From positions 13,578 to 77,577 of the forward strand of contig JACQFP010000066.1 of NCBI GenBank assembly GCA_016200005.1: 64,000 nt of DNA, written 5' to 3'. The notes below the pieces were generated by a model. That model saw nothing but the letters and a program-made list of their open reading frames with translations. It searched no databases and was not told the DNA's origin. This stretch comes from Verrucomicrobiota bacterium (lineage in GTDB: Bacteria > Verrucomicrobiota > Verrucomicrobiia > Limisphaerales > PALSA-1396). The position numbers and the translations under genes are program-made. Shown here piece by piece: positions 1 through 64,000 of this stretch (the stretch's first letter is position 1; each line of letters begins with the position of its first letter).

Positions 1-1103
1 TCTTCATCCGTTAGAATATAGCCTTTGGCCAGTGGACTCCGCCCTTCGTCGAGCGCGGCGTAATATTGCGGCAGTTCCTTCAGGTTCTGCCAATAGATGC
101 CGTCCGCCTGTGAAATGGACGACAGGCCAAAGGCATAAATGTCCGCGCCGCCGCGCGTGCTGTAGCCTTGGAAATTCCGCTGCAATGTTTTCTGCCGCTG
201 CGCCACTGCCAGTTCATCGTCCGCGCGCGCGAAGTGGTCCATGCCGATATACACGTAACCACCGGCCGTCAGCTTCTCGATGGTGAGCTTGAGCAATTGC
301 AGTTTGACTTCGGCGCTCGGCAGGATTTTGTCTGCCAAAATCTTTTGCGCCGGTTTGATCCACGGCACGTGCGCGTAGCTGAACACGGCCAGGCGGTCAG
401 GATTAAGCGCCAGGGTTTCGTCCAGCGTCTTTTCAAATGATGCGGCCGTTTGATGCGGCAGACCGTAAATCAGGTCGATGTTGAGCGACGTGAATCCTGC
501 ATTGCGAATCCAATCAACCACCATCTTGGTTTGCGCAAAGGGTTGAATGCGATGGACGGCTTTTTGGACGAGCGGATTGTGGTCCTGCACGCCGATGGAC
601 GCGCGGTTGAATCCAATTTCCCGCAAGGCTTGAACGTGATCGCGTGTCACGCGGCGCGGGTCGATCTCCACGCCGGCCTCTGCATCGACGGCCAGCTTAA
701 AGTGAGTGTGGATCAGCTTGCCGAGTGCGCGAAGTTCGTCCGGGGAAAGAAACGTCGGCGTGCCACCGCCGAAATGCAATTGAACGACCTTCCGCTTTGG
801 GTTCAGCCACGGCGACATCAGCGCGAGTTCCTTCTCGAGATAGTTCAGATAGGTCGCGCTCATGCGCCGATCAGTAGTAATGACGGTAGTGCAACCGCAG
901 AACCAGCAGAGCGACTGGCAGAACGGGAGGTGAAAGTAAAGCGAGAGGTCGCGGTCGGTCTCGCTATTCGCGCGAATTTTTTCCAGCAATCTTTCAGCGG
1001 GCACGGTATCGGTGAACTGCGTGGCTGGCGGATAGGACGTGTAACGTGGGCCAGGCACGTTGTATTTCTGAACGAGATCCAGATTAACTTTGAGCGCGCT
1101 CAT
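1..1103 (-). CDS. hemN: Oxygen-independent coproporphyrinogen III oxidase (radical SAM HemN); 3-prime end lies outside the window
   Basis: Absent from the ORF track because no stop falls in the window. Minus-strand translation from ATG 1103 gives MSALKVNLDLVQKYNVPGPRYTSYPPATQF...LYFHLPFCQSLCWFCGC (CxxxCxxC)...HFGGGTPTFL. The ATG overlaps the hemE stop (ATGA at 1100-1103). Confidence 0.9.
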   Translation of the reverse strand, partial: MSALKVNLDLVQKYNVPGPRYTSYPPATQFTDTVPAERLLEKIRANSETDRDLSLYFHLPFCQSLCWFCGCTTVITTDRRMSATYLNYLEKELALMSPWLNPKRKVVQLHFGGGTPTFLSPDELRALGKLIHTHFKLAVDAEAGVEIDPRRVTRDHVQALREIGFNRASIGVQDHNPLVQKAVHRIQPFAQTKMVVDWIRNAGFTSLNIDLIYGLPHQTAASFEKTLDETLALNPDRLAVFSYAHVPWIKPAQKILADKILPSAEVKLQLLKLTIEKLTAGGYVYIGMDHFARADDELAVAQRQKTLQRNFQGYSTRGGADIYAFGLSSISQADGIYWQNLKELPQYYAALDEGRSPLAKGYILTDE

Positions 1104-2212
1104 GAAAAATTTCGGACGGTGGCGACCAGGCTTTCGATGCACTCCAGCTTTGCGTTGGGCGGCACGCCGTGGCCGAGATTGAAGATGTGACCGTTGTGGC
1201 CGCGCAATGTTTCGAGGATTCGCGCCGTCTCCGCGGCCACAACGGCGGGGGTGGTGTTCAGCAAAAAGGGATCGAGGTTGCCCTGCAAGGCGATGTTCGC
1301 CGGCAGACACTTCCGCACCTCGGCCAGCGATACCGTCCAATCGACGCCGACCGCTTGCGCACCCGTCTGCGCGATGGTGTCCCAACAGCCATGCGTTCCC
1401 TTGCTGAATACGATGACGGGCACCTGGCCTTTCAATGCGGTGATGATTTGTTTGATCGAGCGGGCGGAGGCGGCTTCGTAAGCATTGGCTGCCAAAGCTC
1501 CACCGAGACTGTCGAACATCTGAATGGCGTCCACGCCAGAATCGATTTGGAGTTGCAAGAAGTCGGTGACCGCAACCGTGAGTTTCTTGATCAACCGTGA
1601 AAATAATTCCGGTTCTGAATAAAAGAGTGCTTTGGCTTTCGTGTACTCTTTGGCGCTGCCACCTTCCATCATGAAATTGGCGAGCGTCCACGGCGAGCCG
1701 GCAAAACCAAGCAGCGCGGTCCGGCTGCCGAGGGAACTTTTGATCATCGGCAACGCTTTGGCGACGTATTGCAACCGCTCGGTGACCGCCTGGGTTTCCA
1801 ACCGGTCGATGTCCGCCGCCGACCGAAGCACAAATTCCATCTCGATGCCGCCTTGGTCGCGGAAGTGGTAGCCCTGGCCCAAAGCTTCCGCGACTACCAG
1901 GATGTCGCTGAACAGAATCGCGGCGTCGAAATCGAACCGGCGGATGGGTTGCAGCGTGACTTCCGCCGCCAGTTCGGGTGTTTGGACAAGTTGAAGGAAG
2001 GAATATTTTTCCTTCAGTTTGCGGTATTCCGGCAGCGCACGTCCCGCCTGACGCATCAGCCAGACCGGGGGACGATCCACGGGGCGGCAGCGGCAGGCGC
2101 TCAAAAAGCGCTGACGGCGGGTCCGTTCAATGGCCGGGTTTTTCACGGCAACAAAGCATTCTTCGCTTTGGGCTGCGACCGATTTAACCACGTTCGATTC
2201 GGTGAATTCCAT
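1100..2212 (-). CDS. hemE: Uroporphyrinogen decarboxylase
   Basis: ORF 1100..2326 carries VDRPPVWLMRQAGRALPEYR and FDAAILFSDILVV. Start trimmed to ATG 2212 (MEFTES...). Confidence 0.9.
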   Translation of the reverse strand: MEFTESNVVKSVAAQSEECFVAVKNPAIERTRRQRFLSACRCRPVDRPPVWLMRQAGRALPEYRKLKEKYSFLQLVQTPELAAEVTLQPIRRFDFDAAILFSDILVVAEALGQGYHFRDQGGIEMEFVLRSAADIDRLETQAVTERLQYVAKALPMIKSSLGSRTALLGFAGSPWTLANFMMEGGSAKEYTKAKALFYSEPELFSRLIKKLTVAVTDFLQLQIDSGVDAIQMFDSLGGALAANAYEAASARSIKQIITALKGQVPVIVFSKGTHGCWDTIAQTGAQAVGVDWTVSLAEVRKCLPANIALQGNLDPFLLNTTPAVVAAETARILETLRGHNGHIFNLGHGVPPNAKLECIESLVATVRNFS

Positions 2213-2536
2213 ACTGTTCTTGCAGAAGCATCCGTTCTTTCGCGCGAAGGAGCTAACCATTCCTTGCCTTCTTCCTCTCGGATTTTGGCAAGTCTGCTTT
2301 TGGGGAGGGGGCTGCCAAGCCAGCAATTCTCAATGGAAGCTATTCCCCGATTCATCGGTCAAGCCTGGAGCCATGGAAAACCCGACGAGTTGCGTTATCG
2401 GCTGGTTGGCCGCAATCAACGCACGAAAAGCTCTACGCAGTTGCCGCAAGAAATGTCCACTTATTAGCAACGGCTGTGTAGTGCATGAGGATTGTCTCTG
2501 TCAGATTTCAAACGAGAAAGCGGAGAAGCTGAAGCT

Positions 2537-3124
2537 ATGGAAGCAAAGAAAAACATCGGGAATGGAAAACCAACGAAGGTTCTGAGCGGCGCAAGTCGTC
2601 GAACCTCTGCCCGGCGCGCAGCGGATGACGAGGTGATTGAGTTGGTGCCGTCCCTCCTGAAGTTGCAAACCATCCTGGTGCCGACGGATTTCTCCAAGGA
2701 ATCAAAAAAGGCGCTGCTTTACGCCATCCCGTTCGCCCGACAGTTCAACGCCGGTATCATTTTGCTCCATGTGGTGCAGCCACATTACATCGGGGGTGAA
2801 TTTGGGGTCGTGGATTTCCCGGTGATCGAGGCTGACCTGCAAACACGCAGCCAAAAGGAACTGGCGACCTTGGCCGCCAAAAGCGTGCGTGACCTGGTGC
2901 CGGTCAAAACCCTGGTCCGCGCCGGTTCGCCGGTGAACGAAATTGTCGAGGCCGCCAAAGAATCAAAGGCCGATCTGGTCATTCTGTCCACTCACGGGCG
3001 CACGGGCCTCAAGCACGTTCTGCTGGGCAGCGTGGCGGAGAATGTGGTGCGCCACGCTCCCTGTCCGGTGTTGATCGTTCGGGCACGTGAGCGCGAATTT
3101 GTGAATCCAGAACCAAGATTTTGA
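2537..3124 (+). CDS. Universal stress protein (UspA family)
   Basis: ILVPTDFSKESKKAL...LLHVV...DLVILSTHGRTGLKHVLLGSVAENVVRHAPCPVLIV. Start placed at ATG 2537 after GGAGAA; 2492 is also possible. Confidence 0.8.
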   Translation: MEAKKNIGNGKPTKVLSGASRRTSARRAADDEVIELVPSLLKLQTILVPTDFSKESKKALLYAIPFARQFNAGIILLHVVQPHYIGGEFGVVDFPVIEADLQTRSQKELATLAAKSVRDLVPVKTLVRAGSPVNEIVEAAKESKADLVILSTHGRTGLKHVLLGSVAENVVRHAPCPVLIVRAREREFVNPEPRF

Positions 3125-3146
3125 AGTGAAAAACACAGGAGGAAAT

Positions 3147-4046
3147 ATGATGGCAACTATCGAGTCCGAAACAAAAAAAAGAGCGCCGGTTAAACCTCTC
3201 CGACCGTTCAACACGGCGTTCGGCTGCCCGCGCGAGTTCCTCGACAATCAATTCGTTTACGTCGTCATTTCCCCGCGTGCCGGAGGTTTGTCCGTGGGAG
3301 TCAACATGAACCCGGACAAGAATTGCAACTTTGATTGCGGCTATTGTGAGGTGGATCGTAAGACGCCCGGGCGGAGTCAGGGATTGGACGTGGAGGTCAT
3401 GGCGGCTGAATTGGTGCAGACACTGAACCGCGTCCAGCAAGGCCGCTTGCGGCAGTTGCCGCTCTATCGCAATCTGCCCGACGAATTGCTTCAGCTCCGG
3501 CACGTCGCCCTCAGTGGCGACGGCGAGCCGACACTGTGCCCCAACTTCGCCGAGGCGGTCCAAGCCGTCGTGCATGTGCGCGCCCTCGGCAGTTTTCCCT
3601 TCTTCAAGATCGTGCTCATCACCAATACCACCGGTTTGGATTTGCCCGAAGTCCGATACGGTCTGAAATTCCTCACCAAACGCGACGAGATCTGGGCCAA
3701 GCTCGATGCCGGCACACAGGCTTACATGGACAAGGTCAACAAATCTGAAATCCCTCTCGAAGTCATCCTGGCCAATATCCTGACGCTGGCGCGTGAACGC
3801 CCCGTCATCATCCAGAGCCTCTTTCCACAACTCAACGGCCAGGAGCCGCCCGAGGAGGAAATTCAGCATTACGCGCAACGGTTGTTGGAATTGAAAAACC
3901 GCGGCGCACAAATTCCGCTCGTGCAGATTTACTCCGCCACCCGACCCACTCCTCACTCCGAGTGCGGACACTTGCCGCTCAAAACCCTCTCGCGCATCGC
4001 CGCAACCGTCCGCAAAACCACAGGCTTGAAAGTCGAGGTCTTTTGA
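3147..4046 (+). CDS. Radical SAM protein of unknown specificity
   Basis: NCNFDCGYCEV CxxxCxxC motif near the N-terminus. AGGAGG at 3137-3142 precedes ATG 3147. Confidence 0.75.
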   Translation: MMATIESETKKRAPVKPLRPFNTAFGCPREFLDNQFVYVVISPRAGGLSVGVNMNPDKNCNFDCGYCEVDRKTPGRSQGLDVEVMAAELVQTLNRVQQGRLRQLPLYRNLPDELLQLRHVALSGDGEPTLCPNFAEAVQAVVHVRALGSFPFFKIVLITNTTGLDLPEVRYGLKFLTKRDEIWAKLDAGTQAYMDKVNKSEIPLEVILANILTLARERPVIIQSLFPQLNGQEPPEEEIQHYAQRLLELKNRGAQIPLVQIYSATRPTPHSECGHLPLKTLSRIAATVRKTTGLKVEVF

Positions 4047-4053
4047 TTCAAGA

Positions 4054-4272
4054 ATGGAAGGCATGAAAATGGAAAATGCCATCCGCATCCTCGCCGGCAC
4101 CATGGTTCTCATCAGCCTCAGTCTGGCCCATTGGGTCAACTCCTGGTGGTTGCTGCTGGCGGTCTTCGTCAGCGTAAACCTCATCCAATCCGCTCTCACC
4201 GGCTTCTGCCCGGCTGAAATTGTTTTGAAAAAGCTGGGTGTCGGGAGAGACGGCGCCCCGTGCTGCAAATAA
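4054..4272 (+). CDS. DUF2892 (YgaP-like) small membrane protein
   Basis: Two hydrophobic helices followed by LIQSALTGFCPAEIVLKKLG, typical of DUF2892. Confidence 0.7.
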   Translation: MEGMKMENAIRILAGTMVLISLSLAHWVNSWWLLLAVFVSVNLIQSALTGFCPAEIVLKKLGVGRDGAPCCK

Positions 4273-4312
4273 TCGTTGGCGTTGTTATCGGAGCGGTATT
4301 ATTGACCGAGCC

Positions 4313-5632
4313 ATGAAACTCCGATTACTGTTCCTTGCGCTTGGGGTGGCGTGGTGCGCGAACCTCCCGCTGGCGGCAGCCGAGCCGTGGACGCTCGAAC
4401 GCGCCATCAGCGTGGCGCTGACGAATAATCCGGACGCCCGCATCGCGCAACATCGCATCGCCGCCGCCCGCGCCGGACTTGACGCGACTCGCGCGGCGTA
4501 TTGGCCTCAGGCGCAATTTCAATCCAGCTACACCCGCACCGACAACCCCATCGGTGTTTTCGGCGCCGCCCTTAATCAACGATCGTACACTTCGTCGCTG
4601 AATTTCAACGACGTCCCCGATGCGGACAACCTCAATGTAAAGGGCCTTCTCACCGTGCCGCTTTACAACGGCGGTCGCACCAAAGCCGGGCGCGACGCGG
4701 CCAGGGCCAACACCGAAGCCGCCCGCCAAAACGCTCAAGCCGTCCGCAACACGCTCGAATTCGAAGTGGCCCGCGCTTTCCACACCGTGCTGAAAACCCG
4801 TGAGTTCGTTCGTGCCACCAAAAGTTCGGTCCACTCATTTGAAGGCAACCTCAACATTGCCAGCAACCGCTTCAATGCCAGTACGATCCTCAAAATCGAA
4901 CTCCTCGATATGGAAGTGCGCCTGGCGCAAGCGCGCGAAGACCTTGTGCGCGCCCGCAACGCCAGCAATTTGGCGACGCGCTCATTGGGCAATCTGCTCG
5001 GCGTCGAGGACGCCGACTTCACGGTGGCGACCACAGCACCTGAGAGCGTCGTGCCCGACGGGAAGGATTTCTCTCAACGTTCCGAACTGGCAGCTAGTCG
5101 CGAACAACGGCGCGCAGCCGAGGCCGAAGTTCGCCGGGCGCACGGCGGCTATTTCCCGCGCCTGAACGCCTTCGGCAGTCTCGATTACGATCGCGGCTGG
5201 AAGTTCAATGGCGACGGCCACAGCTACACCGCCGGCGTCCTCGTGCAGTGGAACTTGTGGGACGGGCAGTTGACTCGCGCCAAAGTCAGCGGCGCCCGCG
5301 CGGACCTCGACACCGCGCGCGAAGATGAACGCAAGCTCCGCCTCGCGCTTGATCTCGAAGTTGAACAGGCGCGACTCAGTTTGCAAGAAGCCAGCGAACG
5401 TCTCGCGGTCACCGGCAAGTCCGTGGCTCAAGCCACCGAAAGCGCGGAACTGACGCGCGCCCGGTTTGAGCAAGGGCTGGCCATCGCGACTCAACTTATC
5501 GACTCTGAAACCGCCCTCGCCGTCGCGCGTGTCCGCCGTGCCGAAGCCGAGGCTTATCGGAGCATCGCCATCGCCGCCTTGCGAAAAGCCGTCGGCCTGT
5601 CACTACTCTCTCCGACGCAGATCAGCCGATGA
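4313..5632 (+). CDS. TolC-family outer membrane efflux protein
   Basis: Signal peptide MKLRLLFLALGVAWCANLPLAAA, then LERAISVALTNNPD and two coiled repeat halves. Start trimmed to ATG 4313. Confidence 0.85.
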   Translation: MKLRLLFLALGVAWCANLPLAAAEPWTLERAISVALTNNPDARIAQHRIAAARAGLDATRAAYWPQAQFQSSYTRTDNPIGVFGAALNQRSYTSSLNFNDVPDADNLNVKGLLTVPLYNGGRTKAGRDAARANTEAARQNAQAVRNTLEFEVARAFHTVLKTREFVRATKSSVHSFEGNLNIASNRFNASTILKIELLDMEVRLAQAREDLVRARNASNLATRSLGNLLGVEDADFTVATTAPESVVPDGKDFSQRSELAASREQRRAAEAEVRRAHGGYFPRLNAFGSLDYDRGWKFNGDGHSYTAGVLVQWNLWDGQLTRAKVSGARADLDTAREDERKLRLALDLEVEQARLSLQEASERLAVTGKSVAQATESAELTRARFEQGLAIATQLIDSETALAVARVRRAEAEAYRSIAIAALRKAVGLSLLSPTQISR

Positions 5633-5633
5633 T

Positions 5634-6667
5634 ATGAAGACCAACCGAACCCTCTTTGGAATGAGTCTCCTCATTGCAGCAGCGATGTTGACCGATGGCT
5701 GTGGCAAAAAGAAACAGGAGGGCGCGAACTCACAGAATCTTCCGACCGCCGCCGTTCGCGTGCAAACCGTCGAGAGCAAATCGAGCGCGGCGACGGACGA
5801 AGTCGTTGGCACAGTGCGCGCCAAACTGCGCGCCAGCATCGAAGCAAAGGCAAGCGGGCACATCGAGAAAATGCCCGTGGCGTTGGGTCAATTGGTCAAG
5901 ACCGGCGATCTACTGGCGCAACTCGACACGCGCGAGATTCAAGCCCGGCTCGACCAGGCGCTCGCCGCGCGCCAACCGGCGGAGAATGATTTGAAACGGC
6001 TGACCGTGCTGTTGAAGCAGGGAGCAGTGACACAGGCGGAGTTTGATGCCGCGCAAGCGCGACAGCGCGCAGCATCAGCCGCGGTTACCGAAGCGGAATC
6101 GCAACTGGGCTACATGACGATTGTCGCGCCGTTTGACGGTGTCATCAGCCGCAAGTTCGCCGACGTGGGCGACCTTGCGTTGCCGGGCCGCCCGCTGCTC
6201 GAAATAGAAAAGCCTGACCAGCTTCGTTTCGAGGCCGACGTGCCCGAAGCCTTGATCGGATATATCCACCTTGGTGACAGGTTGACAGTGCGGACGGGCG
6301 CTCAAGACGCTGGCGTCCAGGGTGTCGTCAGTGAAATCTCGCCCATCGCCGACCCCGCGAGTCGCACGTCCGTTGCGAAGCTTGATTTGCCCGCCAACGC
6401 CGGATTGCGGGTCGGTCAATTTGCCCGCGCGCTCGTGGTGGTGGCCGAGAGGAAAGCTCTGATTGTGCCGGCGTCCGCTGTCGTTCAACGCGGCCAGATG
6501 GAGTTGGTGTTCGTCGTCGCGAACAAACTCGCGCAATTACGGATCGTGAAAACCGGCAGGCGGACCGGCAATGAGGTCGAACTGGTGTCCGGCGTCAGTG
6601 CGGGTGAACGGATCGCCGTCAAGGGCGCGGAACAATTGCGCGACGGCCAACCGGTCGCAGCGCAGCC

Positions 6668-6671
<4 letters not shown>
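5634..6671 (+). CDS. Efflux RND periplasmic adaptor (MFP), lipoprotein
   Basis: Lipobox [19 protein letters not shown], coiled-coil hairpin, [16 protein letters not shown]...RIVKTG. ATG 5634 lies 1 nt after the TolC stop. Confidence 0.85.
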
Positions 6672-10033
<3,362 letters not shown>

Positions 10034-10110
10034 CTTGCCTTCCCAAAAATTCTGGATCGACTCTTGACCCGGTTGAGCTAACCTCACCGTGTTGGTTTCA
10101 ATCGCCGGTT

Positions 10111-10187
10111 GCGTCGGTAGCTCAATTGGATAGAGCTTCTGACTTCGGATCAGAAGGTTACAGGTTCAAGTCCTGTCCGACGCACCA
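10111..10187 (+). tRNA. tRNA-Arg (anticodon TCG), CCA encoded
   Basis: Acceptor GCGTCGG/CCGACGC. Anticodon arm TCTGA-CTTCGGA-TCAGA. T-arm CAGGTTCAAGTCCTG. Confidence 0.9.
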
Positions 10188-10601
10188 CCTCGACAAATAA
10201 TCTCTGTCCTCCGGATATTGCGTCGATTGACGCGAACGAATGCTGGACGGATTGAATTGCAAAATCACCCGGCTTTGTGTCTCGAATCGCAAGGACCAGT
10301 ATCAAGGACTCCACTGTTCTTTGTCCGCATCATCACCCGCAATACGATGTGCCGGCGCTCCGTATTATTTCTTCGATGACTTGTTTCTGGTCGTTGCGTT
10401 AAGGGACACGAAGCATGGCAGGAACCAGTCGAGCGATTCCTCTAGGAGCGAAAGTTGTTCAACCTCCTATCCCATTTCAGGACGATCGAGTCGGAAACGG
10501 TCGTGCCCTCAGTCTCATTTCCATCCGATGGGTCAAGTTTTGGAACTGCTTATCGCAATGGCACATGTGCTGCTAAAATCGCCTTGCCATTTGATTACGC
10601 G

Positions 10602-11807
10602 ATGGAAAAAAGAGGAAATGATTGCCACGAAAAGTCGGATTTCGGAGGTGCACGTTTACTGAAAGAGTCTTTCACAGTGGCCCTGGCTGTTGCTTTGAAC
10701 GTGATGCCTGTGCTGCGACTTCGCGGTGAGAACCACTTCGACTACAAGTTCGAGAATTACCAGGAGGAGAACGGGCGCATCCACGTGCAGACGCAAGGAG
10801 CGTTGTTTGGTTACCAGGTTCATCCATCGGTCTCGCTCGAAGGGGAATTCGTTTACGATTCGATTTCCGGCGCGACTCCGAATGGCGTGCTGCCTCCGCC
10901 CGGCACCGACCAGGTTGTGCTCCAACAGATGGAAGACACGCGTTGGGCTGGCAATTTGCAGGCCGGGTTGCATTGGGGTCGGAACACGACGACGCCACAA
11001 TTCGCCTACAGCTTGGAGAGTGACTACGAATCCATAGGTCTGGCGTTAAACCATACGATCGATTTCAACGAGAAGAATACCACAGTGGCGTTCGGGGTCG
11101 CCTACACGCATGACACCATCATGCCAATATTTTGGGGTGGCGACAGGAAGTACAAAAACGGCGCTGACTTCCTAATCGGGCTGACGCAATTGCTGGGATC
11201 GAAGACCATCTTGACGGCAAATCTCACCTATGGCACCGCGCACGGCTTTCTGAGCGATCCTTACAAAGTGGTTCATGTGCCTTACTACCCCGACCCGCTC
11301 AACCCGGACCCTTTCGCGTATAGAAATGAACAACGACCAAATTACCGCAACAAGTACATTGGGTTTCTTGCATTGACGCAATTCGTGACGCCGCTCAACG
11401 GCAGCGCGGAGTTGGGTTATCGCCTCTACCACGACTCGTACGGCATCCTGAGTCATACGGCGTCGCTGACCTGGTATCAGAAAATAGGAAAAAACATCAT
11501 CGTCTCCCCGACGTTCCGATTCACGGACCAGAGCGCGGCCGACTTTTACATTTTGCAGCTTCCCGGTGATCCGGCGGGCGATCCTCCTTTTTTTGCTCCC
11601 CTTCCTAAACATTTCTCGGCGGACTACCGCTTGTCCGCACTGCAAACTTTCACCTACGGAATTGGTGTCACTTGGAAAATCAAGGACCGCGTCTCCCTCG
11701 ACCTTGCCTATAAGCGCTACGAAATGGTGGGCAAGGACAACAAGACCTCGGCGAGCGCTTATCCTTCCGCAAACGTTTTCTCCGCAGGATTGCGCGTATG
11801 GTTATAA
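10602..11807 (+). CDS. DUF3570-like outer-membrane beta-barrel protein
   Basis: Alternating beta-strand pattern ending in aromatic ...GLRVWL. Sits in the conserved DUF3570/ApbE/TlpA/DUF4266 neighbourhood. Start uncertain (10455 or 10602). Confidence 0.65.
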   Translation: MEKRGNDCHEKSDFGGARLLKESFTVALAVALNVMPVLRLRGENHFDYKFENYQEENGRIHVQTQGALFGYQVHPSVSLEGEFVYDSISGATPNGVLPPPGTDQVVLQQMEDTRWAGNLQAGLHWGRNTTTPQFAYSLESDYESIGLALNHTIDFNEKNTTVAFGVAYTHDTIMPIFWGGDRKYKNGADFLIGLTQLLGSKTILTANLTYGTAHGFLSDPYKVVHVPYYPDPLNPDPFAYRNEQRPNYRNKYIGFLALTQFVTPLNGSAELGYRLYHDSYGILSHTASLTWYQKIGKNIIVSPTFRFTDQSAADFYILQLPGDPAGDPPFFAPLPKHFSADYRLSALQTFTYGIGVTWKIKDRVSLDLAYKRYEMVGKDNKTSASAYPSANVFSAGLRVWL

Positions 11808-12784
11808 CCGCAAACAGTGTTTTCGATCGCATCAACGCTTCGGTGCATGAGCTGCCCGTGGTCAACGCGCGAAAATTTGCATTCCGCGCAATGGGCACGT
11901 TGTGCCAGATCACTTTTTCAACAGGGGCTCGGGTCGCGGGCGAGCAATTCAAGCTGGCCGCCGTCCGTTGGGTCGCCGACTTCGAGGCGCGTTATTCCCG
12001 ATTCATTCCTGAAAGCCTGATTGGACGGATCAATCGAAGTGCTGGCCGAGATTGGGTCGAAGTGGACGAAGAGACGGAACGAATGTTCGCGCTTTGCAAC
12101 GAGCTATATTTCTGTACGCGGGGCGCATTTGATCCCACGGCATTGCCTTTGATCAAGTTGTGGGATTGGAAGGCTGAGCCGCCGGTCATTCCGGATGCAA
12201 CTGCCATAAACGCTGCGCGCGAGTTGGTCGGTTGGCCGAAAGTGCAACGGAAGAAGGGCGCGATTTTTCTTCCGCGCGCCGGCATGAGCATTGACCTGGG
12301 TGGGATTGGCAAGGAGTACGCGGTGGACCGCGTCGTGCAATTGGCCGCAGAGCACGGCATCGAAAATGTGCTGGTGGATTTCGGTCAGGACCTGCGCGTG
12401 CAGGGCCAGCCATCCGGAAAGAAGGCCTGGCACATCGGTCTGGAAGATCCGATGAATCCCGGCAAATGTTGGACAGGCGTGGCCGTCAAAGACAAGGCGG
12501 TCGCCACGTCGGGCGATTACTTGCGCAACTTTCAAGCGGGCGGCCGGCGCTACGGGCACATTTTGGATCCGCGATCCGGCTACCCAGTGGACAACAGTTG
12601 TCGGGCCGTTTCGGTGGTGGCTCCCACTTGCACGATTGCCGGCATTCTTTCCACCACGGCTTTCATTTTAGGTCCAACGGAGGGCTTGAACCTCATCAGC
12701 ACGTATATGGGTGCCGATGGGTGCATCATCACTGAACATAACCGTTATCAAACCAGGAGATTCCATGAATATGTCACACGTTAA
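11798..12784 (+). CDS. apbE: FAD:protein FMN transferase (ApbE family)
   Basis: FDPTALPLIKLW, IDLGGIGKEYAVDRVV, VATSGDY and HILDPRSG motifs. Confidence 0.85.
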   Translation: MVITANSVFDRINASVHELPVVNARKFAFRAMGTLCQITFSTGARVAGEQFKLAAVRWVADFEARYSRFIPESLIGRINRSAGRDWVEVDEETERMFALCNELYFCTRGAFDPTALPLIKLWDWKAEPPVIPDATAINAARELVGWPKVQRKKGAIFLPRAGMSIDLGGIGKEYAVDRVVQLAAEHGIENVLVDFGQDLRVQGQPSGKKAWHIGLEDPMNPGKCWTGVAVKDKAVATSGDYLRNFQAGGRRYGHILDPRSGYPVDNSCRAVSVVAPTCTIAGILSTTAFILGPTEGLNLISTYMGADGCIITEHNRYQTRRFHEYVTR

Positions 12785-13295
12785 GAAATCGCTATTGGTC
12801 GGCGCGCTCGCGCTGAGTTTTTGCAACCTGTCAGTTGTCGCAGGCGACAAAGGCATCAAGGTCGGGGATGCGTTCCCTGATCTCGGCAGCTTTTCGCTCG
12901 AAGGCAAAATGCCGGAGACGACGAAAGGCAAGGTCGTGCTCGTGGACTTTTGGGCTTCGTGGTGCGGACCCTGCAAGGAATCGTTTCCCGTAATGGAGGA
13001 GTTGCAAAAACAATACGGGCCAAAAGGCTTAATCATCCTGGCGGTCAACTTGGATGATGACGCGGCCGCGATGCAGGACTTTCTCAAGTCACATCCGGTC
13101 AGCTTCACGGTCGTGCGCGACGCCAAGAAGAAAATGGTCAGCACGGTGAACATCGCTTCGATGCCCAGTTCATTTGTGCTCGGACCGGACGGCAAAGTGG
13201 CGGCGATTCACAAAGGTTTTTACGGCAAGGAAACCAGCAAACAGTACGCGAAGGAGATCGAAGGTCTTTTGAGCGGCGGTCTGGCCAGTAAGTAG
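12765..13295 (+). CDS. TlpA-family thiol:disulfide oxidoreductase (thioredoxin fold)
   Basis: Signal peptide, then VLVDFWASWCGPCKESFP (WCGPC). AGGAGA precedes ATG 12765. Confidence 0.85.
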   Translation: MNMSHVKKSLLVGALALSFCNLSVVAGDKGIKVGDAFPDLGSFSLEGKMPETTKGKVVLVDFWASWCGPCKESFPVMEELQKQYGPKGLIILAVNLDDDAAAMQDFLKSHPVSFTVVRDAKKKMVSTVNIASMPSSFVLGPDGKVAAIHKGFYGKETSKQYAKEIEGLLSGGLASK

Positions 13296-13297
13296 TC

Positions 13298-13516
13298 ATG
13301 AATAAGAAACACTTCATCGCAGCCAGCCTGGGTTGTCTCTTGTTGGGCGCCGGCTGCGCCCACGTGAAACCGTGGGAGCGCAACACCCTGGCCGATTACA
13401 CCATGCGCTCCGACCGCGATCCATTGGCAAACGCGTTCGCGGAGCACATGTGGTTTTCGCGGGAGGCAGCTTCGGGCGGGCGCGGTGTAGGTGGCGGGGG
13501 TTGCGGTTGTAACTGA
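13298..13516 (+). CDS. DUF4266 lipoprotein
   Basis: Lipobox LLGAGC, VKPWERNTLADYTM, C-terminal GGGGCGCN tail characteristic of DUF4266. Confidence 0.8.
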   Translation: MNKKHFIAASLGCLLLGAGCAHVKPWERNTLADYTMRSDRDPLANAFAEHMWFSREAASGGRGVGGGGCGCN

Positions 13517-13538
13517 AAAATAGTTGTTGTCTTGTCGT

Positions 13539-15266
13539 ATGAAAAAACTGGCAAAGGTTTTATTGGCCTGTCTTCCGGGGATATTTGCATTGGTGGTTCA
13601 CGCGCAAAGTCCGTTCTCGGTCTTGCCGCGCGCGGAATTCAATAACGGTGGAGTGGTGGTGCAGGTTGCGTTTGATTTTCCGACCAACCACGTTCTGTAC
13701 GCGGACAAACTTCACCTGGAACTTTCCGGCCAGGAGTCGCCGGCCACGTTCAATCTGGCCGAACCACGACTCGTTCAGGACAAGTTCAGTGGCAAACAGA
13801 AGCGCGTGTTCACTCAGCCGTTCAAGGCGAGTTGCGAATTGGCTGCAGTGCCGTCAGCCAATCTCATGCTGAAGGTTCATTTACAAGGTTGCGACGAGGC
13901 GAATTGTTTCTTCCCGGAAGATAAGATGTTTACGATCACTCCGGGCGGTTCGATTACCGAGGTTGACTTGCCCCGTGGAGTAGCGGTGGGTTCATCGCCG
14001 AGAGTGGGTGGTGGCTTTACTCCACGGGGCGAGCCGGCAGAAGCAAGTTTCTCGGCGGCACCACGCGAATGGCGTGCATTGGCGGAAGGTTTCACCGTGG
14101 CGGATCGCGGCAGCGGTTACATGAACGAAAAGGAGTTCCTCGGATTTCTCAACAAGGCCCAATCCGGCCAGGTGGTGGCAGAGACGCAACAAACTCGGAG
14201 CGGATTCCTGGGTGTGCTGCTGACCATGTCGCTGATCTTGCTCGGCGGCGTGGCGCTGAATCTTACGCCGTGCATTCTGCCGATGATCCCGATCAATCTC
14301 GCCATCATCGGGGCGGGCGCGCAGGCGGGATCGAAGCGGCGCGGATTTGCCTTGGGCGCCACGTACGCCGCGGGTATGGCCATCGCTTACGGTGTGCTGG
14401 GTCTGTTCGTTGTCCTGACCGGCTCGAAGTTCGGCACGCTGAATTCGTCGCCCTGGTTCAATCTCGGCATCGCCATAGTTTTCGTGCTCTTGGCACTCGC
14501 CATGTTCGACGTGGTTTCGATTGATCTTTCCCGTTTTCAAAGTGGATCAACGCGCAACTCCGCCGCGTCCAGAAGCAAATTTGTCGTGGCTTACACCATG
14601 GGAACCGTCGCTGCGTTGCTGGCCGGCGCGTGCGTGGCGCCGGTCGTGATTTCCGTGTTGCTTCAAGCGACGGCGTTGCACGCCAAAGGTCTTACCATTG
14701 GTCTGCTGCTGCCGTTTCTCCTCGGCGTCGGCATGGGTTTGCCCTGGCCGTTTGCCGGTGCGGGACTTTCATTCTTACCCAAGCCGGGCAAATGGATGAT
14801 GCGGGTGAAATACGGGTTTGGCGTAATGATTGTTCTTTTTGCCGCGTACTATGGTCATCTGGCATTCGGTCTTTTCCAATCCGAATCAATGATCCTGGCT
14901 CGCGCAGCCGGCAAGTCTGCGGATGAGACCGAAGTCTTCAGCGAACGGTTAACTCAGGCGTTGCGCGAGTCCCGCACCGATGGTCGGCCGGTGTTCATCG
15001 ATTTCTGGGCGAGTTGGTGCAAGAACTGTTCCGCGATGGAGCATACGACATTTGCCTCGGCGGCCGTGAAACGTCGTCTCGCTGATTTCCATGAAGTGCG
15101 TCTGCAAACCGAGAGGCCCAATCAAGCTCCTGCCAAAGAGGTGCTCGACCACTTCAAGGTGATGGGATTGCCGTCCTTTGTCGTATTGACGCCAAAGAAT
15201 TCCAACTCGTCACCTGTGGCTAAATCCGCAGTCACCGCAGTTGTATCGCGGCGTGCCGATGATTAA
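13539..15266 (+). CDS. DsbD-like thiol:disulfide interchange protein (N-terminal periplasmic domain, CcdA-type membrane core, C-terminal thioredoxin)
   Basis: LNLTPCILPMIPINL membrane-core motif, multiple TM helices, C-terminal FIDFWASWCKNC. Confidence 0.85.
   Translation: MKKLAKVLLACLPGIFALVVHAQSPFSVLPRAEFNNGGVVVQVAFDFPTNHVLYADKLHLELSGQESPATFNLAEPRLVQDKFSGKQKRVFTQPFKASCELAAVPSANLMLKVHLQGCDEANCFFPEDKMFTITPGGSITEVDLPRGVAVGSSPRVGGGFTPRGEPAEASFSAAPREWRALAEGFTVADRGSGYMNEKEFLGFLNKAQSGQVVAETQQTRSGFLGVLLTMSLILLGGVALNLTPCILPMIPINLAIIGAGAQAGSKRRGFALGATYAAGMAIAYGVLGLFVVLTGSKFGTLNSSPWFNLGIAIVFVLLALAMFDVVSIDLSRFQSGSTRNSAASRSKFVVAYTMGTVAALLAGACVAPVVISVLLQATALHAKGLTIGLLLPFLLGVGMGLPWPFAGAGLSFLPKPGKWMMRVKYGFGVMIVLFAAYYGHLAFGLFQSESMILARAAGKSADETEVFSERLTQALRESRTDGRPVFIDFWASWCKNCSAMEHTTFASAAVKRRLADFHEVRLQTERPNQAPAKEVLDHFKVMGLPSFVVLTPKNSNSSPVAKSAVTAVVSRRADD
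13966..14034. repeat. Family B palindromic element, copy 1 (intragenic, in frame, 23 codons)
   Basis: GCCCCGTGGAGTA (13970-13982) and TACTCCACGGGGC (14018-14030) are perfect reverse complements separated by 35 nt. Flanks GACTTG / GAGCC match the other copies. Confidence 0.8.
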
Positions 15267-15289
15267 TTCAAATATTTTCAGGACGTACC

Positions 15290-18200
15290 ATGAAGATTAT
15301 CAAGCTTCCCTCTTTGTTATTGACGGCTGCACTGCAAGTTCTGCCAATTACTCGCGTGTTTGTCGCCACGAGTCCGGCGACTGGATCGAGCTTTGCCATC
15401 GTTTCGACCTGGATCGCCGGTGCTGTCGCGCTGCTGGGCAGTTACGATGCGATGTCCGGAGCTTCAACTGTCATCACCAGTCCCAAGACTGCAACCGCAA
15501 CAAACGGTGTGCCGTTTTCTTACCGGATCACCACGGGGCCGGAAGTGGCAAATACTTTTGCCGCGACTCCGTTGCCTCCTGCTCTCACCGTCAGCAGCAC
15601 CTCTGGAAGAATTACCGGAACACCGACGGTGGATGGAGTGTTTGTCATCCATCTGACAGCTTCCGACAACAACATGCCGAGTCGGACGGTCACAGCCGAC
15701 CTCTCTTTGACAATCCTTCCGCCGGTCACAAGTGGAACCGCACCATCAATCACTTCGCAACCGACTAGCCAGACGGTGACGGCGGGTGGCAACGCAACTT
15801 TTAGCGTCACTGCTACAGGGACCGCGCCGTTGAGCTATCAATGGCGGTGGAACGGAACAAGTCTTGGTGGTGCCAATGGTGCGACGCTGAATCTCACCAG
15901 TGTTACCACCAACCAAGCCGGCACATATACCGTGTTGATCAGCAACTCAGTTGGCTCGGTCACCAGCAGCTCGGCCATCCTGACCGTAAGCCCGGCCGCC
16001 GTTGCTCCCGCGATCGCGACGCAGCCGGCGAGTCAGACGATAACCGAAGGCGGCAACGCAAGTTTCAGCGTCACTGCCACTGCCACGGCGCCTTTGAGCT
16101 ATCAATGGCGGTTGAATGGGGCAAATCTTGGAGGAGCCAACGGCGCGACGCTGAACTTGACCAGCGTCACCACCAACCAAGCAGGCACTTACACTGTGTT
16201 GATCAGTAGCTCAGCCGGCTCGGTCACCAGCAGCCCGGCCATCCTGACGGTAATCCCGTTGACTGTAGCTCCGACGATCACAACGCAACCGGCCAGTCAG
16301 ATGGTCACGGCGGGTGGGACCGCAACTTTCAGTGTCGCCGCCACCGGCACGGCACCATTGAGTTATCAATGGCGGTGGAATGGGTCGAATCTCGGCGGTG
16401 CAACCGGTTCGACATTGAACCTGACTGGTGTGACCACCAATCAAGCCGGTAATTATACGGTGATCGTCAGCAACATGGTCGGATCGGTCACCAGCACTCC
16501 GGCCATCCTCACCGTGAATCTGGCGGCGGTGGCCCCGACCATCATGACTCCTCCGGCGAATCAGACCGTAAACGCGGGTGGGAACGCAACTTTCAGTGTC
16601 ACCGCCGCGGGCACCGCGCCGTTGAGCTATCAATGGCGGTTAAATGGATCGAATCTTGGCGGTGCAACGAGTTCGACAGTGAATCTGAACGGCGTGACCA
16701 CCAACCAAGCCGGCGCTTACACCGTAGTGGTGAGTAATCCAGCCGGCTCGGTCACTAGCAGTCCAGCCATCCTAACCGTAAACTTGGTGGCCCCGACCAT
16801 CACGACCCAACCAGCCAATCAGAACGTGACGGCAGGCGGTAACGCAACTTTCAGCATTACCGCCGCGGGCACCGCGCCGTTGAGTTATCAATGGCGGTTA
16901 AATGGATCGAATCTTGGCGGTGCAACGAGTTCGACAGTGAATCTGAGCGGCGTGACCACCAACCAAGCCGGCAGCTACGCGGTGCTCGTCAGCAACCCGG
17001 CCGGTTCGGTGACCAGCAGTCCGGCCGTGCTCTCCGTCACCGTCGTTGTGGTAAATCACGCGCCGACAATCTCAGCGATCGCGAACCAGACTGTCTTGAT
17101 GGACATGGTAACCGCACCAATCGCATTCACGATCAGTGACCTCGAGACGCCGGCGGCGAATCTCTCGCTTGCCGCCAGTTCAACCAACGAAAGCCTTTTG
17201 CCAGCGACAAGCGTCGTCTTCGGCGGAAGCAGCAGCAATCGCACGGTGACGCTAACACCGTCGGCCGGCCAGTTTGGTAACACGGAGATCACGATTGTGG
17301 TGAGTGATGGCAGCGCCACCGCAGCCATCAAATTCCTGTTGAGTGTGCAACCGCCGGTCATTTCGACCAATCAACTGACCCTCATCAAGAATGGATTGGG
17401 AAGCGTGACACCGGACTTGACCAAAACGCTCCTGACCCTCGGTCGAGTTTACACCATCACCGCCATTCCTGACGCCGGTCAGTTGTTCGCCAATTGGAGC
17501 GGGAGTCTCGCCTCATCCTCACCGACGATCAGTTTTCTCCTGACTTCAAATCTTGTGCTCCAGGCCAACTTCATCCCAAGTCCCTATCCTTCCGCCCAAG
17601 GCGACTACGCCGGTTTGTTCTATGAAAATGATGCGGTGCGACAGTCGAGCGCCGGCTTCTTCACGGCATCGTTGACGTCGCGCGGCACATATTCCGGCAG
17701 TCTGCAGATGGGCGCAAACCGTTACTCCTTCAACGGCCAATTCAATCTTCCGGGTCAGGCCACCAGCGTCATCGCCCGTTCCGGCGACAACCCTTTGACC
17801 ATGGACTTCCAGATCGGTGTCGGATCTCAGTCCGATCAAATCACCGGCCGCGTCACTGACGGCAAGTGGGTTTCACCATTGCTTGGCCATCGGGCCGTGT
17901 TTAATTCCAAAACCAGACCGTCACCGTACGCGGGCCAATACACACTGGTCATCCCTGGACGCGCCAACGATCCGTCCGTTCCGGCTGGCGATGGTTTCGG
18001 CAGCGTGCGCGTTGACAGCAGCGGCAAACTGAAGTTTACCGGCTTGCTGGCTGATGGTACCAAAATCAGCCAGGGCGTTGGCCTCTCGAAAAATGGTCTC
18101 TGGCCGCTGTACGTCCCGCTCTACTCTGGTCAAGGCTCGCTGGTAAGTTGGCTCACTTTCACCAACCAGCCCAAGAGTGATCTGAAAGGCACCGTTAGTT

Positions 18201-18592
18201 GGATCAAGCCCGCCAATCGGAACTCGCGGCTTTATCCGAATGGCTTTAACCACGGCTGCGAAGTGCTCGGCTCGGTTTACACCGCGCCGGTCGGCGGCAG
18301 AGGCCACGTGTTGAACCTCGCCAATGCCTCGGTGATGTTCAGCGGTGGAAACCTGGCTTCGAGCTTCACCAATGCCGTGACGATGGCGTCGAACAATCGG
18401 GTCGCCAATCTGAGCGCCAATCGTCTGTCACTGATTTTCTCCAGTGCGACGGGGACGTTCAAGGGCAGCGTGGAAGATCCAGCGAGCAGGGCCACGTGGA
18501 CCTTCAGCGGTACCGTATTGCAGAAACTCAACGTCGGCTGTGGCTTCCTGCTCGGCAACAACCAGAGTAGTCAAGTCGGCATCGCGCCGTAA
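15290..18592 (+). CDS. Secreted protein with multiple Ig-like domains
   Basis: Signal peptide, a putative-Ig segment (FSYRITT...GRITGTPT), then five SYQWR(W/L)NG Ig repeats, a cadherin-like segment and a large C-terminal domain. Confidence 0.85.
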   Translation: MKIIKLPSLLLTAALQVLPITRVFVATSPATGSSFAIVSTWIAGAVALLGSYDAMSGASTVITSPKTATATNGVPFSYRITTGPEVANTFAATPLPPALTVSSTSGRITGTPTVDGVFVIHLTASDNNMPSRTVTADLSLTILPPVTSGTAPSITSQPTSQTVTAGGNATFSVTATGTAPLSYQWRWNGTSLGGANGATLNLTSVTTNQAGTYTVLISNSVGSVTSSSAILTVSPAAVAPAIATQPASQTITEGGNASFSVTATATAPLSYQWRLNGANLGGANGATLNLTSVTTNQAGTYTVLISSSAGSVTSSPAILTVIPLTVAPTITTQPASQMVTAGGTATFSVAATGTAPLSYQWRWNGSNLGGATGSTLNLTGVTTNQAGNYTVIVSNMVGSVTSTPAILTVNLAAVAPTIMTPPANQTVNAGGNATFSVTAAGTAPLSYQWRLNGSNLGGATSSTVNLNGVTTNQAGAYTVVVSNPAGSVTSSPAILTVNLVAPTITTQPANQNVTAGGNATFSITAAGTAPLSYQWRLNGSNLGGATSSTVNLSGVTTNQAGSYAVLVSNPAGSVTSSPAVLSVTVVVVNHAPTISAIANQTVLMDMVTAPIAFTISDLETPAANLSLAASSTNESLLPATSVVFGGSSSNRTVTLTPSAGQFGNTEITIVVSDGSATAAIKFLLSVQPPVISTNQLTLIKNGLGSVTPDLTKTLLTLGRVYTITAIPDAGQLFANWSGSLASSSPTISFLLTSNLVLQANFIPSPYPSAQGDYAGLFYENDAVRQSSAGFFTASLTSRGTYSGSLQMGANRYSFNGQFNLPGQATSVIARSGDNPLTMDFQIGVGSQSDQITGRVTDGKWVSPLLGHRAVFNSKTRPSPYAGQYTLVIPGRANDPSVPAGDGFGSVRVDSSGKLKFTGLLADGTKISQGVGLSKNGLWPLYVPLYSGQGSLVSWLTFTNQPKSDLKGTVSWIKPANRNSRLYPNGFNHGCEVLGSVYTAPVGGRGHVLNLANASVMFSGGNLASSFTNAVTMASNNRVANLSANRLSLIFSSATGTFKGSVEDPASRATWTFSGTVLQKLNVGCGFLLGNNQSSQVGIAP
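15740..17044 (+). repeat. Five tandem coding repeats, period about 258-264 bp (Ig-like domains)
   Basis: Repeat starts at 15740, 16004, 16268, 16532 and 16790 (APxIxTQP...). 16628..16688 is identical to 16886..16946. Confidence 0.9.
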
Positions 18593-18618
18593 TCACTCAC
18601 CGCGGCTTGGCTTCTTTT

Positions 18619-19719
18619 TCACCGCGCCGAAGGAACTTCTCCATTACCTCCGGGTCGTCCAGTTGGAAATGGTAACGGCCGGGCTTTTAATTCTGCGATG
18701 GCGATGCCGGATTCGCCGGCCACCGAATAGAGCAGATAGACGCGGCCTTGCTCGACGAAGATGGCGGGATCCCGCAGCGCGTTCTCCTGGCCTTTCACCG
18801 CGCCGGCAGCCGACTTCTTCAGCGGCAGACGCGCGCCTTCCCATTCGGTTTCGGGTCGCAAAACTTCTTCCGGCACCGAGGTCCTCCAGGTCTTCCAGTC
18901 GCCGGTCATTTCGAGGTGGCAACGCACGAGGTGTTCGGGTTCATCGCCGATGTTCGAGTAATAAATCCACAGGCGATTGCCTGACCGGTGCAGCGCAACG
19001 TGGCGGGGTCCGGGACTGTTATATTCTTTGTCCCGCAGTTCGCTGCCGGGAAATGGATTCGGACCTTCCTCAAAATCCTTCAGTCCATCACGCGAACGGT
19101 AGAGCAGTCCACCCTTGCCCATGGCGTACCACCAGCCGTTCCATCGGAAAACGCGCCAGTAGAAAATCCCCAGGATCTCATCAGTTGCTTTGAAGCGGAG
19201 ACCATCAGGGGAAACGGCGACAAATGTTTTCTGACCCCGGGCGGCTTTGGCCGGGCCGTGGAAATACATCCGAATTTCCCTCCGCTGCTCGTCCACATGA
19301 ACATCGGGTGAAGCAATGTGACCCTTGCAACCAGGCGCTTCCTCCAGTCGCAGTGTGCCCGGCTCGTAAATCTTCCACGGCCCTTCAAGCGTGTCGGCAC
19401 AGGCGAGCCGAATGTACTTGCCGCTGTGGTGGGCGAAGTAGAGATAGTAATTTCCCAACCGGTTGGTGACCCACAAGGGCACGCGAATGAGCGAGGGACC
19501 GTTGATGTTATTGCCATCACCGCCCGGCAGCATTTCCGGCCGGATGATGGGGTTGTGGTCGAAGCGGCGAACTTGCAAGGGTTCGCCACTCGCGGCCGGG
19601 AAAATGACGGCCAAGACAAACAAAAGCGCCAGCGCCAGCCGCGCAGCATTGCAGTGGGTGGCGGAGCCGACTTCCTCGAAGCGCACAGTTACAGGATACA
19701 AGTCATTGCCGGAATGCAT
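18619..19719 (-). CDS. Secreted beta-propeller glycoside-hydrolase-like protein (GH43/GH32-superfamily-like); function uncertain
   Basis: HNPIIRPE...NINGPSLIRVP...YYLYFAHHSGKYIRLACADTLEGPW pattern. Family assignment is tentative. Confidence 0.5.
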   Translation of the reverse strand: MHSGNDLYPVTVRFEEVGSATHCNAARLALALLFVLAVIFPAASGEPLQVRRFDHNPIIRPEMLPGGDGNNINGPSLIRVPLWVTNRLGNYYLYFAHHSGKYIRLACADTLEGPWKIYEPGTLRLEEAPGCKGHIASPDVHVDEQRREIRMYFHGPAKAARGQKTFVAVSPDGLRFKATDEILGIFYWRVFRWNGWWYAMGKGGLLYRSRDGLKDFEEGPNPFPGSELRDKEYNSPGPRHVALHRSGNRLWIYYSNIGDEPEHLVRCHLEMTGDWKTWRTSVPEEVLRPETEWEGARLPLKKSAAGAVKGQENALRDPAIFVEQGRVYLLYSVAGESGIAIAELKARPLPFPTGRPGGNGEVPSAR

Positions 19720-19773
19720 TCGAGGGAGAATTGAATATTCTCTAATCCTGATCCAGGCAAAAGGGAGGTGGGT

Positions 19774-20601
<828 letters not shown>

Positions 20602-20654
20602 GTGAGTGTCCTGGAAGCGCGGGCAGTGACCACGCTTCAGAGGATACCCCCAGG

Positions 20655-21818
20655 TCATGGATAAACTTTTTGTACCCGGTAGAACAGCGCACTGTCCGAA
20701 GATGCGGTGTTCGTGTAACTGGTGGTAAAGCCGCCGGTCGTGTTGGTGGAAATGGAGGTCCAAGTATTGAAGTCGGTGGAGGTTTGCACCACGTATTCGC
20801 AAACATCAACCGCGGTCGATTCCCACGTAATGATGTTGTCCCCCGTGGAGTTGTCTCGTTCGAAACCGGTAATGTTAAATCCGTAATAGGCCTTCAAATT
20901 GGAGACAGTAAAACTGCCCGGATTGTAACCAAAGAAGTGCTCATTAGCTCCCGTTCCGAACAGACAAAAGCCAAAGACGTTGACATTGGTCCAAGGTGAA
21001 GTACCGACCGGTGAGATTCCGCCATTATGGTCGTCGCCAGTGCCTCCTGGAACTGGTGCGAAAGCGGCGTGATTGATGGCCGGGCCGGCGCTATTGCTCC
21101 AAACAGAGTCCACCTGAAGGCCCGAAGGAGTTCGTTCTACAGAAAATCTGATGTGTTGCACGGTTGTTGTGTCCACTCCCATGCCAACGCCGTTTGGAGC
21201 GCTGCCCCCACCTACGCTGGAGCCATTGAAGTCGCCGAAACTGCCAAAGCTGTAGTTCGTTGGATTGTTCGGATTTGTCAGGTCGGGGGGCATGAATAAG
21301 TAGAAGCCCGTTCCCGAATCGACCCAGTTGGTATCCTGCGTCATCGTCGAATCATAGCGAAAGGTCGAGCCACTCGTTGTCCCCATACCCAAAAACTCGC
21401 CCCATGCGTTATTGCAATTGGTGTCGCCCATCGAGAATCGGAATGAACCGACGTTGGTTGAATCGGCCAGGTCATTGAATTTCACGTCGAAGGAAAAGGT
21501 GACCCGCTGACCGTTGTTGGTAATCGGCTGTCCGGCAAAAATTGTATAGAGGCGCGGCAGGTATTGGCTTTTGGACGGATACCCGGTGTAAGCGGGATAG
21601 TCCGGCCCAACAGCAATTCCGTTACTGCTAACCGTTGCGGTAAAGCCACTCGAGCTCTCCCCAGTGAGAGAGAGCAACCCGGCGGAAAAGCCTTGTTGTT
21701 CTTGCAGGTCATATTGGCCCCAAGTGCTGGACAAGGAGATCGGCTGAGCCTGAGTGGGTGTGGGCAGGAGAGCCGCCAGCAACAGACTGGCAGCGATGAG
21801 CAAAGGGAATCTTTTCAT
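20655..21818 (-). CDS. Secreted hypothetical protein
   Basis: Signal peptide [24 protein letters not shown]. Ser/Thr/Gly/Asn-rich beta-type sequence with no recognised motif. Confidence 0.65.
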
Positions 21819-22085
21819 GGTTTTGGGTTTTTGTTTTTTTTGGACTTATTGGAGCAAGATTAGCATGGCGATGGCGGTCCCGCACAATACCTCAATTGAG
21901 GTATGAGTCGGTGCACCCCTTCGGAGGCGGGCAAGGGGTTGGTCGGCGGTTTCCGTCCAGTGGATAATGGAATTTACAACGGCAGGATGCAGTCGAAACG
22001 GATCGTGGCATTGGCGCCGCCGAACACCAACACAACCGCGGAGAATGAAAGCTCATACTGTTTGCCAAAATTAATTTTCGGATTG

Positions 22086-22147
22086 CCCCTCACCCCTTCC
22101 CTCTCCCCATCCGATGGGGAGAGGGTGGTCGAAGACCGGGTGAGGGG
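22086..22147. repeat. Nested hairpin repeat (SPSDGER family)
   Basis: Outer CCCCTCACCC / GGGTGAGGGG arms enclose the inner palindrome CCCTCTCCCCATC-CGATGGGGAGAGGG. Confidence 0.8.
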
Positions 22148-22249
22148 TCTGCGTGTTTCTATCCGGAAATTTATTTTGGCAACCGATCTATTCGTAACGC
22201 CTTTGAGCGACGCCTTGGTCGTGGGTTCCTCGCCAAAAGGCCAGGCGAT

Positions 22250-23626
22250 TCACAATCTCCAACCTTTACGATAGGCGGGGTGAATATAGGTATTGGCGGC
22301 CTCGTGGTTGGTGAATCGGGTCCGTTTGTCATCCCACTTCAGTGTCTGACCCGGGAAACGAATGGCGATCAGCCCGAGCAAAGCCAGTTGCGTGAGGGGG
22401 CCGCCGTAATCGAAATTAGACCCGGCTTGACGGCCCGTGCGAATCGCTTCCGCCCAATCCCAATGATGGTTTTTGACACGGGTGAGTTGTTGTGCCGGCG
22501 CATTTTTTCCGGAGTACTGCGCCATGAGGTTGTCCGGGATAATATAGCAACCACCGGCGCCGTGCGAACCGTGAACGATCATTCCCTTGTCGCCAAAAAG
22601 AATTGCGCCGGTGCCGGGAAGTTTGTCATCCGGCGTAAAATCCTTGGGTCTGGGAATCGTGCTGTTGCCATCAAACCAGACCAATTTGACCGGGCCGCGC
22701 GCTTTTTTTGCTGGAAACTCAAAGGTGATCTTCGTGGCCGGCGGGTACGTCAGACCCTGTTTCGCGGGATCATAGTCCGTCACCTCCGCCTGCACGGTTG
22801 TGGGCGCGTCGAGATTCAAAGCCCAGAAGGACGGGTCCACGACATGGCAAATCCAATCCCCAACCGCGCCACCGCCGAATGGCATCCAGCCGCGCCAATT
22901 CCACGGCACCCAGAGCGGTGAGTAGGGCCGGAATGGCACCGGACCGATCCAGAGATCGTAATCGAGTCCTGTAGGCACGTCGTGGTGCTCCTCCACTTTG
23001 GCTAGGTTGGGAATCTGGCAATACACATTCTTGAACGCATCGCAGCCAGCATGAATGGTGTGGACCTGGCCAATGGCACCCGCCCAGACCCACTCGCAAA
23101 GCCGGCGGATGGTATCAGTGGAGTGCCCCTGATTGCCGAGTTGGGTGATAACCTTATACTTGTGGGTGGCCGCCATCAGGCCGCGCACTTCATGGATGGA
23201 GTGGGCCAGCGGCTTTTCGCAATAGACATGTTTGCCGCGCCGCATGGCCTCCATTGCAATGACGGCGTGGGTATGATCCGGTGTGCCGATGATTACTCCA
23301 TCAATCCCCTTGCTCATTTTGTCGAGCATCACGCGGTAGTCCGTGAATCGCCTGGCGTCCGGATATTTCGCGAATTCCTTCGCGGCGTAATGTTCGTCCA
23401 CATCGCACAAGGCCACTAGGTTATGGCCCAGCTTGGCCAGTTCACCCACATCGGCTCCGCCGCGGCTGCCGATGCCGATGCCGGCCAGGTTGAGCTTCTC
23501 GTTTGGTGAAAGACGTTCCGCGCCGCGCAGCACGCTGCCGGGAAGAATGTTGAACAGGGCCACACCCGCGCCCGCGCCACGAATAAACTGTCTGCGGTTG
23601 ATCGAACTGGATTTGTGTTTTTTCAT
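22250..23626 (-). CDS. Gfo/Idh/MocA-family oxidoreductase with Tat signal
   Basis: SINRRQFIRGAGAGVALF twin-arginine motif, GIGIGSRGG Rossmann motif, EKPLAHS. Confidence 0.9.
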   Translation of the reverse strand: MKKHKSSSINRRQFIRGAGAGVALFNILPGSVLRGAERLSPNEKLNLAGIGIGSRGGADVGELAKLGHNLVALCDVDEHYAAKEFAKYPDARRFTDYRVMLDKMSKGIDGVIIGTPDHTHAVIAMEAMRRGKHVYCEKPLAHSIHEVRGLMAATHKYKVITQLGNQGHSTDTIRRLCEWVWAGAIGQVHTIHAGCDAFKNVYCQIPNLAKVEEHHDVPTGLDYDLWIGPVPFRPYSPLWVPWNWRGWMPFGGGAVGDWICHVVDPSFWALNLDAPTTVQAEVTDYDPAKQGLTYPPATKITFEFPAKKARGPVKLVWFDGNSTIPRPKDFTPDDKLPGTGAILFGDKGMIVHGSHGAGGCYIIPDNLMAQYSGKNAPAQQLTRVKNHHWDWAEAIRTGRQAGSNFDYGGPLTQLALLGLIAIRFPGQTLKWDDKRTRFTNHEAANTYIHPAYRKGWRL

Positions 23627-23779
23627 AGTGCGATTTTAGTCCCGCATTCCGATTTCTTACTGACAACCTTTCCGTTCGCCTGTTCCCATCGAAACCGGGA
23701 TCACTCCCAATACCAGAGGAAGCTCTCCCATTTTGCAAGCCCCACGTTGCACGTTGCGCCAGGAGGAAGAGATCCAGGC

Positions 23780-24799
23780 TTATGGGCTGGCCCGGCTTGG
23801 CCAGGTTCGGACTTTGTCGGCCAATGCAATCAAACCGGGATCATCGTACTTCAGACCGTAGTAACAAAGCGCGAGCGCAACCTCGCCGTAGTTCACCTTC
23901 TTGATTCCACCGCCAAAGGATTTTTCCTGACCAAGGCCCGTGCGGGTATTGCCGGTGAGGAGCACCTCGCCCGTGGGCAGAATCCGTGTGCGCTGCCAGA
24001 CCATGGAGCGTTCGAGGGCCTCCTCCAGTTTCGGCGCCGGCTGATGCAGGGCCAGCACCTGCCCCATCAGCAGCGAGACGGCGTTGTAGCTGGAGTCCCG
24101 GCCACCGCGTTCAATGAACACCCCGTCGGTATCGCGCCGCTGCAGCGCGGCGGCCACCAGTTTCCGCGACGACGCCTTAAGTCCCTCGTCCTTGAGCACC
24201 ACGCCGCAAAGTCCAAAGGCCTTGGCCGCGATAAGCAGACGATTGGCCGTGTGACCCGCCTTGGGAATAATGCCATCGTAACCAGCCTGCAGGAAGGCAC
24301 ACGCGCGGCGCAGCCGCGGTTCCAAAGCGATGAGGCGCTCGTGAAAATGCGGTTCCAGTGGCGAAGCCCGCACGACCAGAATCGCGTGGCCGAGTTCCTG
24401 CAAATAAAAAAAGGCGGTCTCCACCCGCTCCGGTTGCGTGGGTTCGTGGGTGTCCCCGGGTTTGCGCACGGAACGAAACCCACCGTCTTCGAGCTGATGC
24501 GCGAACGTCGTCTCAATGGATTTCCAGGCCGCATCGGCTCGCGGCACATCGCCGGCGACCACTGCGCCGATCAACATCCAGCAGCCGCCGCGTTGCATAC
24601 CGGCTTCATACCACGAGCTGTTGCGTTTATGGAAACCAATGAAGCCCTGGGCGTCGGGTTCACCGCCCGTCAAGGTGGCCAGAATGTTGGTCGGAAACTG
24701 CCGGAGCAGTTCATACTCCGAGGCGAACGTGGCGGCGGTCAGGTTCGATCCGAAACCGGACGTCAGCCAACAAATCAACAGGAAGGAGATCAACTTCAT
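23780..24799 (-). CDS. Secreted hypothetical protein (helical repeat-like)
   Basis: Signal peptide MKLISFLLICWLTSGFG. No recognised catalytic motif. Confidence 0.6.
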   Translation of the reverse strand: MKLISFLLICWLTSGFGSNLTAATFASEYELLRQFPTNILATLTGGEPDAQGFIGFHKRNSSWYEAGMQRGGCWMLIGAVVAGDVPRADAAWKSIETTFAHQLEDGGFRSVRKPGDTHEPTQPERVETAFFYLQELGHAILVVRASPLEPHFHERLIALEPRLRRACAFLQAGYDGIIPKAGHTANRLLIAAKAFGLCGVVLKDEGLKASSRKLVAAALQRRDTDGVFIERGGRDSSYNAVSLLMGQVLALHQPAPKLEEALERSMVWQRTRILPTGEVLLTGNTRTGLGQEKSFGGGIKKVNYGEVALALCYYGLKYDDPGLIALADKVRTWPSRASP

Positions 24800-24823
24800 A
24801 GGGGTGATGGTATTGGGAATTAA

Positions 24824-25597
24824 TCAAATCGAAGGTGGTCGGTTTGGCGCGCCGCCCGGCAACCCGCTTTTGTCGGCCATGAATTTCAACACGGCCTCGG
24901 AGCGGGAACGCACATGCAGCTTCTCGTAAATGTGTTTGGTGTGAACCCGGACGGTGTGGTAACTGATCGCAAGCTGGTCGGCGATCTCCTTGCTCACCTT
25001 GCCTTGGGAAAGCAGCTCGAGGATTTCTTGTTCCCGTGCGGAAAGTGTCGCCCCATCACCTGCGCCAGGAGTTGGAGACTGAAAGGTCATCACAATCTTG
25101 CGGGCAATCTCACTGGTCATCGGCGCGCCCCCGGTTTGCACGGTGGTCAGTGCCTCCAGGATTTCGCCGGGCGAAGCGCGTTTCAGAAGATAGCCACAGG
25201 CTCCGGCCTTCAGGGCGCTGAAGATGTTGGCCGTGTCTTCGTAAACGGTCAGCATGATGACCTGCATGGCGGGCATCCGCAACTTGAGGCGGGCGGTGCA
25301 TTCGATGCCCGATGCGCCGGGAAGGTTGATGTCCATCAAAACCACGTCGGGCTGGGCGCGGGGAATTTGTTCCAGCGCTTCTTCCGCCGTGCCGCAGGCG
25401 CAAACACAGCGGACGCCGCGCGCCCGGCGCAACATGCGTTCCAGATTGCGGCGCATCGACGCGCTGTCTTCAACCAAGGCGACCGTGATCATACCATCCT
25501 CCTGAGCGGCCAGCGCCGGCCCTTGAGCTTCCTGAGCATCCGCGTTCATAGATGATAAGCGATTGAGACGAGAAATTATTTTCGCCCCGATGCTCAC
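24824..25597 (-). CDS. Two-component response regulator, NarL/LuxR family
   Basis: Receiver VALVEDS...DVVLMDINLPGASG, then HTH LSAREQEILELLSQGKVSKEIADQLAISYHTVRVHTKHIYEKL. Start may be internal (25549 or 25492). Confidence 0.9.
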   Translation of the reverse strand: MSIGAKIISRLNRLSSMNADAQEAQGPALAAQEDGMITVALVEDSASMRRNLERMLRRARGVRCVCACGTAEEALEQIPRAQPDVVLMDINLPGASGIECTARLKLRMPAMQVIMLTVYEDTANIFSALKAGACGYLLKRASPGEILEALTTVQTGGAPMTSEIARKIVMTFQSPTPGAGDGATLSAREQEILELLSQGKVSKEIADQLAISYHTVRVHTKHIYEKLHVRSRSEAVLKFMADKSGLPGGAPNRPPSI

Positions 25598-25645
25598 GGT
25601 GTGCTGCTTTCATTAGGTTCACAATACCTCAATTGAGGTATCCGG

Positions 25646-28600
25646 TTATCTGATTGCGGACGCCTGCAGCGGAATTTTGAAAGTGACCATCGTGCCCTTT
25701 TCCACGTTGCCGGTCAGCTCACAACAACCTCCAAGCTGCTGCAACCGCCGCTGCATATTGTCCAATCCGTCCGCCCCGTTCCGCTGGCGCGGAGCGTCTG
25801 GAGTCAGTCCGCAGCCGTTGTCGCTGACCGTTACCGCGAGCGTTCCGTCGTTGGCGGCAATGCCAAGCCACAAATCCGTCGCACCGGAATGTTGCACGAC
25901 GTTGCTGAGCGCTTCCTTGAACGCGAGGAACAGGCTGTGGCGTTGTTCGGCGTTCAGCGGCGCAGCCGGGAGGTCCCTGGCCACGTCCAGATGGCACCGC
26001 ACGGACGTCGCCTTCATAAAATGCTGCGCAAACTGGCAAAAGTAGCTGGCCAGCGACGACACATTGTCGTGCTTGGGATTGACGGCCCAGACAATTTCGT
26101 CCAGCGCGGTCACCATCTCGCGCGCCCGCGTGCCGATCTCCCGTGTGTGTTCGCGCACTTCGTCCGGGCCGAGCGCCGCGTCTTGCGCCAATTCGCTGCC
26201 AAAGTTGATTTCGACAAGTCCCGCGCCCAAATCGTCATGCAGGTCCTGCGCGATGCGCGTCCGCTCGCGCTCTAAGACCTGCTGCTGTTCCAGCCGCTCG
26301 AGCTTGCGCCGATACCGCCGCCGCATGCCCAGCAACACTCCGCCGCCCAACAGGCCAGCGGCGGATGCGGCCGCGGTCACACGGAACCAAACCGCCTCCC
26401 ACAGATGCGGCACGACCGTGAGTGCGACCGAGGCACCGACTTCATTCCAAATTCCGTTTTGGTTGCAAGCGGTCACGCGGAAGCGGTAGTCCCCGGGAGG
26501 AATGTGGGGGTAACGCGCGATCCGCACAGCGCCGGCATCCACCCAGTCCTGATCCAAGCCCACCAGTTGGTAACGGAAAGTCACGTTCTCCGGCGACGCC
26601 AGACTCAACGCCGTGAATTCAAATCCCATGCGGTTGACTCCGGGACCGAGACGCAACGGAGTCGGAAGCTCGCCCCGTGGGATGACAGCGCCGGCCTCCG
26701 GCTCGGTACTGCGTGCGCCTATCCCACGGGGCAAGCGCAAGCTGGCTGGAGCCGGCTCATTGGTCAGGCCGGGTCGACCCAGGGTATCATAAGTGGCGGC
26801 AATCTGACCGTTGACCGTCAGGCGTTCGATGATGACCGGTGGTGGCAGCGGGTTTTTGCGAAGGGAATGTGGTTCGACTATTGCCAAGCCGGTCAGCATG
26901 GGCATCAGTAAGCGACCATCCCGGGTGCGACTGGCAACGGGACAGATTCCAAAAGCGGCCTGCAAGTTGGGCACGCCTTCCCCGCGTCCCAAGATCACGG
27001 ACTTCACGCGCGAAGCGCGGCCCTCGGCCACGGCTGCCAGCTCGGACCGAGCGATCCGAAAAATGCCCCGATTGCCGGCGATCCATAGCCGACCAAGATC
27101 ATCGGAAAGAATTTGCGAGACGTATTCGTCCCACAAACCGTGCTCGGTGCGGAACTGAAAATAACGTCCGTTCTTCAGCCAGCCCAATCCTTGTCCGACA
27201 AAACCAAACCAGAGGCTGCCATCGCTGGTTGCCTGCAAACAACGGATGTGTTGCGGGCCGCTCATGATATTCGTGGTCTCATCGATGATTGCATCCTGGT
27301 GAACGCGTAGCAGCAGGCCATCAGAAGTAGTGCCCATCCACAAATCGCCGCTGGCGTCCTCGGCCATGGTGCGAACATCGCTGGCCCCGTCGGGCAATGG
27401 AAAATACCTCAGACTGCCGTCGTACAAACGGAGGCGGGCCACGCCGGCATTGACGGCGATCCACAGATCCCCGTTGGTGCTGATGTAAAGGGCGCGGATG
27501 GAGAGATCCGTCAATTGATGATTGAGGGCCAGAGGGACAAAAGCGCCGTTCTGATGCCGAAAAACTCCCTTCTCCCGCGTGCCGACGAGAACGTCGCCGT
27601 GGAGATCGGCGGCCACGCAGGCAACTCGTCCGCCACGCCAACCGCCGTTGTTCGAAACCAGATGCCAGACGCTGTTGCTCCGACACGCCAGCGCTCCGTT
27701 TTGCCCCGCCGCCCAGAGCGTGCCCGTCGCATCCTCACAAGCGGACTGGACGGCGGCGAACGGCAGACCGGCCGCCGGGCCCACGAGTTGCACCGCGCGA
27801 GGACTCAGACGATTGAGGCCGCCGCCGCGGGTGCCGACCCAGAGATCGCCTTCGGAGTCCTCAGAAATGTTTGTGATGATCGGATTCGAAGTGCCCACAC
27901 TTTGGATGCCTTGCGAATCATATCGAAAGAGTCCGTCCGACGCGGTGCCCATCCATAAGCCGCGAGCCTTATCTTCATACAACGCGGTCACATCCGCCTC
28001 CGTGCGCCCGGGTTCAAGCTTCAGTTCTGCGACTGCCGCCAATTTGCTCCCCTCGTGATACCGATACAATTTCAAGCCCGAGCAAAGCCAGATGCCGCCT
28101 TGCCGCGCCGCGGCCAGGCGGGTGGATTGCCGCCCCAAGGTTAACAAAGTCACGAAGCGGCCGTTCCGAAATACGCCCACGCTGCCGGATTGAGAAAACC
28201 AGAGCTGGCCCTGGACGTCGGTCGTCAGCCAACAGAAACCTTGTTCAGCCAGTCCATCGGCCGTTCCAAAGCCCTGCACTTTTCCCGCTTGAATCCGGAA
28301 AACGGCACCGGCGCTGACACTGACCCAAATGCTCCCGTTTCCATCCTCGGCCATGGCCCGGGCTTGCGACCCTGGTAATGTCCCCGTCAAAGCAAAAACC
28401 TGTGTAACCCTGCCCTCATCCACGCAGATGACCGCTCCGCCGTCCTTTGCCAGCCACAATCGACCGCGCCGATCCAGCAGCATGGCGCGGATCTGCGCCG
28501 CGGTCCCGGCGGGCATGGCCGGGGCGAATTCCTGGAACCGCACCCCATCAAACCGGGCCAGCGCCCGATGCGTGGCGACCCACAAATAACCGTCGGGTGT

Positions 28601-28765
28601 TTGCTCCAAACCAACAATCGTGTGCTCCGGCAAGCCGTCCTCCGTCTGCCAGACGCGGGCGAACCATGCCGGATCCGTAGCCGCGCCCAGTGGGAGGGAG
28701 AAGAAAATCAAAATCAGACCTGCAAATCGCCACCAAGGGAAATGGCAAATCATCGGCTTGAACAC
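25646..28765 (-). CDS. Sensor histidine kinase with periplasmic two-component-regulator propeller/Y_Y_Y region, HisKA_3 and HATPase_c
   Basis: Repeated G.LW.GT..GL propeller motifs, a TM segment, RIAQDLHDDLGAGL (H-box) and a C-terminal ATPase with DNGCG. Confidence 0.9.
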   Translation of the reverse strand: MFKPMICHFPWWRFAGLILIFFSLPLGAATDPAWFARVWQTEDGLPEHTIVGLEQTPDGYLWVATHRALARFDGVRFQEFAPAMPAGTAAQIRAMLLDRRGRLWLAKDGGAVICVDEGRVTQVFALTGTLPGSQARAMAEDGNGSIWVSVSAGAVFRIQAGKVQGFGTADGLAEQGFCWLTTDVQGQLWFSQSGSVGVFRNGRFVTLLTLGRQSTRLAAARQGGIWLCSGLKLYRYHEGSKLAAVAELKLEPGRTEADVTALYEDKARGLWMGTASDGLFRYDSQGIQSVGTSNPIITNISEDSEGDLWVGTRGGGLNRLSPRAVQLVGPAAGLPFAAVQSACEDATGTLWAAGQNGALACRSNSVWHLVSNNGGWRGGRVACVAADLHGDVLVGTREKGVFRHQNGAFVPLALNHQLTDLSIRALYISTNGDLWIAVNAGVARLRLYDGSLRYFPLPDGASDVRTMAEDASGDLWMGTTSDGLLLRVHQDAIIDETTNIMSGPQHIRCLQATSDGSLWFGFVGQGLGWLKNGRYFQFRTEHGLWDEYVSQILSDDLGRLWIAGNRGIFRIARSELAAVAEGRASRVKSVILGRGEGVPNLQAAFGICPVASRTRDGRLLMPMLTGLAIVEPHSLRKNPLPPPVIIERLTVNGQIAATYDTLGRPGLTNEPAPASLRLPRGIGARSTEPEAGAVIPRGELPTPLRLGPGVNRMGFEFTALSLASPENVTFRYQLVGLDQDWVDAGAVRIARYPHIPPGDYRFRVTACNQNGIWNEVGASVALTVVPHLWEAVWFRVTAAASAAGLLGGGVLLGMRRRYRRKLERLEQQQVLERERTRIAQDLHDDLGAGLVEINFGSELAQDAALGPDEVREHTREIGTRAREMVTALDEIVWAVNPKHDNVSSLASYFCQFAQHFMKATSVRCHLDVARDLPAAPLNAEQRHSLFLAFKEALSNVVQHSGATDLWLGIAANDGTLAVTVSDNGCGLTPDAPRQRNGADGLDNMQRRLQQLGGCCELTGNVEKGTMVTFKIPLQASAIR
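26668..26736. repeat. Family B palindromic element, copy 2 (intragenic, in frame)
   Basis: GCCCCGTGGGAT (26672-26683) and ATCCCACGGGGC (26721-26732). The core is 61 bp, the same length as copies 1 and 3. Confidence 0.8.
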
Positions 28766-29183
28766 AGCAACAGTTTAATCCCTTGAATATTCAGCAGCAA
28801 GACGCAAGCGAATCAACTTTGGTTTCACGATAGAAATTCCCTGGCCGCGCGTCGCCGTGAGCGTTGATGGTGGACAACCGGAGAAACGTGCACCTGGATT
28901 TTAAGCGCAATGGCGCAACCCCGCAAAGGTTGCATGGTAAACCAATCGAGAAAACCAACGGGGCAAGAACCAATAGCCGCAAGTGGACCTGCGGTATGCG
29001 AAAGCAAGCACCTCCGCTTCGGCATCCTGTGTGCAACGCTGAAAACCAGTACCGTCCTGAAAATACAGTCGGAATGGTCCGACCGTGTTCAATCGTTGCG
29101 AAGCGACGTGATTCCCCCGACGATAAAGCCGCTTTGCCCGTTCAACCAGACCCCCGAGTTGCGCCCGGTGTTGTTTTTACTTT

Positions 29184-29211
29184 TTGACAGAGGTGGCGTG
29201 CCGCTTATATC
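29184..29211 (+). promoter_or_regulatory. Candidate sigma-70 promoter for tRNA-Glu
   Basis: TTGACA (29184-29189), 16-nt spacer, TATATC (29206-29211), about 17 nt upstream of the tRNA 5-prime end. Confidence 0.35.
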
Positions 29212-29227
29212 TTCACGCGCCTTTGAC

Positions 29228-29302
29228 GACCCTATGGTCTAGCGGTTAGGACACCACCCTTTCACGGTGGTAGCCCGGGTTCGATTCCCGGTAGGGTCGC
29301 CA
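29228..29302 (+). tRNA. tRNA-Glu (anticodon TTC), CCA encoded, copy 1
   Basis: Acceptor GACCCTA/TAGGGTC. Anticodon arm CCACC-CTTTCAC-GGTGG. T-arm CCCGGGTTCGATTCCCGG. Confidence 0.92.
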
Positions 29303-29386
29303 TAATTTGTTAATCTTCATCTTGATCTTTCTCTTAATCGGTCTTCGCAGCTCAAGCGCGAAAACGCTTTTCCTCGGCGCTGCCGG

Positions 29387-30703
29387 GTGGCAAGCTGCGC
29401 CGCAATCATGGCAAGATCATCCGAACGCGGCAAAAAGCCCATCGAGCAATACGATCACAAGGGCAAGAAGCGCGCGAACAATCCGCTTGCCCACGAAGCC
29501 GAAGGCGTGGGCAGCGGTTTCCGTTACAAGACCGTCCCGCACGTCACGCTCAAGAGCATCGCCAACAATGAAGCGGCGGATCAGGAGACGCTTTACGACC
29601 AGCCGCTCGTGGACAATTCCAAGACCCGCGTGACCGGGCCGTTCACGGTGGAAGCCGTCCCCGCGCCGATGGTGAAGTCGCTGGATGAGGTGGCGGGGGA
29701 GAGCGCCGCTTCCCCTGAACCTCGTAGCAGCGGACGTGAGTCCGCTCCATCTTCCGCCGGAAAAAGTCAGAGCCGACTCACGTCGGCTGCTACGAATCAA
29801 GAGTTCACCGCCGATGCCTCGGTCGCGCGCAGCGGCGAGACGGTGCGGCAGGACGAGTGGCGCAGCGAGTTGCTCCGCGCCGGCATCCGCGGCAAGGGCG
29901 GGCAGATGATTCGTTTCTCCCGCGTCGAACCGCTCTCCGGCACACGCTGGCTTCATGCCGACGCCGAAACCAAAGTGAACGATGACGGGGTGGACAAGTT
30001 GCGTGAAGGAGCGGCGACCGAGCGTCAGCGCGTCGTGATTTCCTTCGGGCCGGAGCACGCGCCGCTGGAGCAAAAGCAGGTCGAACGCGCTTACGAGGAG
30101 TCGAAGACGCTCGTGCCCCGCCCGCAGATTCTCATCTTCGCCGCGTTTCAATTCGACCCGGAAGCGGCCAAGGACATTGACGAGACGAGGATTCCCGGCA
30201 TCACGCTGTTGAAGCCGCAGATGAACGCGGATTTGCTCACGGAAGATTTGAAGAAGAAGCGCACGAGCAACGAAAGTTTCTGGCTCATCGGCCAGCCGGA
30301 CGTGCGGCTGCGCCAATGCAAAATTAAAAATGAAAAATTAAAAAAGACGAAAGCCGGTGCGGAGCAACTGTGGGAAGTCGAGGTGGCTGGGTTTGATTAC
30401 TACGACACGAAGACCGGGCAGATCGTGTCGGGCGGCGCGGCGCAAATCGCGGTCTGGATGCTCGACACAGATTATGACGGGCGGAGTCTGTTTGCGCGGC
30501 AGGTGTTCTTCCCGATGGCCGGGGACAAGGAGGGCTGGTCAAAACTGGCGAAGAATCTCAAAGCGGAGATTGACGAGACGGCGATTGAAGCCTACCGCGG
30601 CACCGTGTCGTTGCCGTTCGCGCCGGGCAAGCATGGCCGCGTGGCGGTGAAAATCGTGGACGACCGGGGGATTGAGAGTTTGAAGATTCTGGAACTGGCG
30701 TGA
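29387..30703 (+). CDS. C-terminal region of a type III-like RM methyltransferase (Mod) without a catalytic domain; probable remnant
   Basis: GFRYKTVPHVTLKSIANN...ETLYDQP...RVTGPFTVEAVPAP and terminal GRVAVKIVDDRGIES resemble Mod C-terminal regions. No (D/N)PP(Y/F) or FxGxG motif anywhere in the 438 aa. Confidence 0.55.
   Translation: MASCAAIMARSSERGKKPIEQYDHKGKKRANNPLAHEAEGVGSGFRYKTVPHVTLKSIANNEAADQETLYDQPLVDNSKTRVTGPFTVEAVPAPMVKSLDEVAGESAASPEPRSSGRESAPSSAGKSQSRLTSAATNQEFTADASVARSGETVRQDEWRSELLRAGIRGKGGQMIRFSRVEPLSGTRWLHADAETKVNDDGVDKLREGAATERQRVVISFGPEHAPLEQKQVERAYEESKTLVPRPQILIFAAFQFDPEAAKDIDETRIPGITLLKPQMNADLLTEDLKKKRTSNESFWLIGQPDVRLRQCKIKNEKLKKTKAGAEQLWEVEVAGFDYYDTKTGQIVSGGAAQIAVWMLDTDYDGRSLFARQVFFPMAGDKEGWSKLAKNLKAEIDETAIEAYRGTVSLPFAPGKHGRVAVKIVDDRGIESLKILELA
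29724..29793. repeat. Family A double-hairpin palindromic element, copy 2 (intragenic, in frame)
   Basis: GTAGCAGCGGACGTGAGTCCGCTC CCATCT...AGTCAGAG CCGACTCACGTCGGCTGCTAC. Confidence 0.8.
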
Positions 30704-30706
30704 GTT

Positions 30707-31744
30707 ATGGCCGGAAAACCCCAACCAAATTCTGAAATCATCCTTTATCAAACGGAGGACGGGCGGACGCGTGTCCAGTGCCGATTCGAGAATGAGAATG
30801 TCTGGATGACGCAGGCGCTGATGGCGGAACTCTTCCAGACGACTCCGCAGAACATCACGCTGCATTTGAAAACCATTTACGAGGAGGGCGAACTGGCGGA
30901 GGCGGCAACTTGTAAGGATTACTTACAAGTTCGGGAGGAAGGCGCGCGACAGGTGCAACGGGCGTTACGGCATTACAACCTCGAAGCGATTCTGGCCGTC
31001 GGCTACCGCGTCCGTTCGCCGCGCGGAACGGCCTTTCGCCAGTGGGCGACGGCGCGGCTGAAGGAATATCTCGTGAAAGGTTTCACGATGGATGACGAGC
31101 GGTTGAAGAATCCGCCGGGCAAGGGGCACAAGGATTATTTCGACGAACTGCTGGAGCGCATCCGGGACATCCGCTCCTCGGAACGGCGTTTCTACCAGAA
31201 GGTGCTGGATATTTACGCGACGAGCGTGGACTACGATCCGTCGGCGGAGGCGTCGCAATTGTTCTTTGCCACGGTGCAGAACAAGATGCACTGGGCGACG
31301 CACGGCCACACGGCGGCGGAACTGATCCATGAGCGGGCCGACGCCGGGAAACCGTTCATGGGGATGCTCACCACGCGCCCCGGCGGACGCGTGCGGAAAG
31401 AGGACGCGGCGATTGCCAAGAATTACCTCACCGAGGACGAGTTGAAGGTGCTCAACCGCATCGTGAACCTCTACCTCGAATACGCGGAGTTGCAGGCGCT
31501 GGAGCGGAAACCGATGACGATGCGCGACTGGATTGCGAAACTGGACGAGTTTTTGAAAATGTCCGGGCGCAAGCTGCTGGATCACTCCGGGAAGATTTCC
31601 AACGAGGAGGCGGTGAAGAAGGCGCAAATGGAATACGCAAAATTCCGCGCCATTGAGGACACCAAACCCACCGCCGTTGACAAGGCATTCGAGGAAGCAG
31701 CGAAGAAATTAAAACCGCCCGGCAAAAGGCGGAAGAAAGCCTGA
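30707..31744 (+). CDS. rhuM: RhuM-family protein
   Basis: IILYQTEDGRTRVQCRFENENVWMTQALMAELFQTT.QNITLHLKTIYEEGEL...AVGYRVRS.RGT.FRQWAT..LKEYLVKGF.MDDERLK. The position between mod and res is a known arrangement. Confidence 0.8.
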   Translation: MAGKPQPNSEIILYQTEDGRTRVQCRFENENVWMTQALMAELFQTTPQNITLHLKTIYEEGELAEAATCKDYLQVREEGARQVQRALRHYNLEAILAVGYRVRSPRGTAFRQWATARLKEYLVKGFTMDDERLKNPPGKGHKDYFDELLERIRDIRSSERRFYQKVLDIYATSVDYDPSAEASQLFFATVQNKMHWATHGHTAAELIHERADAGKPFMGMLTTRPGGRVRKEDAAIAKNYLTEDELKVLNRIVNLYLEYAELQALERKPMTMRDWIAKLDEFLKMSGRKLLDHSGKISNEEAVKKAQMEYAKFRAIEDTKPTAVDKAFEEAAKKLKPPGKRRKKA

Positions 31745-31748
31745 CTGC

Positions 31749-31922
31749 ATGGCGACGAAAGGCATCACCCACCTCATCGTCAATTCGCCCTACGACGAGC
31801 CGAAGCATCACTGGCAGTATCACCGGGAGACGCAGAAGTTTTCGCTCAAGGCCGGGCGTCGCCCGGCGGGTTACGTCATCGCGTCGGAAAGTTCCAAGGC
31901 GTTCGACGACCCTACAGTTTAG
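31749..31922 (+). pseudogene. 5-prime remnant (57 codons) of a type III restriction Res/helicase gene, cut off by tRNA-Glu copy 2
   Basis: MATKGITHLIVNSPYDEPKHHWQYHRETQKF...GRRPAGYV resembles Res N-termini from memory. The ORF runs into the tRNA and stops at TAG 31920-31922. Confidence 0.45.
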
Positions 31923-31982
31923 CGGTTAGGACACCACCCTTTCACGGTGGTAGCCCGGGTTCGATTCCCGGTAGGGTCGCCA
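31908..31982 (+). tRNA. tRNA-Glu (anticodon TTC), copy 2; differs from copy 1 at positions 8, 9 and 12
   Basis: Identical to copy 1 except TG GTCT becomes CA GTTT. The U8-to-C change may impair function. Confidence 0.75.
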
Positions 31983-32256
31983 ATGTCTTCAATGGTTTTC
32001 GATCAGAATATAGATTTTCCGAACAGTTTTCTTGGTAATTCCTCCCATGACGACCCAGACTTTACAAAGCTTATCAAAACGCGGCAATGCCCTAGTCAAA
32101 GGTTTGGTGGCGGACGAGGGGGAATTCAACGCCGCGTGAACAAGGTCCGAATTTAGCGAGTGGCTGCGAGACCTGGAAACCATGCTCGCTGCAAAGAATT
32201 GATCGGATTGTAAGAGATTAAGCTGCCCTGCCGAAAGGTTGGGGCGCTTTTTGTGC

Positions 32257-32895
32257 TTAGTGCGCTTCTACAAGACGTTTGAAAAGCAGTGTCAGCACAA
32301 TTCCAACTGCTGTTGATATTATTGCGACAGTGATTTTGTCGGAGTTTCGCTTCCAAAAGTTCGGGGCGTCGATTCGGTATCTTGGGATGATAACAGAATA
32401 CCTGTTGAATCGCTCATGAAATGCCCACCTGCCCCACCAAACACATCCAAGCCAAAGGATTGCCGTTACGGTCAAGCCCATCCAGTCTACAAAAGCTGCC
32501 ATGGAAACAAAAGCTCCGAAACAAATGCCGCTAGCGACCGCTGGCGTCGATAGGTTCATAAGCTTTGCAGTCGGAGGCGGGTGATCTGTCAGAATGCGTT
32601 TAACCTTTTCGAAAACGCCACGAGATTCAGCGGTATCTTTGCCAATGTAGAGCCATATCTGGTTCTTCTCCAGTTTCAGCGAGACGAATGGACTTTTTGC
32701 CGAGATTTGCATATTGGTAAAATAGTCCCTTTTCATTTCCGCCCATTCTTTCAAGTCCTCAAATCGCTGCTCTTCAGTGGACAACTCAACATCGGATGAA
32801 ACTTCTCGCATTGCCTCGACGATCTTCTCGATATCATCTCGGTAAAGTAGCACTGGCTTGAGATGTTCACCGTGTGATTGGATAATACGTTCCAT
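32257..32895 (-). CDS. Hypothetical membrane protein (soluble N-terminal ~110 aa plus about 3 TM helices) in a low-GC islet
   Basis: Only long ORF in the ~35-40% GC segment 31983..33021. Hydrophobic stretches VASGICFGAFVSMAAFV, LTVTAILWLGCVWWG and ITVAIISTAVGIVLTLLF. Confidence 0.6.
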   Translation of the reverse strand: MERIIQSHGEHLKPVLLYRDDIEKIVEAMREVSSDVELSTEEQRFEDLKEWAEMKRDYFTNMQISAKSPFVSLKLEKNQIWLYIGKDTAESRGVFEKVKRILTDHPPPTAKLMNLSTPAVASGICFGAFVSMAAFVDWMGLTVTAILWLGCVWWGRWAFHERFNRYSVIIPRYRIDAPNFWKRNSDKITVAIISTAVGIVLTLLFKRLVEAH

Positions 32896-33021
32896 TCGCT
32901 AATTGGAGTGCCACGTAAAATATTGACAGGGATTTGAATGTGTTTCAAGGGAAACTGACGCCAAAACACACCTTGGGACAAGTCTAGCTTTTTCGGGCAA
33001 CGCCGGTTTTCCTTTCAATCA

Positions 33022-33044
33022 GGTTCGATTCCCGTAGGATCGCC
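33022..33044 (+). other. Partial direct repeat of the tRNA-Glu 3-prime end (attR-like)
   Basis: GGTTCGATTCCCG-TAGGATCGCC versus tRNA GGTTCGATTCCCGGTAGGGTCGCC (one deletion, one mismatch). Confidence 0.6.
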
Positions 33045-33050
33045 GCTTCC

Positions 33051-33959
33051 TTGGCATGGAATGGTTCGAGGCAACGAATGAGAATTCTCTGCATCCACGC
33101 GCACTTTGACGACTTTGAGTTCGTGGCGTCCGGGACGTTCGAAATGTGGCGACGAAAACTGGGGAATGGGCTGCGGGCACGCGTCATTGTCTGCACCGAT
33201 GGCAAGGCCGGACATCAGTTTCGCACGCGGGAGGAAACGGGCAGACTCCGACTACAGGAACAACTGACTTCCGCCAAAATCGGCGGATACGAGTTTGAAC
33301 AACTGAAGTTGCCGGACGGCCAGGTGCCGCGCGAGGCGTGCTTGCAGGTCACGATGCCCTTGCTCGCGGCTTTGTGGAAGGCGATCCGCGAGTTCGAACC
33401 GGACTATCTTTTTTGTCCACCCATTGGCGCTGATCCGCTGGCGGGAATTCATGTTGACCATGTCGGCGTGGCGGAAGCGGTGCGGCAGGTGGCTTACATG
33501 ATCAATGTGCCGCACGCCTTCACGCCGGAGTATCCGGCGGATGAAACGGCTTCGATGCCGTGCAAAGTGCCGGTCATCCTCAACGTTTACGATGGTTACA
33601 TGGCCGGCGCGAACAGTTACGATCTGGCTGTGGACGTGGAGGAGGCGTTTCCAAGAATCTGCGAGATGACGTGGTGCCATCAATCGCAAATCGCCGAATG
33701 GCTGCCGTGGGTTGGCCGACACAATCTGACACCGCCGGCATCGCAGGCTGATTGGTCGCGGACTTTGCGGCGCAGGCTGGCCAACCGGAACCAGGAACTC
33801 GGCATCAGGTCCGAACGGGCTTTTGAAGTGTTTACTGTGACGGCGTGGGGCGCGGTGCCGACGTTTGAACAATTGTTGAAGGACTTTCCCGGCATCGAAG
33901 CGGAAGCATCCAACCTCGAATCCTTACAGCAACGTCTGGCGCGCTGGCAGGGGAAGTAA
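33051..33959 (+). CDS. PIG-L/LmbE-family deacetylase
   Basis: RILCIHAHFDDFEFVASGT...VIVCTDGKAGH and HVDH motifs. Start could be ATG 33078. Confidence 0.7.
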   Translation: MAWNGSRQRMRILCIHAHFDDFEFVASGTFEMWRRKLGNGLRARVIVCTDGKAGHQFRTREETGRLRLQEQLTSAKIGGYEFEQLKLPDGQVPREACLQVTMPLLAALWKAIREFEPDYLFCPPIGADPLAGIHVDHVGVAEAVRQVAYMINVPHAFTPEYPADETASMPCKVPVILNVYDGYMAGANSYDLAVDVEEAFPRICEMTWCHQSQIAEWLPWVGRHNLTPPASQADWSRTLRRRLANRNQELGIRSERAFEVFTVTAWGAVPTFEQLLKDFPGIEAEASNLESLQQRLARWQGK

Positions 33960-33966
33960 TTGTAAA

Positions 33967-35406
33967 CTAAGCGGTCAGCAATTTCTGGCAGGCGGCTCGC
34001 AACTTTTTCAAGTGCGTTGCCGACTTCGCCTCGAGGTAGCAGCGGATGAGCGGTTCGGTGCCACTGGCGCGGAAGGCGACCCATTCGCGATTGGGCAATA
34101 AAAACTTGAAACCATCCGTCGTGATGAACTTCTCCACTTTGAATTCCCCAATGTAGTCCAAACCTGCGCCAAGTTTGGCCAGGATCGTCGCCTTGCTCTC
34201 GGGTTGGATGGGAATGTTGATGCGGTCCGTGTGAAACGCACCGGTCTGCTTTTCAAGCTGGTTGAGGATTTGGCCGAGCGATTTTTTTTCGGTGGCGACA
34301 AGCTCAGCCATCAGCAAACAGGCGAGGATGCCGTCCTTCTCCGGCACGTGACCTTTGACACTTAGCCCGCCCGATTCCTCACCGCCGACGATGATCGGTT
34401 CGCTTTCCATCAACGCGCCGATGTATTTGAAGCCGACCGGCGTCTCGTGCACTTTCACGCCGAGCAATTCGGCCACGGCATCGACCTGATGACTGGTCGG
34501 CACCGTGCGCACCACGGCGCCGGTCCAACCGCGATTCTTTTTCAGGTGATAGAGCGTCAAGGCCAGAATCTGGTTAGGCGTGAGCCACGTGCCGTTCTTG
34601 TCCACTATGCCGAAGCGGTCGGCGTCGCCGTCCAGTCCCAGCCCGATCTGCACCTTGCCGCTGCGCACCAACCGGCTGACCTCCGCCATGCCTTCGGCGT
34701 TGGGTTCGGGATGGTGACCGCCAAAAAGCGGATTCGGCTCGTCATGAAAGCGCGTAACGCTTGCGCCGGCTTCGGCCAGCAGCGTGTCGAGATAACCGCG
34801 GCCCGTCCCATACATCAGTTCCACCGCCACTTTCAGCCGGGCTTTCTTGATGACGGAGAAATCCACGAGCTTGCGCAGTTGTTTGAAGTAGGCGGGTTGC
34901 GGGTCAAAGGTCTTGCATTGAAATGTTCCGATCACCGATGCCTTGAAGCTCCAGTTTTGGGACTGGAGCCGGGCGACGTTTGCTTCAATCTGTTTGGTCA
35001 CTTCGGGGGTCGCAGGAGCGCCATTGCTGGTGGAGAATTTCAGACCTTGATACTCCGCCGGATTGTGGCTGGCGGTCATGTTGATGCCGCCGATGGCTTG
35101 GCGACTGCGGATGTTGTGAGCGATCACCGGTGTCGGCGCGTCGCGCTCGCAGAGCAAGGGAGTGAGCCCGTGGGCGGCCAGGACTTCAGCGGCGGCCAGC
35201 GAAAACTCCCGACCAAGAAAGCGCGTGTCGTGGCCCAGGATGACGACGGGTTTGCGATTGAAGATGCCGGAATTCGGGTTCTGGATTTCGGATTTAAGGA
35301 AGTCAGCGATGCTCTGAGTCACCAGCCGGACGTTATCAAAAGTGAAATCGCGCGCGATCAATCCACGCCAGCCGCTCGTTCCGAATTTGATCGTGTTGAG
35401 GTTCAA
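33967..35406 (-). CDS. Phosphoglucomutase/phosphomannomutase (alpha-D-phosphohexomutase family)
   Basis: GINMTASHNPAEYQGLKF (active-site Ser loop), GLDGDADRFGIVD, GGEESGG. Confidence 0.9.
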   Translation of the reverse strand: MNLNTIKFGTSGWRGLIARDFTFDNVRLVTQSIADFLKSEIQNPNSGIFNRKPVVILGHDTRFLGREFSLAAAEVLAAHGLTPLLCERDAPTPVIAHNIRSRQAIGGINMTASHNPAEYQGLKFSTSNGAPATPEVTKQIEANVARLQSQNWSFKASVIGTFQCKTFDPQPAYFKQLRKLVDFSVIKKARLKVAVELMYGTGRGYLDTLLAEAGASVTRFHDEPNPLFGGHHPEPNAEGMAEVSRLVRSGKVQIGLGLDGDADRFGIVDKNGTWLTPNQILALTLYHLKKNRGWTGAVVRTVPTSHQVDAVAELLGVKVHETPVGFKYIGALMESEPIIVGGEESGGLSVKGHVPEKDGILACLLMAELVATEKKSLGQILNQLEKQTGAFHTDRINIPIQPESKATILAKLGAGLDYIGEFKVEKFITTDGFKFLLPNREWVAFRASGTEPLIRCYLEAKSATHLKKLRAACQKLLTA

Positions 35407-35483
35407 GCGTCAGCTTGTTTTAAGTTTCTTGGGCATGAGTGTTCGGATTACAACCGTTGGCAAGCTAAAGCCTGAACTGCAGC

Positions 35484-35876
35484 TCAGCTCTTCCAATCGA
35501 GCGCCCTTTTCTTCAGCGCGTAGAAGTAGCCGACGAACAGGATGCCGAGGAACGAAACCATCGCGCCGAGAATCACGTTGCGCGTCGCGGCGTCCTGCAA
35601 CATCTCCTTGTAAACGACGGCCCACGGATAGAGGAAGACCACTTCAATGTCGAAGAGGATGAACAGCATGGCCACCAAATAAAACTTGACCGACATGCGC
35701 GTGTTGCCCTCGCCAACGGGCAACATGCCGCATTCATAGGCTGTGTCCTTGATCGGCTCACGCTTGCCGCGTTTGCCAACGAGCACTGAAAAGACCAGCA
35801 TGCCGAAAGAAAACGCAATGGCCACCAAGCCGAGAAGCAACACCGGCAAGTACTGACTTAACTGAGATTGTTCCAT
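35484..35876 (-). CDS. nuoA: NADH-quinone oxidoreductase subunit A
   Basis: YECGM...KFYLVAMLFILFDIEVVFLYPWAV. Confidence 0.85.
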   Translation of the reverse strand: MEQSQLSQYLPVLLLGLVAIAFSFGMLVFSVLVGKRGKREPIKDTAYECGMLPVGEGNTRMSVKFYLVAMLFILFDIEVVFLYPWAVVYKEMLQDAATRNVILGAMVSFLGILFVGYFYALKKRALDWKS

Positions 35877-35951
35877 GACGCGAAGTTAGAAATCGGCATC
35901 TGTTTTGGCAAGTGGAATCAGGTTTAAGGGTTCCTCGCGTCCAGTGGCTAC

Positions 35952-36755
35952 TCAGCCGAGCCTCACTTTGAACGCGCTGGCGGAAATAATCTTTTGCAGG
36001 TCTCCATCATAAAACGTGTCGCAATAATCCTCGGTTTCCAGAAGGTGCTGGTGGACGTCCTTGTTCTCGCGCTGGACGATGTATTTGAGCTCATCGAAGT
36101 GGTTGCTCCAGCGGAAGCCGTTGAAAAACTCGGCGCCGGCGAACTGGGTTTTATACAGCGCGTTCCTCGAGTAGCAGGTGCCGAGGTAGAGATGGCGAAA
36201 GCCCTTTTCCGCGAAGAACGATACCGCCGACGTCATCATGAACATGCCGAGGTTGCGGCTGTAATAGTTGATGTCGTAAAAGGCGTAGTAGTAGTAAACG
36301 AGTTCCTTGCCTTGGAGGTACAACGTGGCGGTGCCAATTTCCGCCTCAGTCTTCGTGTCAGTAAACACCAGCAAGTGCGAGATGATCTTTGAATTGAACA
36401 ACGAGTCCAGCCGCTCAAACGTCATCACGTCCTTGCCAAATTTGATGTCGGCATACGTCTTGTAAAACTGTCGCTTCGCCGGCGTGTAGTCGAATTGCAC
36501 GCGCGGCACCAGCTCGACGCGGATCCCATCGCCTTTGCGCAAAATGCGGCGGTTCTCCGAGGAAGGGCGGAATTTCTTCAAGTCAACGCGGACGTGGCGG
36601 CACAAGTAAAAACGATCCAGATTGCGTGACGATGGAAGAAAACCCTGGTTGAAGAGGTCCGCCGGCGTTTCGCCCGGTTCAGGAAAGGCCCAGACCGCGT
36701 AGGGAAACGAGTAGTGCGCGTAGTCGGACTTGTGCTCGGAGAACAACAGCTTCAT
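35952..36755 (-). CDS. ATE/Bpt-like (arginyl/leucyl-tRNA-protein transferase family) homologue
   Basis: GFLPSS...FYLCRHVRVDLKKFRPSSENRRILRK and YYAFYDINYYSRNLGMFMMTSAVSFFAEKGFRHLYLGTCYSRNALYKTQFAGAEFFNGFRW parallel Bpt/ATE motifs (GFRRSG, LGT, YLGYWI..MxYK..F.P.E). ATG overlaps the alr stop (ATGA). Confidence 0.6.
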   Translation of the reverse strand: MKLLFSEHKSDYAHYSFPYAVWAFPEPGETPADLFNQGFLPSSRNLDRFYLCRHVRVDLKKFRPSSENRRILRKGDGIRVELVPRVQFDYTPAKRQFYKTYADIKFGKDVMTFERLDSLFNSKIISHLLVFTDTKTEAEIGTATLYLQGKELVYYYYAFYDINYYSRNLGMFMMTSAVSFFAEKGFRHLYLGTCYSRNALYKTQFAGAEFFNGFRWSNHFDELKYIVQRENKDVHQHLLETEDYCDTFYDGDLQKIISASAFKVRLG

Positions 36756-38017
36756 TCGCTCTGGGCCGCGTTGACATAAATTCGCGGGAGGCGCTGTCGC
36801 CAGCCGGCGAGGACATCGTATGAAACGGAATTCTTCAACCGGGCAACGTCGTGCACGGAAATCTCCTCATTGCCCTGTCTGCCCATCAGCACCGCTTCGT
36901 CCCAGATCTGCGCCTGAGGAATGTCGGTGATGTCCACCGTGATCGCGTCCATGGCGACTCCACCGACCAAGGGAGCGCGACAGCCGTGAAGCAATGCGAA
37001 CCCCGCATTGCGGACGCGCGGAAAACCGTCGCCGTAGCCGATGGGCAATACCGCGATGCGTCGTGGCGACGGTGCGGTGTAACGCATGCCGTAGCCGACA
37101 TGGTCGCCGGGCTGGAGTTGTTGAATGGCCGCGATGCGCGCCTTGACGGTCATCACAGGCTCGAGGCCGGGGATGCGCCGGCAAACCGAAGAGGGGTAAA
37201 CGCCAAAGGTAATGATCCCAAGCCGAACCATGTCAAAGTGCGCCTGGGGCAGATCGAGAAAACCGCCGCTGTTGCAAAGGTGACGGTATTTCACCGAAAC
37301 GCCGCGCTCGGTCATGGCGCGCAGAACCTGACTAAACCGCTCCAGTTGCAGCAGCGCGTAGGTCTTATCGGTTTCATCCGATTGTGCGAAATGACTCATG
37401 ACGCCTTCGAGCACGAGCGACTTTTGCGAACAGATTTGTTGCATGACTGGCACGGCTTCATCCCAATGGACGCCATAGCGGTTCATGCCCGTGTTTATCT
37501 TGAGATGGACGGGGACGCGATGACCGATGGCCGCAGCCAACCGCGCGAGACTGATGGCCGCCTCCGAATCATTCACACAGCAGGTCAGTTTGCGCGCAAT
37601 ACACCATGGCAACTCCGATTCCTGCCGCTGGCCCAGCAACAGGATCGGCGCACGGATACCGAGGTCGCGCAGACTCACTGCCTCCTCCAAGGTGCTCAAC
37701 GCCACCGCCACCGCTCCTTCCGCCAGCGCGACGTTCAGCACTTGCAACGCTCCATGACCGTAGGCGTCGTCCTTGACCACGGAGAGAAACTGCACCTCGC
37801 GAGGCAAGTCCTGTCTGATGATTTGAAAATTGCGGCGAAGTCGGCCCAGGTCGATTTCCACCCACGCCGGGCGATGCGGTCGTTCGCGATGGGTTTTCAC
37901 CGGTGCGTCTTCCTCAACCGCGCCTCGTTGAAGTGAGTCGCCACTTTCAGTCACCGGTTCCGTTTGTATTCCAACCATGTCGTGCGTCATCGCGTTGCGC
38001 TCCGTGTCCGTGATCAT
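36752..38017 (-). CDS. alr: Alanine racemase
   Basis: RPAWVEIDLGRLRRNF, VVKDDAYGHGA (PLP-Lys motif), C-terminal VSYDVL. Start trimmed from 38326 to ATG 38017 to clear the upstream gene; still about 50 aa longer than usual. Confidence 0.85.
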   Translation of the reverse strand: MITDTERNAMTHDMVGIQTEPVTESGDSLQRGAVEEDAPVKTHRERPHRPAWVEIDLGRLRRNFQIIRQDLPREVQFLSVVKDDAYGHGALQVLNVALAEGAVAVALSTLEEAVSLRDLGIRAPILLLGQRQESELPWCIARKLTCCVNDSEAAISLARLAAAIGHRVPVHLKINTGMNRYGVHWDEAVPVMQQICSQKSLVLEGVMSHFAQSDETDKTYALLQLERFSQVLRAMTERGVSVKYRHLCNSGGFLDLPQAHFDMVRLGIITFGVYPSSVCRRIPGLEPVMTVKARIAAIQQLQPGDHVGYGMRYTAPSPRRIAVLPIGYGDGFPRVRNAGFALLHGCRAPLVGGVAMDAITVDITDIPQAQIWDEAVLMGRQGNEEISVHDVARLKNSVSYDVLAGWRQRLPRIYVNAAQSE

Positions 38018-38045
38018 TGAGCACTCGAGTTGAGGTTCTCGTCCA

Positions 38046-39329
38046 CTAGATATTTCCCGGCGGCCAAAGGCTTTGACCAATGTCAGTCCGGTAATAGCTG
38101 GCGAGGCTGCGAATCTTCCGGATGTTCGCATAAGCCTTGTCGATTGCTTCGTTGAGCGAAGTTCCGAGCGCGATGACGTCGGCAATCCGGTGACCAGTGG
38201 CCATGAATCGTCCGTCATTGTCGCGCGTGAGTTCGTTCCACCAAACGTCGCAGTCGAATGGCTCGACGACTTCCACCGGCAGGCGCGGGCCTCGCAATTG
38301 CACGTAAGGATAACCGTACCCAGCAAGCGTCAATGAACAACCAAATTGCAGCCGTTCCCGAAACTCGACGTTCAACTTCTTGTTTCGCGCGGTGTTCAAG
38401 ACGATTTCCATTGGATGCTTCAGCATCCGGAGGATCATCGGGCCGGAGGTGACGCCGATCCGGATATTGTACTCGATGGGAAACCATTCGCCTCCCCGGC
38501 GCACGGCGGTTGCTTGAATCGGCCCGTGGTATTTCACTTTGCGAAACCAGGGCAGCAGTGGGTGAATCAACTGCCGCGCCAGTCCGTACTTGTCCTCGGA
38601 GTCGCGCTCAACCAATCCACCGAGCGGCGCGCCAGCCACCACTCCCATGTCGCCGACGAATGCCCGCTTGTATTCCTGATTGGTGACGAGCGAATAAATT
38701 TCACCGCCGCTGATAAGCGCGATGTGGCCCGCTTCGGCCCGGCCCATGTATTCCTGCAAGAAAACGCCCTCCGCATAGTCGATGTTCTTGAGCCATGAGC
38801 GTGTGTCCTCCAACGTTTCGCAAAGAATCGTGTGAATGGGGCTGGTGGGTGAACACAACGGATTCTTGATAACGTATGGCAGCGGATGCCGCCGGAGAAA
38901 TTCCTCGGCTTCGAGCCGGTTGCGCGCCACCGAAGCTTTCGGACAAGGCACACCAACCTGCGTGCAGAGCTTGCGCGCGAAATCGCGATCACGTTCGATC
39001 ATCATCGCTTCGCCGGTCGGACTGAAGATTGGAATTTTTGAGCGGAGCAACTCGCCAGCCCATGTTGCTTGCGCCCAATCGATCGACATCGGCACCACCA
39101 TGTCGATTTTTTCACGCGTGAGCAACGCGCAAGGATTGGGAAAAGCTTCTTGAGTGTAAACCCGGCCGGCGAGTGAAGGCGGGAAATGCCCGTAATTGCG
39201 CGTCAAATAAGTCGAAACCGCGGCGCCATCCTCGTTGAGAATTTGCGCCACGCTGTGCGCAAACGAGCCAACGCCGAAGACCATCGCTGAGAAGGACCGC
39301 TTTCGGGAAATGCCTTTTCGTCTCGTCAT
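38046..39329 (-). CDS. Divergent PurD (GAR synthetase)-like ATP-grasp ligase
   Basis: Colinear with PurD: FSPTGEAMMIERDRDFARKL (FGP..AA.lE.SK.faK), QEYKRAFVGDMGVVAGAPLG (DHKR..dGD.GPNTGGMG), YHGPIQATAV...EYNIRIG, YYRTDIG. The canonical PurD signature residues are replaced. Start uncertain. Confidence 0.65.
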   Translation of the reverse strand: MTRRKGISRKRSFSAMVFGVGSFAHSVAQILNEDGAAVSTYLTRNYGHFPPSLAGRVYTQEAFPNPCALLTREKIDMVVPMSIDWAQATWAGELLRSKIPIFSPTGEAMMIERDRDFARKLCTQVGVPCPKASVARNRLEAEEFLRRHPLPYVIKNPLCSPTSPIHTILCETLEDTRSWLKNIDYAEGVFLQEYMGRAEAGHIALISGGEIYSLVTNQEYKRAFVGDMGVVAGAPLGGLVERDSEDKYGLARQLIHPLLPWFRKVKYHGPIQATAVRRGGEWFPIEYNIRIGVTSGPMILRMLKHPMEIVLNTARNKKLNVEFRERLQFGCSLTLAGYGYPYVQLRGPRLPVEVVEPFDCDVWWNELTRDNDGRFMATGHRIADVIALGTSLNEAIDKAYANIRKIRSLASYYRTDIGQSLWPPGNI

Positions 39330-39453
39330 CGTGAGGACACACCGGGTTCGAGGTGCGGAATTGTTTGTTCGTCCACCATACTTCAACCGCATTATGAGTT
39401 GGTCGAAAACAAACTCAAGCGGGGACTGAAAAATCCAACGCAATGAGGTGTTC

Positions 39454-41331
39454 TCAAGCCATCGACAGCTTCTCGAAGCTCTCTTCGATGAACGTCGTGT
39501 TCTGAATGCGCGCCAGCTTGGCGTAAAGGCCGTCCAGACGCAGCAGTTCATCGTGCGTGCCGCGTTCGATAATCTGCCCGTGGCGCATCACCAGAATCTG
39601 GTCGGCCTTGCGAATGGTGCTGAGACGATGCGCGATGACAAAGCTGGTGCGGTTGGCCATCAAGCGTTCCAAGGCTTCCTGAATCAGCCGTTCCGTGGCC
39701 GTATCAACGCTGGCGGTCGCCTCGTCGAGGATAAGGATTGGCGCGTTCTTCAGGAGGGCGCGCGCGACGCTGACGCGCTGTTTCTCGCCGACGCTCAGTT
39801 TTACACCGCGTTCGCCGACGCGGGAATCGTAACCGTTCGGCAACTTGGAAATGAATTCGTGGCAGTTCGCCGCTTGTGAAGCTGCGATGAGTTCGGCTTC
39901 GGTGGCGTCGAGTTTCCCGTAAAGAATATTCTCGCGGACCGTGCCGTTGAAAAGAAAGGCCTCCTGGCTCACGACGCTGATTTGCGCGCGCAGTGAGTCC
40001 AATGAGATGCCGCTGATGTCCGCGTCATCAATGGTGATGCGGCCCGAAGTTACTTCGTAAAACGCGGGGAGGAGATTTACCAACGTTGATTTTCCCGCGC
40101 CCGTCGGCCCGACCAGCGCAATCATTTCGCCGGGGCACGCGTGCAACGAAATATTTCGCAACACAATTTTTTCCGGTCCGTAACTGAACCCGACGTTTTC
40201 ATAAACCACCTCTCCGCGCGCGCGCCAGCCTAGCGTAACGTCCGACGTGAGGAGGCGGTTTGACTCTTCGACTGATCCCGACCGCCTCCTCACGTCGGCG
40301 GCTACATCTCTTTCCACGGCCGTGTCTAAAATATCAAAAACCCGCTCCCCGGCGGCGCGGGCGGCCTGCATCATCTGGTTCAATCCATGCAGCCGGGCAA
40401 CCGGTTCGTAAAACAGGGCGAGGTAAAAAATAAAACCGACCAACTCACCGAGAGTCATCGTGCTCGCCAGCACCATTCTGCCGCCGACCCAGAACACCAG
40501 TCCCGAACCCAGGGCGGCGGCGAAACTCATCGCCGGCGAATACATCGCCCAGACGCGCATCACGCCGAGTGTTCCTTCCCGCAAATCATCTGCGCGTTTG
40601 GCAAAGCGCGTGTCCTCGTGCGGTTCGCGACCGAACGCCTTGATCTGGCGGACGCCTTGGAGATTGTCCATGAGCAACGCGTTCATGGCGCTGGCGGCGC
40701 GGCGCTGAGCGCGATACCGGCGATGCGCTGTCAAGGTGTACCAAAGCGCGCCGCCGGCAAGAATAGGCAAGGGAATCAACGCCACCGCTGCAAGTGTGGC
40801 GTTGGTCGAGAACAAAATGATCAACACACCAACCACGCTGAGAACCGCGACCGTGCCCTGTTCCGTACCGTCAATCAACACGCGCTCCACGGAATTCACA
40901 TCCTCGATGACGCGGGTCATCAAGTCGCCAGAAGCACGCTGATCAAAGTAATTGACGGGCAGCCGCTGCAGCTTCGCATAAACTTCGCGTCGCATGTCGA
41001 AGATGACATTTTGCTCGAACGTATTGTTGATGCGAATGCGGAGGCTGTTGAACAAATCGCGCAGCAGGAATGCGCCGAGCAACCCGAGCATCACCGGCGC
41101 GAGCAATTCACTCCGGCGATTCGTGATGATCTCGTCAATGACGAATTGGGTGAGCTTGGGATAGGCAAACGAAAACGCCAGCGAGAGCAGGGCACAGGCG
41201 AACGTGCCGAAGGCCATCAGTTTGTAGGGTCGCAGATAAACCGCGACCCGACGCACAATTTCCCAGGTGGAACGGGACTTGGCCGTGAGCGTAGGATCGT
41301 CGTCGGCAGAGAGTTGAGGATGATGCGCCAT
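39454..41331 (-). CDS. ABC exporter, fused permease/ATPase (MsbA-like)
   Basis: Six-TM domain, then GPTGAGKST (Walker A), LSVGEKQRVSVARAL (signature) and ILILDEATASVD (Walker B). Confidence 0.9.
   Translation of the reverse strand: MAHHPQLSADDDPTLTAKSRSTWEIVRRVAVYLRPYKLMAFGTFACALLSLAFSFAYPKLTQFVIDEIITNRRSELLAPVMLGLLGAFLLRDLFNSLRIRINNTFEQNVIFDMRREVYAKLQRLPVNYFDQRASGDLMTRVIEDVNSVERVLIDGTEQGTVAVLSVVGVLIILFSTNATLAAVALIPLPILAGGALWYTLTAHRRYRAQRRAASAMNALLMDNLQGVRQIKAFGREPHEDTRFAKRADDLREGTLGVMRVWAMYSPAMSFAAALGSGLVFWVGGRMVLASTMTLGELVGFIFYLALFYEPVARLHGLNQMMQAARAAGERVFDILDTAVERDVAADVRRRSGSVEESNRLLTSDVTLGWRARGEVVYENVGFSYGPEKIVLRNISLHACPGEMIALVGPTGAGKSTLVNLLPAFYEVTSGRITIDDADISGISLDSLRAQISVVSQEAFLFNGTVRENILYGKLDATEAELIAASQAANCHEFISKLPNGYDSRVGERGVKLSVGEKQRVSVARALLKNAPILILDEATASVDTATERLIQEALERLMANRTSFVIAHRLSTIRKADQILVMRHGQIIERGTHDELLRLDGLYAKLARIQNTTFIEESFEKLSMA
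40235..40305. repeat. Family A-related palindromic element, copy 3 (intragenic, in frame, in the TMD-NBD linker)
   Basis: CCGACGTGAGGAGGCGGT (40241-40258) and ACCGCCTCCTCACGTCGG (40280-40297) form a perfect 18-bp inverted repeat. On the gene strand the end GTAGCCGCCGACGTGAG matches the family A end GTAGCAGCCGACGTGAG. Confidence 0.7.
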
Positions 41332-41598
41332 GCTAAGTGCGGAGTGCGGAGCGCGGCGTGCGGGATAAAAAGCGCGACGGGTGGAAGGGCACGAGGATGG
41401 CCGGCGTTATGACCCATCCAATGTGTGCAACGGCGCAAGCCAACTCTCCCGGAGAGATTGTTGCGTGTATCAGCAATTTGTCTTCCATATGTTCATTATG
41501 GCAGAAATCTCGCATTTTGAAAACCTTTACTGGACTGAAAGCAGTCTGGCACCAGTAAAATTGTTGGAGGCGCAACTTGACATCCGCATTGAATTTGA

Positions 41599-41647
41599 CC
41601 CCTATCCCGCGGAGAAGCGCGGGGAGAGAGTTAGGGAGCGGGGCGGG
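41599..41647. repeat. Degenerate SPSDGER-type hairpin repeat
   Basis: CCCCTATCCCGCGGAGAAGCGCGGGGAGAGAGTTAGGGAGCGGGG, with inner hairpin CCCGCG-GAGAAG-CGCGGG. Confidence 0.35.
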
Positions 41648-41860
41648 AATCCTGCGGAGGCAACAAGCCTCCAGCAACACGGCTTCCGTGCCCCGTTCCC
41701 ACTCCGCCTGCCTTCATCAGACGGACAGGGAGGTCCTCTGCGTTCCTTCTACTGATCATCACCAGGGTTGGGTATCCTGTTTCGCAGCGATTATTTTTTC
41801 CGTGCTTGTTTTGTGCGTCGATAGTTAATTTGCGGCGTTGCGCGCGGCGCTCGAGTTGTT

Positions 41861-42871
41861 ATGGACCCTGACAAGCTGAACCAACTGCACATTCAAACGG
41901 AAGCCAAGAGCCGGCCGAAAAGTTTTTTCTGGGCGACTCTGCTCCTCGTCATTCTGGTCAGCGGTGCTGCCGTTTACTATGCCTGGCCCAAAAAGGACGA
42001 AGGCCGGCGCATCATCGGCGGGGCCACCAACAAGACAGCCACTGGTTCAGCAGCAAAAATGTCAGAAGCGAAATCGACGGAAACCCGAAGCCTCTCCAAA
42101 AACGATTCCGTCCTCACGGTCAGCGGTTACATCGTAAACCGCGAACGCATTGAACTGAGTCCGCGTTTCATGGGCGTCGTGAAATGGATCGGCGTCAAGA
42201 AAGGCGACGCCGTCACGAACGGGCAGGTGGTTGTGCTGCTGGACGACGCCGAGCAAAAAGCCCGGTTGCACGAAACGGAAGGAAGATTGGCCAACGCAAA
42301 GGTCGCCATCAACAAAGCGGAACTGGATTACGCGCGCGTCATCGAACTGGCCAAGACCAAAATCGAAACTAAAAAAGCCGAGGACGATGCACGCTTGCAA
42401 CTCGAATCCGCCCGCGCCGCGCTGAAGGAAACTGAAGGCAGTTACGAACTGGCCAAGACCTATCTCGATTGGACCGTGATTCGCGCGCCGATTGATGGCG
42501 TGGTCCTGGAGAAACTGGTTGATCCCAATGAATTGGTCGTGCCGCAAAGTTTTGGTGGCTTGCGCGGGCCGAGCACCGCCTTGATTGCCTTGGCCGACCC
42601 TAAAGATTTACAGGTTGAGATCGAATTGAACGAGGCGGACTTGTCCAAAATTTTCCTGAATCAATCGTGCCGCGTCAGCCCCGAGGCTTATCCCGACAAA
42701 GTGTATGGCGGTCATGTGGCCGAAATGGCGCCGGAAGCCAATCGACAGAAAGGGACGTTGCAAATCAAGGTGCAGATTCACGACCCGGACCATTTCCTCA
42801 CGCCCGAACTGAGCGCGAAGGTGGATTTTCTTGGCGGCAAGACCAACGTCAGCGAAGCGCTGAGGAAGTGA
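41861..42871 (+). CDS. HlyD/MacA-type periplasmic adaptor protein
   Basis: N-terminal TM, VVKWIGVKKGDAVTNGQVVVLLD lipoyl-like motif, coiled coil, VIRAPIDGVVLEK. Confidence 0.8.
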   Translation: MDPDKLNQLHIQTEAKSRPKSFFWATLLLVILVSGAAVYYAWPKKDEGRRIIGGATNKTATGSAAKMSEAKSTETRSLSKNDSVLTVSGYIVNRERIELSPRFMGVVKWIGVKKGDAVTNGQVVVLLDDAEQKARLHETEGRLANAKVAINKAELDYARVIELAKTKIETKKAEDDARLQLESARAALKETEGSYELAKTYLDWTVIRAPIDGVVLEKLVDPNELVVPQSFGGLRGPSTALIALADPKDLQVEIELNEADLSKIFLNQSCRVSPEAYPDKVYGGHVAEMAPEANRQKGTLQIKVQIHDPDHFLTPELSAKVDFLGGKTNVSEALRK

Positions 42872-42909
42872 GCGGAAACCATGGTCGATTTGCCGACCCT
42901 GCTCCTCCT

Positions 42910-42988
42910 AACCCACCCCTGACTCTCCCAAGAGGGCAACAATCCACTGTGCGCCGCTCCCCTCCTTGGAGGGGTTGGGGGGTGGGTT
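42910..42988. repeat. Nested hairpin repeat between convergent genes
   Basis: AACCCACCCC (42910-42919) pairs with GGGGTGGGTT (42979-42988). Inner hairpin CCCCTCC-TT-GGAGGGG (42959-42974). Confidence 0.7.
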
Positions 42989-43043
42989 CAGGTTAACAAC
43001 TCAAACTGAACTGTTCACGCTCGATCTATCGCGGTTGGCTGAC

Positions 43044-43571
43044 TCAGTGAGAAAACGCTTTGGCGGGAACCACTTCCTTGACGATGCCCTCGGCTTTCCA
43101 CGACAACACGCAGCCCGCGCCGCCATCGTTTTCATTTTCGTAATAGTCGATCTTGATGTCGTGATCGCCGGCCTTCAGTTCCACGCTGCCGGAAGTTTCC
43201 TGCATCTCATGCAAGCCGCCGTTCTCCACCACTTGCTTCCCGTCGATGAGCAACCGCGAGCCATCATCGGATTCAAGGTAGAAAGTGTATTTGCCGTCCT
43301 TGGGTATTTTGATTTTGCCCGTCCAGCGGATGGCGAAATGCGACTGCAACTTCGTGCCCGGAAACGTCATCTCGGTGCTGCGAAAGTTGATGTTTTTATC
43401 CACGCGCTTGAGCGTTGGCTTCTTGTCGGCGGGAATCGTCGGGAAATCTTCCACCGCTACACCCAAGTCGAAATATTCGCCGTTCAATCCCGGCTGCGGC
43501 TCATCCGCGGCGAATGTTTTCGTGACGTTCAACAGGCATAGCGCGAATAACAGTGTGAGAATTTTTTTCAT
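43044..43571 (-). CDS. Secreted PA14-domain protein
   Basis: GLNGEYF...FAIRWTGKIKIPKDGKYTFYLESDDGSRLLIDGKQVV...GDHDIKIDYYE. Confidence 0.85.
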   Translation of the reverse strand: MKKILTLLFALCLLNVTKTFAADEPQPGLNGEYFDLGVAVEDFPTIPADKKPTLKRVDKNINFRSTEMTFPGTKLQSHFAIRWTGKIKIPKDGKYTFYLESDDGSRLLIDGKQVVENGGLHEMQETSGSVELKAGDHDIKIDYYENENDGGAGCVLSWKAEGIVKEVVPAKAFSH

Positions 43572-43738
43572 AGGTTCTTTGGTTTGGTTGGCGATTTAAT
43601 CAAATTGATCTACGGCAGGATAGTTCCAAGCGGAGAGCCGTCAATATGCAAGTGGATTGGTTTCTCCCGCCCGCTCGAAGTATTCTGATTTGGCGACAAG
43701 GTTTCGTTAAACCTGAAATTCGAAATATAAAAGGGAGC

Positions 43739-43780
43739 GCGCCCGCCTCGGGCGCTGTTTTCCGCGCCCTCGCGGAAAAC
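43739..43780. other. Two adjacent GC-rich hairpins (terminator-like) in a divergent intergenic region
   Basis: GCGCCCG-CCT-CGGGCGC (43739-43755), then GTTTTCCGCG-CCCT-CGCGGAAAAC (43757-43780). T-rich tracts lie on both sides. Confidence 0.3.
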
Positions 43781-44027
43781 GTCTGGCGCAGGGGGTCTTC
43801 CAACATCTCGATGAGCGGCCACACGGCGGATGCCGGACGCGGGGGCGCGTCCAGCGACGCCCGGGGCGGGCGTGATCCCCAGCGTCGAACTTCGGGTTAA
43901 ATCTACCTCCACCGCCGCGTAACCCACGCTTGCGTTAGGCGCAAATCTTTCCACCATCCTGTCACACTGATAGAATTCAGAAAAAACGTTGTCGGAATTC
44001 GGCGTCGGTGGACGTTTAATAGATGAG

Positions 44028-45338
44028 ATGCAGGAAAAATCAGATGTCGAACTGCTGCGGGAATACACCGCCGGGGCCAACGAGGCCGCGTTCCGTGAGA
44101 TTGTCACCCGGCACGCGGACCTCGTCTATGCCTCGGCGTTGCGGCAGGTAAGCTCACCGGAGCTGGCGCGCGACATCGCCCAAACCGTTTTCTCCCATCT
44201 CGTGCGCAAAGCTCCGGCGCTGGGGAAGACCCTGGCAGACAATGCCTCACTCGTCGGCTGGCTTTACCGCACCACCCGCTACGAGGCGAACACGCAGATG
44301 CGGGACAACCGCCGGCGTCAGGCGCGCGAAAGGCAGGCTATGGAAAATTTCGATTCCAATTCCGAAACCGCGACCGAATGGGAACGGATCGCCCCCATGC
44401 TTGATGAAGCAATGGCCGACTTAAGCGACGAAGACCGCGACGCGCTGCTGCTGCGCTTCTTCAAGAACCATGATTTCCGCGCCATCGGCGTGACTCTCGG
44501 TGTGAGTGATGATGCCGCGCAGAAACGGGTCAGCCGCGCGCTGGAACGGCTGCGCGCCGAGTTCAACCGCCGGGGCGTGACCACCACCGCCGTCGCGCTT
44601 GCGACCGCAGTTTCCGCCAATGCGGTTGCCGTGGGACCGGCCGGTCTGGCCACCACACTTTCGACCGCCGCCCTTGCCGGAACCACGATCGCTATCAACA
44701 CAACTGCAACCGTAACCAAGGCCATCGTTATGACTACACTGCAAAAGACTTTGATCGCGGCAACCGTCGTTGCCGCCGTCGGCACGGGAATCAACGAAGC
44801 CCGCCAAGCTTCAACGTTGCGAAGCCAAGTTCAAACGCTCCAGCAACAACGCGCCCCAATCGCGGAGCAAATCCAGCAACTGACCAAAGACCGCGACGAC
44901 GCCAAACACCAACTCGCTGCGTCGCGCGACGAGAACGAACGCTTGAACCGCAACACCGCCGAACTGTTGCGGCTGCGCGGTCAGGTCGGAGTACTTCGGC
45001 AGGCGGAGCAGGAAAACGCTCGCCTGAAAGCGGAGAGAGACAATCTGGCGAAAAGGCTTCAGCAGGCATCAGGTACCACACAAGCCGGGATGCCCCTGGA
45101 TGTAATCTCATTCAAAGGGAATTCAATATTCACCGAGGCCGAGCTAGCGAGAATCCTTATTTCGAGAGTGGGAGAGACATTGGACCAGCAAAAGCTGGAT
45201 ACGGACGTCTTGGAGATTTCGAAGTTGTATCGGGGAGCTGGTTACCCCGCCATTCAAGTTCTTGCTGTGGAGAAGCCTGAAGAATCATCAGGAAGAACCA
45301 CGGTCACGTTTGTGGTGAAGGAAACGCCGCCGAAATGA
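44028..45338 (+). CDS. ECF-type sigma-70 factor fused to a TM region, a coiled coil and a POTRA-like C-terminal domain
   Basis: LLREYT...AFREIVTRHADLVYASALR (region 2), DRDALLLRFFKNHDFRAIGVTLGVSDDAAQKRVSRALERLR (region 4), Ala/Thr-rich hydrophobic segment, heptad-like segment, then VISFKGNSIFTEAELARIL...LDTDVLEISKLYRGAGYPAIQV...VTFVVKE. Confidence 0.8.
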   Translation: MQEKSDVELLREYTAGANEAAFREIVTRHADLVYASALRQVSSPELARDIAQTVFSHLVRKAPALGKTLADNASLVGWLYRTTRYEANTQMRDNRRRQARERQAMENFDSNSETATEWERIAPMLDEAMADLSDEDRDALLLRFFKNHDFRAIGVTLGVSDDAAQKRVSRALERLRAEFNRRGVTTTAVALATAVSANAVAVGPAGLATTLSTAALAGTTIAINTTATVTKAIVMTTLQKTLIAATVVAAVGTGINEARQASTLRSQVQTLQQQRAPIAEQIQQLTKDRDDAKHQLAASRDENERLNRNTAELLRLRGQVGVLRQAEQENARLKAERDNLAKRLQQASGTTQAGMPLDVISFKGNSIFTEAELARILISRVGETLDQQKLDTDVLEISKLYRGAGYPAIQVLAVEKPEESSGRTTVTFVVKETPPK

Positions 45339-45391
45339 GTCTTCTCCACCGCCGTATCTTACCCATTTGAAACACATCCGTATTCGGGCCT

Positions 45392-45631
45392 TTAGCCGAT
45401 CACGCAGATGCTGGTCACGTCGCTCCATTGGCCGACTTGTTCGTTGTTGAGGCGGTAGATGGCTTTGTATTTCCAGACCGCGCTCGTCCCGGCAGCAGGC
45501 AATGCTGCGGTGTCCAGATAATCGGGCACGGTGTCGATGGCCAGGCACGCGAACACGCCATCGCCGCGGTCCACGTGGATTTCGAGAATGTCCCTTCCGA
45601 ATGATCTCGTTGAACTGCGCTTGCATCTCAC
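45392..45631 (-). pseudogene. Possible remnant of an FN3-like domain gene
   Basis: ILEIHVDRGDGVFACLAIDTVPDYLDTAALPAAGTSAVWKYKAIYRLNNEQVGQWSDV. No credible N-terminal half, and it abuts the palindromic element at 45683..45770. Confidence 0.3.
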
Positions 45632-45682
45632 CTATTAAACGTCCGCGCCCCGCGTAATCCGACAAAGTATTTTCAAAAAGCA

Positions 45683-45770
45683 GCAGAGGACTGCCGCACT
45701 CCACGACGCTTCGCGCGGTTCGTGCGTCGCAGGCAATCGCTTTGCGTTCTGGAGTGCGGCAGTCCTCTGC
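45683..45770. repeat. Palindromic repeat with a perfect 21-bp inverted repeat (ECGSPL / GLPHS-type element)
   Basis: GCAGAGGACTGCCGCACTCCA (45683-45703) and TGGAGTGCGGCAGTCCTCTGC (45750-45770), separated by 46 nt. Confidence 0.85.
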
Positions 45771-45872
45771 CGCTATTGGCTGCGACCTGGGTTGCGTTGA
45801 CCGCCACTTCGTGTCTCACCTGTTTCCCGCCCGCTCGTTGACACTCCTCCATCAGCCGACTAGCCTCCGCGC

Positions 45873-47141
45873 ATGTCACGGTTGCCGTTCGAGTTGCTTT
45901 TGGCGCTGCGTTATTTGCGGCCCAAGCGGACGTTCGTCTCAATCATCACGCTCATCTCGATCATCGGCGTCATGCTCGGCGTCGCGGTCCTTATCATCGT
46001 CATCAGCGTGATGAGCGGGTTCGACCACGACTTGCGGGAAAAGGTTTTTGGCTTCAGCGCGCATCTGAAGATAACGGATCCCGGTAAAACGATGAAGAAC
46101 TACGCGCTGACGGCGAGCATCGTGGCTTCGAACCGCAACGTCAAAGGAGTGGCGCCATTCTGTCTCGAGCAGGTCATGGTGAAAACGCAGCCAGCTTCCG
46201 GCCAGGCACAGATCGCCGCCCCATACATTCGCGGTGTGGACCCGCAAACGGAAAACCGGGTGAGCCGTCTGCCGACGAGCATCGTCAAAGGCGAATTTGA
46301 CCTGAGCCACCACAGTTTGATTGTAGGAACTGTTTTTGCCGACCACATGAATTTGCGCGTGGGCGATCGTCTGCTGGTTTATTCGCCCGAAGATTTGCGG
46401 AAGATGGATGAGAGCCGCGGCAAGGAGAATGCCGTCGCGGTATTGCCAAATGAATATGACATCCGTGGCATTTTCGACGCAGGCTACTTCGAGTTCAACG
46501 CGTCCGTCGTCATCGCTTCGCTGGAAGATGCCCAGGAGCTTTACGATCTCGAAGACAGCGTCCACGGACTGCTCGTGGCGTTGGACGATCCTTTTCAAGC
46601 GCAGCGCGTGGCTGGCGAATTGCAACGCACGCTCGGCAGCGAATTGCGGGTGACGACCTGGATGGAGGACAGTCCGGTGATGATGGCCGTGATGGTGGAA
46701 AAAAACGTGATGCTCTACATCCTCTTCTTCATCGTGGTCGTCGCCGCCTTCGGCATCACGTGCACGCTCATCACCTTCATCGTGATGAAGACGCGGGAAA
46801 TCGGTTTGATGAAGGCGCTCGGCGCCACCAACCGACAAGTGATGTGGGTCTTCCTCGGGCAAAGTCTCATCGTCAGCGTGCTGGGCGTGGCGGCGGGTTT
46901 GGGAATGGGGATGTTGGCAATTTCATATCGCAACGAATTCCTGGGCCTGATGCGCAATCTCACCGGCTTCGAGCTTTTTCCGGCGTCAATTTATGGATTC
47001 AGCCAATTGCCCGCGCTCATTGTGCCCGGCGACATCGCGATCATTTGCGGCGGGTCTCTCTTGATCTGTCTGCTTGCAGCGGCGTTTCCGGCGCGGCACG
47101 CCAGCCGGCTGAATCCCGTGGAGGCCTTGCGTCATGAATGA
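45873..47141 (+). CDS. LolC/LolE-family (FtsX/MacB-type) ABC transporter permease
   Basis: PFELLLALRYLRPKRTFVSIITLISIIGVMLGVAVLIIVISVMSGF and the C-terminal FtsX motif MKALGAT. Confidence 0.85.
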   Translation: MSRLPFELLLALRYLRPKRTFVSIITLISIIGVMLGVAVLIIVISVMSGFDHDLREKVFGFSAHLKITDPGKTMKNYALTASIVASNRNVKGVAPFCLEQVMVKTQPASGQAQIAAPYIRGVDPQTENRVSRLPTSIVKGEFDLSHHSLIVGTVFADHMNLRVGDRLLVYSPEDLRKMDESRGKENAVAVLPNEYDIRGIFDAGYFEFNASVVIASLEDAQELYDLEDSVHGLLVALDDPFQAQRVAGELQRTLGSELRVTTWMEDSPVMMAVMVEKNVMLYILFFIVVVAAFGITCTLITFIVMKTREIGLMKALGATNRQVMWVFLGQSLIVSVLGVAAGLGMGMLAISYRNEFLGLMRNLTGFELFPASIYGFSQLPALIVPGDIAIICGGSLLICLLAAAFPARHASRLNPVEALRHE

Positions 47142-47808
47142 ACCACTCCTCTCGGCCCGCCAGGTCACCAAAACCTACGCGATGGGGAGGCGCACGCTCG
47201 AAGTGCTGCGCGGCGTGGACCTCGAAGTGTTGCGCGGCGATTTTCTCGCGCTGCGCGGCGCCTCCGGCGCGGGCAAGAGCACGCTGCTCCATTTATTCGG
47301 CGGACTGGACGTTCCGAACTCCGGAGAAATCTGGTTTGCCGGCGAAAATCTCGCGCGGCTTCCCGAGAGCGCCCAAACGCGGTTGCGCAACCTGAAAATT
47401 GGTTTCATTTTTCAGGCCTACCATCTCCTGTCGGAATTGGACGCGCTGGAAAACGTTTGCCTGCCCGCGCGCATGGCGCGCACGCCGGCGGCGGCGGTTG
47501 AAGCGCGTGGACGCGAACTGCTGGAGCACGTCGGATTGAAAGAACGAATGGAGCATCGTCCTTACGAACTGTCCGGCGGCGAACAACAACGCGTCGCCAT
47601 CGCGCGGGCAATGATCAACGCGCCGGATTTGATTCTCGCTGACGAGCCGACCGGCAATCTTGATTCGCATACTGGCGGTGAGATCATTGATTTGCTTTGC
47701 AAGTTGCATGAAGAGAAACACACAACCCTCATCATCGCCACGCACGATGGGCACGTCGCCGCCCGCGCGCCCAAAGTGGTGGAGTTGGTGGATGGCCAAA
47801 TCCAGTAG
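47134..47808 (+). CDS. lolD: Lipoprotein-releasing/MacB-type ABC transporter ATP-binding protein
   Basis: GASGAGKSTLLH, LSGGEQQRVAIARA, LILADEPTGNLD. Overlaps the permease by 8 nt. Confidence 0.85.
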   Translation: MNEPLLSARQVTKTYAMGRRTLEVLRGVDLEVLRGDFLALRGASGAGKSTLLHLFGGLDVPNSGEIWFAGENLARLPESAQTRLRNLKIGFIFQAYHLLSELDALENVCLPARMARTPAAAVEARGRELLEHVGLKERMEHRPYELSGGEQQRVAIARAMINAPDLILADEPTGNLDSHTGGEIIDLLCKLHEEKHTTLIIATHDGHVAARAPKVVELVDGQIQ

Positions 47809-47838
47809 ATCTTAACCGTAATGATCCAGACCGACGAA

Positions 47839-47984
47839 CCCCTCACCCTCACCCTCTCCCCATCGGATGGGGAGAGGGAACGCTTTCGCGCGTATGGACG
47901 ACACGCACCGTTCGGTGATTCGCCGCGACGTCGCCGGAGTTTCACCCTCTCCCCGTCGGACGGGGAGAGGGCCGGGGTGAGGGG
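47839..47984. repeat. Composite SPSDGER-type repeat: two inner hairpins between one pair of outer arms
   Basis: CCCCTCACCCTCA + CCCTCTCCCCATC-GGATGGGGAGAGGG (47852-47878) ... CCCTCTCCCCGTC-GGACGGGGAGAGGG (47945-47971) + GGGGTGAGGGG (47974-47984). Confidence 0.8.
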
Positions 47985-48017
47985 CGTATTCAACTCGATG
48001 GTTCCGGCTTAAATGCT

Positions 48018-48665
48018 ATGCCCACCGATTGGGAAGCCCGCTATCAGACCAACGACATGCCTTGGGAAAAGGGCGAGGCGTCGCCGGGACTGGTCGATTT
48101 TCTGGCGGCGCATCCAGCCCTCAAACGCGGCACGGTTTGTGTGCCCGGCTGCGGCACCGGCCACGATGTGCGCGCCTGGGCGCGCGCTGGTTTCACGGCG
48201 GTGGGTTACGATCTAGCGCCCAGCGCCATCCGGCTCTCCATCGAGCGCACCAAAGCGGCGGGATTATCGGCGCAATTTCAACTCGTCGATTTTCTGCGCG
48301 ACTCGCCCCGTGGAATAGGCGACGCATCAAGTTCTCTGCGTGCTGTTGCTGGTATTCCACGGGGCAAGCCGCCACAGTTGTTCGATTGGCTGTTTGAACA
48401 CACACTGTTTTGCGCGATTGATCCGAGTGAGCGCGACGAGTACGTGCGTGCCGTGCTGCGCTGGCTTAAACCCGATGGTCAATACCTGGCGGTGAATTAC
48501 CTGATTCCAGACAAGGACGGGCCGCCGTTTGGCACGACGCGGGAAGAATTGTGGCAACGATTCTCGCCGCACTTCGATCTGATGCAGGAATGGGTCCCCC
48601 GCTCGTATCCCAATCGCACCGGCTTGGAATTGATGCTGTGGTGGCGACGAAAGAAGTCAGCGTAA
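48018..48665 (+). CDS. SAM-dependent methyltransferase (thiopurine S-methyltransferase-like)
   Basis: WEARYQTNDMPWEKGEASP...VCVPGCGTGHDVRAWA..GF.AVGYDLAPSAI...LFCAIDPSERDEYV. Confidence 0.75.
   Translation: MPTDWEARYQTNDMPWEKGEASPGLVDFLAAHPALKRGTVCVPGCGTGHDVRAWARAGFTAVGYDLAPSAIRLSIERTKAAGLSAQFQLVDFLRDSPRGIGDASSSLRAVAGIPRGKPPQLFDWLFEHTLFCAIDPSERDEYVRAVLRWLKPDGQYLAVNYLIPDKDGPPFGTTREELWQRFSPHFDLMQEWVPRSYPNRTGLELMLWWRRKKSA
48301..48369. repeat. Family B palindromic element, copy 3 (intragenic, in frame)
   Basis: GCCCCGTGGAATA (48305-48317) and TATTCCACGGGGC (48353-48365), separated by 35 nt. Flanks GACTCG / AAGCC. Confidence 0.8.
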
Positions 48666-48718
48666 GCAGTTAGTGATTTACCCGCCGACGGCTGTATGCT
48701 AGGGTTTCATTGTTTTCC

Positions 48719-49471
48719 ATGAAAGCGCATCAACCATCGGCGAGTCGCACCACCTCGGGCGGTTTCACGTTAATCGAGTTGCTCGTCGTCATTGCCATCA
48801 TTGCGATTCTCGCCGGCCTGTTGCTACCGGCACTCGCGCGCGCGAAAGCCCAGGCGTTGAAAACCAAGTGCATCAGCAATCAGAAGCAAATCGGGGTCGC
48901 TTACAAACTATACGCCGATGATCACGATGGCTCGTATCCCGCTCACGACGGTTGGGCGTCGGTCGGCGGCAAGTTTTGGACGAATGCGAACGTGTCCGGC
49001 AACGCCGCTTATTACGGCGGGCGCGTGACTGAAACCAATCGTCCGTTGAACCAGTACATCGCCAACGTCGAGGTTTTTCACGACCCAGCCGACAATGGCG
49101 ATTTTCTCAATCCGCAAGTCAAGACCTGTTGGGAAGGCTGGGGCAACAGCTTCCTGGTCGAGTGGGCCGCTGATGCATTTCGGGTGAAGAAGATTACCGG
49201 CGATTCGAAGGCCACTCGCGGCAGCCCTGAGGCCACTCCGATCAAGGATTCAGAAATTGCCCGCAAACCAAGCAACAAGATCATCCAGGGCGACTGGCCG
49301 TGGCACGCGAATCGCGACGTTAATGCCAAGCAAACCATCTGGCATAATTTCAAAGGCAAGCGGTACGAAGACATGCTCTTTGGCGACAGTCACGTCGAAA
49401 GCTATACTTTTCCCAAGGCAATGGACACGTGGATTTCCGTTAACCCCGATCCGAACTTCAGTTGGTGGTAG
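48719..49471 (+). CDS. Protein with prepilin-type N-terminal cleavage/methylation domain
   Basis: [31 protein letters not shown]. Confidence 0.85.
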
Positions 49472-49552
49472 CCTGTGGTGCGGCTGCCAGAATAAAGTCG
49501 TGATTGGAAGTCGGCATGGCTGAATTTCCGTCGGCAGGCTACAATTTGAAGT

Positions 49553-50419
49553 GTGCAGAAGGCCATTTACAGCGTCCTGCTTTTGCTGCTGGGAATCGTG
49601 AGCGTCGGAGTCGCACATCGCATTCCTCCCGCGCGCGAGCCGGTCTATCAAGACAAACCATTGACCACATGGCTGGAGGATTTGAACAGCACGGCGCTAT
49701 ACACGCAGGATTCGGCGAAAGCGGCGATTCGCGAGATGGGGACAAACGCCGTGCCTTCGCTGACGGAAATGCTTAACGCCCATGATTCGCGTTTCAAATT
49801 GCTCTTGATGAAACTGGCTGCCAAGCAGTCGCTGATTCGAGTTCGTTTCCGGACGAAGGACGAAAGCCACCTGATGGCCATCAAAGGTTTTCGGGCAATC
49901 GGACCGCTGGCCCGGCCAGCCATCCCCCCGTTGATCGGTTTTCTCAACAATGCCGAAACCGCCAATGAAGCTGCGTACTCGCTCGTTGTCATTGACGAAA
50001 GCATTTTCCCGTTGACCCGTGCGACCACCAACCAGAACTATGAAGTTGCGGTGCGCTCCGCCGCCATCGCGCGACTGGCTTCCGGTCAATACGACGAACA
50101 AGCGGTGTTGGCCGTCCTCCTCAAAGCATTCGAGGACAAGAATCCTGAAATCAGTTCGCAAGCCGCGCGATCCTTGGGCTTACTCAAAAAAGAACCACGA
50201 CTTGTTGTGCCATCGCTCATCGAAAAACTGAGTAACGCGAACGCGAACGTTCGCCAAGAGTCGGCGTGGGCGCTCGGCAGATTCGGGGCAGAAGCGGCAA
50301 CGGCAATTCCGTCGCTTTTGAGAACGAGCGAGGATCAAGATCGCCAAGTCCGAAACGAGGCAATCAACGCGTTGAAGAAAATCGGGTCATCGGCGACCGC
50401 GAAGGCAGTTGGCGGATAG
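49553..50419 (+). CDS. HEAT-repeat protein
   Basis: GTG start and an N-terminal TM. Repeated ..VR..AA.ALG...A..AIP.L units. Confidence 0.75.
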   Translation: MQKAIYSVLLLLLGIVSVGVAHRIPPAREPVYQDKPLTTWLEDLNSTALYTQDSAKAAIREMGTNAVPSLTEMLNAHDSRFKLLLMKLAAKQSLIRVRFRTKDESHLMAIKGFRAIGPLARPAIPPLIGFLNNAETANEAAYSLVVIDESIFPLTRATTNQNYEVAVRSAAIARLASGQYDEQAVLAVLLKAFEDKNPEISSQAARSLGLLKKEPRLVVPSLIEKLSNANANVRQESAWALGRFGAEAATAIPSLLRTSEDQDRQVRNEAINALKKIGSSATAKAVGG

Positions 50420-50496
50420 AACCCGGCCAAGAAACGTTCCGAAAAAAAGCATGGTAGGACGCGCCGATTCATCGGAAAATCTAGTTTGACCGGCCA

Positions 50497-51315
50497 TCAC
50501 TCAACAGCTTGCACCGTGTAGCCGCCGGATTTTTCATCAGCCTCCAATTTCAGCAGGCCGCGTTTCTGCGCTTCGAGCAGCAAATCGTTGAACGATCGAA
50601 ACCCAAACGCCCGCTCGTTGAATCCCGGATTCCTTCGCTTGATGGCCTGCTTGATCATCGAACCCCAGATATGTTCGTCCTCCCCACGTTCGGCGGTCAC
50701 GGCTTCCAATGTTTCCAACACGAGATCAAACCCCTTCTCGGGGGACAGTGATTTGCTCACACCTTCAGCCGGCTTGGCCGCGGATGTGGTGGTGGCAGCA
50801 ATCCGGCGCCGCACCTTCGATGGCTCCGCGCGCACCAGGTCATCGTAATAAATAAATTGATCGCAGTTGTTGAGGAACAGGTCGGACGTAGAATTCTTCA
50901 CGCCCACACCGATGACGGTCTTGGCGTTCTCCCGCAACTTGCTCACGAGCGGCGAGAAGTCCGAATCGCCGCTGATGATGACAAAGGTATCGACGTGGCC
51001 CTTGGTGTAACAAAGGTCGAGTGCATCCACCACCATGCGGATGTCGGCGGAGTTCTTGCCGGACTGCCGCACATGGGGAATTTCAATAAGTTCGAACGCG
51101 GCCTCGTGCAGGTCGCGCTTGAACGCCTTGTAACGGTCGAAGTCGCAGTAGGCTTTCTTGACGACGATGTGCCCCTTGAGCAGCAGGCGTTCGATGACCT
51201 TCTGAATGTCAAACTTGGGATAATGGGCATCCAGCGCGCCAAGCGCAATGTTCTCCAGGTCGAGAAACACCGCCATCGTCGCGTCGGAATCTTTCGTGGT
51301 CATTGGGTTCGCCAT
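50497..51315 (-). CDS. NYN-domain (LabA/DUF88) protein with a C-terminal OST-HTH/LOTUS-like domain
   Basis: AVFLDLENI...KAYCDF...SGKNSADIRMVVDALD...DTFVIISGDSDFSPLVSKLRE..K.VIGVG. C-terminus IWGSMIKQAIKRRNPGFNERAFGFRSFNDLL. Confidence 0.8.
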   Translation of the reverse strand: MANPMTTKDSDATMAVFLDLENIALGALDAHYPKFDIQKVIERLLLKGHIVVKKAYCDFDRYKAFKRDLHEAAFELIEIPHVRQSGKNSADIRMVVDALDLCYTKGHVDTFVIISGDSDFSPLVSKLRENAKTVIGVGVKNSTSDLFLNNCDQFIYYDDLVRAEPSKVRRRIAATTTSAAKPAEGVSKSLSPEKGFDLVLETLEAVTAERGEDEHIWGSMIKQAIKRRNPGFNERAFGFRSFNDLLLEAQKRGLLKLEADEKSGGYTVQAVE

Positions 51316-51423
51316 TTCGATATCTCACAGCTAACCTCCACACGCTGGCGGAAGCGAGAGAAAAAAACTGCCTGCCACAACAAAAATCGTGCAACCACGA
51401 ACAAACCTTTCATATTTAACGAA

Positions 51424-52410
51424 ATGACGATTCCGAAGAACAAGATCTTGCGTGGCGATTGCCTCAAGCTGCTGCGCACGTTACCCGACGAGTGCGTGGA
51501 CGTTTGCTTTGCTGATCCGCCGTTCAATCTCGAAAAAAAATACGGCAAGTATAAGGACCGCCTCGAACTGGACGAGTATCTGGCGTGGTGCGAAGCGTGG
51601 ATCACGGAACTCGTGCGCGTCACCAAACCGACGGGCAGCATCTTTCTGCACAACCTCCCGAAGTGGCTGACCTACTACGCCGCCATCCTTAACCGGCTCG
51701 CGCATTTTCGACACTGGATCTCCTGGGATGCGATGAGCATGCCGCTGGGCAAGACCCTTTTACCGGCGCATTACGGAATCATTTTCTACACAAAGGCCGC
51801 ACGCGGTTACAAATTCTTCGAGATTCGCGCGCCGCACAAACGCTGCCGCCTGTGCAACGGCTTTCTCAAGGACTACGGCGGCAAGAAGGATCAGATGCAC
51901 GCCTTCGGCAATTTGGTGAGCGATGTCTGGACCGACATTCACCGCATCAAGCACAACAAACGGCGCGACGAACACCCCTGCCAGTTGCCCGTTCATCTGC
52001 TCGAACGCGTGATTCTCATGAGCACCGACCCCGGTGATGTGGTTCTCGATCCGTTCCTCGGCACCGGCACGACAGCGATCGCGGCGAAGGCGCTTGGTCG
52101 TCATTACATCGGAATGGAACTGGACGAAACTTACGTCCGCATCGCGAAACAAAAGCTCAAGCGCGTCACGCGGAGCAAGCACAAGGGCTTCTTCGTTTCC
52201 TATTTTCTCAACAAACTGCAAAGCGTGCGAGATATCGACGCCCGGCAAATCTTCCCCGCCCAATTGACCAAGCAACAGAAACGGCAACGGGAACAATTAC
52301 TGGAAACTGTTCAACCGACGGAATTGGAATTTGCATTTGAAGCGGAACCAGTCGCCAGGCGCACGAACAAACTCCAGGTCGAAACTCGCCCACCCGCAAA
52401 CCCGGTTTGA
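51424..52410 (+). CDS. Beta-class DNA methyltransferase (N4-C or N6-A; DPPF motif precedes the SAM motif), no adjacent endonuclease
   Basis: ILRGDCLKLLRTLPDECVDVCFADPPFN...HPCQLPVHLLERVILMSTDPGDVVLDPFLGTGTTAIAAKALGRHYIGMELD. Start set to ATG 51424; the longer ORF from 50857 is antisense to the NYN gene. Confidence 0.85.
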   Translation: MTIPKNKILRGDCLKLLRTLPDECVDVCFADPPFNLEKKYGKYKDRLELDEYLAWCEAWITELVRVTKPTGSIFLHNLPKWLTYYAAILNRLAHFRHWISWDAMSMPLGKTLLPAHYGIIFYTKAARGYKFFEIRAPHKRCRLCNGFLKDYGGKKDQMHAFGNLVSDVWTDIHRIKHNKRRDEHPCQLPVHLLERVILMSTDPGDVVLDPFLGTGTTAIAAKALGRHYIGMELDETYVRIAKQKLKRVTRSKHKGFFVSYFLNKLQSVRDIDARQIFPAQLTKQQKRQREQLLETVQPTELEFAFEAEPVARRTNKLQVETRPPANPV

Positions 52411-52452
52411 CTTTCCAACCTCACCGGCTAGGGTGCCAACGAGGTGTCTGGC

Positions 52453-52926
52453 ATGAAACGATTCATCATAGCGTTGCTGTTGGGAATCATTATTGGCGCG
52501 GGCGGTTACTGGTATTTCACCGGCGGCCGCAAACAACCGGTGACCAAACAGGTCGAAACCAGCGTGGCCAACGGCGCGGGCCAGGTCAAAGACGCCATAC
52601 AGGCCAAATTGGAGGCGTTGAATCTGCGCAGCGATGACATCAAAGCGGACCTGGCGCGAACGGGCACGGTCATTCGCCGCAAAGCCCGCGACCTCGGCGC
52701 GGTGGTCGCCGATGCCACCGCTGACGCCCGCATCACCGCGGCCATCAAGGCGAAGTTTGTGGCGGACCGCAACCTCCCCGCCTTGAGTATCTCCGTCAAC
52801 ACCACCGCCGGACATGTGACTCTATCCGGCAAGGTGGCGTCGCCGGAACAAATCGGCAGGGCCATTCTGCTGGCGATGGAAACCGACGGCGTCCACGATG
52901 TCGTTTCCACCTTGCAGGTGAAATGA
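52453..52926 (+). CDS. BON-domain protein with N-terminal TM
   Basis: ITAAIKAKFVADRNLPALSISVNTTAGHVTLSGKVASPEQIGRAILLAMETDGVHDVVSTLQV. Confidence 0.8.
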   Translation: MKRFIIALLLGIIIGAGGYWYFTGGRKQPVTKQVETSVANGAGQVKDAIQAKLEALNLRSDDIKADLARTGTVIRRKARDLGAVVADATADARITAAIKAKFVADRNLPALSISVNTTAGHVTLSGKVASPEQIGRAILLAMETDGVHDVVSTLQVK

Positions 52927-53007
52927 CCCGGTTTGCCTGTTGGCGTCACAAACACAAGCAATCTTGCGCTTGCTTGCCTTTGCGCGGATTGGGAGTAAGC
53001 TCAAGCT

Positions 53008-53235
53008 ATGCTCGATTGGAGTCAGTGTTCGGCGGTAGAACGCGTGCCCGGCAAGGTCAGCGGCGTGTGGCTGTTTCGCGACACACGCGTCCCGGTGAAG
53101 GCGCTCTTCGAGAACCTCGAAGATGGCGCGACAGTCGGCCAGTTTCTTGAATGGTTTCCCGGCGTGACGCAGCAACAGGTCGAAATCGTGCTGGAGTTCG
53201 CGGGCCAGAGCCTTGCCGTTGCCGAACCACGCTGA
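53008..53235 (+). CDS. DUF433-domain protein (putative antitoxin)
   Basis: VPGKVSGVWLFRDTRVPVKALFENLEDGATVGQFLEWFPGVTQQQVEIVLEF. Confidence 0.75.
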   Translation: MLDWSQCSAVERVPGKVSGVWLFRDTRVPVKALFENLEDGATVGQFLEWFPGVTQQQVEIVLEFAGQSLAVAEPR

Positions 53236-53241
53236 CCGGGG

Positions 53242-53565
53242 ATGAAAATCCTCTTTGATCAAGGAACGCCTTCCCCATTACGACACTCGCTGGCCAGTCA
53301 TTCGGTGGTCACCGCCTTCGAAAAGGGCTGGGACAAGTTGGAGAACGGTGATCTCATCCGCGCGGCGGAAGCCGAGAACTTCGATGTCCTGATCACAACC
53401 GACCAGAATCTGAGGCATCAGCAAAACCTTCGCGGGCGAACCCTTGCCATCCTGGTCTTGCCCACAACAAGCTGGCCAAAAATCCACCAACACGTGGAGA
53501 AAATCTCTGCCGCTGTGATCTCGCTCAAGCCGGGTGAATATCGGGAACTGGACCTTGGATTTTGA
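53242..53565 (+). CDS. DUF5615-family PIN-like protein (putative toxin)
   Basis: MKILFDQGTP.PL...GDLIRAAEAENFDVLITTDQNLRHQQNL. Lies 6 nt after the DUF433 gene. Confidence 0.7.
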   Translation: MKILFDQGTPSPLRHSLASHSVVTAFEKGWDKLENGDLIRAAEAENFDVLITTDQNLRHQQNLRGRTLAILVLPTTSWPKIHQHVEKISAAVISLKPGEYRELDLGF

Positions 53566-53597
53566 CGGGTGGGAAAAGAAAAGCACACGCAAGGTCG

Positions 53598-55016
53598 CTA
53601 CCCACCGCCTCCCACGCCCGAACCCTGCCCCGGCTCGGTCTGGCTTTTGGGATCGAGCAATTCGTCCAGCTTGGCCTTGTCGAGACCGGACATTTCCAGC
53701 GCGACCTGGCGAATCGTGCGCCCACTTTCGTAAGCGACCTTGGCAATCTTCGCCGCCTTGTCGTAGCCAATGACCGGCGCGAGCGACGTGCACATCGCGA
53801 GACTCTGTTCGATGTTGCCTTCGCACTTCGCCGCGTCGGCTTCCAAACCGGTCACACATCGTCGCGCAAAAACGCGGCTGCCGCTGGTCAACAGTTCAAT
53901 GGATTGCAGAAGGTTGTGGGTCATCACCGGCAGCATCACGTTCAATTCAAAATTCCCGAATGTGCCACAGAAAGTGACCACGGCGTCGTTGCCGATGACT
54001 TGTGCGCCCACCTGAATCAGCATCTCGCACATCACGGGATTGACTTTGCCCGGCATGATGGATGAACCGGGTTGGGTGGCCGGCAACTTCAATTCACCCA
54101 GCCCACAGCGCGGCCCTGAGCCAAGCAGACGGATGTCGTTGGCGATTTTGATCAAGCTGACGGCCACAGTTTTGAGCGCGCCGCTGGTCTCCACACACGC
54201 ATCAATGCCGCCCTGCGCTTCGAAGTGATTTGGCGCTTCGCGTAACTTGAGGCCGGTTTCGTCAGCAATGCCTTCGATGGTGCGCCGGGCAAACTCAACA
54301 TGCGTGTTGATGCCCGTGCCGACGGCGGTGCCGCCCAGCGCCAGTTCGCTCAAATGCTCCTCCACTTTCCAAAGCCGATTGATGCCATGTTCGACCTGGC
54401 TCGCGTAACCGCTGAATTCCTGGCCAAGCCGGATCGGCGTGGCGTCCTGTAAGTGCGTGCGGCCTATCTTCAGAATATCGGCAAACTCTTGGGCTTTTTT
54501 TAACAACGCGCCGTGCAGTTCGTTCAACGCGGGGATAAGTTGATGCACGATTGCTTCCAGCGCCGCGATGTGAATGGCGGTGGGAATCACATCATTGCTC
54601 GATTGGCCGCGATTGACGTGGTCGTTGGGATGCACTGATTTATCGCCCCGCTTGCCGCCCAAGATTTCAGCGGCGCGGTTGGCGATCACCTCATTGGCGT
54701 TCATGTTGGTCGAAGTGCCGGAGCCCGTCTGGAAAATATCAATTACGAACTGGTGATCCCATTTTCCGTCCGCCACCTCTTGCGCCGCCTTTTGAACTGC
54801 ATCGGAAATATTTTTCGGCAGGAGACCGAGCGCCGTGTTGGTGATGGCCGCGTGTTTTTTGATCAACCCCAATGCGCGAATGAACTGCCGAGTGAAACGC
54901 AGACTGCTGACCGGGAAATTCTCGACGGCCCGCGCCGTCTGTGCGCCGTAATAAGCGTCTGTCGGTACCTGCATTTGTCCCATCGAATCGGCCTCAGTCC
55001 GAAACTCGTTTTTCAT
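53598..55016 (-). CDS. fumC: Class II fumarate hydratase
   Basis: GSSIMPGKVNP signature and QSSNDVIPTA. Start trimmed to ATG 55016 (MKNEFRTEADSMG). Confidence 0.92.
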   Translation of the reverse strand: MKNEFRTEADSMGQMQVPTDAYYGAQTARAVENFPVSSLRFTRQFIRALGLIKKHAAITNTALGLLPKNISDAVQKAAQEVADGKWDHQFVIDIFQTGSGTSTNMNANEVIANRAAEILGGKRGDKSVHPNDHVNRGQSSNDVIPTAIHIAALEAIVHQLIPALNELHGALLKKAQEFADILKIGRTHLQDATPIRLGQEFSGYASQVEHGINRLWKVEEHLSELALGGTAVGTGINTHVEFARRTIEGIADETGLKLREAPNHFEAQGGIDACVETSGALKTVAVSLIKIANDIRLLGSGPRCGLGELKLPATQPGSSIMPGKVNPVMCEMLIQVGAQVIGNDAVVTFCGTFGNFELNVMLPVMTHNLLQSIELLTSGSRVFARRCVTGLEADAAKCEGNIEQSLAMCTSLAPVIGYDKAAKIAKVAYESGRTIRQVALEMSGLDKAKLDELLDPKSQTEPGQGSGVGGGG

Positions 55017-55026
55017 GGCAACCAGT

Positions 55027-55476
55027 TTATTGGATTGGTCTGTCGGTTTCCAAATCAATTAGTTTAATCCGCCGTTGATGCCGCCCGCCCTCGAACGGAG
55101 TCGCCAGCCAGACCTGCACAAGCTCCAGCGCGGTCTCAATGGTCATCATGCGCTGACCGAGCGAGAGTACGTTGGCGTCGTTGTGTTGTCGGCTGAGCCG
55201 GGCGGATTCAACATTCCAACACAGCGCGCAGCGAACGCCTTTGACGCGGTTTGCCACCATCGCTTCCCCGTTGCCGGAACCGCCGAGGATGACGCCGCGC
55301 TCGAATTCGCCGCGCGCAACCGCTTCCGCCACCGGCCGGATGAAGAGCGGGTAATCACATGGCTCTTCCGAATGCGTGCCGAAGTCGGTGACGCTGTGCC
55401 CCAACTGTTCCAACAGGTCGCGGATCCTCTCCTTGTATTGAAAACCAGCGTGGTCCGATCCGGTGGCAATCTTCAT
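55027..55476 (-). CDS. rpiB: Ribose-5-phosphate isomerase B
   Basis: MKIATGSDHAGFQYKE...GVILGGSGNGEAMVANRVKGVRCALCW...ARLSRQHNDANVLSLG. Start trimmed to ATG 55476. Confidence 0.9.
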   Translation of the reverse strand: MKIATGSDHAGFQYKERIRDLLEQLGHSVTDFGTHSEEPCDYPLFIRPVAEAVARGEFERGVILGGSGNGEAMVANRVKGVRCALCWNVESARLSRQHNDANVLSLGQRMMTIETALELVQVWLATPFEGGRHQRRIKLIDLETDRPIQ

Positions 55477-55722
55477 AGGATGAACGGGTTCAAGCTTTGC
55501 CTGGACACTGGCAAAAACCCTTTCGCACCGCCAGTCTGGAGTTCGCGAAAAGAAACCACACCGCCACATTGCCGATATTGCTTTTACGGGCGCGTCGGGA
55601 GTATTCTGTTTTTGAGCGCAACCCAATGGTTGTGGCCCATTGCCGTAACGTATGGAAAGAGTTGAGTCGCGTCGCGGTGGAACAGAACCGCCAAGAGTCG
55701 ATTCCAAAGAAAGGAGAACGAT

Positions 55723-56049
55723 ATGGCTTACTATCTTGTGCAGGCAACATACACGTCTGAAGCGTGGAAGAACTTGGTCAAGCACCCGCAGGACCGGACC
55801 AAAGCGATCCGGCCCGTCATCGAGAAACTCGGTGGAAGCCTCGAATCAATGTGGTTTGCCTTCGGAGATTATGATCTGGTGCTCATCATGCAAATGCCCG
55901 ACAACGTCAGTGCCGCCGCCTTTTCGCTGGCGGCTACCGCCGGTGGCGCTCTCAAGGCCCTCAAGACGACCGCTTTACTGGCCATCACCGAGGGACTGGA
56001 CGCGATGAAGAAAGCTGCCAAAGCCGGCTATCGACCACCCGGCAAATAG
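55723..56049 (+). CDS. GYD-domain protein
   Basis: MAYYLVQATYTSEAWKNLVK.PQDR...FAFGDYDLVLIMQMPDN. Confidence 0.75.
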   Translation: MAYYLVQATYTSEAWKNLVKHPQDRTKAIRPVIEKLGGSLESMWFAFGDYDLVLIMQMPDNVSAAAFSLAATAGGALKALKTTALLAITEGLDAMKKAAKAGYRPPGK

Positions 56050-56120
56050 TTCGTGAAACTTTCGTCCGTGTGTCACGCTTGAAATCGTTGTCCCGGCGGT
56101 CGAGTTAGTCAGCCGGTTCT

Positions 56121-56672
56121 GTGTTCATTCGTGCAATCGCGATGGGTGGAGATGGCGGCGCCAATCGTGACGCCTTGGAACTTATGGTGAACCTGTTCAA
56201 GACATTGCTCTTCACGATTCTGGCGCCGGGGACGCTGACGGTGATCGTGCCTTGGTTGTTATTGCCACCGGGCAGCCGGAGGATGCACGGCGAGCTTGCG
56301 GATGTCGTTGGTCTGATCGCCATTGTGTTTGGCGCGGCCATTTATTTCTGGTGCGCCTGGGATTTCGCATTCGCCGGCAAAGGCACACCCGCGCCTTACG
56401 ACCCGCCCAAGCTGCTGGTGACGCAAGGACTCTATCGCCTGGTCAGAAACCCGATTTATGTCGGCCTCATGTTCGTGTTACTGGGTGAAGCGTTGATGTT
56501 TGCGTCGCCGACGTTGCTGGTTTACGCGCCGGGGATGTGGCTGGCATTTCACCTGCGGATCATTCTGTATGAAGAACGGGTGCTGAAAAAACAATTCGGC
56601 GAGGAGTATCTGGAGTATTGCCGCAAGGTGCCGCGATGGATTCCGCGTTGGCCAGATCGAAACAGTGAATGA
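56121..56672 (+). CDS. Isoprenylcysteine carboxyl methyltransferase (ICMT)-family membrane methyltransferase
   Basis: LVTQGLYRLVRNPIYVG...EERVLKKQFGEEYLEYCRKVPRWIP. Start may be 56184. Confidence 0.75.
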   Translation: MFIRAIAMGGDGGANRDALELMVNLFKTLLFTILAPGTLTVIVPWLLLPPGSRRMHGELADVVGLIAIVFGAAIYFWCAWDFAFAGKGTPAPYDPPKLLVTQGLYRLVRNPIYVGLMFVLLGEALMFASPTLLVYAPGMWLAFHLRIILYEERVLKKQFGEEYLEYCRKVPRWIPRWPDRNSE

Positions 56673-56749
56673 AATCATATCGCGCCGGTAAAATCTTTGG
56701 TTGAAACTTGTGGGCTGAACCGCAGAGTAACGGGAATGGTTTGCCACCG

Positions 56750-58057
56750 ATGAACGCCCGTCTTTCGCACCTCAAAGACCTGGATTACTCCGTGGTGCAA
56801 CAATGCATGCACTGCGGCCTTTGCCTGCCGACCTGCCCGACCTACGACGCCACCAAACTGGAACGCAACAGCCCGCGCGGGCGCATCGCCCTGATGCGCG
56901 CCATTGCCGATGACCGGCTCGCTGCGACGAAGGCATTTGGTGACGAGATGTATTTTTGCCTCGGTTGCCTGGCCTGCATGACGGCCTGCCCGGCGGGCGT
57001 GAATTATGCCGAGCTGTTCGAGCACGCACGAGCGGAAGCCGAACAAAGCGGCGCGCTAAGTTCGCCAAAACGAAGTTTAATCCGCAGCCTCACCCTGCGC
57101 TGGCTGTTCATGGATTTGAGCCGGCTGCATCTGGTTGGTCGCGTGATCCGGCTGTATCAACAACTCGGCTTGCAAACGCTCATTCGGCGCAGTGGCGGAT
57201 TGAAGTTGTTGCCCAAACGTCTGCGTGAATTGGAGGCTATGACGCCGACGATTCAGGGAAAGTTTTCGGCGGAACTGATCGTGCCCATCACCCCGGCTGT
57301 CGGCCAGAAGAAATACCGCGTCGCCGCGCTTACCGGTTGCGCTCAGGATTTGATGTTCAGCGACGTGAACCGCGACACCGTCGAAGTCCTTGCACGCAAC
57401 GGCTGCGAAGTTGTCACGCCGTCGGAGCAACTGTGCTGCGGTTCGCTCCACGCGCACAACGGCGAATGGGAACTGGCTCAACGACTGGCGCGCAGAAACA
57501 TCGACCAGTTTCCGCCGGACAAATTCGATGCCATCATCACCAACGCCGCCGGTTGCGGGTCGCACCTCAAGCATTACGCGAAGTTGCTCGCCGATGATCC
57601 GGCTTACGAAACGCGCGCGCAATTGTGGGATGCGAAAGTAAAAGACGTTCACGAATGGCTGGCGCACATCGGCATTCAACCGCCGGCGGCGACTGCGCAG
57701 CCAGAGCAAACCGTCACTTACCACGAAGCCTGCCATCTTTGTCACGGCCAGAAGATCACGGCGCAACCGCGGGAGGTCTTGCGTGCGGTTCCAAATCTAA
57801 AACTGGTCGAGTTGCCTGAAAGCACCTGGTGTTGCGGCAGCGCCGGAATCTACAATCTCATTCAGCCGGAAATGGCCGACGATCTCCTCGACCGCAAACT
57901 CCAGCACATCAAGTCAACCAAGGCTGGCGTTGTCGCCACCGGCAATCCCGGTTGTCTGGCGCAAATCATCAACGGCGCGAGAAAGCAAAACCTGTCGCTG
58001 CGTGTTGTTCATCCCATTACGCTCCTGGCGGAGGCGTATCGGCGCGGTAGCCAATAG
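56750..58057 (+). CDS. GlcF-like (Fe-S)-binding protein with two 4Fe-4S motifs and two CCG domains
   Basis: CMHCGLCLPTCP, CLGCLACMTACP, CCGSLH, CCGSAG. Confidence 0.85.
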   Translation: MNARLSHLKDLDYSVVQQCMHCGLCLPTCPTYDATKLERNSPRGRIALMRAIADDRLAATKAFGDEMYFCLGCLACMTACPAGVNYAELFEHARAEAEQSGALSSPKRSLIRSLTLRWLFMDLSRLHLVGRVIRLYQQLGLQTLIRRSGGLKLLPKRLRELEAMTPTIQGKFSAELIVPITPAVGQKKYRVAALTGCAQDLMFSDVNRDTVEVLARNGCEVVTPSEQLCCGSLHAHNGEWELAQRLARRNIDQFPPDKFDAIITNAAGCGSHLKHYAKLLADDPAYETRAQLWDAKVKDVHEWLAHIGIQPPAATAQPEQTVTYHEACHLCHGQKITAQPREVLRAVPNLKLVELPESTWCCGSAGIYNLIQPEMADDLLDRKLQHIKSTKAGVVATGNPGCLAQIINGARKQNLSLRVVHPITLLAEAYRRGSQ

Positions 58058-58062
58058 TTTAT

Positions 58063-58710
58063 ATGCGTTCCAAAACTGAAATCATTTCCCTCCTGGCCAA
58101 TCCCGGCATCATCGCCGTGGTTCGCGCGCAAATGGCCGAGCAAGTTCTGCCGTTGTCTGAAGCGTTGATCGCCGGTGGCGTCATCGCGGTTGAAATCACG
58201 ATGACGACGCCCAATGCGATTGAAGCCATTCGCAAAGCAAGCCAAACAATCGGCGCGCGAGGGTTGATCGGCGTGGGCACGGTGCTGGACGCGCAGACTT
58301 GTCACGCCGCCATCGACGCCGGGGCGGAGTTTGTCGTCAGCCCCATCATGCGACCGGAACTGGTCACTGCCGCGCATGCGGCCGATCGGCCCGTCATGGT
58401 GGGCGCGTACACACCGACGGAAGCGCAACTGGCGCACGAAGTGGGCGCGGACTTCATCAAGATTTTTCCCGCCGACAAGCTTGGCCCGGAATACATCAAG
58501 GCCATTCGCGCGCCCCTGCCGCATCTGCGCATTGTGCCGACCGGCGGCGTGGATTTGTCGAACGCGGCCGCATTTTTGAAAGCAGGTTGTGCGGCGCTCG
58601 GCGTCGGGTCGTCGCTTGTTTCCGCGCAGATTTTGCGCGAGGAAAACTGGACGGAGCTGACCCGGTTGGCAGCGGAATTTGTGAGGATCGCGCAAAGTGT
58701 GCCGCGATAA
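58063..58710 (+). CDS. eda: KDPG/KHG aldolase
   Basis: IIAVVR...IAGGVIAVEITMTTP...GVGTVLD...GAEFVVSP...KIFPAD...VPTGGV. Confidence 0.88.
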   Translation: MRSKTEIISLLANPGIIAVVRAQMAEQVLPLSEALIAGGVIAVEITMTTPNAIEAIRKASQTIGARGLIGVGTVLDAQTCHAAIDAGAEFVVSPIMRPELVTAAHAADRPVMVGAYTPTEAQLAHEVGADFIKIFPADKLGPEYIKAIRAPLPHLRIVPTGGVDLSNAAAFLKAGCAALGVGSSLVSAQILREENWTELTRLAAEFVRIAQSVPR

Positions 58711-58787
58711 TCACTCTGCTGGAACCAGCCGCGCGGGCCGCACGAAAATCTTTACCCTCTTCCGACGACTGATTACTATCCAGCGAA

Positions 58788-59402
58788 ATGAGCCAACTGA
58801 ATTATCGAGTGCGCCGTGCGACGCTGGATGATTTGGACGTGCTCCGCAAACTGTGGCAGTCCATGCGCCTCGACGAGAAAGAACTCGAACGGCGACCCAC
58901 CGAGTTCCAGGTCGCCGAAGACGCGAACGGCCAGGTGATTGGTGCCGTGGCGCTGCAAATCACCGACCGCCAAGGTCGGCTGCACAGCGAGGCGTTCGAC
59001 GATTTTGCCCACGCCGACCAGGTGCGTCCGTTGCTGTGGGAGCGACTTCAAGCCGTCGCCAACAATCACGGTCTCCTGCGGGTCTGGTCGCAGGAACGCG
59101 CACCGTTTTGGAATCGCTGCCTGCATCCCGCAAAAGCCGGAGAGCTGGAAAAGCTGCCGGCCACTTGGCGCAACATTTCCGGCAAGTGGTTCACCTTGCA
59201 ATTGCGCGACGAAACCGCGGTCGTGTCGCTCGACAAAGAATTCGCCTTGTTCAAGGAAGCAGAGAGGCAGCAACGGGAGGCATTGCTCCGTCACAAAAAA
59301 ACTGTCAGCGTCATTGCGACGGTGATCGCCATTATTTTGGCGATCTTTGTGCTGATCGTTGCCCTGCGTCTGATGCAAAATCCCCAACTGCTACGACACT
59401 GA
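58788..59402 (+). CDS. GNAT-like acetyltransferase with C-terminal TM helix
   Basis: YRVRRATLDDLDVLRKLW...QVIGAVAL and a C-terminal VIATVIAIILAIFVLIVAL. Weak call. Confidence 0.55.
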   Translation: MSQLNYRVRRATLDDLDVLRKLWQSMRLDEKELERRPTEFQVAEDANGQVIGAVALQITDRQGRLHSEAFDDFAHADQVRPLLWERLQAVANNHGLLRVWSQERAPFWNRCLHPAKAGELEKLPATWRNISGKWFTLQLRDETAVVSLDKEFALFKEAERQQREALLRHKKTVSVIATVIAIILAIFVLIVALRLMQNPQLLRH

Positions 59403-60317
59403 CGGCCGCGTGAATTCGTCGGCGTGGTAGGAACTGCGCACCATTGGTCCGCTGGCGACGTGAACGAAGCCCATCTGCTCCGCCGCGAGTTTGTATTCGG
59501 CGAACTTTGCGGGCGGAATGAAATCCACCACCGGCAGGTGACGCAACGTCGGTTGCAGATATTGTCCCAGCGTGAGGATGTCGCAGTTTGCGCTGCGCAA
59601 GTCGCTCATCGCTTGAAACAATTCCTCCTCGGTTTCGCCCAAGCCCAACATCAGGCCGGACTTCGTGTAGATGCTGGCACCGCGTTTGGCCTTCACTTTG
59701 CCCAACACCCTTAGAGAACGGTCGTAAGTCGCGCGCGAACGGACGCTCGGCGTCAGTCGCCGCACCGTTTCGAGATTGTGATTGAAAATCTCCGGGTTCG
59801 CCGAGAGCACGGCATCGATTGAAGCATCGCGGTCGAGGAAGTCAGGCACAAGCACCTCGATGACGATGCCGGGATTTAGGTTGCGTACCGCGTCGATGGT
59901 GTGATGAAAATGTTCCGCCCCGCCGTCCGCCAGATCGTCGCGCGCGACGGCGGTGATGACAACGTGCTTGAGTTTCATGCGGCGCGTCGCTTCGGCTACG
60001 CGAGCAGGTTCGTCGGCTTCGAGGGCGAGCGGTTTGGCCGTCGTGACTGCGCAGAAACCGCAGGCGCGCGTGCAGCGGTCGCCGGCGATCATGAACGTCG
60101 CCGTGCCTTTGCTCCAACAATCCCAGTGGTTCGGGCATTTGGCGCTCTCGCAGACGGTGTGAAGTTTCAGTTCATCGAGCAAAGCGCGGGTGTGAGCGAA
60201 CGTGTCGGCGGTTGGCAGTTTGAGCCGCAACCATTCCGGCAGACGCGGGCGTTTGGGTTCGGTGGTCGTCACAATTTGTGAACCGCAGATGAACGCGGAT
60301 CGACGCAGATGGAACAA
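59391..60317 (-). CDS. lipA: Lipoyl synthase
   Basis: TVCESAKCPNHWDCW...ATFMIAGDRCTRACGFCAV (both Fe-S cluster motifs). Confidence 0.92.
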   Translation of the reverse strand: MFHLRRSAFICGSQIVTTTEPKRPRLPEWLRLKLPTADTFAHTRALLDELKLHTVCESAKCPNHWDCWSKGTATFMIAGDRCTRACGFCAVTTAKPLALEADEPARVAEATRRMKLKHVVITAVARDDLADGGAEHFHHTIDAVRNLNPGIVIEVLVPDFLDRDASIDAVLSANPEIFNHNLETVRRLTPSVRSRATYDRSLRVLGKVKAKRGASIYTKSGLMLGLGETEEELFQAMSDLRSANCDILTLGQYLQPTLRHLPVVDFIPPAKFAEYKLAAEQMGFVHVASGPMVRSSYHADEFTRPSVS

Positions 60318-60336
60318 AATGAATTCTTATCTGCGT

Positions 60337-60591
60337 TCATTTGCGTTCCTCTGCGGTTGAAATTCTCTGCCAAAATTCTTCCAGCTCATCCGGGCCGAAA
60401 TCGGCGAGGACTTGGCCGTCCACTTCGAGGACGGGCGCGAGGTCCTGATCGGAGAGGCGGACCATTTCGTCCCAGGCGGCGTCGCTGGCCATCACGTCAA
60501 TCGTTTCGTATTCGATCCCGCGCGTGTCGAGCCAGCGCATCGCTTTATGGCACCAGCCGCAATACGGTTTGATGAACAAACGGATTTTCAT
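60337..60591 (-). CDS. Glutaredoxin-like protein (NrdH/Grx fold)
   Basis: MKIRLFIKPYCGWCHKAMRWLDTRGIEYETIDV (CxxC). Confidence 0.8.
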   Translation of the reverse strand: MKIRLFIKPYCGWCHKAMRWLDTRGIEYETIDVMASDAAWDEMVRLSDQDLAPVLEVDGQVLADFGPDELEEFWQRISTAEERK

Positions 60592-60594
60592 GAT

Positions 60595-60930
60595 TCAAAA
60601 CTCAAGCGGCAGGCGCAGGCAATCAATCAGCTTGCGGGTGATGGCGGCGCGCCGCAACCGGCTTACCTCGCCGCGCTTCTCAAGAAAATCATTTTTTGGC
60701 AACGCGTAGATAAAGTCGCAGCGAACGGCGGTTTTCCAATCCAGCCCGTCAGCTTCGTCCAAACCGGCCTCGTGACGCTTCAATTCACGATTCAACCGCA
60801 CCGAGGTGCAAAGCAGGCCGTTGACGTGAGCGATGGCTTCGTTTGCACAGCGTTCGTCACTGGAAAGAATCACCACCGGATGCGGTTGTTCGTCGCGATA
60901 CGGGAAAAGATAAATCTCCCACTGCCTCAT
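60595..60930 (-). CDS. PemK/MazF-like toxin
   Basis: WEIYLFPYRDEQPHPVVILSSDE...LLCTS...RCDFIYALPKNDF. ATGA overlap with the upstream antitoxin gene. Confidence 0.6.
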   Translation of the reverse strand: MRQWEIYLFPYRDEQPHPVVILSSDERCANEAIAHVNGLLCTSVRLNRELKRHEAGLDEADGLDWKTAVRCDFIYALPKNDFLEKRGEVSRLRRAAITRKLIDCLRLPLEF

Positions 60931-61130
60931 GGCACAATGGCTTTCGGCCCTTGCGCAGCGAACCAGTTGGACTCCTCGATTTCGTCCTTCGTGTAGCAGT
61001 CGGCGAAATAGCCCGCCGGCTTGGGCGTCGCCCAGTCGGGTTTCTGGGTGCGCAGGACGAATTCAAAAATGCGTTCGCGCTCCTGCTTCGGCAGGCTCTG
61101 AATCTCTTTGATCAACTCGGTTGCACTCAT
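60927..61130 (-). CDS. Addiction-module antitoxin component
   Basis: MSATELIKEIQSLPKQERERIFEFVL resembles the putative addiction-module-component N-terminus. 67 aa. Confidence 0.6.
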   Translation of the reverse strand: MSATELIKEIQSLPKQERERIFEFVLRTQKPDWATPKPAGYFADCYTKDEIEESNWFAAQGPKAIVP

Positions 61131-61186
61131 GGTTGAGGTTTAACTCATGGCCGGACGCATTGCAAGGGCGCGTCATCAGTTGAATT

Positions 61187-61254
61187 GTGGGCGTCGAGGT
61201 GACAAGACTCAAATTGAAACAGAAAAGTTAGAGACTCCTCACGTCGTCTCCTAC
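61187..61254. repeat. Family A-related palindromic element, copy 4 (intergenic; provides the stop codon of the truncated grx copy)
   Basis: Gene-strand GTAGGAGACGACGTGAGGAGTCTC ... GAGTCTTGTCACCTCGACGCCCAC. Compare GTAGCAGCCGACGTGAGTCGGCTC. Confidence 0.6.
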
Positions 61255-61352
61255 CATTGAAGGCCGCGTGTGTGGAGCCAGCGGATAGCTTTGTGACACC
61301 AGCCGCAATACGGTTTGATGAATAGGCGAATGTTATGTGGCGACGCTTTCAT
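61251..61352 (-). pseudogene. Truncated 5-prime copy of the glutaredoxin-like gene (33 codons)
   Basis: MKASPHNIRLFIKPYCGWCHKAIRWLHTRGLQW-stop. Its ATG overlaps the stop of the upstream membrane-protein gene (ATGA at 61349-61352). Confidence 0.7.
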
Positions 61353-61600
61353 GTCGGCCATTCGATACCAGCCAACCAGCCACCGATACACACCATCATC
61401 AACCCCGTTGTGGACATTGCAAAGGGCTTGAATGTGGTTTTCAAGTTTAGCAACAAGAAAACAATATCGACTGGTGGCAAGAACAAGCAGCCAAAAAACC
61501 ACCAAAGGCTACGTTTGTAAGCCACGGTCAAAAACATTACATCTCCGACCAGCGCGGCAAGGAGTCCAAGAAAAAGCAGGATGTATCCTGAAATCACCAT
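61349..61600 (-). CDS. Small hydrophobic membrane protein (hypothetical)
   Basis: 83 aa with three hydrophobic helices, located between gcvH and the grx fragment. Confidence 0.55.
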   Translation of the reverse strand: MVISGYILLFLGLLAALVGDVMFLTVAYKRSLWWFFGCLFLPPVDIVFLLLNLKTTFKPFAMSTTGLMMVCIGGWLAGIEWPT

Positions 61601-61615
61601 CTCGGAATTATTAGC

Positions 61616-61999
61616 TTATCCACCAATCTGCGCCTTGTAGCTTTCCGGCGTGAGGAGGGAATTGAGCTCCGCCACGTTGCTCAACTTGATTTTGAAAAAC
61701 CACCCACCGTCGTATGGTTCAGTGTTTACCAAAGCCGGATTGTCCACGACAGCTTTGTTAACTTCAGTGACTTCTCCGCTCAGGGGCGAATAAATATCGC
61801 TGGCGGTTTTGACGGATTCAACGACAGCGCAAGCCTCACCGGCCTTGACCTGTCGCCCCACGGTTGGCAGTTCGACGAAGACGACGTCGGTCAGTTCATG
61901 CTGCGCGTGGTCGGTGATGCCGACGGTGGCGATGTCGCCGCTGACACGCGCCCATTCGTGGGACTTGGCATATTTCAAATCGGACGGAATATTGCTCAT
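61616..61999 (-). CDS. gcvH: Glycine cleavage system H protein
   Basis: [12 protein letters not shown]...[18 protein letters not shown] (lipoyl-Lys motif). Start trimmed to ATG 61999. Confidence 0.92.
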
Positions 62000-62080
62000 A
62001 ATATTTTCAACCGCGGATGGCGCGGATGACACGGATTAAAAACTGTTTTCCGCATCTGTGCAATCCGCGAAATCCGTGGT

Positions 62081-63211
62081 TCAACCTTTTCGGTAGATTG
62101 GCTTGGGGACGACGACAGCAGTTGATCGCTTGCTGCGGATTTCAATTTCAATCCCCATCCCTGGTTTAGCCGACTCTGGCGGCACGTAACCCATGCCGAT
62201 GCCAATACTTAATGACGGACTTTGCGTGCCGCTCGTTACTTCGCCGACTTTTGTATCGTTGATCCAGATCGGATAATGTGGCCGCGGCGGCGCGGATCGA
62301 CCGGTCATCTTGAACGCAATGAGCTTCTTGCTCACGCCACCAGCCTTTTGTGCTGCTAGAACGGAACGGCCTTTGAATTCGCCTTTATCCAGCGAAACAA
62401 AAAAACCAACGCCGGCTTCCATCGGCGTCGTCTTTTCATCCAGTTCATGACCGTAAAGTGGGTAACACACTTCCGTGCGCAACGTGTCGCGCGCTCCGAG
62501 GCCGGCTGGCTTGATACCGAACGGCTGACCTTTAGCGAGCACGGTTTCCCAGATTTGAACGATGGTTGCGTCTCCGCCGACAATTTCAAAACCGTCCTCG
62601 CCCGTGTAACCGGTGCGCGACACCAGCACGCTGGCGGCGCCGAACTTGAAACCGCCGATCTCGTTTTTCTTCAAGTCCGTCGCGCAGTTGACACGCATGG
62701 CCGAGACGGAAGCGCCCGGAACGCAGTCGTTAATGAACTCTTTCACGCGCGGGCCTTGCACCGCGATGGCGGCGTAGTTGTGTGAGGCATCGGTGAGCCG
62801 CAGTTCACCCGATCTCGGAAACTTCGCGGCCTGCGCCTGCAACCACGCGACATCGGCCTCGATGCGCGAGGCGTTGATGATGAGCAGATAAACGCCGCCG
62901 GAAAGCTGGTAGGCGTAAAGGTCGTCGATCACACCTCCGCGCTCGTTGCACATCAAGGTGTATTGGCCGCCACCAGGTGCGAGTTTGCGGATGTCGTTCG
63001 TGAGAACTGAATTCAGGAAGTCGGTTGCGCCCGCGCCGCTCACGGTGACTTCGCCCATGTGCGAGATGTCGAAAATCCCGGCGGCGTTGCGCACGGCCTG
63101 GTGTTCGTCAATGATGCTGGTGTATTGCACCGGCATTTCCCAGCCGCCGAAGTCGATGAGCTTGGCGCCCAGTTTTTGGTGAGCGGCGAAAAGGGACGTG
63201 CGTTTGAGCAT
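62081..63211 (-). CDS. gcvT: Glycine cleavage system aminomethyltransferase
   Basis: [24 protein letters not shown]...[18 protein letters not shown]. Confidence 0.92.
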
Positions 63212-63287
63212 TGATGTGAAAGCGTTGATGCGTTGAGTGTTGAAGCGTCCCTTCGATTCAACTATTCAACGGTTCACGCACGGATGG

Positions 63288-63539
63288 TCAACCTTTCACC
63301 TTTACGATTCCTTCATCTCCCTTGGGGAGATTCAAGGCTTCCTCGACCACGGCGGGATCGGTGGTTTCGATAAAAGCGCCGTGCTCGCGCAGGAAGTAGA
63401 ACAGCCACGGCTCAAAGTATTCCGTGTTGGTGGCCATGACGAGTTTGAGTTCGGGCGCACCGGAGATCTTGTGGTGCAGGCTCAAGTGGTGCGCTTTTTT
63501 TTCACCCTTCTTGTTGAAAACGATGAGTCTGGCTTTCAT
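63288..63539 (-). CDS. Hypothetical protein (83 aa)
   Basis: Clean ORF 27 nt downstream of the FNR-like gene. No recognised motif. Confidence 0.5.
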   Translation of the reverse strand: MKARLIVFNKKGEKKAHHLSLHHKISGAPELKLVMATNTEYFEPWLFYFLREHGAFIETTDPAVVEEALNLPKGDEGIVKVKG

Positions 63540-63566
63540 GGCTTCCTCCGTTGTTGGGGTGCTGGT

Positions 63567-64000
63567 TCATCCCCATTTTTCTGTGAACATTTGTGTCTTG
63601 GGAATTCCCATGTCTGTTACGACCAGGTGTTCGGTGTTCTCCACCAGCTCGGTGGGGCCGCAGGCGTAAAAGACGGTGTTGGGCTGATCGACGATATGCT
63701 GCTTCACCCACGCTGCGTCGATGCGTCCGCGCCGGCCCGGCCAGGGATCGGTGGGCGAGAGGCGGGTGCAGGTGACAAGAAATTTGAAGTTCGGATTCTC
63801 CTTTTCCAACTGCTGGAATTCGTTGTTGAAAATGATGTCGTTGGTCGTTCGCACGCTGTAAAGAATCGTGATCCTCGTTTCCAGTTTGCGGCGCGTGGCT
63901 TCGCGCACAAAACCGCGGAACGGCGTCACTCCCGAACCGCCGGCAATACAGATCAGATGTTTGTTCGGTTCAAGAACGGGCAGAAATTTTCCCGCCGGCG
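63567..64000 (-). CDS. Ferredoxin-NADP reductase-like FAD/NAD(P)-binding oxidoreductase; 5-prime end lies outside the window
   Basis: Minus-strand translation continues past the listed Met: ...HLICIAGGSGVTPFRGFV...ITILYSVRT...VFYACGP. Confidence 0.75.
   Translation of the reverse strand, partial: PAGKFLPVLEPNKHLICIAGGSGVTPFRGFVREATRRKLETRITILYSVRTTNDIIFNNEFQQLEKENPNFKFLVTCTRLSPTDPWPGRRGRIDAAWVKQHIVDQPNTVFYACGPTELVENTEHLVVTDMGIPKTQMFTEKWG

Follow-up and report, generated by a model that had tools for sequence, protein, structure and literature searches.

A 63/66-nt palindromic unit found within and between genes of Verrucomicrobiota, probably a small site-specific mobile element

The 64,000-nt stretch of Verrucomicrobiota contig JACQFP010000066.1 analysed here (the window) carries three copies of the palindrome GCCCCGTGGRRTA-N35-TAYYCCACGGGGC, all in frame, in genes for a DsbD-like protein, a sensor kinase and a TPMT-like methyltransferase. 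An earlier note on this DNA had placed them at 13966-14034, 26668..26736 and 48301..48369, and the sequences were confirmed at these positions. The ORFs in which the note had located all three copies are long and encode proteins with real Pfam domains. The host genes, the inserted units and their junctions are as follows.

13524..15266, + strand: host gene 1, DsbD-like thiol:disulfide interchange protein (Pfam DsbD_N, DsbD_TM, Thioredoxin_7)
13968..14030, + strand: copy 1, 63-nt inserted unit consisting of TT and the 61-nt core GCCCCGTGGAGTA-N35-TACTCCACGGGGC, encoding LPRGVAVGSSPRVGGGFTPRG
13965-13967 and 14031-14033: copy 1 junctions, GAC and GAG, respectively
25646..28765, - strand: host gene 2, sensor histidine kinase with two-component regulator propeller (Pfam Reg_prop, Y_Y_Y, HisKA_3, HATPase_c)
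26672..26734, - strand (coding strand): copy 2, 63-nt inserted unit consisting of TT and the core, between CGC and GAG, encoding LPRGIGARSTEPEAGAVIPRG
48018..48665, + strand: host gene 3, TPMT-family SAM methyltransferase (Pfam TPMT)
48303..48365, + strand: copy 3, 63-nt inserted unit consisting of TC and the core, encoding SPRGIGDASSSLRAVAGIPRG
48300-48302 and 48366-48368: copy 3 junctions, GAC and AAG, respectively

The perfect arm of the palindrome (GCCCCGTGGRRTA) is 13 nt, and the stem is lengthened by the CTY/RAG flanks, part of this extension being derived from the target. A stem of 16-17 bp was predicted in each window copy, and z was roughly -5 to -6 for either strand. The pattern CCCCGTGGNNT-N25..45-ANNCCACGGGG was found three times in the window, compared with 0.00 matches expected from 100 shuffles. 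A covariance model built from 39 members of the palindrome family identified exactly the three copies at 56-66 bits, and the next-best match in the window, at 17.7 bits, was a different palindrome. No degenerate copies were found in the window at up to 3 mismatches or by the covariance model. The peptides quoted in the earlier note are correct and a TAG is present in a neighbouring frame of each copy. The interiors, described there as diverged, gave no alignment among the three window copies.

Copy 1 falls within the linker that joins DsbD_N (residues 35-134) to DsbD_TM (227-436), and copy 2 in a variable stretch immediately N-terminal of the Y_Y_Y match. In a structure model of the TPMT protein, which is otherwise confident (pTM 0.84), copy 3 forms a loop between strands 86-91 and 122-128 that is predicted to be disordered (pLDDT <50 at residues 99-114).

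The segment was absent from ~360 fetched homologues of the host families, other than the window's own three proteins and P0002, a 91-92%-identical relative that carries it, and this bears out the proposal that the copies are lineage-specific insertions. Copy 2 was absent from all of the closest orthologues (58/58). Empty sites in orthologues read GAT^GAG CCT (L108) and GAC^GCG CCC (L109) for copy 1, CGC^GCG CTG (L190) and CGC^GGT GCT (L191) for copy 2, and GAC^GAG CCG (L107) and GAT^GAA CCG (L105) for copy 3, while in a 92%-identical relative (L106) the copy 3 site is occupied by a unit with a single stem mutation. These comparisons show that the three window copies are recent, lineage-specific insertions.

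Filled and empty DNA sequences were compared at four independent sites, in the TPMT, DsbD, sensor kinase and NAD-epimerase genes, and the net gain relative to orthologues was 63 or 66 nt. The mobile unit is 5'-TY-GCCCCGTGGRRTA-(35 or 38 variable nt)-TAYYCCACGGGGC-3', of 63 nt with a 66-nt variant, in which TY, the two bases in excess of the core, is present at one end and missing from the other. The palindrome does span 23 codons, as had been claimed, but the net insertion is 21 codons (63 nt). At all four sites the junction is xxC^G(A)G and the target xRC^GAG, the insertion point being between C and G of (G/C)RC^GAG(CC), and no direct repeat or target-site duplication was detected in the four comparisons.

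Bacterial MITEs (Correia/NEMIS, ERIC, Nezha) are described as elements of 70-300 bp with target-site duplications and occasional in-frame intragenic copies (PMC10969869), and the window family resembles them in its terminal inverted repeats, small size and non-autonomous nature. A classical MITE would be a deletion derivative of a DDE-type IS, with TIRs of 13-16 bp bound by the IS transposase, and would move as double-stranded DNA by cut-and-paste. Such an origin fits a family that encodes no protein, is dispersed, forms subfamilies and has spread across genomes. However, DDE transposition makes direct target-site duplications, which are missing from all four comparisons, the TY bases are on a single side, and a full-length IS with GCCCCGTGGRRTA-type ends was not seen in ~1 Mb of loci. 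We consider this origin very unlikely.

A pattern scan of 185,579 species genomes identified at least 104 matching loci in species-representative genomes, mostly in Verrucomicrobiota/Limisphaerales, and because the scan demanded perfect 9+3-nt ends, decayed copies are under-counted. The expectation that further copies exist elsewhere was therefore borne out, with at least ~90 beyond the window, mostly in Limisphaerales-type Verrucomicrobiota. Copy number is strongly variable among related genomes. The core length is almost exclusively 61 nt (51 copies) or 64 nt (28 copies), so that the units measure 63 or 66 nt. The target consensus from 91 copies is GGC^GAGCC. At positions -3 to -1, which lay outside the search pattern, C is present in 89/91, T in 79/91 and Y in 89/91 copies, mirrored on the opposite side, and the CTY/RAG flanks are missing in a few copies. 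The C…GAG of the target lengthens the hairpin stem to ~16 bp. The 13-bp terminal inverted repeat is near-invariant, and complementarity is kept at the two variable positions of the arms in 80/82 copies. The half-site GGCTYGCCCCGTGGRRTA is not self-complementary, and the whole 61-64 nt forms one hairpin. Interiors are unalignable between most copies, leaving the 13-nt arms as the sole conserved part.

Apparent spread across phyla, in contigs entitled 'Bifidobacterium', 'Acidoferrum' or 'Limnocylindrales', was rejected, as these contigs share 80-90% identity with contigs of Verrucomicrobiia, and the short hairpins (46-51 nt) matched in Streptomyces and elsewhere were set aside as unrelated. The pattern scan gave 0 matches in viral contigs and a blastn search of PLSDB plasmids found nothing. 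Rfam, searched with the whole window at the gathering threshold and with the region of copy 1 at E values of up to 10, gave no match to the palindrome and returned solely tRNAs and meaningless miRNA-like matches. A search of the literature for the arm sequences recovered only unrelated primers.

Coding context was assigned using a home-made codon model, with no gene caller, and on this basis 46 copies (~45%) are confidently intragenic, in Pfam-supported genes, and the remaining half or so are between genes, at gene ends or uncallable. Where the core is 61 or 64 nt, every confidently intragenic copy (44/44) is a 63- or 66-nt unit, and cores of 60, 62 or 63 nt, which are not 3n+1, were found solely outside genes (Fisher p = 0.0007). 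The suggestion that the palindrome survives only where the reading frame is preserved is thus supported by a strong length bias, but is too strict for a family in which about half of the copies are not confidently intragenic.

Within genes, two reading frames are used, PRG…PRG and LAPW…STGR, whichever way round the unit lies. TAR stops are present in the third frame, and insertions in the third phase, which would run into them, were not seen. Of the 46 copies, 25 are in frame rel0, 20 in rel1 and 1 in rel2. PRG had been presented as the one frame, and this is correct for the window copies, but across the family the GCC-CCG-TGG frame, giving LAPW…STGR, accounts for ~11 of ~27 independent intragenic insertions (~40%). 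Non-genic copies have open frames in 129/152 cases, versus 105/152 with shuffled interiors. An insertion in a gene adds an unconstrained 21- or 22-residue loop, predicted to be disordered, and the host gene survives, because the unit is 3n nt long and there are two stop-free frames per strand.

The presence of PRG…PRG in all three window copies could be read as selection for a peptide, e.g. a protease site or binding loop, with the DNA palindrome as a by-product. However, the peptide-motif reading is effectively refuted because two frames are used, on either strand. Many copies are also non-coding, the segment is predicted to be disordered, and at the epimerase site the interior appears near-neutral at all codon positions (π 0.28, 0.23 and 0.46). 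A protein-level module is hence extremely improbable.

The interior subtype of copy 2 was found not only in the sensor kinase gene but in genes for a GH32 enzyme and an ABC ATPase and in a non-coding repeat, in both orientations, and the presence of one subtype in unrelated hosts indicates copy-and-paste mobility. Two other interior subtypes are each translated in two different frames. Tandem copies, joined as GGGGC-TC-GCCCC, are rare, and nested copies also occur; both are the result of self-targeting by the element. Orphan half-sites, considered as gene-flanking repeats, proved to be tandem or nested copies.

Hence, the palindrome is probably a small, non-autonomous, site-specific mobile element that is tolerated in genes and mobilised as single-stranded DNA by a hairpin-recognising, HUH-type enzyme. 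We infer this type of mobilisation from the anatomy of the unit, namely the lack of a duplication, the specific target and the GGC before both junctions. The enzyme, encoded elsewhere, would recognise the hairpin and cut single-stranded DNA 3' of GGC/GRC, the trinucleotide that precedes both junctions. Movement could then occur by HUH/Y1 'peel-and-paste', as for the RAYT, TIRYT and IS200/IS605 enzymes, inserting the unit between C and G of the target without duplication, and precise excision would restore the target.

No recurrent transposase family (Pfam) and no RAYT/TIRYT gene was detected among the 141 ORFs beside non-genic copies, and no gene flanked by half-sites was found in ~1 Mb of loci. 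The window contains no obvious transposase candidate. The ORFs at 60.3-61.6 kb were rejected as they are duplicated glutaredoxins, and a 53-nt inverted repeat at ~43980-45674 was rejected as an IS as it flanks a sigma-70/POTRA ORF.

On a less likely reading, the 3n length, two stop-free frames per strand and stop-carrying third frame may have evolved as features of a gene-adapted transposon lineage in which activity continues, with insertion at C^GAG sites and precise excision from them by means of a hairpin-specific single-strand enzyme new to repeat families. If so, surface loops in enzymes and sensors would be reversibly present or absent within natural populations.

The site in the NAD-epimerase gene is a hot spot, with 22 filled, 10 otherwise-filled and 48 empty alleles that are interspersed, at 6-10% gene divergence, in a simple NJ tree drawn without support values. 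This patchy pattern could have arisen by recombination between lineages instead of excision and reinsertion. Nucleotide diversity (π) at this site is 0.02-0.06 in the stems, 0.33 in the interior and 0.26-0.34 at flanking third codon positions, suggesting that the loop interior drifts at a near-neutral rate while the stems stay conserved. For a mobile element, continuing turnover of transposition-competent copies would keep the stems intact while loops drift. Conservation of the stems in orthologous copies could also reflect a function at the level of the host rather than turnover.

A structured motif selected by the host, i.e. a cruciform, protein-binding site or mRNA structure under purifying selection and spread by recombination rather than transposition, would account for stems that, third codon positions included, are as conserved as the first and second positions of a conserved enzyme, while the loop drifts. 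It would also fit the arm covariation noted above and the compensatory double changes that retain pairing in L149, L116, L051 and L074. However, the hosts are unrelated genes, both orientations and non-coding sites are used, copy number differs strongly among related genomes, nested and tandem copies occur, and Rfam gave no match. Because empty alleles are interspersed with filled ones, the motif is dispensable. An mRNA hairpin was rejected, as G·U pairs on the sense strand are not in excess over A·C mismatches (31 vs 43). A host-selected motif is therefore judged unlikely, and a mobile element remains the preferred reading.

To our knowledge, how palindromic elements enter genes without destroying them has been an open question since the Rickettsia palindromic elements (RPEs) were reported in 2000, and we know of no transposase, mobilising enzyme or insertion rule for RPEs. 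Beyond RPEs, the family described here provides a unit of precisely defined length (63 or 66 nt), a precisely defined target and junction (C^GAG without duplication), numerous pairs of filled and empty alleles in public metagenomes and a hot spot that flips among near relatives, and with these features the mechanism of insertion and excision can be tested both by computation and in vitro. The family likewise serves as a natural catalogue of loop positions at which enzymes tolerate ~21 extra residues, and for annotation it accounts for unusual inserts, 'PRG' or 'APW…STGR', that are specific to lineages in proteins of Verrucomicrobia.

The precedent of RPEs raised in the earlier note is a fair functional analogy, as both are dispersed palindromic repeats found in frame in unrelated protein genes, leaving the host protein intact, and also between genes, but the two appear to be separate families. 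The elements of Rickettsia (Ogata et al. 2000) are described as ~100-150 bp, from Rickettsia, with members alignable throughout (PMC10969869, PMC3733652), whereas the units described here are 63/66 nt with a conserved 13-nt arm, a variable loop and a defined target, C^GAG, in free-living Verrucomicrobiota, and are set apart by this description. PARCELs are likewise coding DNA with dyad symmetry translated in several contexts, but consist of 25-residue amphipathic units in tandem arrays in dedicated ORFs, in contrast to single inserts of 21-22 residues of unconstrained sequence in housekeeping genes.

Elements of the IS200/IS605 group insert 3' of a short specific target without duplication, recognise hairpins and are expected to excise precisely. 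Their left and right ends differ from each other, a separate hairpin belongs to each end, and cleavage takes place at some distance from the foot of the hairpin. The window family is similarly found beside a specific short target without duplication, but is a single symmetric hairpin with both junctions at its base.

REP/REPIN-RAYT and TIR-TIRYT repeats are described as thought to be mobilised by single-strand HUH enzymes with no target duplication (PMC3733652). Like the window family, REPs are repeats that are short, rich in GC and hairpin-forming, and they often lie as inverted pairs with spacers alike in length but not in sequence, and the TIRYT repeat motif GGGGWSAS matches the GGGGCRAG end of the window family at 7/8 positions. 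However, REPs are self-complementary units of 20-40 bp, whereas half-sites of the window family are not hairpins, and the ends CTY-GCCCC… and …GGGGC-RAG include no GTAG or CGTC tag. The view that no such element was known in a PVC-type genome needs amending, as intragenic palindromic repeats, the GTAG REPs of the verrucomicrobium Opitutus terrae, are described as frequently inside ORFs and encoding 20-30 residues (PMC3733652), but these are not the 63/66-nt family. That family appears undescribed, though the kind of element is already known. Repeats of the GTAG type, a different family from the 63-nt units, are also present in the window:

9375-9466: GTAG-type repeat
29722-29795: GTAG-type repeat
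61221-61255: GTAG-type repeat

In the window family itself, GTAG occurs incidentally, in the AG subtype (GGAGTAG).

The positions and sequences reported for three palindromes in the earlier note were confirmed, and each palindrome lies in frame in a long open reading frame (ORF) whose product contains the expected Pfam domains:

13524..15266 (+), DsbD-like gene, copy 1; DsbD_N, DsbD_TM and thioredoxin fold
25646..28765 (-), sensor kinase gene, copy 2; propeller, Y_Y_Y, HisKA_3 and HATPase_c
48018..48665 (+), TPMT-like gene, copy 3; TPMT

A two-arm pattern with a gap of 25-45 nt matched the window three times (0.00 expected from shuffles), and a covariance model built from 39 relatives recovered exactly the three copies from the 64 kb (56-66 bits), the next matches (<=17.7 bits) being other palindromes or noise. 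Each copy folds into a stem of 16-17 bp with a loop of ~35 nt, equally well on both strands (z about -5 to -6). The note's description also holds for the PRG…PRG peptides, for the TAG in the neighbouring frame and for the divergence of the interiors, which do not align with one another.

Alignment with orthologues revealed that the inserts are lineage-specific. The segment is absent from 11 of 11 DsbD-like orthologues (empty sites GAT|GAG CCT and GAC|GCG CCC) and from all 58 of the closest sensor kinase orthologues (CGC|GCG CTG and CGC|GGT GCT). The closest relative of the TPMT-like gene (P0002; 91-92% identity) is filled, with one stem mutation, and the next relatives (<=88% identity, 192-194 aa) are without the segment, their DNA reading CGT GAC|GAG CCG and GAT|GAA CCG at the site that reads GAC-TC[GCCCC…GGGGC]-AAG CCG in the window. 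P0002, in which the copy reads SLRG, was the only other sequence in the TPMT alignment with residues at the insertion, and among 360 fetched homologues only the window's own three proteins matched the peptide pattern PRG…PRG or APW…STGR. The insertion point at all three sites is the C^G junction of xRC^GAG, and no direct target duplication was found in the TPMT, DsbD or kinase filled/empty comparisons. Base pairing between the target (C and GAG) and the element (G and the TY-side bases) makes the palindrome appear longer than the inserted unit; it does span the 23 codons previously attributed to it, but the net gain per copy relative to orthologues is 21 codons (63 nt, TY plus the 61-nt core).

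The inserts resemble surface loops that the host proteins tolerate, with no sign of gained function. In the AlphaFold model of the TPMT-like protein (mean pLDDT 85, pTM 0.84), residues 99-114, within the insert, have pLDDT <50 and form a coil joining two Rossmann-fold strands. The DsbD insert falls in the linker that joins the periplasmic N-domain to the membrane domain, and the kinase insert in a variable stretch ahead of the Y_Y_Y domain.

Many further copies were found when 185,579 species-representative genomes were scanned with the pattern GCCCCGTGGRNT-N22..52-ANYCCACGGGGC, which yielded 104 loci. Core lengths were sharply bimodal, with 51 copies at 61 nt, 28 at 64 nt and a few at 62 or 63 nt, and bases beyond the search pattern were conserved on both sides, (G)(G)C-T-Y 5' of the core and R-A-G-C-C 3', the base following RRT being A in 82-86 of 91 copies. 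Hairpins of only 46-51 nt, from Streptomyces and others, were regarded as unrelated. Limisphaerales/Pedosphaera-type Verrucomicrobiota make up most of the hosts. Copies of 63-64 nt, none classed as intragenic, also occur in small sets in Binatia, a deltaproteobacterial MAG, WOR-3/Stahlbacteria and Omnitrophota, and may be genuine. Perfect copies reached a maximum of about 9 per GTDB representative, thus the three in 64 kb suggest that the family has expanded in the window's lineage. Rfam, phage contigs, plasmid records and the papers searched yielded no match.

Titles such as 'Bifidobacterium', 'Acidoferrum' or 'Limnocylindrales' were judged untrustworthy, since the contigs bearing them are 80-90% identical to Verrucomicrobiia contigs, and on this sequence comparison the taxon labels of those MAGs look wrong. 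The titles (Bifidobacterium/Bifidobacteriaceae, Acidoferrum or Limnocylindrales) belong to loci L012, L014, L015, L035, L038, L047, L068, L071, L072, L080, L089, L092, L098 and L103. Flanks of 200-860 nt in L012, L014, L038, L068, L071, L072 and L092 share ~78-88% identity with Verrucomicrobiia/Verrucomicrobiota contigs; most of the remaining loci share assemblies with these, and some carry Planctomycete/Verrucomicrobia-type genes.

Using a codon log-odds model trained on long ORFs of the loci, 46 of 107 copies were confidently called intragenic. Pfam domains flank the insert on both sides in host genes elsewhere, identifying these as real genes (for example NAD-epimerase, sigma factor, GH2, PSCyt/PSD1, glutamate-synthase-like oxidoreductase, ABC ATPase, radical SAM enzymes, sulfatase, GH32, PAS kinase and rhamnosidase). 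PRG is not the one frame used, as had been proposed, but one of two usable frames per strand: GCC-CCG-TGG… (LAPW…STGR) is read in 25 of the 46 intragenic copies and CCC-CGT-GG… (PRG…PRG) in 20, or ~11 and ~16 independent events when orthologues are collapsed, and the three PRG copies out of three in the window are not significant. The third frame, shut by TAA or TAG in most copies, is used by a single atypical 59-nt copy. The proposed bias towards lengths that preserve the reading frame was borne out, as all intragenic family copies have a 61- or 64-nt core, giving a 63- or 66-nt unit, and the 60-, 62- and 63-nt copies all lie outside confidently called genes (Fisher p = 0.0007; 0.012 as events). 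In non-genic copies, 129 of 152 frames in the two usable phases are open, versus 105 predicted from shuffled interiors.

Twelve genome matches represent a single orthologous site in a 342-aa NAD-dependent epimerase, and 80 relatives of this gene were fetched from metagenomes, avoiding ascertainment by perfect arms. The site is filled in 22 (CTC|GCCCC…GGGGCGA|GCC AAA, equivalent to GGC^GAG on the other strand) and empty in 48 (CTC GCC AAA). In the other 10, precisely this codon junction is occupied by a different insert, structured, GC-rich and mostly of 63 nt (GGTGGGTGCGCCGCTGCCGCGGCGCACCGGCGGCGCGGCAGCGCCGCCGCCACC…), which is absent from the window:

~160 nt into the gene, alternative insert; L119, L135, L137, L139, L141, L145, L160, L163, L168, L169

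The three states are scattered throughout a neighbour-joining tree built from the gene without the insert, and alleles that are closest to each other, at 6-10% divergence, are often in different states. Gene and interior distances are weakly correlated (Mantel r = 0.23; 61 of 2000 permutations as high).

Nucleotide diversity (π) among filled epimerase alleles
Arm cores (9 nt each): 0.02-0.06
Interior overall: 0.33
Interior codon positions 1 / 2 / 3: 0.28 / 0.23 / 0.46
Flanking gene codon positions 1 / 2 / 3: 0.09 / 0.05-0.07 / 0.26-0.34

These values indicate that the loop is nearly unconstrained. Arm conservation is seen in the nucleotides themselves, even at third codon positions, and could be explained by turnover of transposition-competent copies: only copies with intact arms would be able to excise and reinsert, and filled alleles would be constantly renewed from these; loops would drift meanwhile, and dead copies would decay. 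A hairpin with a host-level function would offer a rival account of the same arm conservation, though an improbable one, and turnover is the preferred explanation. Some epimerase alleles have decayed arms, and two have compensatory double changes (L149 and L116); L051 and L074 are two more compensatory cases.

Family-wide, 80 of 82 copies have complementary bases at the two variable arm positions (AA/TT 37, GA/TC 22, AG/CT 19, GG/CC 2). Roughly one copy in two has a mismatch at the -1/+1 pair (22 of 44 genic and 15 of 38 non-genic copies), which fits an origin of one side in the element and of the other in the target. Sense-strand mismatches did not favour G·U (31, versus 43 A·C), arguing against selection on an mRNA hairpin. 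At arm position 13, the first loop base, intragenic copies have 2 Watson-Crick, 14 G·T, 19 A·C and 9 other combinations; complementarity is almost absent directly inside the stem, with pairs far below chance, which hints at a conserved closing mismatch.

Interiors sort into subtypes that recur in unrelated contexts. Copy 2, in the sensor kinase, shares its subtype with insertions in a GH32 gene (L065, L068), in an ABC ATPase gene (L014, L049, L081; opposite orientation) and in a non-coding repeat of ~190 bp, present in multiple copies in one MAG, and in two other subtypes the frame differs between genes (L007 versus L066; L082 versus L086). Tandem head-to-tail copies with the junction …GGGGC-TC-GCCCC… (L002 561-670, L026 1880-2004) would be expected if the element's own 3' junction (GGC^G) served as a target, and nested copies lie within another element's loop (L051 6775-6896, L078 6575-6696). 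The palindrome is a discrete unit of 3n length with a specific target and no duplication, carried in two frames and two orientations, which is copied and pasted between genes, targets itself and changes rapidly between presence and absence at a hot spot. Empty orthologous sites and subtypes shared among unrelated genes uphold the earlier mobile-palindrome interpretation; the observation is real and this core idea holds once corrected.

An arm variant with a compensatory change (GCCCCGTGAAATA…TATTTCACGGGGC) occurs among the nested and tandem loci (L051, L078, L002, L026). The ~190-bp repeat unit, which holds the hairpin and ends in a coding-like tail (…RFYQVVVP*), has at least 5 copies in MAG CAYIIH01 and others elsewhere, and could represent either a composite mobile unit or the duplicated 3' end of a gene:

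L009 345-525, ~190-bp repeat
L011 6970-7340, ~190-bp repeat
L041 65-260, ~190-bp repeat
L070 2440-2810, ~190-bp repeat
L085 1000-1370, ~190-bp repeat
L069 950-1320, ~190-bp repeat

The class of gene-dwelling palindromes is 25 years old, and the exact junction rule, hot-spot polymorphism and abundance in public metagenomes could make their mobilisation testable. From the anatomy, which is similar to that of the HUH/Y1 single-strand systems IS200/IS605, REP-RAYT and TIR-TIRYT and hard to reconcile with DDE cut-and-paste, we infer that the mobiliser is probably a 'peel-and-paste' enzyme of HUH/Y1 type, because there is no duplication and two extra bases are present on one side only, a GGC/GRC trinucleotide lies directly 5' of both junctions, and the hairpin is the sole conserved feature, with loss apparently precise. 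No recurrent transposase candidate was identified by Pfam among 141 ORFs neighbouring copies, and no gene flanked by half-sites among the loci examined. The family differs from REPs in having no GTAG or CGTC tag and half-sites that are not hairpins, from MITEs in the missing target duplication, from Rickettsia palindromic elements (RPEs) in size and whole-length conservation, and from PARCELs in the missing tandem amphipathic units. The family's GGGGCRAG is similar to GGGGWSAS, the repeat motif reported for TIRYT by Di Nocera et al. (PMC3733652), a sequence likeness that may serve as a lead only. Intragenic REPs have been reported in the verrucomicrobium Opitutus terrae (PMC3733652; PMC10969869) and, with RPEs, work like the present family, thus the general phenomenon is not new for a PVC genome.

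The window also contains a separate REP/REPIN-like family of GTAG-tagged hairpin inverted pairs (TCGTAGCAGCGGACGTGAGTCCGCTC … GAGCCGACTCACGTCGGCTGCTACGA), suggesting that the genome may also host a RAYT, and a third palindromic repeat (CCCTCTCCCC-ATCGGAT-GGGGAGAGGG, with CCCCTCACCC flanks):

9375-9466, GTAG-tagged pair
29722-29795, GTAG-tagged pair
61221-61255, GTAG-tagged pair
22085-22127, third palindromic repeat
47839-47880, third palindromic repeat
47943-47985, third palindromic repeat

Two copies of the third repeat lie closely upstream of the TPMT-like gene, and the repeat gives weak covariance-model matches. A GTAG-type repeat lies between duplicated glutaredoxin-like ORFs (60337-60591 (-) and 61251-61505 (-); 85% identity over 71 nt). 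Five tandem 264-nt repeats at 15740-17089 (67-79% identity) correspond to repeated Ig-like domains in a 1100-aa ORF (15290..18592). A tRNA-Arg(UCG) gene is located at 10111-10187, and a near-identical pair of tRNA-Glu(UUC) genes, 2.7 kb apart, at 29228-29302 and 31908-31982.

Follow-up and report, generated by a model that had tools for sequence, protein, structure and literature searches.

A gene at positions 48018..48665 (forward strand) of the window, the 64,000-nucleotide stretch of DNA analysed here, encodes a 215-residue SAM-dependent methyltransferase of the TPMT / halide-thiol methyltransferase (HOL) type and is interrupted by a palindrome that is read through in frame, raising the question of whether this segment is an original part of the enzyme or a copy of a repeat that arrived later. 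The identity of the host protein is well established: it matches the Pfam TPMT family (PF05724) with 96.1 bits against a gathering cut-off of 26 (E 3e-27), its closest solved structure is the Arabidopsis methyl-halide transferase 3lcc (plant HOL1, E 5e-22), and in the orthologue alignment it keeps every column that is invariant among orthologues. The gene was detected in 31 of the 40 related genomes searched. Directly upstream lies lolD, and because this order is kept in four relatives, the compared genes can be treated as orthologues. The spacer between lolD and the methyltransferase gene is about 210 nt long in the window vs. about 25 nt in the same-family genome G002 (in locus L004 the lolD match ends at 1201 and the methyltransferase starts at 1228), and it is filled at 47839-47984 by two GC-rich hairpin repeats of the SPSDGER type, a family other than the one considered below (family B). 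Metagenome contig depth exceeds 200 over these hairpins vs. about 5-10 over the gene, showing the SPSDGER-type repeats to be highly multi-copy.

Alignment with homologues confirmed the 63-nt segment as an insertion into the methyltransferase gene. Eleven syntenic orthologues, including those of the same-genus genome G001 and of G002, read DFLRD|EPPQLFDW, so that the spacer from DFL to FDW holds 7 residues in these proteins vs. 28 in the window protein. The same 7-residue spacer was found in 117 of 119 other top database homologues, one of them after the motif placement was corrected by hand; of the two exceptions, one lacks the motif and the other is an ENA protein (P0002) with a 28-residue spacer. 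The first-pass annotation, made from the DNA alone, had estimated spacers of about 33 and 10 residues, and these figures have to be replaced by 28 and 7. Its proposal of an extra segment was sound, although the segment comprises 21 residues and 63 nt (approximately 48303-48365) instead of 23 residues, and the alignment with family proteins that had been set beforehand as the test showed that homologues do not generally share the long spacer. Additionally, the listed matches to close orthologues split into two abutting pieces (query residues ~3-97 and ~117-213), and the alignment with 3lcc has a gap at the position of the insert. Combined DNA and protein alignment with the orthologues (L002-L012) places the net insertion at 48303..48365 on the forward strand (codons S96-G116), with a boundary ambiguity of 1 nt such that 48302-48364 fits as well. 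The residue that follows, K117 (AAG codon), replaces an ancestral Glu that most orthologues retain, and P118 is ancestral. The 21 additional residues are SPRGIGDASSSLRAVAGIPRG (SPRG...IPRG), with no stop in the host frame.

The segment is bounded by a left arm, GCCCCGTGGAATA, at 48305..48317 (forward strand, read as (S)PRGI) and a right arm, TATTCCACGGGGC, at 48353..48365 (forward strand, read as IPRG). As the first-pass annotation had described, the arms lie 35 nt apart inside the TPMT-like gene (interior at 48318..48352, forward strand), and they are exact reverse complements; the inverted repeat reaches 20 nt at 90% complementarity (48298-48317 / 48353-48372). The RNA of the 81-nt stretch around this copy folds at -44.7 kcal/mol (z = -5.6), and the two other copies in the window fold similarly. 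A search of 48150-48520 against Rfam returned solely a chance-level miRNA match (20.9 bits vs. a gathering score of 68, E 0.087). Matches to the 13-nt arm with up to two mismatches occur 7 times in the window vs. 1.2 expected, a number that none of 100 shuffles reached, and they form three equally spaced pairs at 13970/14018, 26672/26720 and 48305/48353. Copy 1 (13967..14033, forward strand) lies in a DsbD-like gene (13524..15266) and contributes LPRGVAVGSSPRVGGGFTPRG to the linker that follows the DsbD_N domain, and copy 2 (26669..26735, reverse strand) is read as LPRGIGARSTEPEAGAVIPRG within a Reg_prop/Y_Y_Y histidine kinase gene (25646..28765, reverse strand). The description of the methyltransferase segment as a third copy of a repeat family was therefore borne out: the family is palindromic and dispersed, and all three window copies are intragenic.

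This family extends across the genome (G000), a draft of 6.54 Mb in 87 contigs with 57.5% GC. Twenty pairs carry exact 9-nt arm cores, and a slightly looser definition recovered 43 hairpins vs. 3 in a control with the arms in reversed order; with about 10 more decayed copies, the total comes to about 43-55. A profile of 39 copies defines the unit as CTYG-CCCCGTGGRRTA-loop-TAYYCCACGGGG-CRAG, with conservation that ends sharply outside CTYG/CRAG and is at background beyond. In copy 3, the conserved unit covers 67 nt (48302..48368, no strand assigned) and consists of CTCG, a 12-nt arm, a 35-nt loop, a second 12-nt arm and CAAG. Among the 43 hairpins, units of 67 nt (25 copies), 64 nt (9), 40 nt (4), 43 nt (1) and 70 nt (1) all leave a remainder of one when divided by three, a rule broken by only three copies (66, 66 and 63 nt). 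Since the net insertion equals the unit minus 4 nt, the net sizes are 63, 60, 36 and 39 nt, plus 66 nt for the 70-nt unit, and are multiples of three in 40 of the 43 copies. The loop is loosely conserved among copies (at most 83% identity), the interior showed no self-complementarity (7.1 mirror pairs vs. 7.0 expected; MFE z = -0.1), and no identical copies were found in G000. The interior of copy 3 has no relative in the genome or among the confirmed members of other genomes (at most 46% identity), which, judged from these comparisons, would be unexpected if copies simply derived from a master element.

Several arrangements in the same genome were noted alongside the regular copies. Two 64-nt units stand in direct tandem at C41:41606-41729 and share one CAAG, the second having no CTYG of its own. 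At C21:122438-137540, a 15-kb stretch holds four decayed copies whose arms include GCCCTGTGAAATA and GCCCCGTTTAGTA, indicating that family B arms do decay. Short versions of 40-43 nt (C32:91648-91687, C45:2739-2781 and C73:93403-93442) are read in frame, e.g., as SPRGVPPQTPRGE, in genes for a PAS kinase, a BamB-like protein and a phosphoglucomutase. An array of related short hairpins (CCCCAGTGGAATA-9 nt-ATTCCACGGGG) lies beside tandem GAAGTAGCCCGGT units at C18:3540-6720, comprising three clusters within 3.2 kb and no obvious transposase ORF.

Overall, the reading best supported by these results, with a probability of roughly 85%, is that the segment arose when a copy of the REP/MITE-like family B, a palindromic repeat that is small and non-autonomous, inserted into the methyltransferase gene in an ancestor of this lineage. 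Two relatives carry the insert and allow its subsequent history to be followed. The ENA protein P0002, 92% identical to the window protein, has SLRGIGDSSGSLRTVAGIPRG at the same site and in frame; 4 of its 21 insert residues differ from the window vs. 13 of 190 elsewhere (p = 0.07). A contig from a soil metagenome of another study covers 48220-48497, and its copy of the insert is free of indels. According to its table of differences, which may be incomplete, third codon positions account for 11 of the 16 changes in the flanking gene vs. 1 of the 6 inside the unit, where 5 of 6 alter the residue. This third-position bias of the flanking changes suggests that purifying selection has continued to act on the host gene after the insertion and that the loop has drifted, and on these substitutions the gene looks constrained. 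Contigs from four metagenome runs contained no joint that skips the 63 nt, which, as a comparison of contigs only, is a weak test of polymorphism.

A different outcome, in which the insert is kept because it performs a function, was weighed against this history. Such a function could be a fold in the mRNA that modulates its translation or stability, a DNA site for a binding protein, or a new surface loop exapted by the enzyme. The soil copy gives this view some weight, since none of 26 arm bases has changed vs. 22 of 180 other aligned bases (Fisher p = 0.08), a pattern of arm conservation after insertion that is suggestive only; the strong RNA fold described above and the co-variation of arm positions 12-13 with the partner arm between copies (AATA/TATT, AGTA/TACT and GATA/TATC) point in the same direction. 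However, the p values are weak and the soil differences may be incompletely listed, sub-families would explain the co-variation of the arms equally well, and a Pro within the left arm is replaced by Leu in P0002, with many arms decayed elsewhere in the genome. Substitution is also faster in the loop residues than elsewhere in the protein, and the host genes are unrelated to one another. Retention by function is consequently considered improbable.

Tolerance of the insert is predicted at the level of the protein. An AlphaFold2 model built with the orthologue alignment (pTM 0.79) has a confident Rossmann core, within which strands 86-89 and 122-128, here equated with beta3 and beta4, are joined by a coil of residues 90-121, and residues 96-113 have a pLDDT below 50. 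The insert is thus predicted to be a disordered surface loop between two core strands, which supports the earlier suggestion of an insertion into a loop of the Rossmann fold, and the enzyme is predicted to tolerate it.

About 20 copies of family B lie inside ORFs with a positive coding score (codon usage trained on the long ORFs of the genome), of which 16 use the frame that reads PRG...PRG, 3 use APW...STG and 1 uses the third frame; the frame in use is free of stops in these roughly 20 genic copies. Pfam confirmed as hosts ketol-acid reductoisomerase (IlvC), phosphomannose isomerase (PMI), FeoB, phosphoglucomutase (PGM) and a BamB-like propeller, in addition to a PAS kinase, a GT4 glycosyltransferase, DsbD, the Reg_prop kinase, TPMT and a protein with a Shikimate_DH/NAD-binding domain that is possibly glutamyl-tRNA reductase (HemA, a name that does not come from Pfam). 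Inserts fall between Pfam domains in IlvC (between its two domains), PGM (domains II and III) and DsbD. Whichever arm and strand is read, the arm core (CCCCGTGG / CCACGGGG) encodes Pro-Arg-Gly, which accounts for the PRG at either end, and a mobile unit of 63 nt leaves the host frame intact. On the grounds of its frame, its length and its freedom from stops, the methyltransferase insert would be translated as 21 residues, SPRG...IPRG. Based on the positions of CRAG/CTYG in long ORFs, the PRG, APW and third frames are expected in 51%, 39% and 10% of cases. If only CRAG on the sense strand is counted, PRG should take 78% of the two open frames, since xxC-GAG is a common codon pair. PRG was observed in 16 of 19 copies vs. 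a pooled expectation of 57% (p = 0.02); the target tetranucleotide therefore explains the frame bias partly. The other 23 or so copies, to which most of the 64-nt units belong, are non-coding or of ambiguous status, and family B is not enriched in genes, simply well tolerated there.

Stable hairpins within a coding sequence are also the appearance presented by bypass elements, such as those of phage T4 gene 60 and the mitochondrial 'byp' elements, and the segment might accordingly be untranslated, either excised from the mRNA or skipped by the ribosome. A skipped segment would have no need of net lengths divisible by three in 40 of 43 copies, of a stop-free frame in about 20 genic copies, or of an insert that stays open in two diverged orthologous copies, which argues against bypass and leaves it very unlikely. 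The same can be said with greater force of the proposal that the 21 residues are ancestral, were lost by the relatives, and form a palindrome by coincidence: the segment is indeed present in two other lineages (P0002 and the soil contig), but the short spacer is found in 117 of 119 homologues at 71-81% identity and in the plant HOL1 structure, the segment is missing from the same-genus genome, and its ends coincide exactly with those of a repeat present about 43 times in unrelated genes, so that an ancestral origin is hardly credible. Mis-assembly, conceivable in a draft of 87 contigs built from metagenomes, can be set aside with near certainty because independent contigs from two runs span 47958-48800 without differences, a diverged contig from another study crosses the insert, and the ENA protein has it as well.

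Given the insertion of a family B copy, the site of entry was characterized from seven pairs of filled and empty sites, namely those of the methyltransferase, IlvC, PMI, L029, DsbD, FeoB and L030. All seven pairs show a net gain of 63 nt and no target-site duplication. Each empty site already contains one outer tetranucleotide (CGAG, (G)CAAG, (GG)CGAG, (G)CAGG, CGCG, CGC (left) and CGCG), and the junctions are ambiguous by just 1-3 nt since the empty site resembles the unit's own end. In three filled copies, the outer tetranucleotides depart from the consensus (CAGG, CGCG and CGCG) and match the respective empty sites, one of them at 3 of 4 bases; this agreement would be hard to explain unless the four bases come from the target, as judged from seven sites of which some were compared with fairly distant relatives (DsbD). 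By this reasoning, the outer CAAG of copy 3 (48365..48368, forward strand) would be derived from the target. The empty site of the methyltransferase gene in the same-genus genome reads GA|CGAG|CC, and at 48365-48368 the insert-carrying soil relative has CGAG as well (A>G at 48366), suggesting that CAAG in the window (Lys117) is probably a G-to-A change that followed the insertion. Three further loci (L019, L022 and L026) had no orthologue with an empty site in the relatives searched, the copy 2 kinase offered solely paralogues at 36-48% for this comparison, and the linker around the 40-nt copy in the PAS kinase is too variable for an empty-site alignment.

From these junctions, the mobile unit would be 63 nt long (CTYG...GGGG) and would integrate directly 5' of C-R-A-G, or equivalently 3' of CTYG on the other strand, with CGAG within an xxC-GAG Asp-Glu codon pair as the likely target of copy 3. 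The target tetranucleotide could then pair with the unit's own CTYG end, lengthening the stem by 4 bp and leaving no target-site duplication. The combination of hairpin ends, absence of duplication and a tetranucleotide target best fits a single-strand mechanism of the HUH/Y1 type, in which a transposase acting in trans would, speculatively, 'peel and paste' the unit. Single-strand transposition is offered as a tentative proposal, with the odds roughly two to one against it. A more elaborate version would add that the hairpin is adapted to coding sequence, as its multiple-of-three size, its freedom from stops in two frames on both strands and its turn-forming Pro-Arg-Gly ends might indicate, that it is mobilised in trans by an HUH enzyme through CRAG/CTYG pairing, and that its arms are selected after insertion; taken jointly, these elements make a doubtful reading.

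Candidates for such an enzyme were sought among the carriers of the repeat. Copies with exact arms occur in only 5 of 201 genomes of the same order (20 in G000, 9 in G005, 3 in G170, and 1 each in G124 and G064) and in neither G001 nor G002. The nine copies of G005 are near-identical and embedded in a larger repeat, and therefore do not represent independent transpositions. This larger repeat (L061:998-2000, L062:1025-1974 and L064:222-1210) has flanks conserved for at least 30 nt on each side, is found repeatedly on the same contigs at intervals of about 900-940 nt and is apparently non-coding. A pattern scan of GTDB species, filtered by extended arms, gave at least 33 true family matches, mostly in Verrucomicrobiota MAGs (Limisphaerales, Verrucomicrobiia) and, among the matches listed, in a few MAGs with other or doubtful labels; most unfiltered matches were due to chance in GC-rich genomes. 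Two matches, L135:3414-3474 in a Verrucomicrobiia MAG and L140:5994-6054 in a MAG labelled Candidatus Acidoferrum (Acidobacteriota), have clearly related loops, a likeness that could stem from an orthologous insertion common to both, from horizontal transfer or from mis-binning of a contig. Y1_Tnp genes are present in all five carrier genomes; none of the four in G000 (PF01797) has a family B arm within 2.5 kb. Likewise, G000 yielded no long-range arm pair bracketing a gene, its orphan arms being decayed or short copies, and no parent IS with the same terminal repeats.

Family B can be compared with four known kinds of element. Classical bacterial MITEs such as Correia/NEMIS, ERIC and Nezha (reviewed in PMC10969869) are likewise small and non-autonomous, with terminal inverted repeats and occasional in-frame fusions. 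Unlike these elements, family B is much shorter, has no target-site duplication in 7 of 7 pairs, and has no same-ended parent IS that could be found in G000. REP/REPIN sequences are also short GC-rich hairpin repeats, some of which lie wholly inside ORFs, where they contribute extra residues in loops (intragenic REPs were catalogued by Di Nocera et al. 2013, PMC3733652), and their mobilisation in trans by a Y1 (HUH) RAYT transposase has been proposed. In contrast to REPs, family B ends in CTYG/CRAG (39-copy profile) and not in GTAG or CGTC tags, about half of its copies are genic whereas REPs are mostly extragenic, and no Y1 gene flanked by family B arms, as in a REP-RAYT arrangement, was found in G000. 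Hairpin ends, the lack of a target-site duplication and a tetranucleotide at the junction are features that family B shares with the IS200/IS605 group. Members of that group insert beside a specific tetranucleotide that is recognised by base pairing, have hairpin ends and generate no target-site duplication. No transposase gene lies in or near family B, however, and the likeness therefore concerns a possible way of working and not family membership.

The closest comparison is with the Rickettsia palindromic elements (RPE), in-frame palindromic repeats within genes that are described as a hallmark of Rickettsia (Ogata et al. 2000 Science 290:347, as presented in PMC10969869 and PMC3733652). Like the RPE, family B is a multi-copy, dispersed palindromic family that lies in frame in many unrelated housekeeping genes, is absent from their orthologues, is read as an extra peptide and occupies loops and linkers; host proteins of RPE remain functional. 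Unlike the RPE of about 100-150 bp, the family B unit measures 63 nt (also 60, 39 and 36), conserves only its 16-nt arms around a variable loop, and appears to use a tetranucleotide target without duplication, and its host is a free-living Verrucomicrobiota (Limisphaerales-type) MAG vs. an obligate intracellular alphaproteobacterium. By length and host, family B is unlikely to belong to Rickettsia RPE families 1-10, from which it is set apart by description and not by sequence. No published description of family B was found in the literature, and it apparently adds an undescribed family to a kind that is already known, the RPE-like translated palindromic repeats. For annotation, its 21-residue PRG...PRG inserts should not be taken as functional motifs or gene defects. 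The family is also a natural experiment on protein loops that tolerate a 21-residue insertion and a small, clean case for in vitro work on mobile DNA, with its 63-nt unit and a tetranucleotide target that is left unduplicated. With such repeats carried in core enzymes (IlvC, PGM and FeoB) of a large, free-living groundwater Verrucomicrobiota genome, selfish DNA in coding genes of the Rickettsia style is not confined to reduced intracellular genomes.
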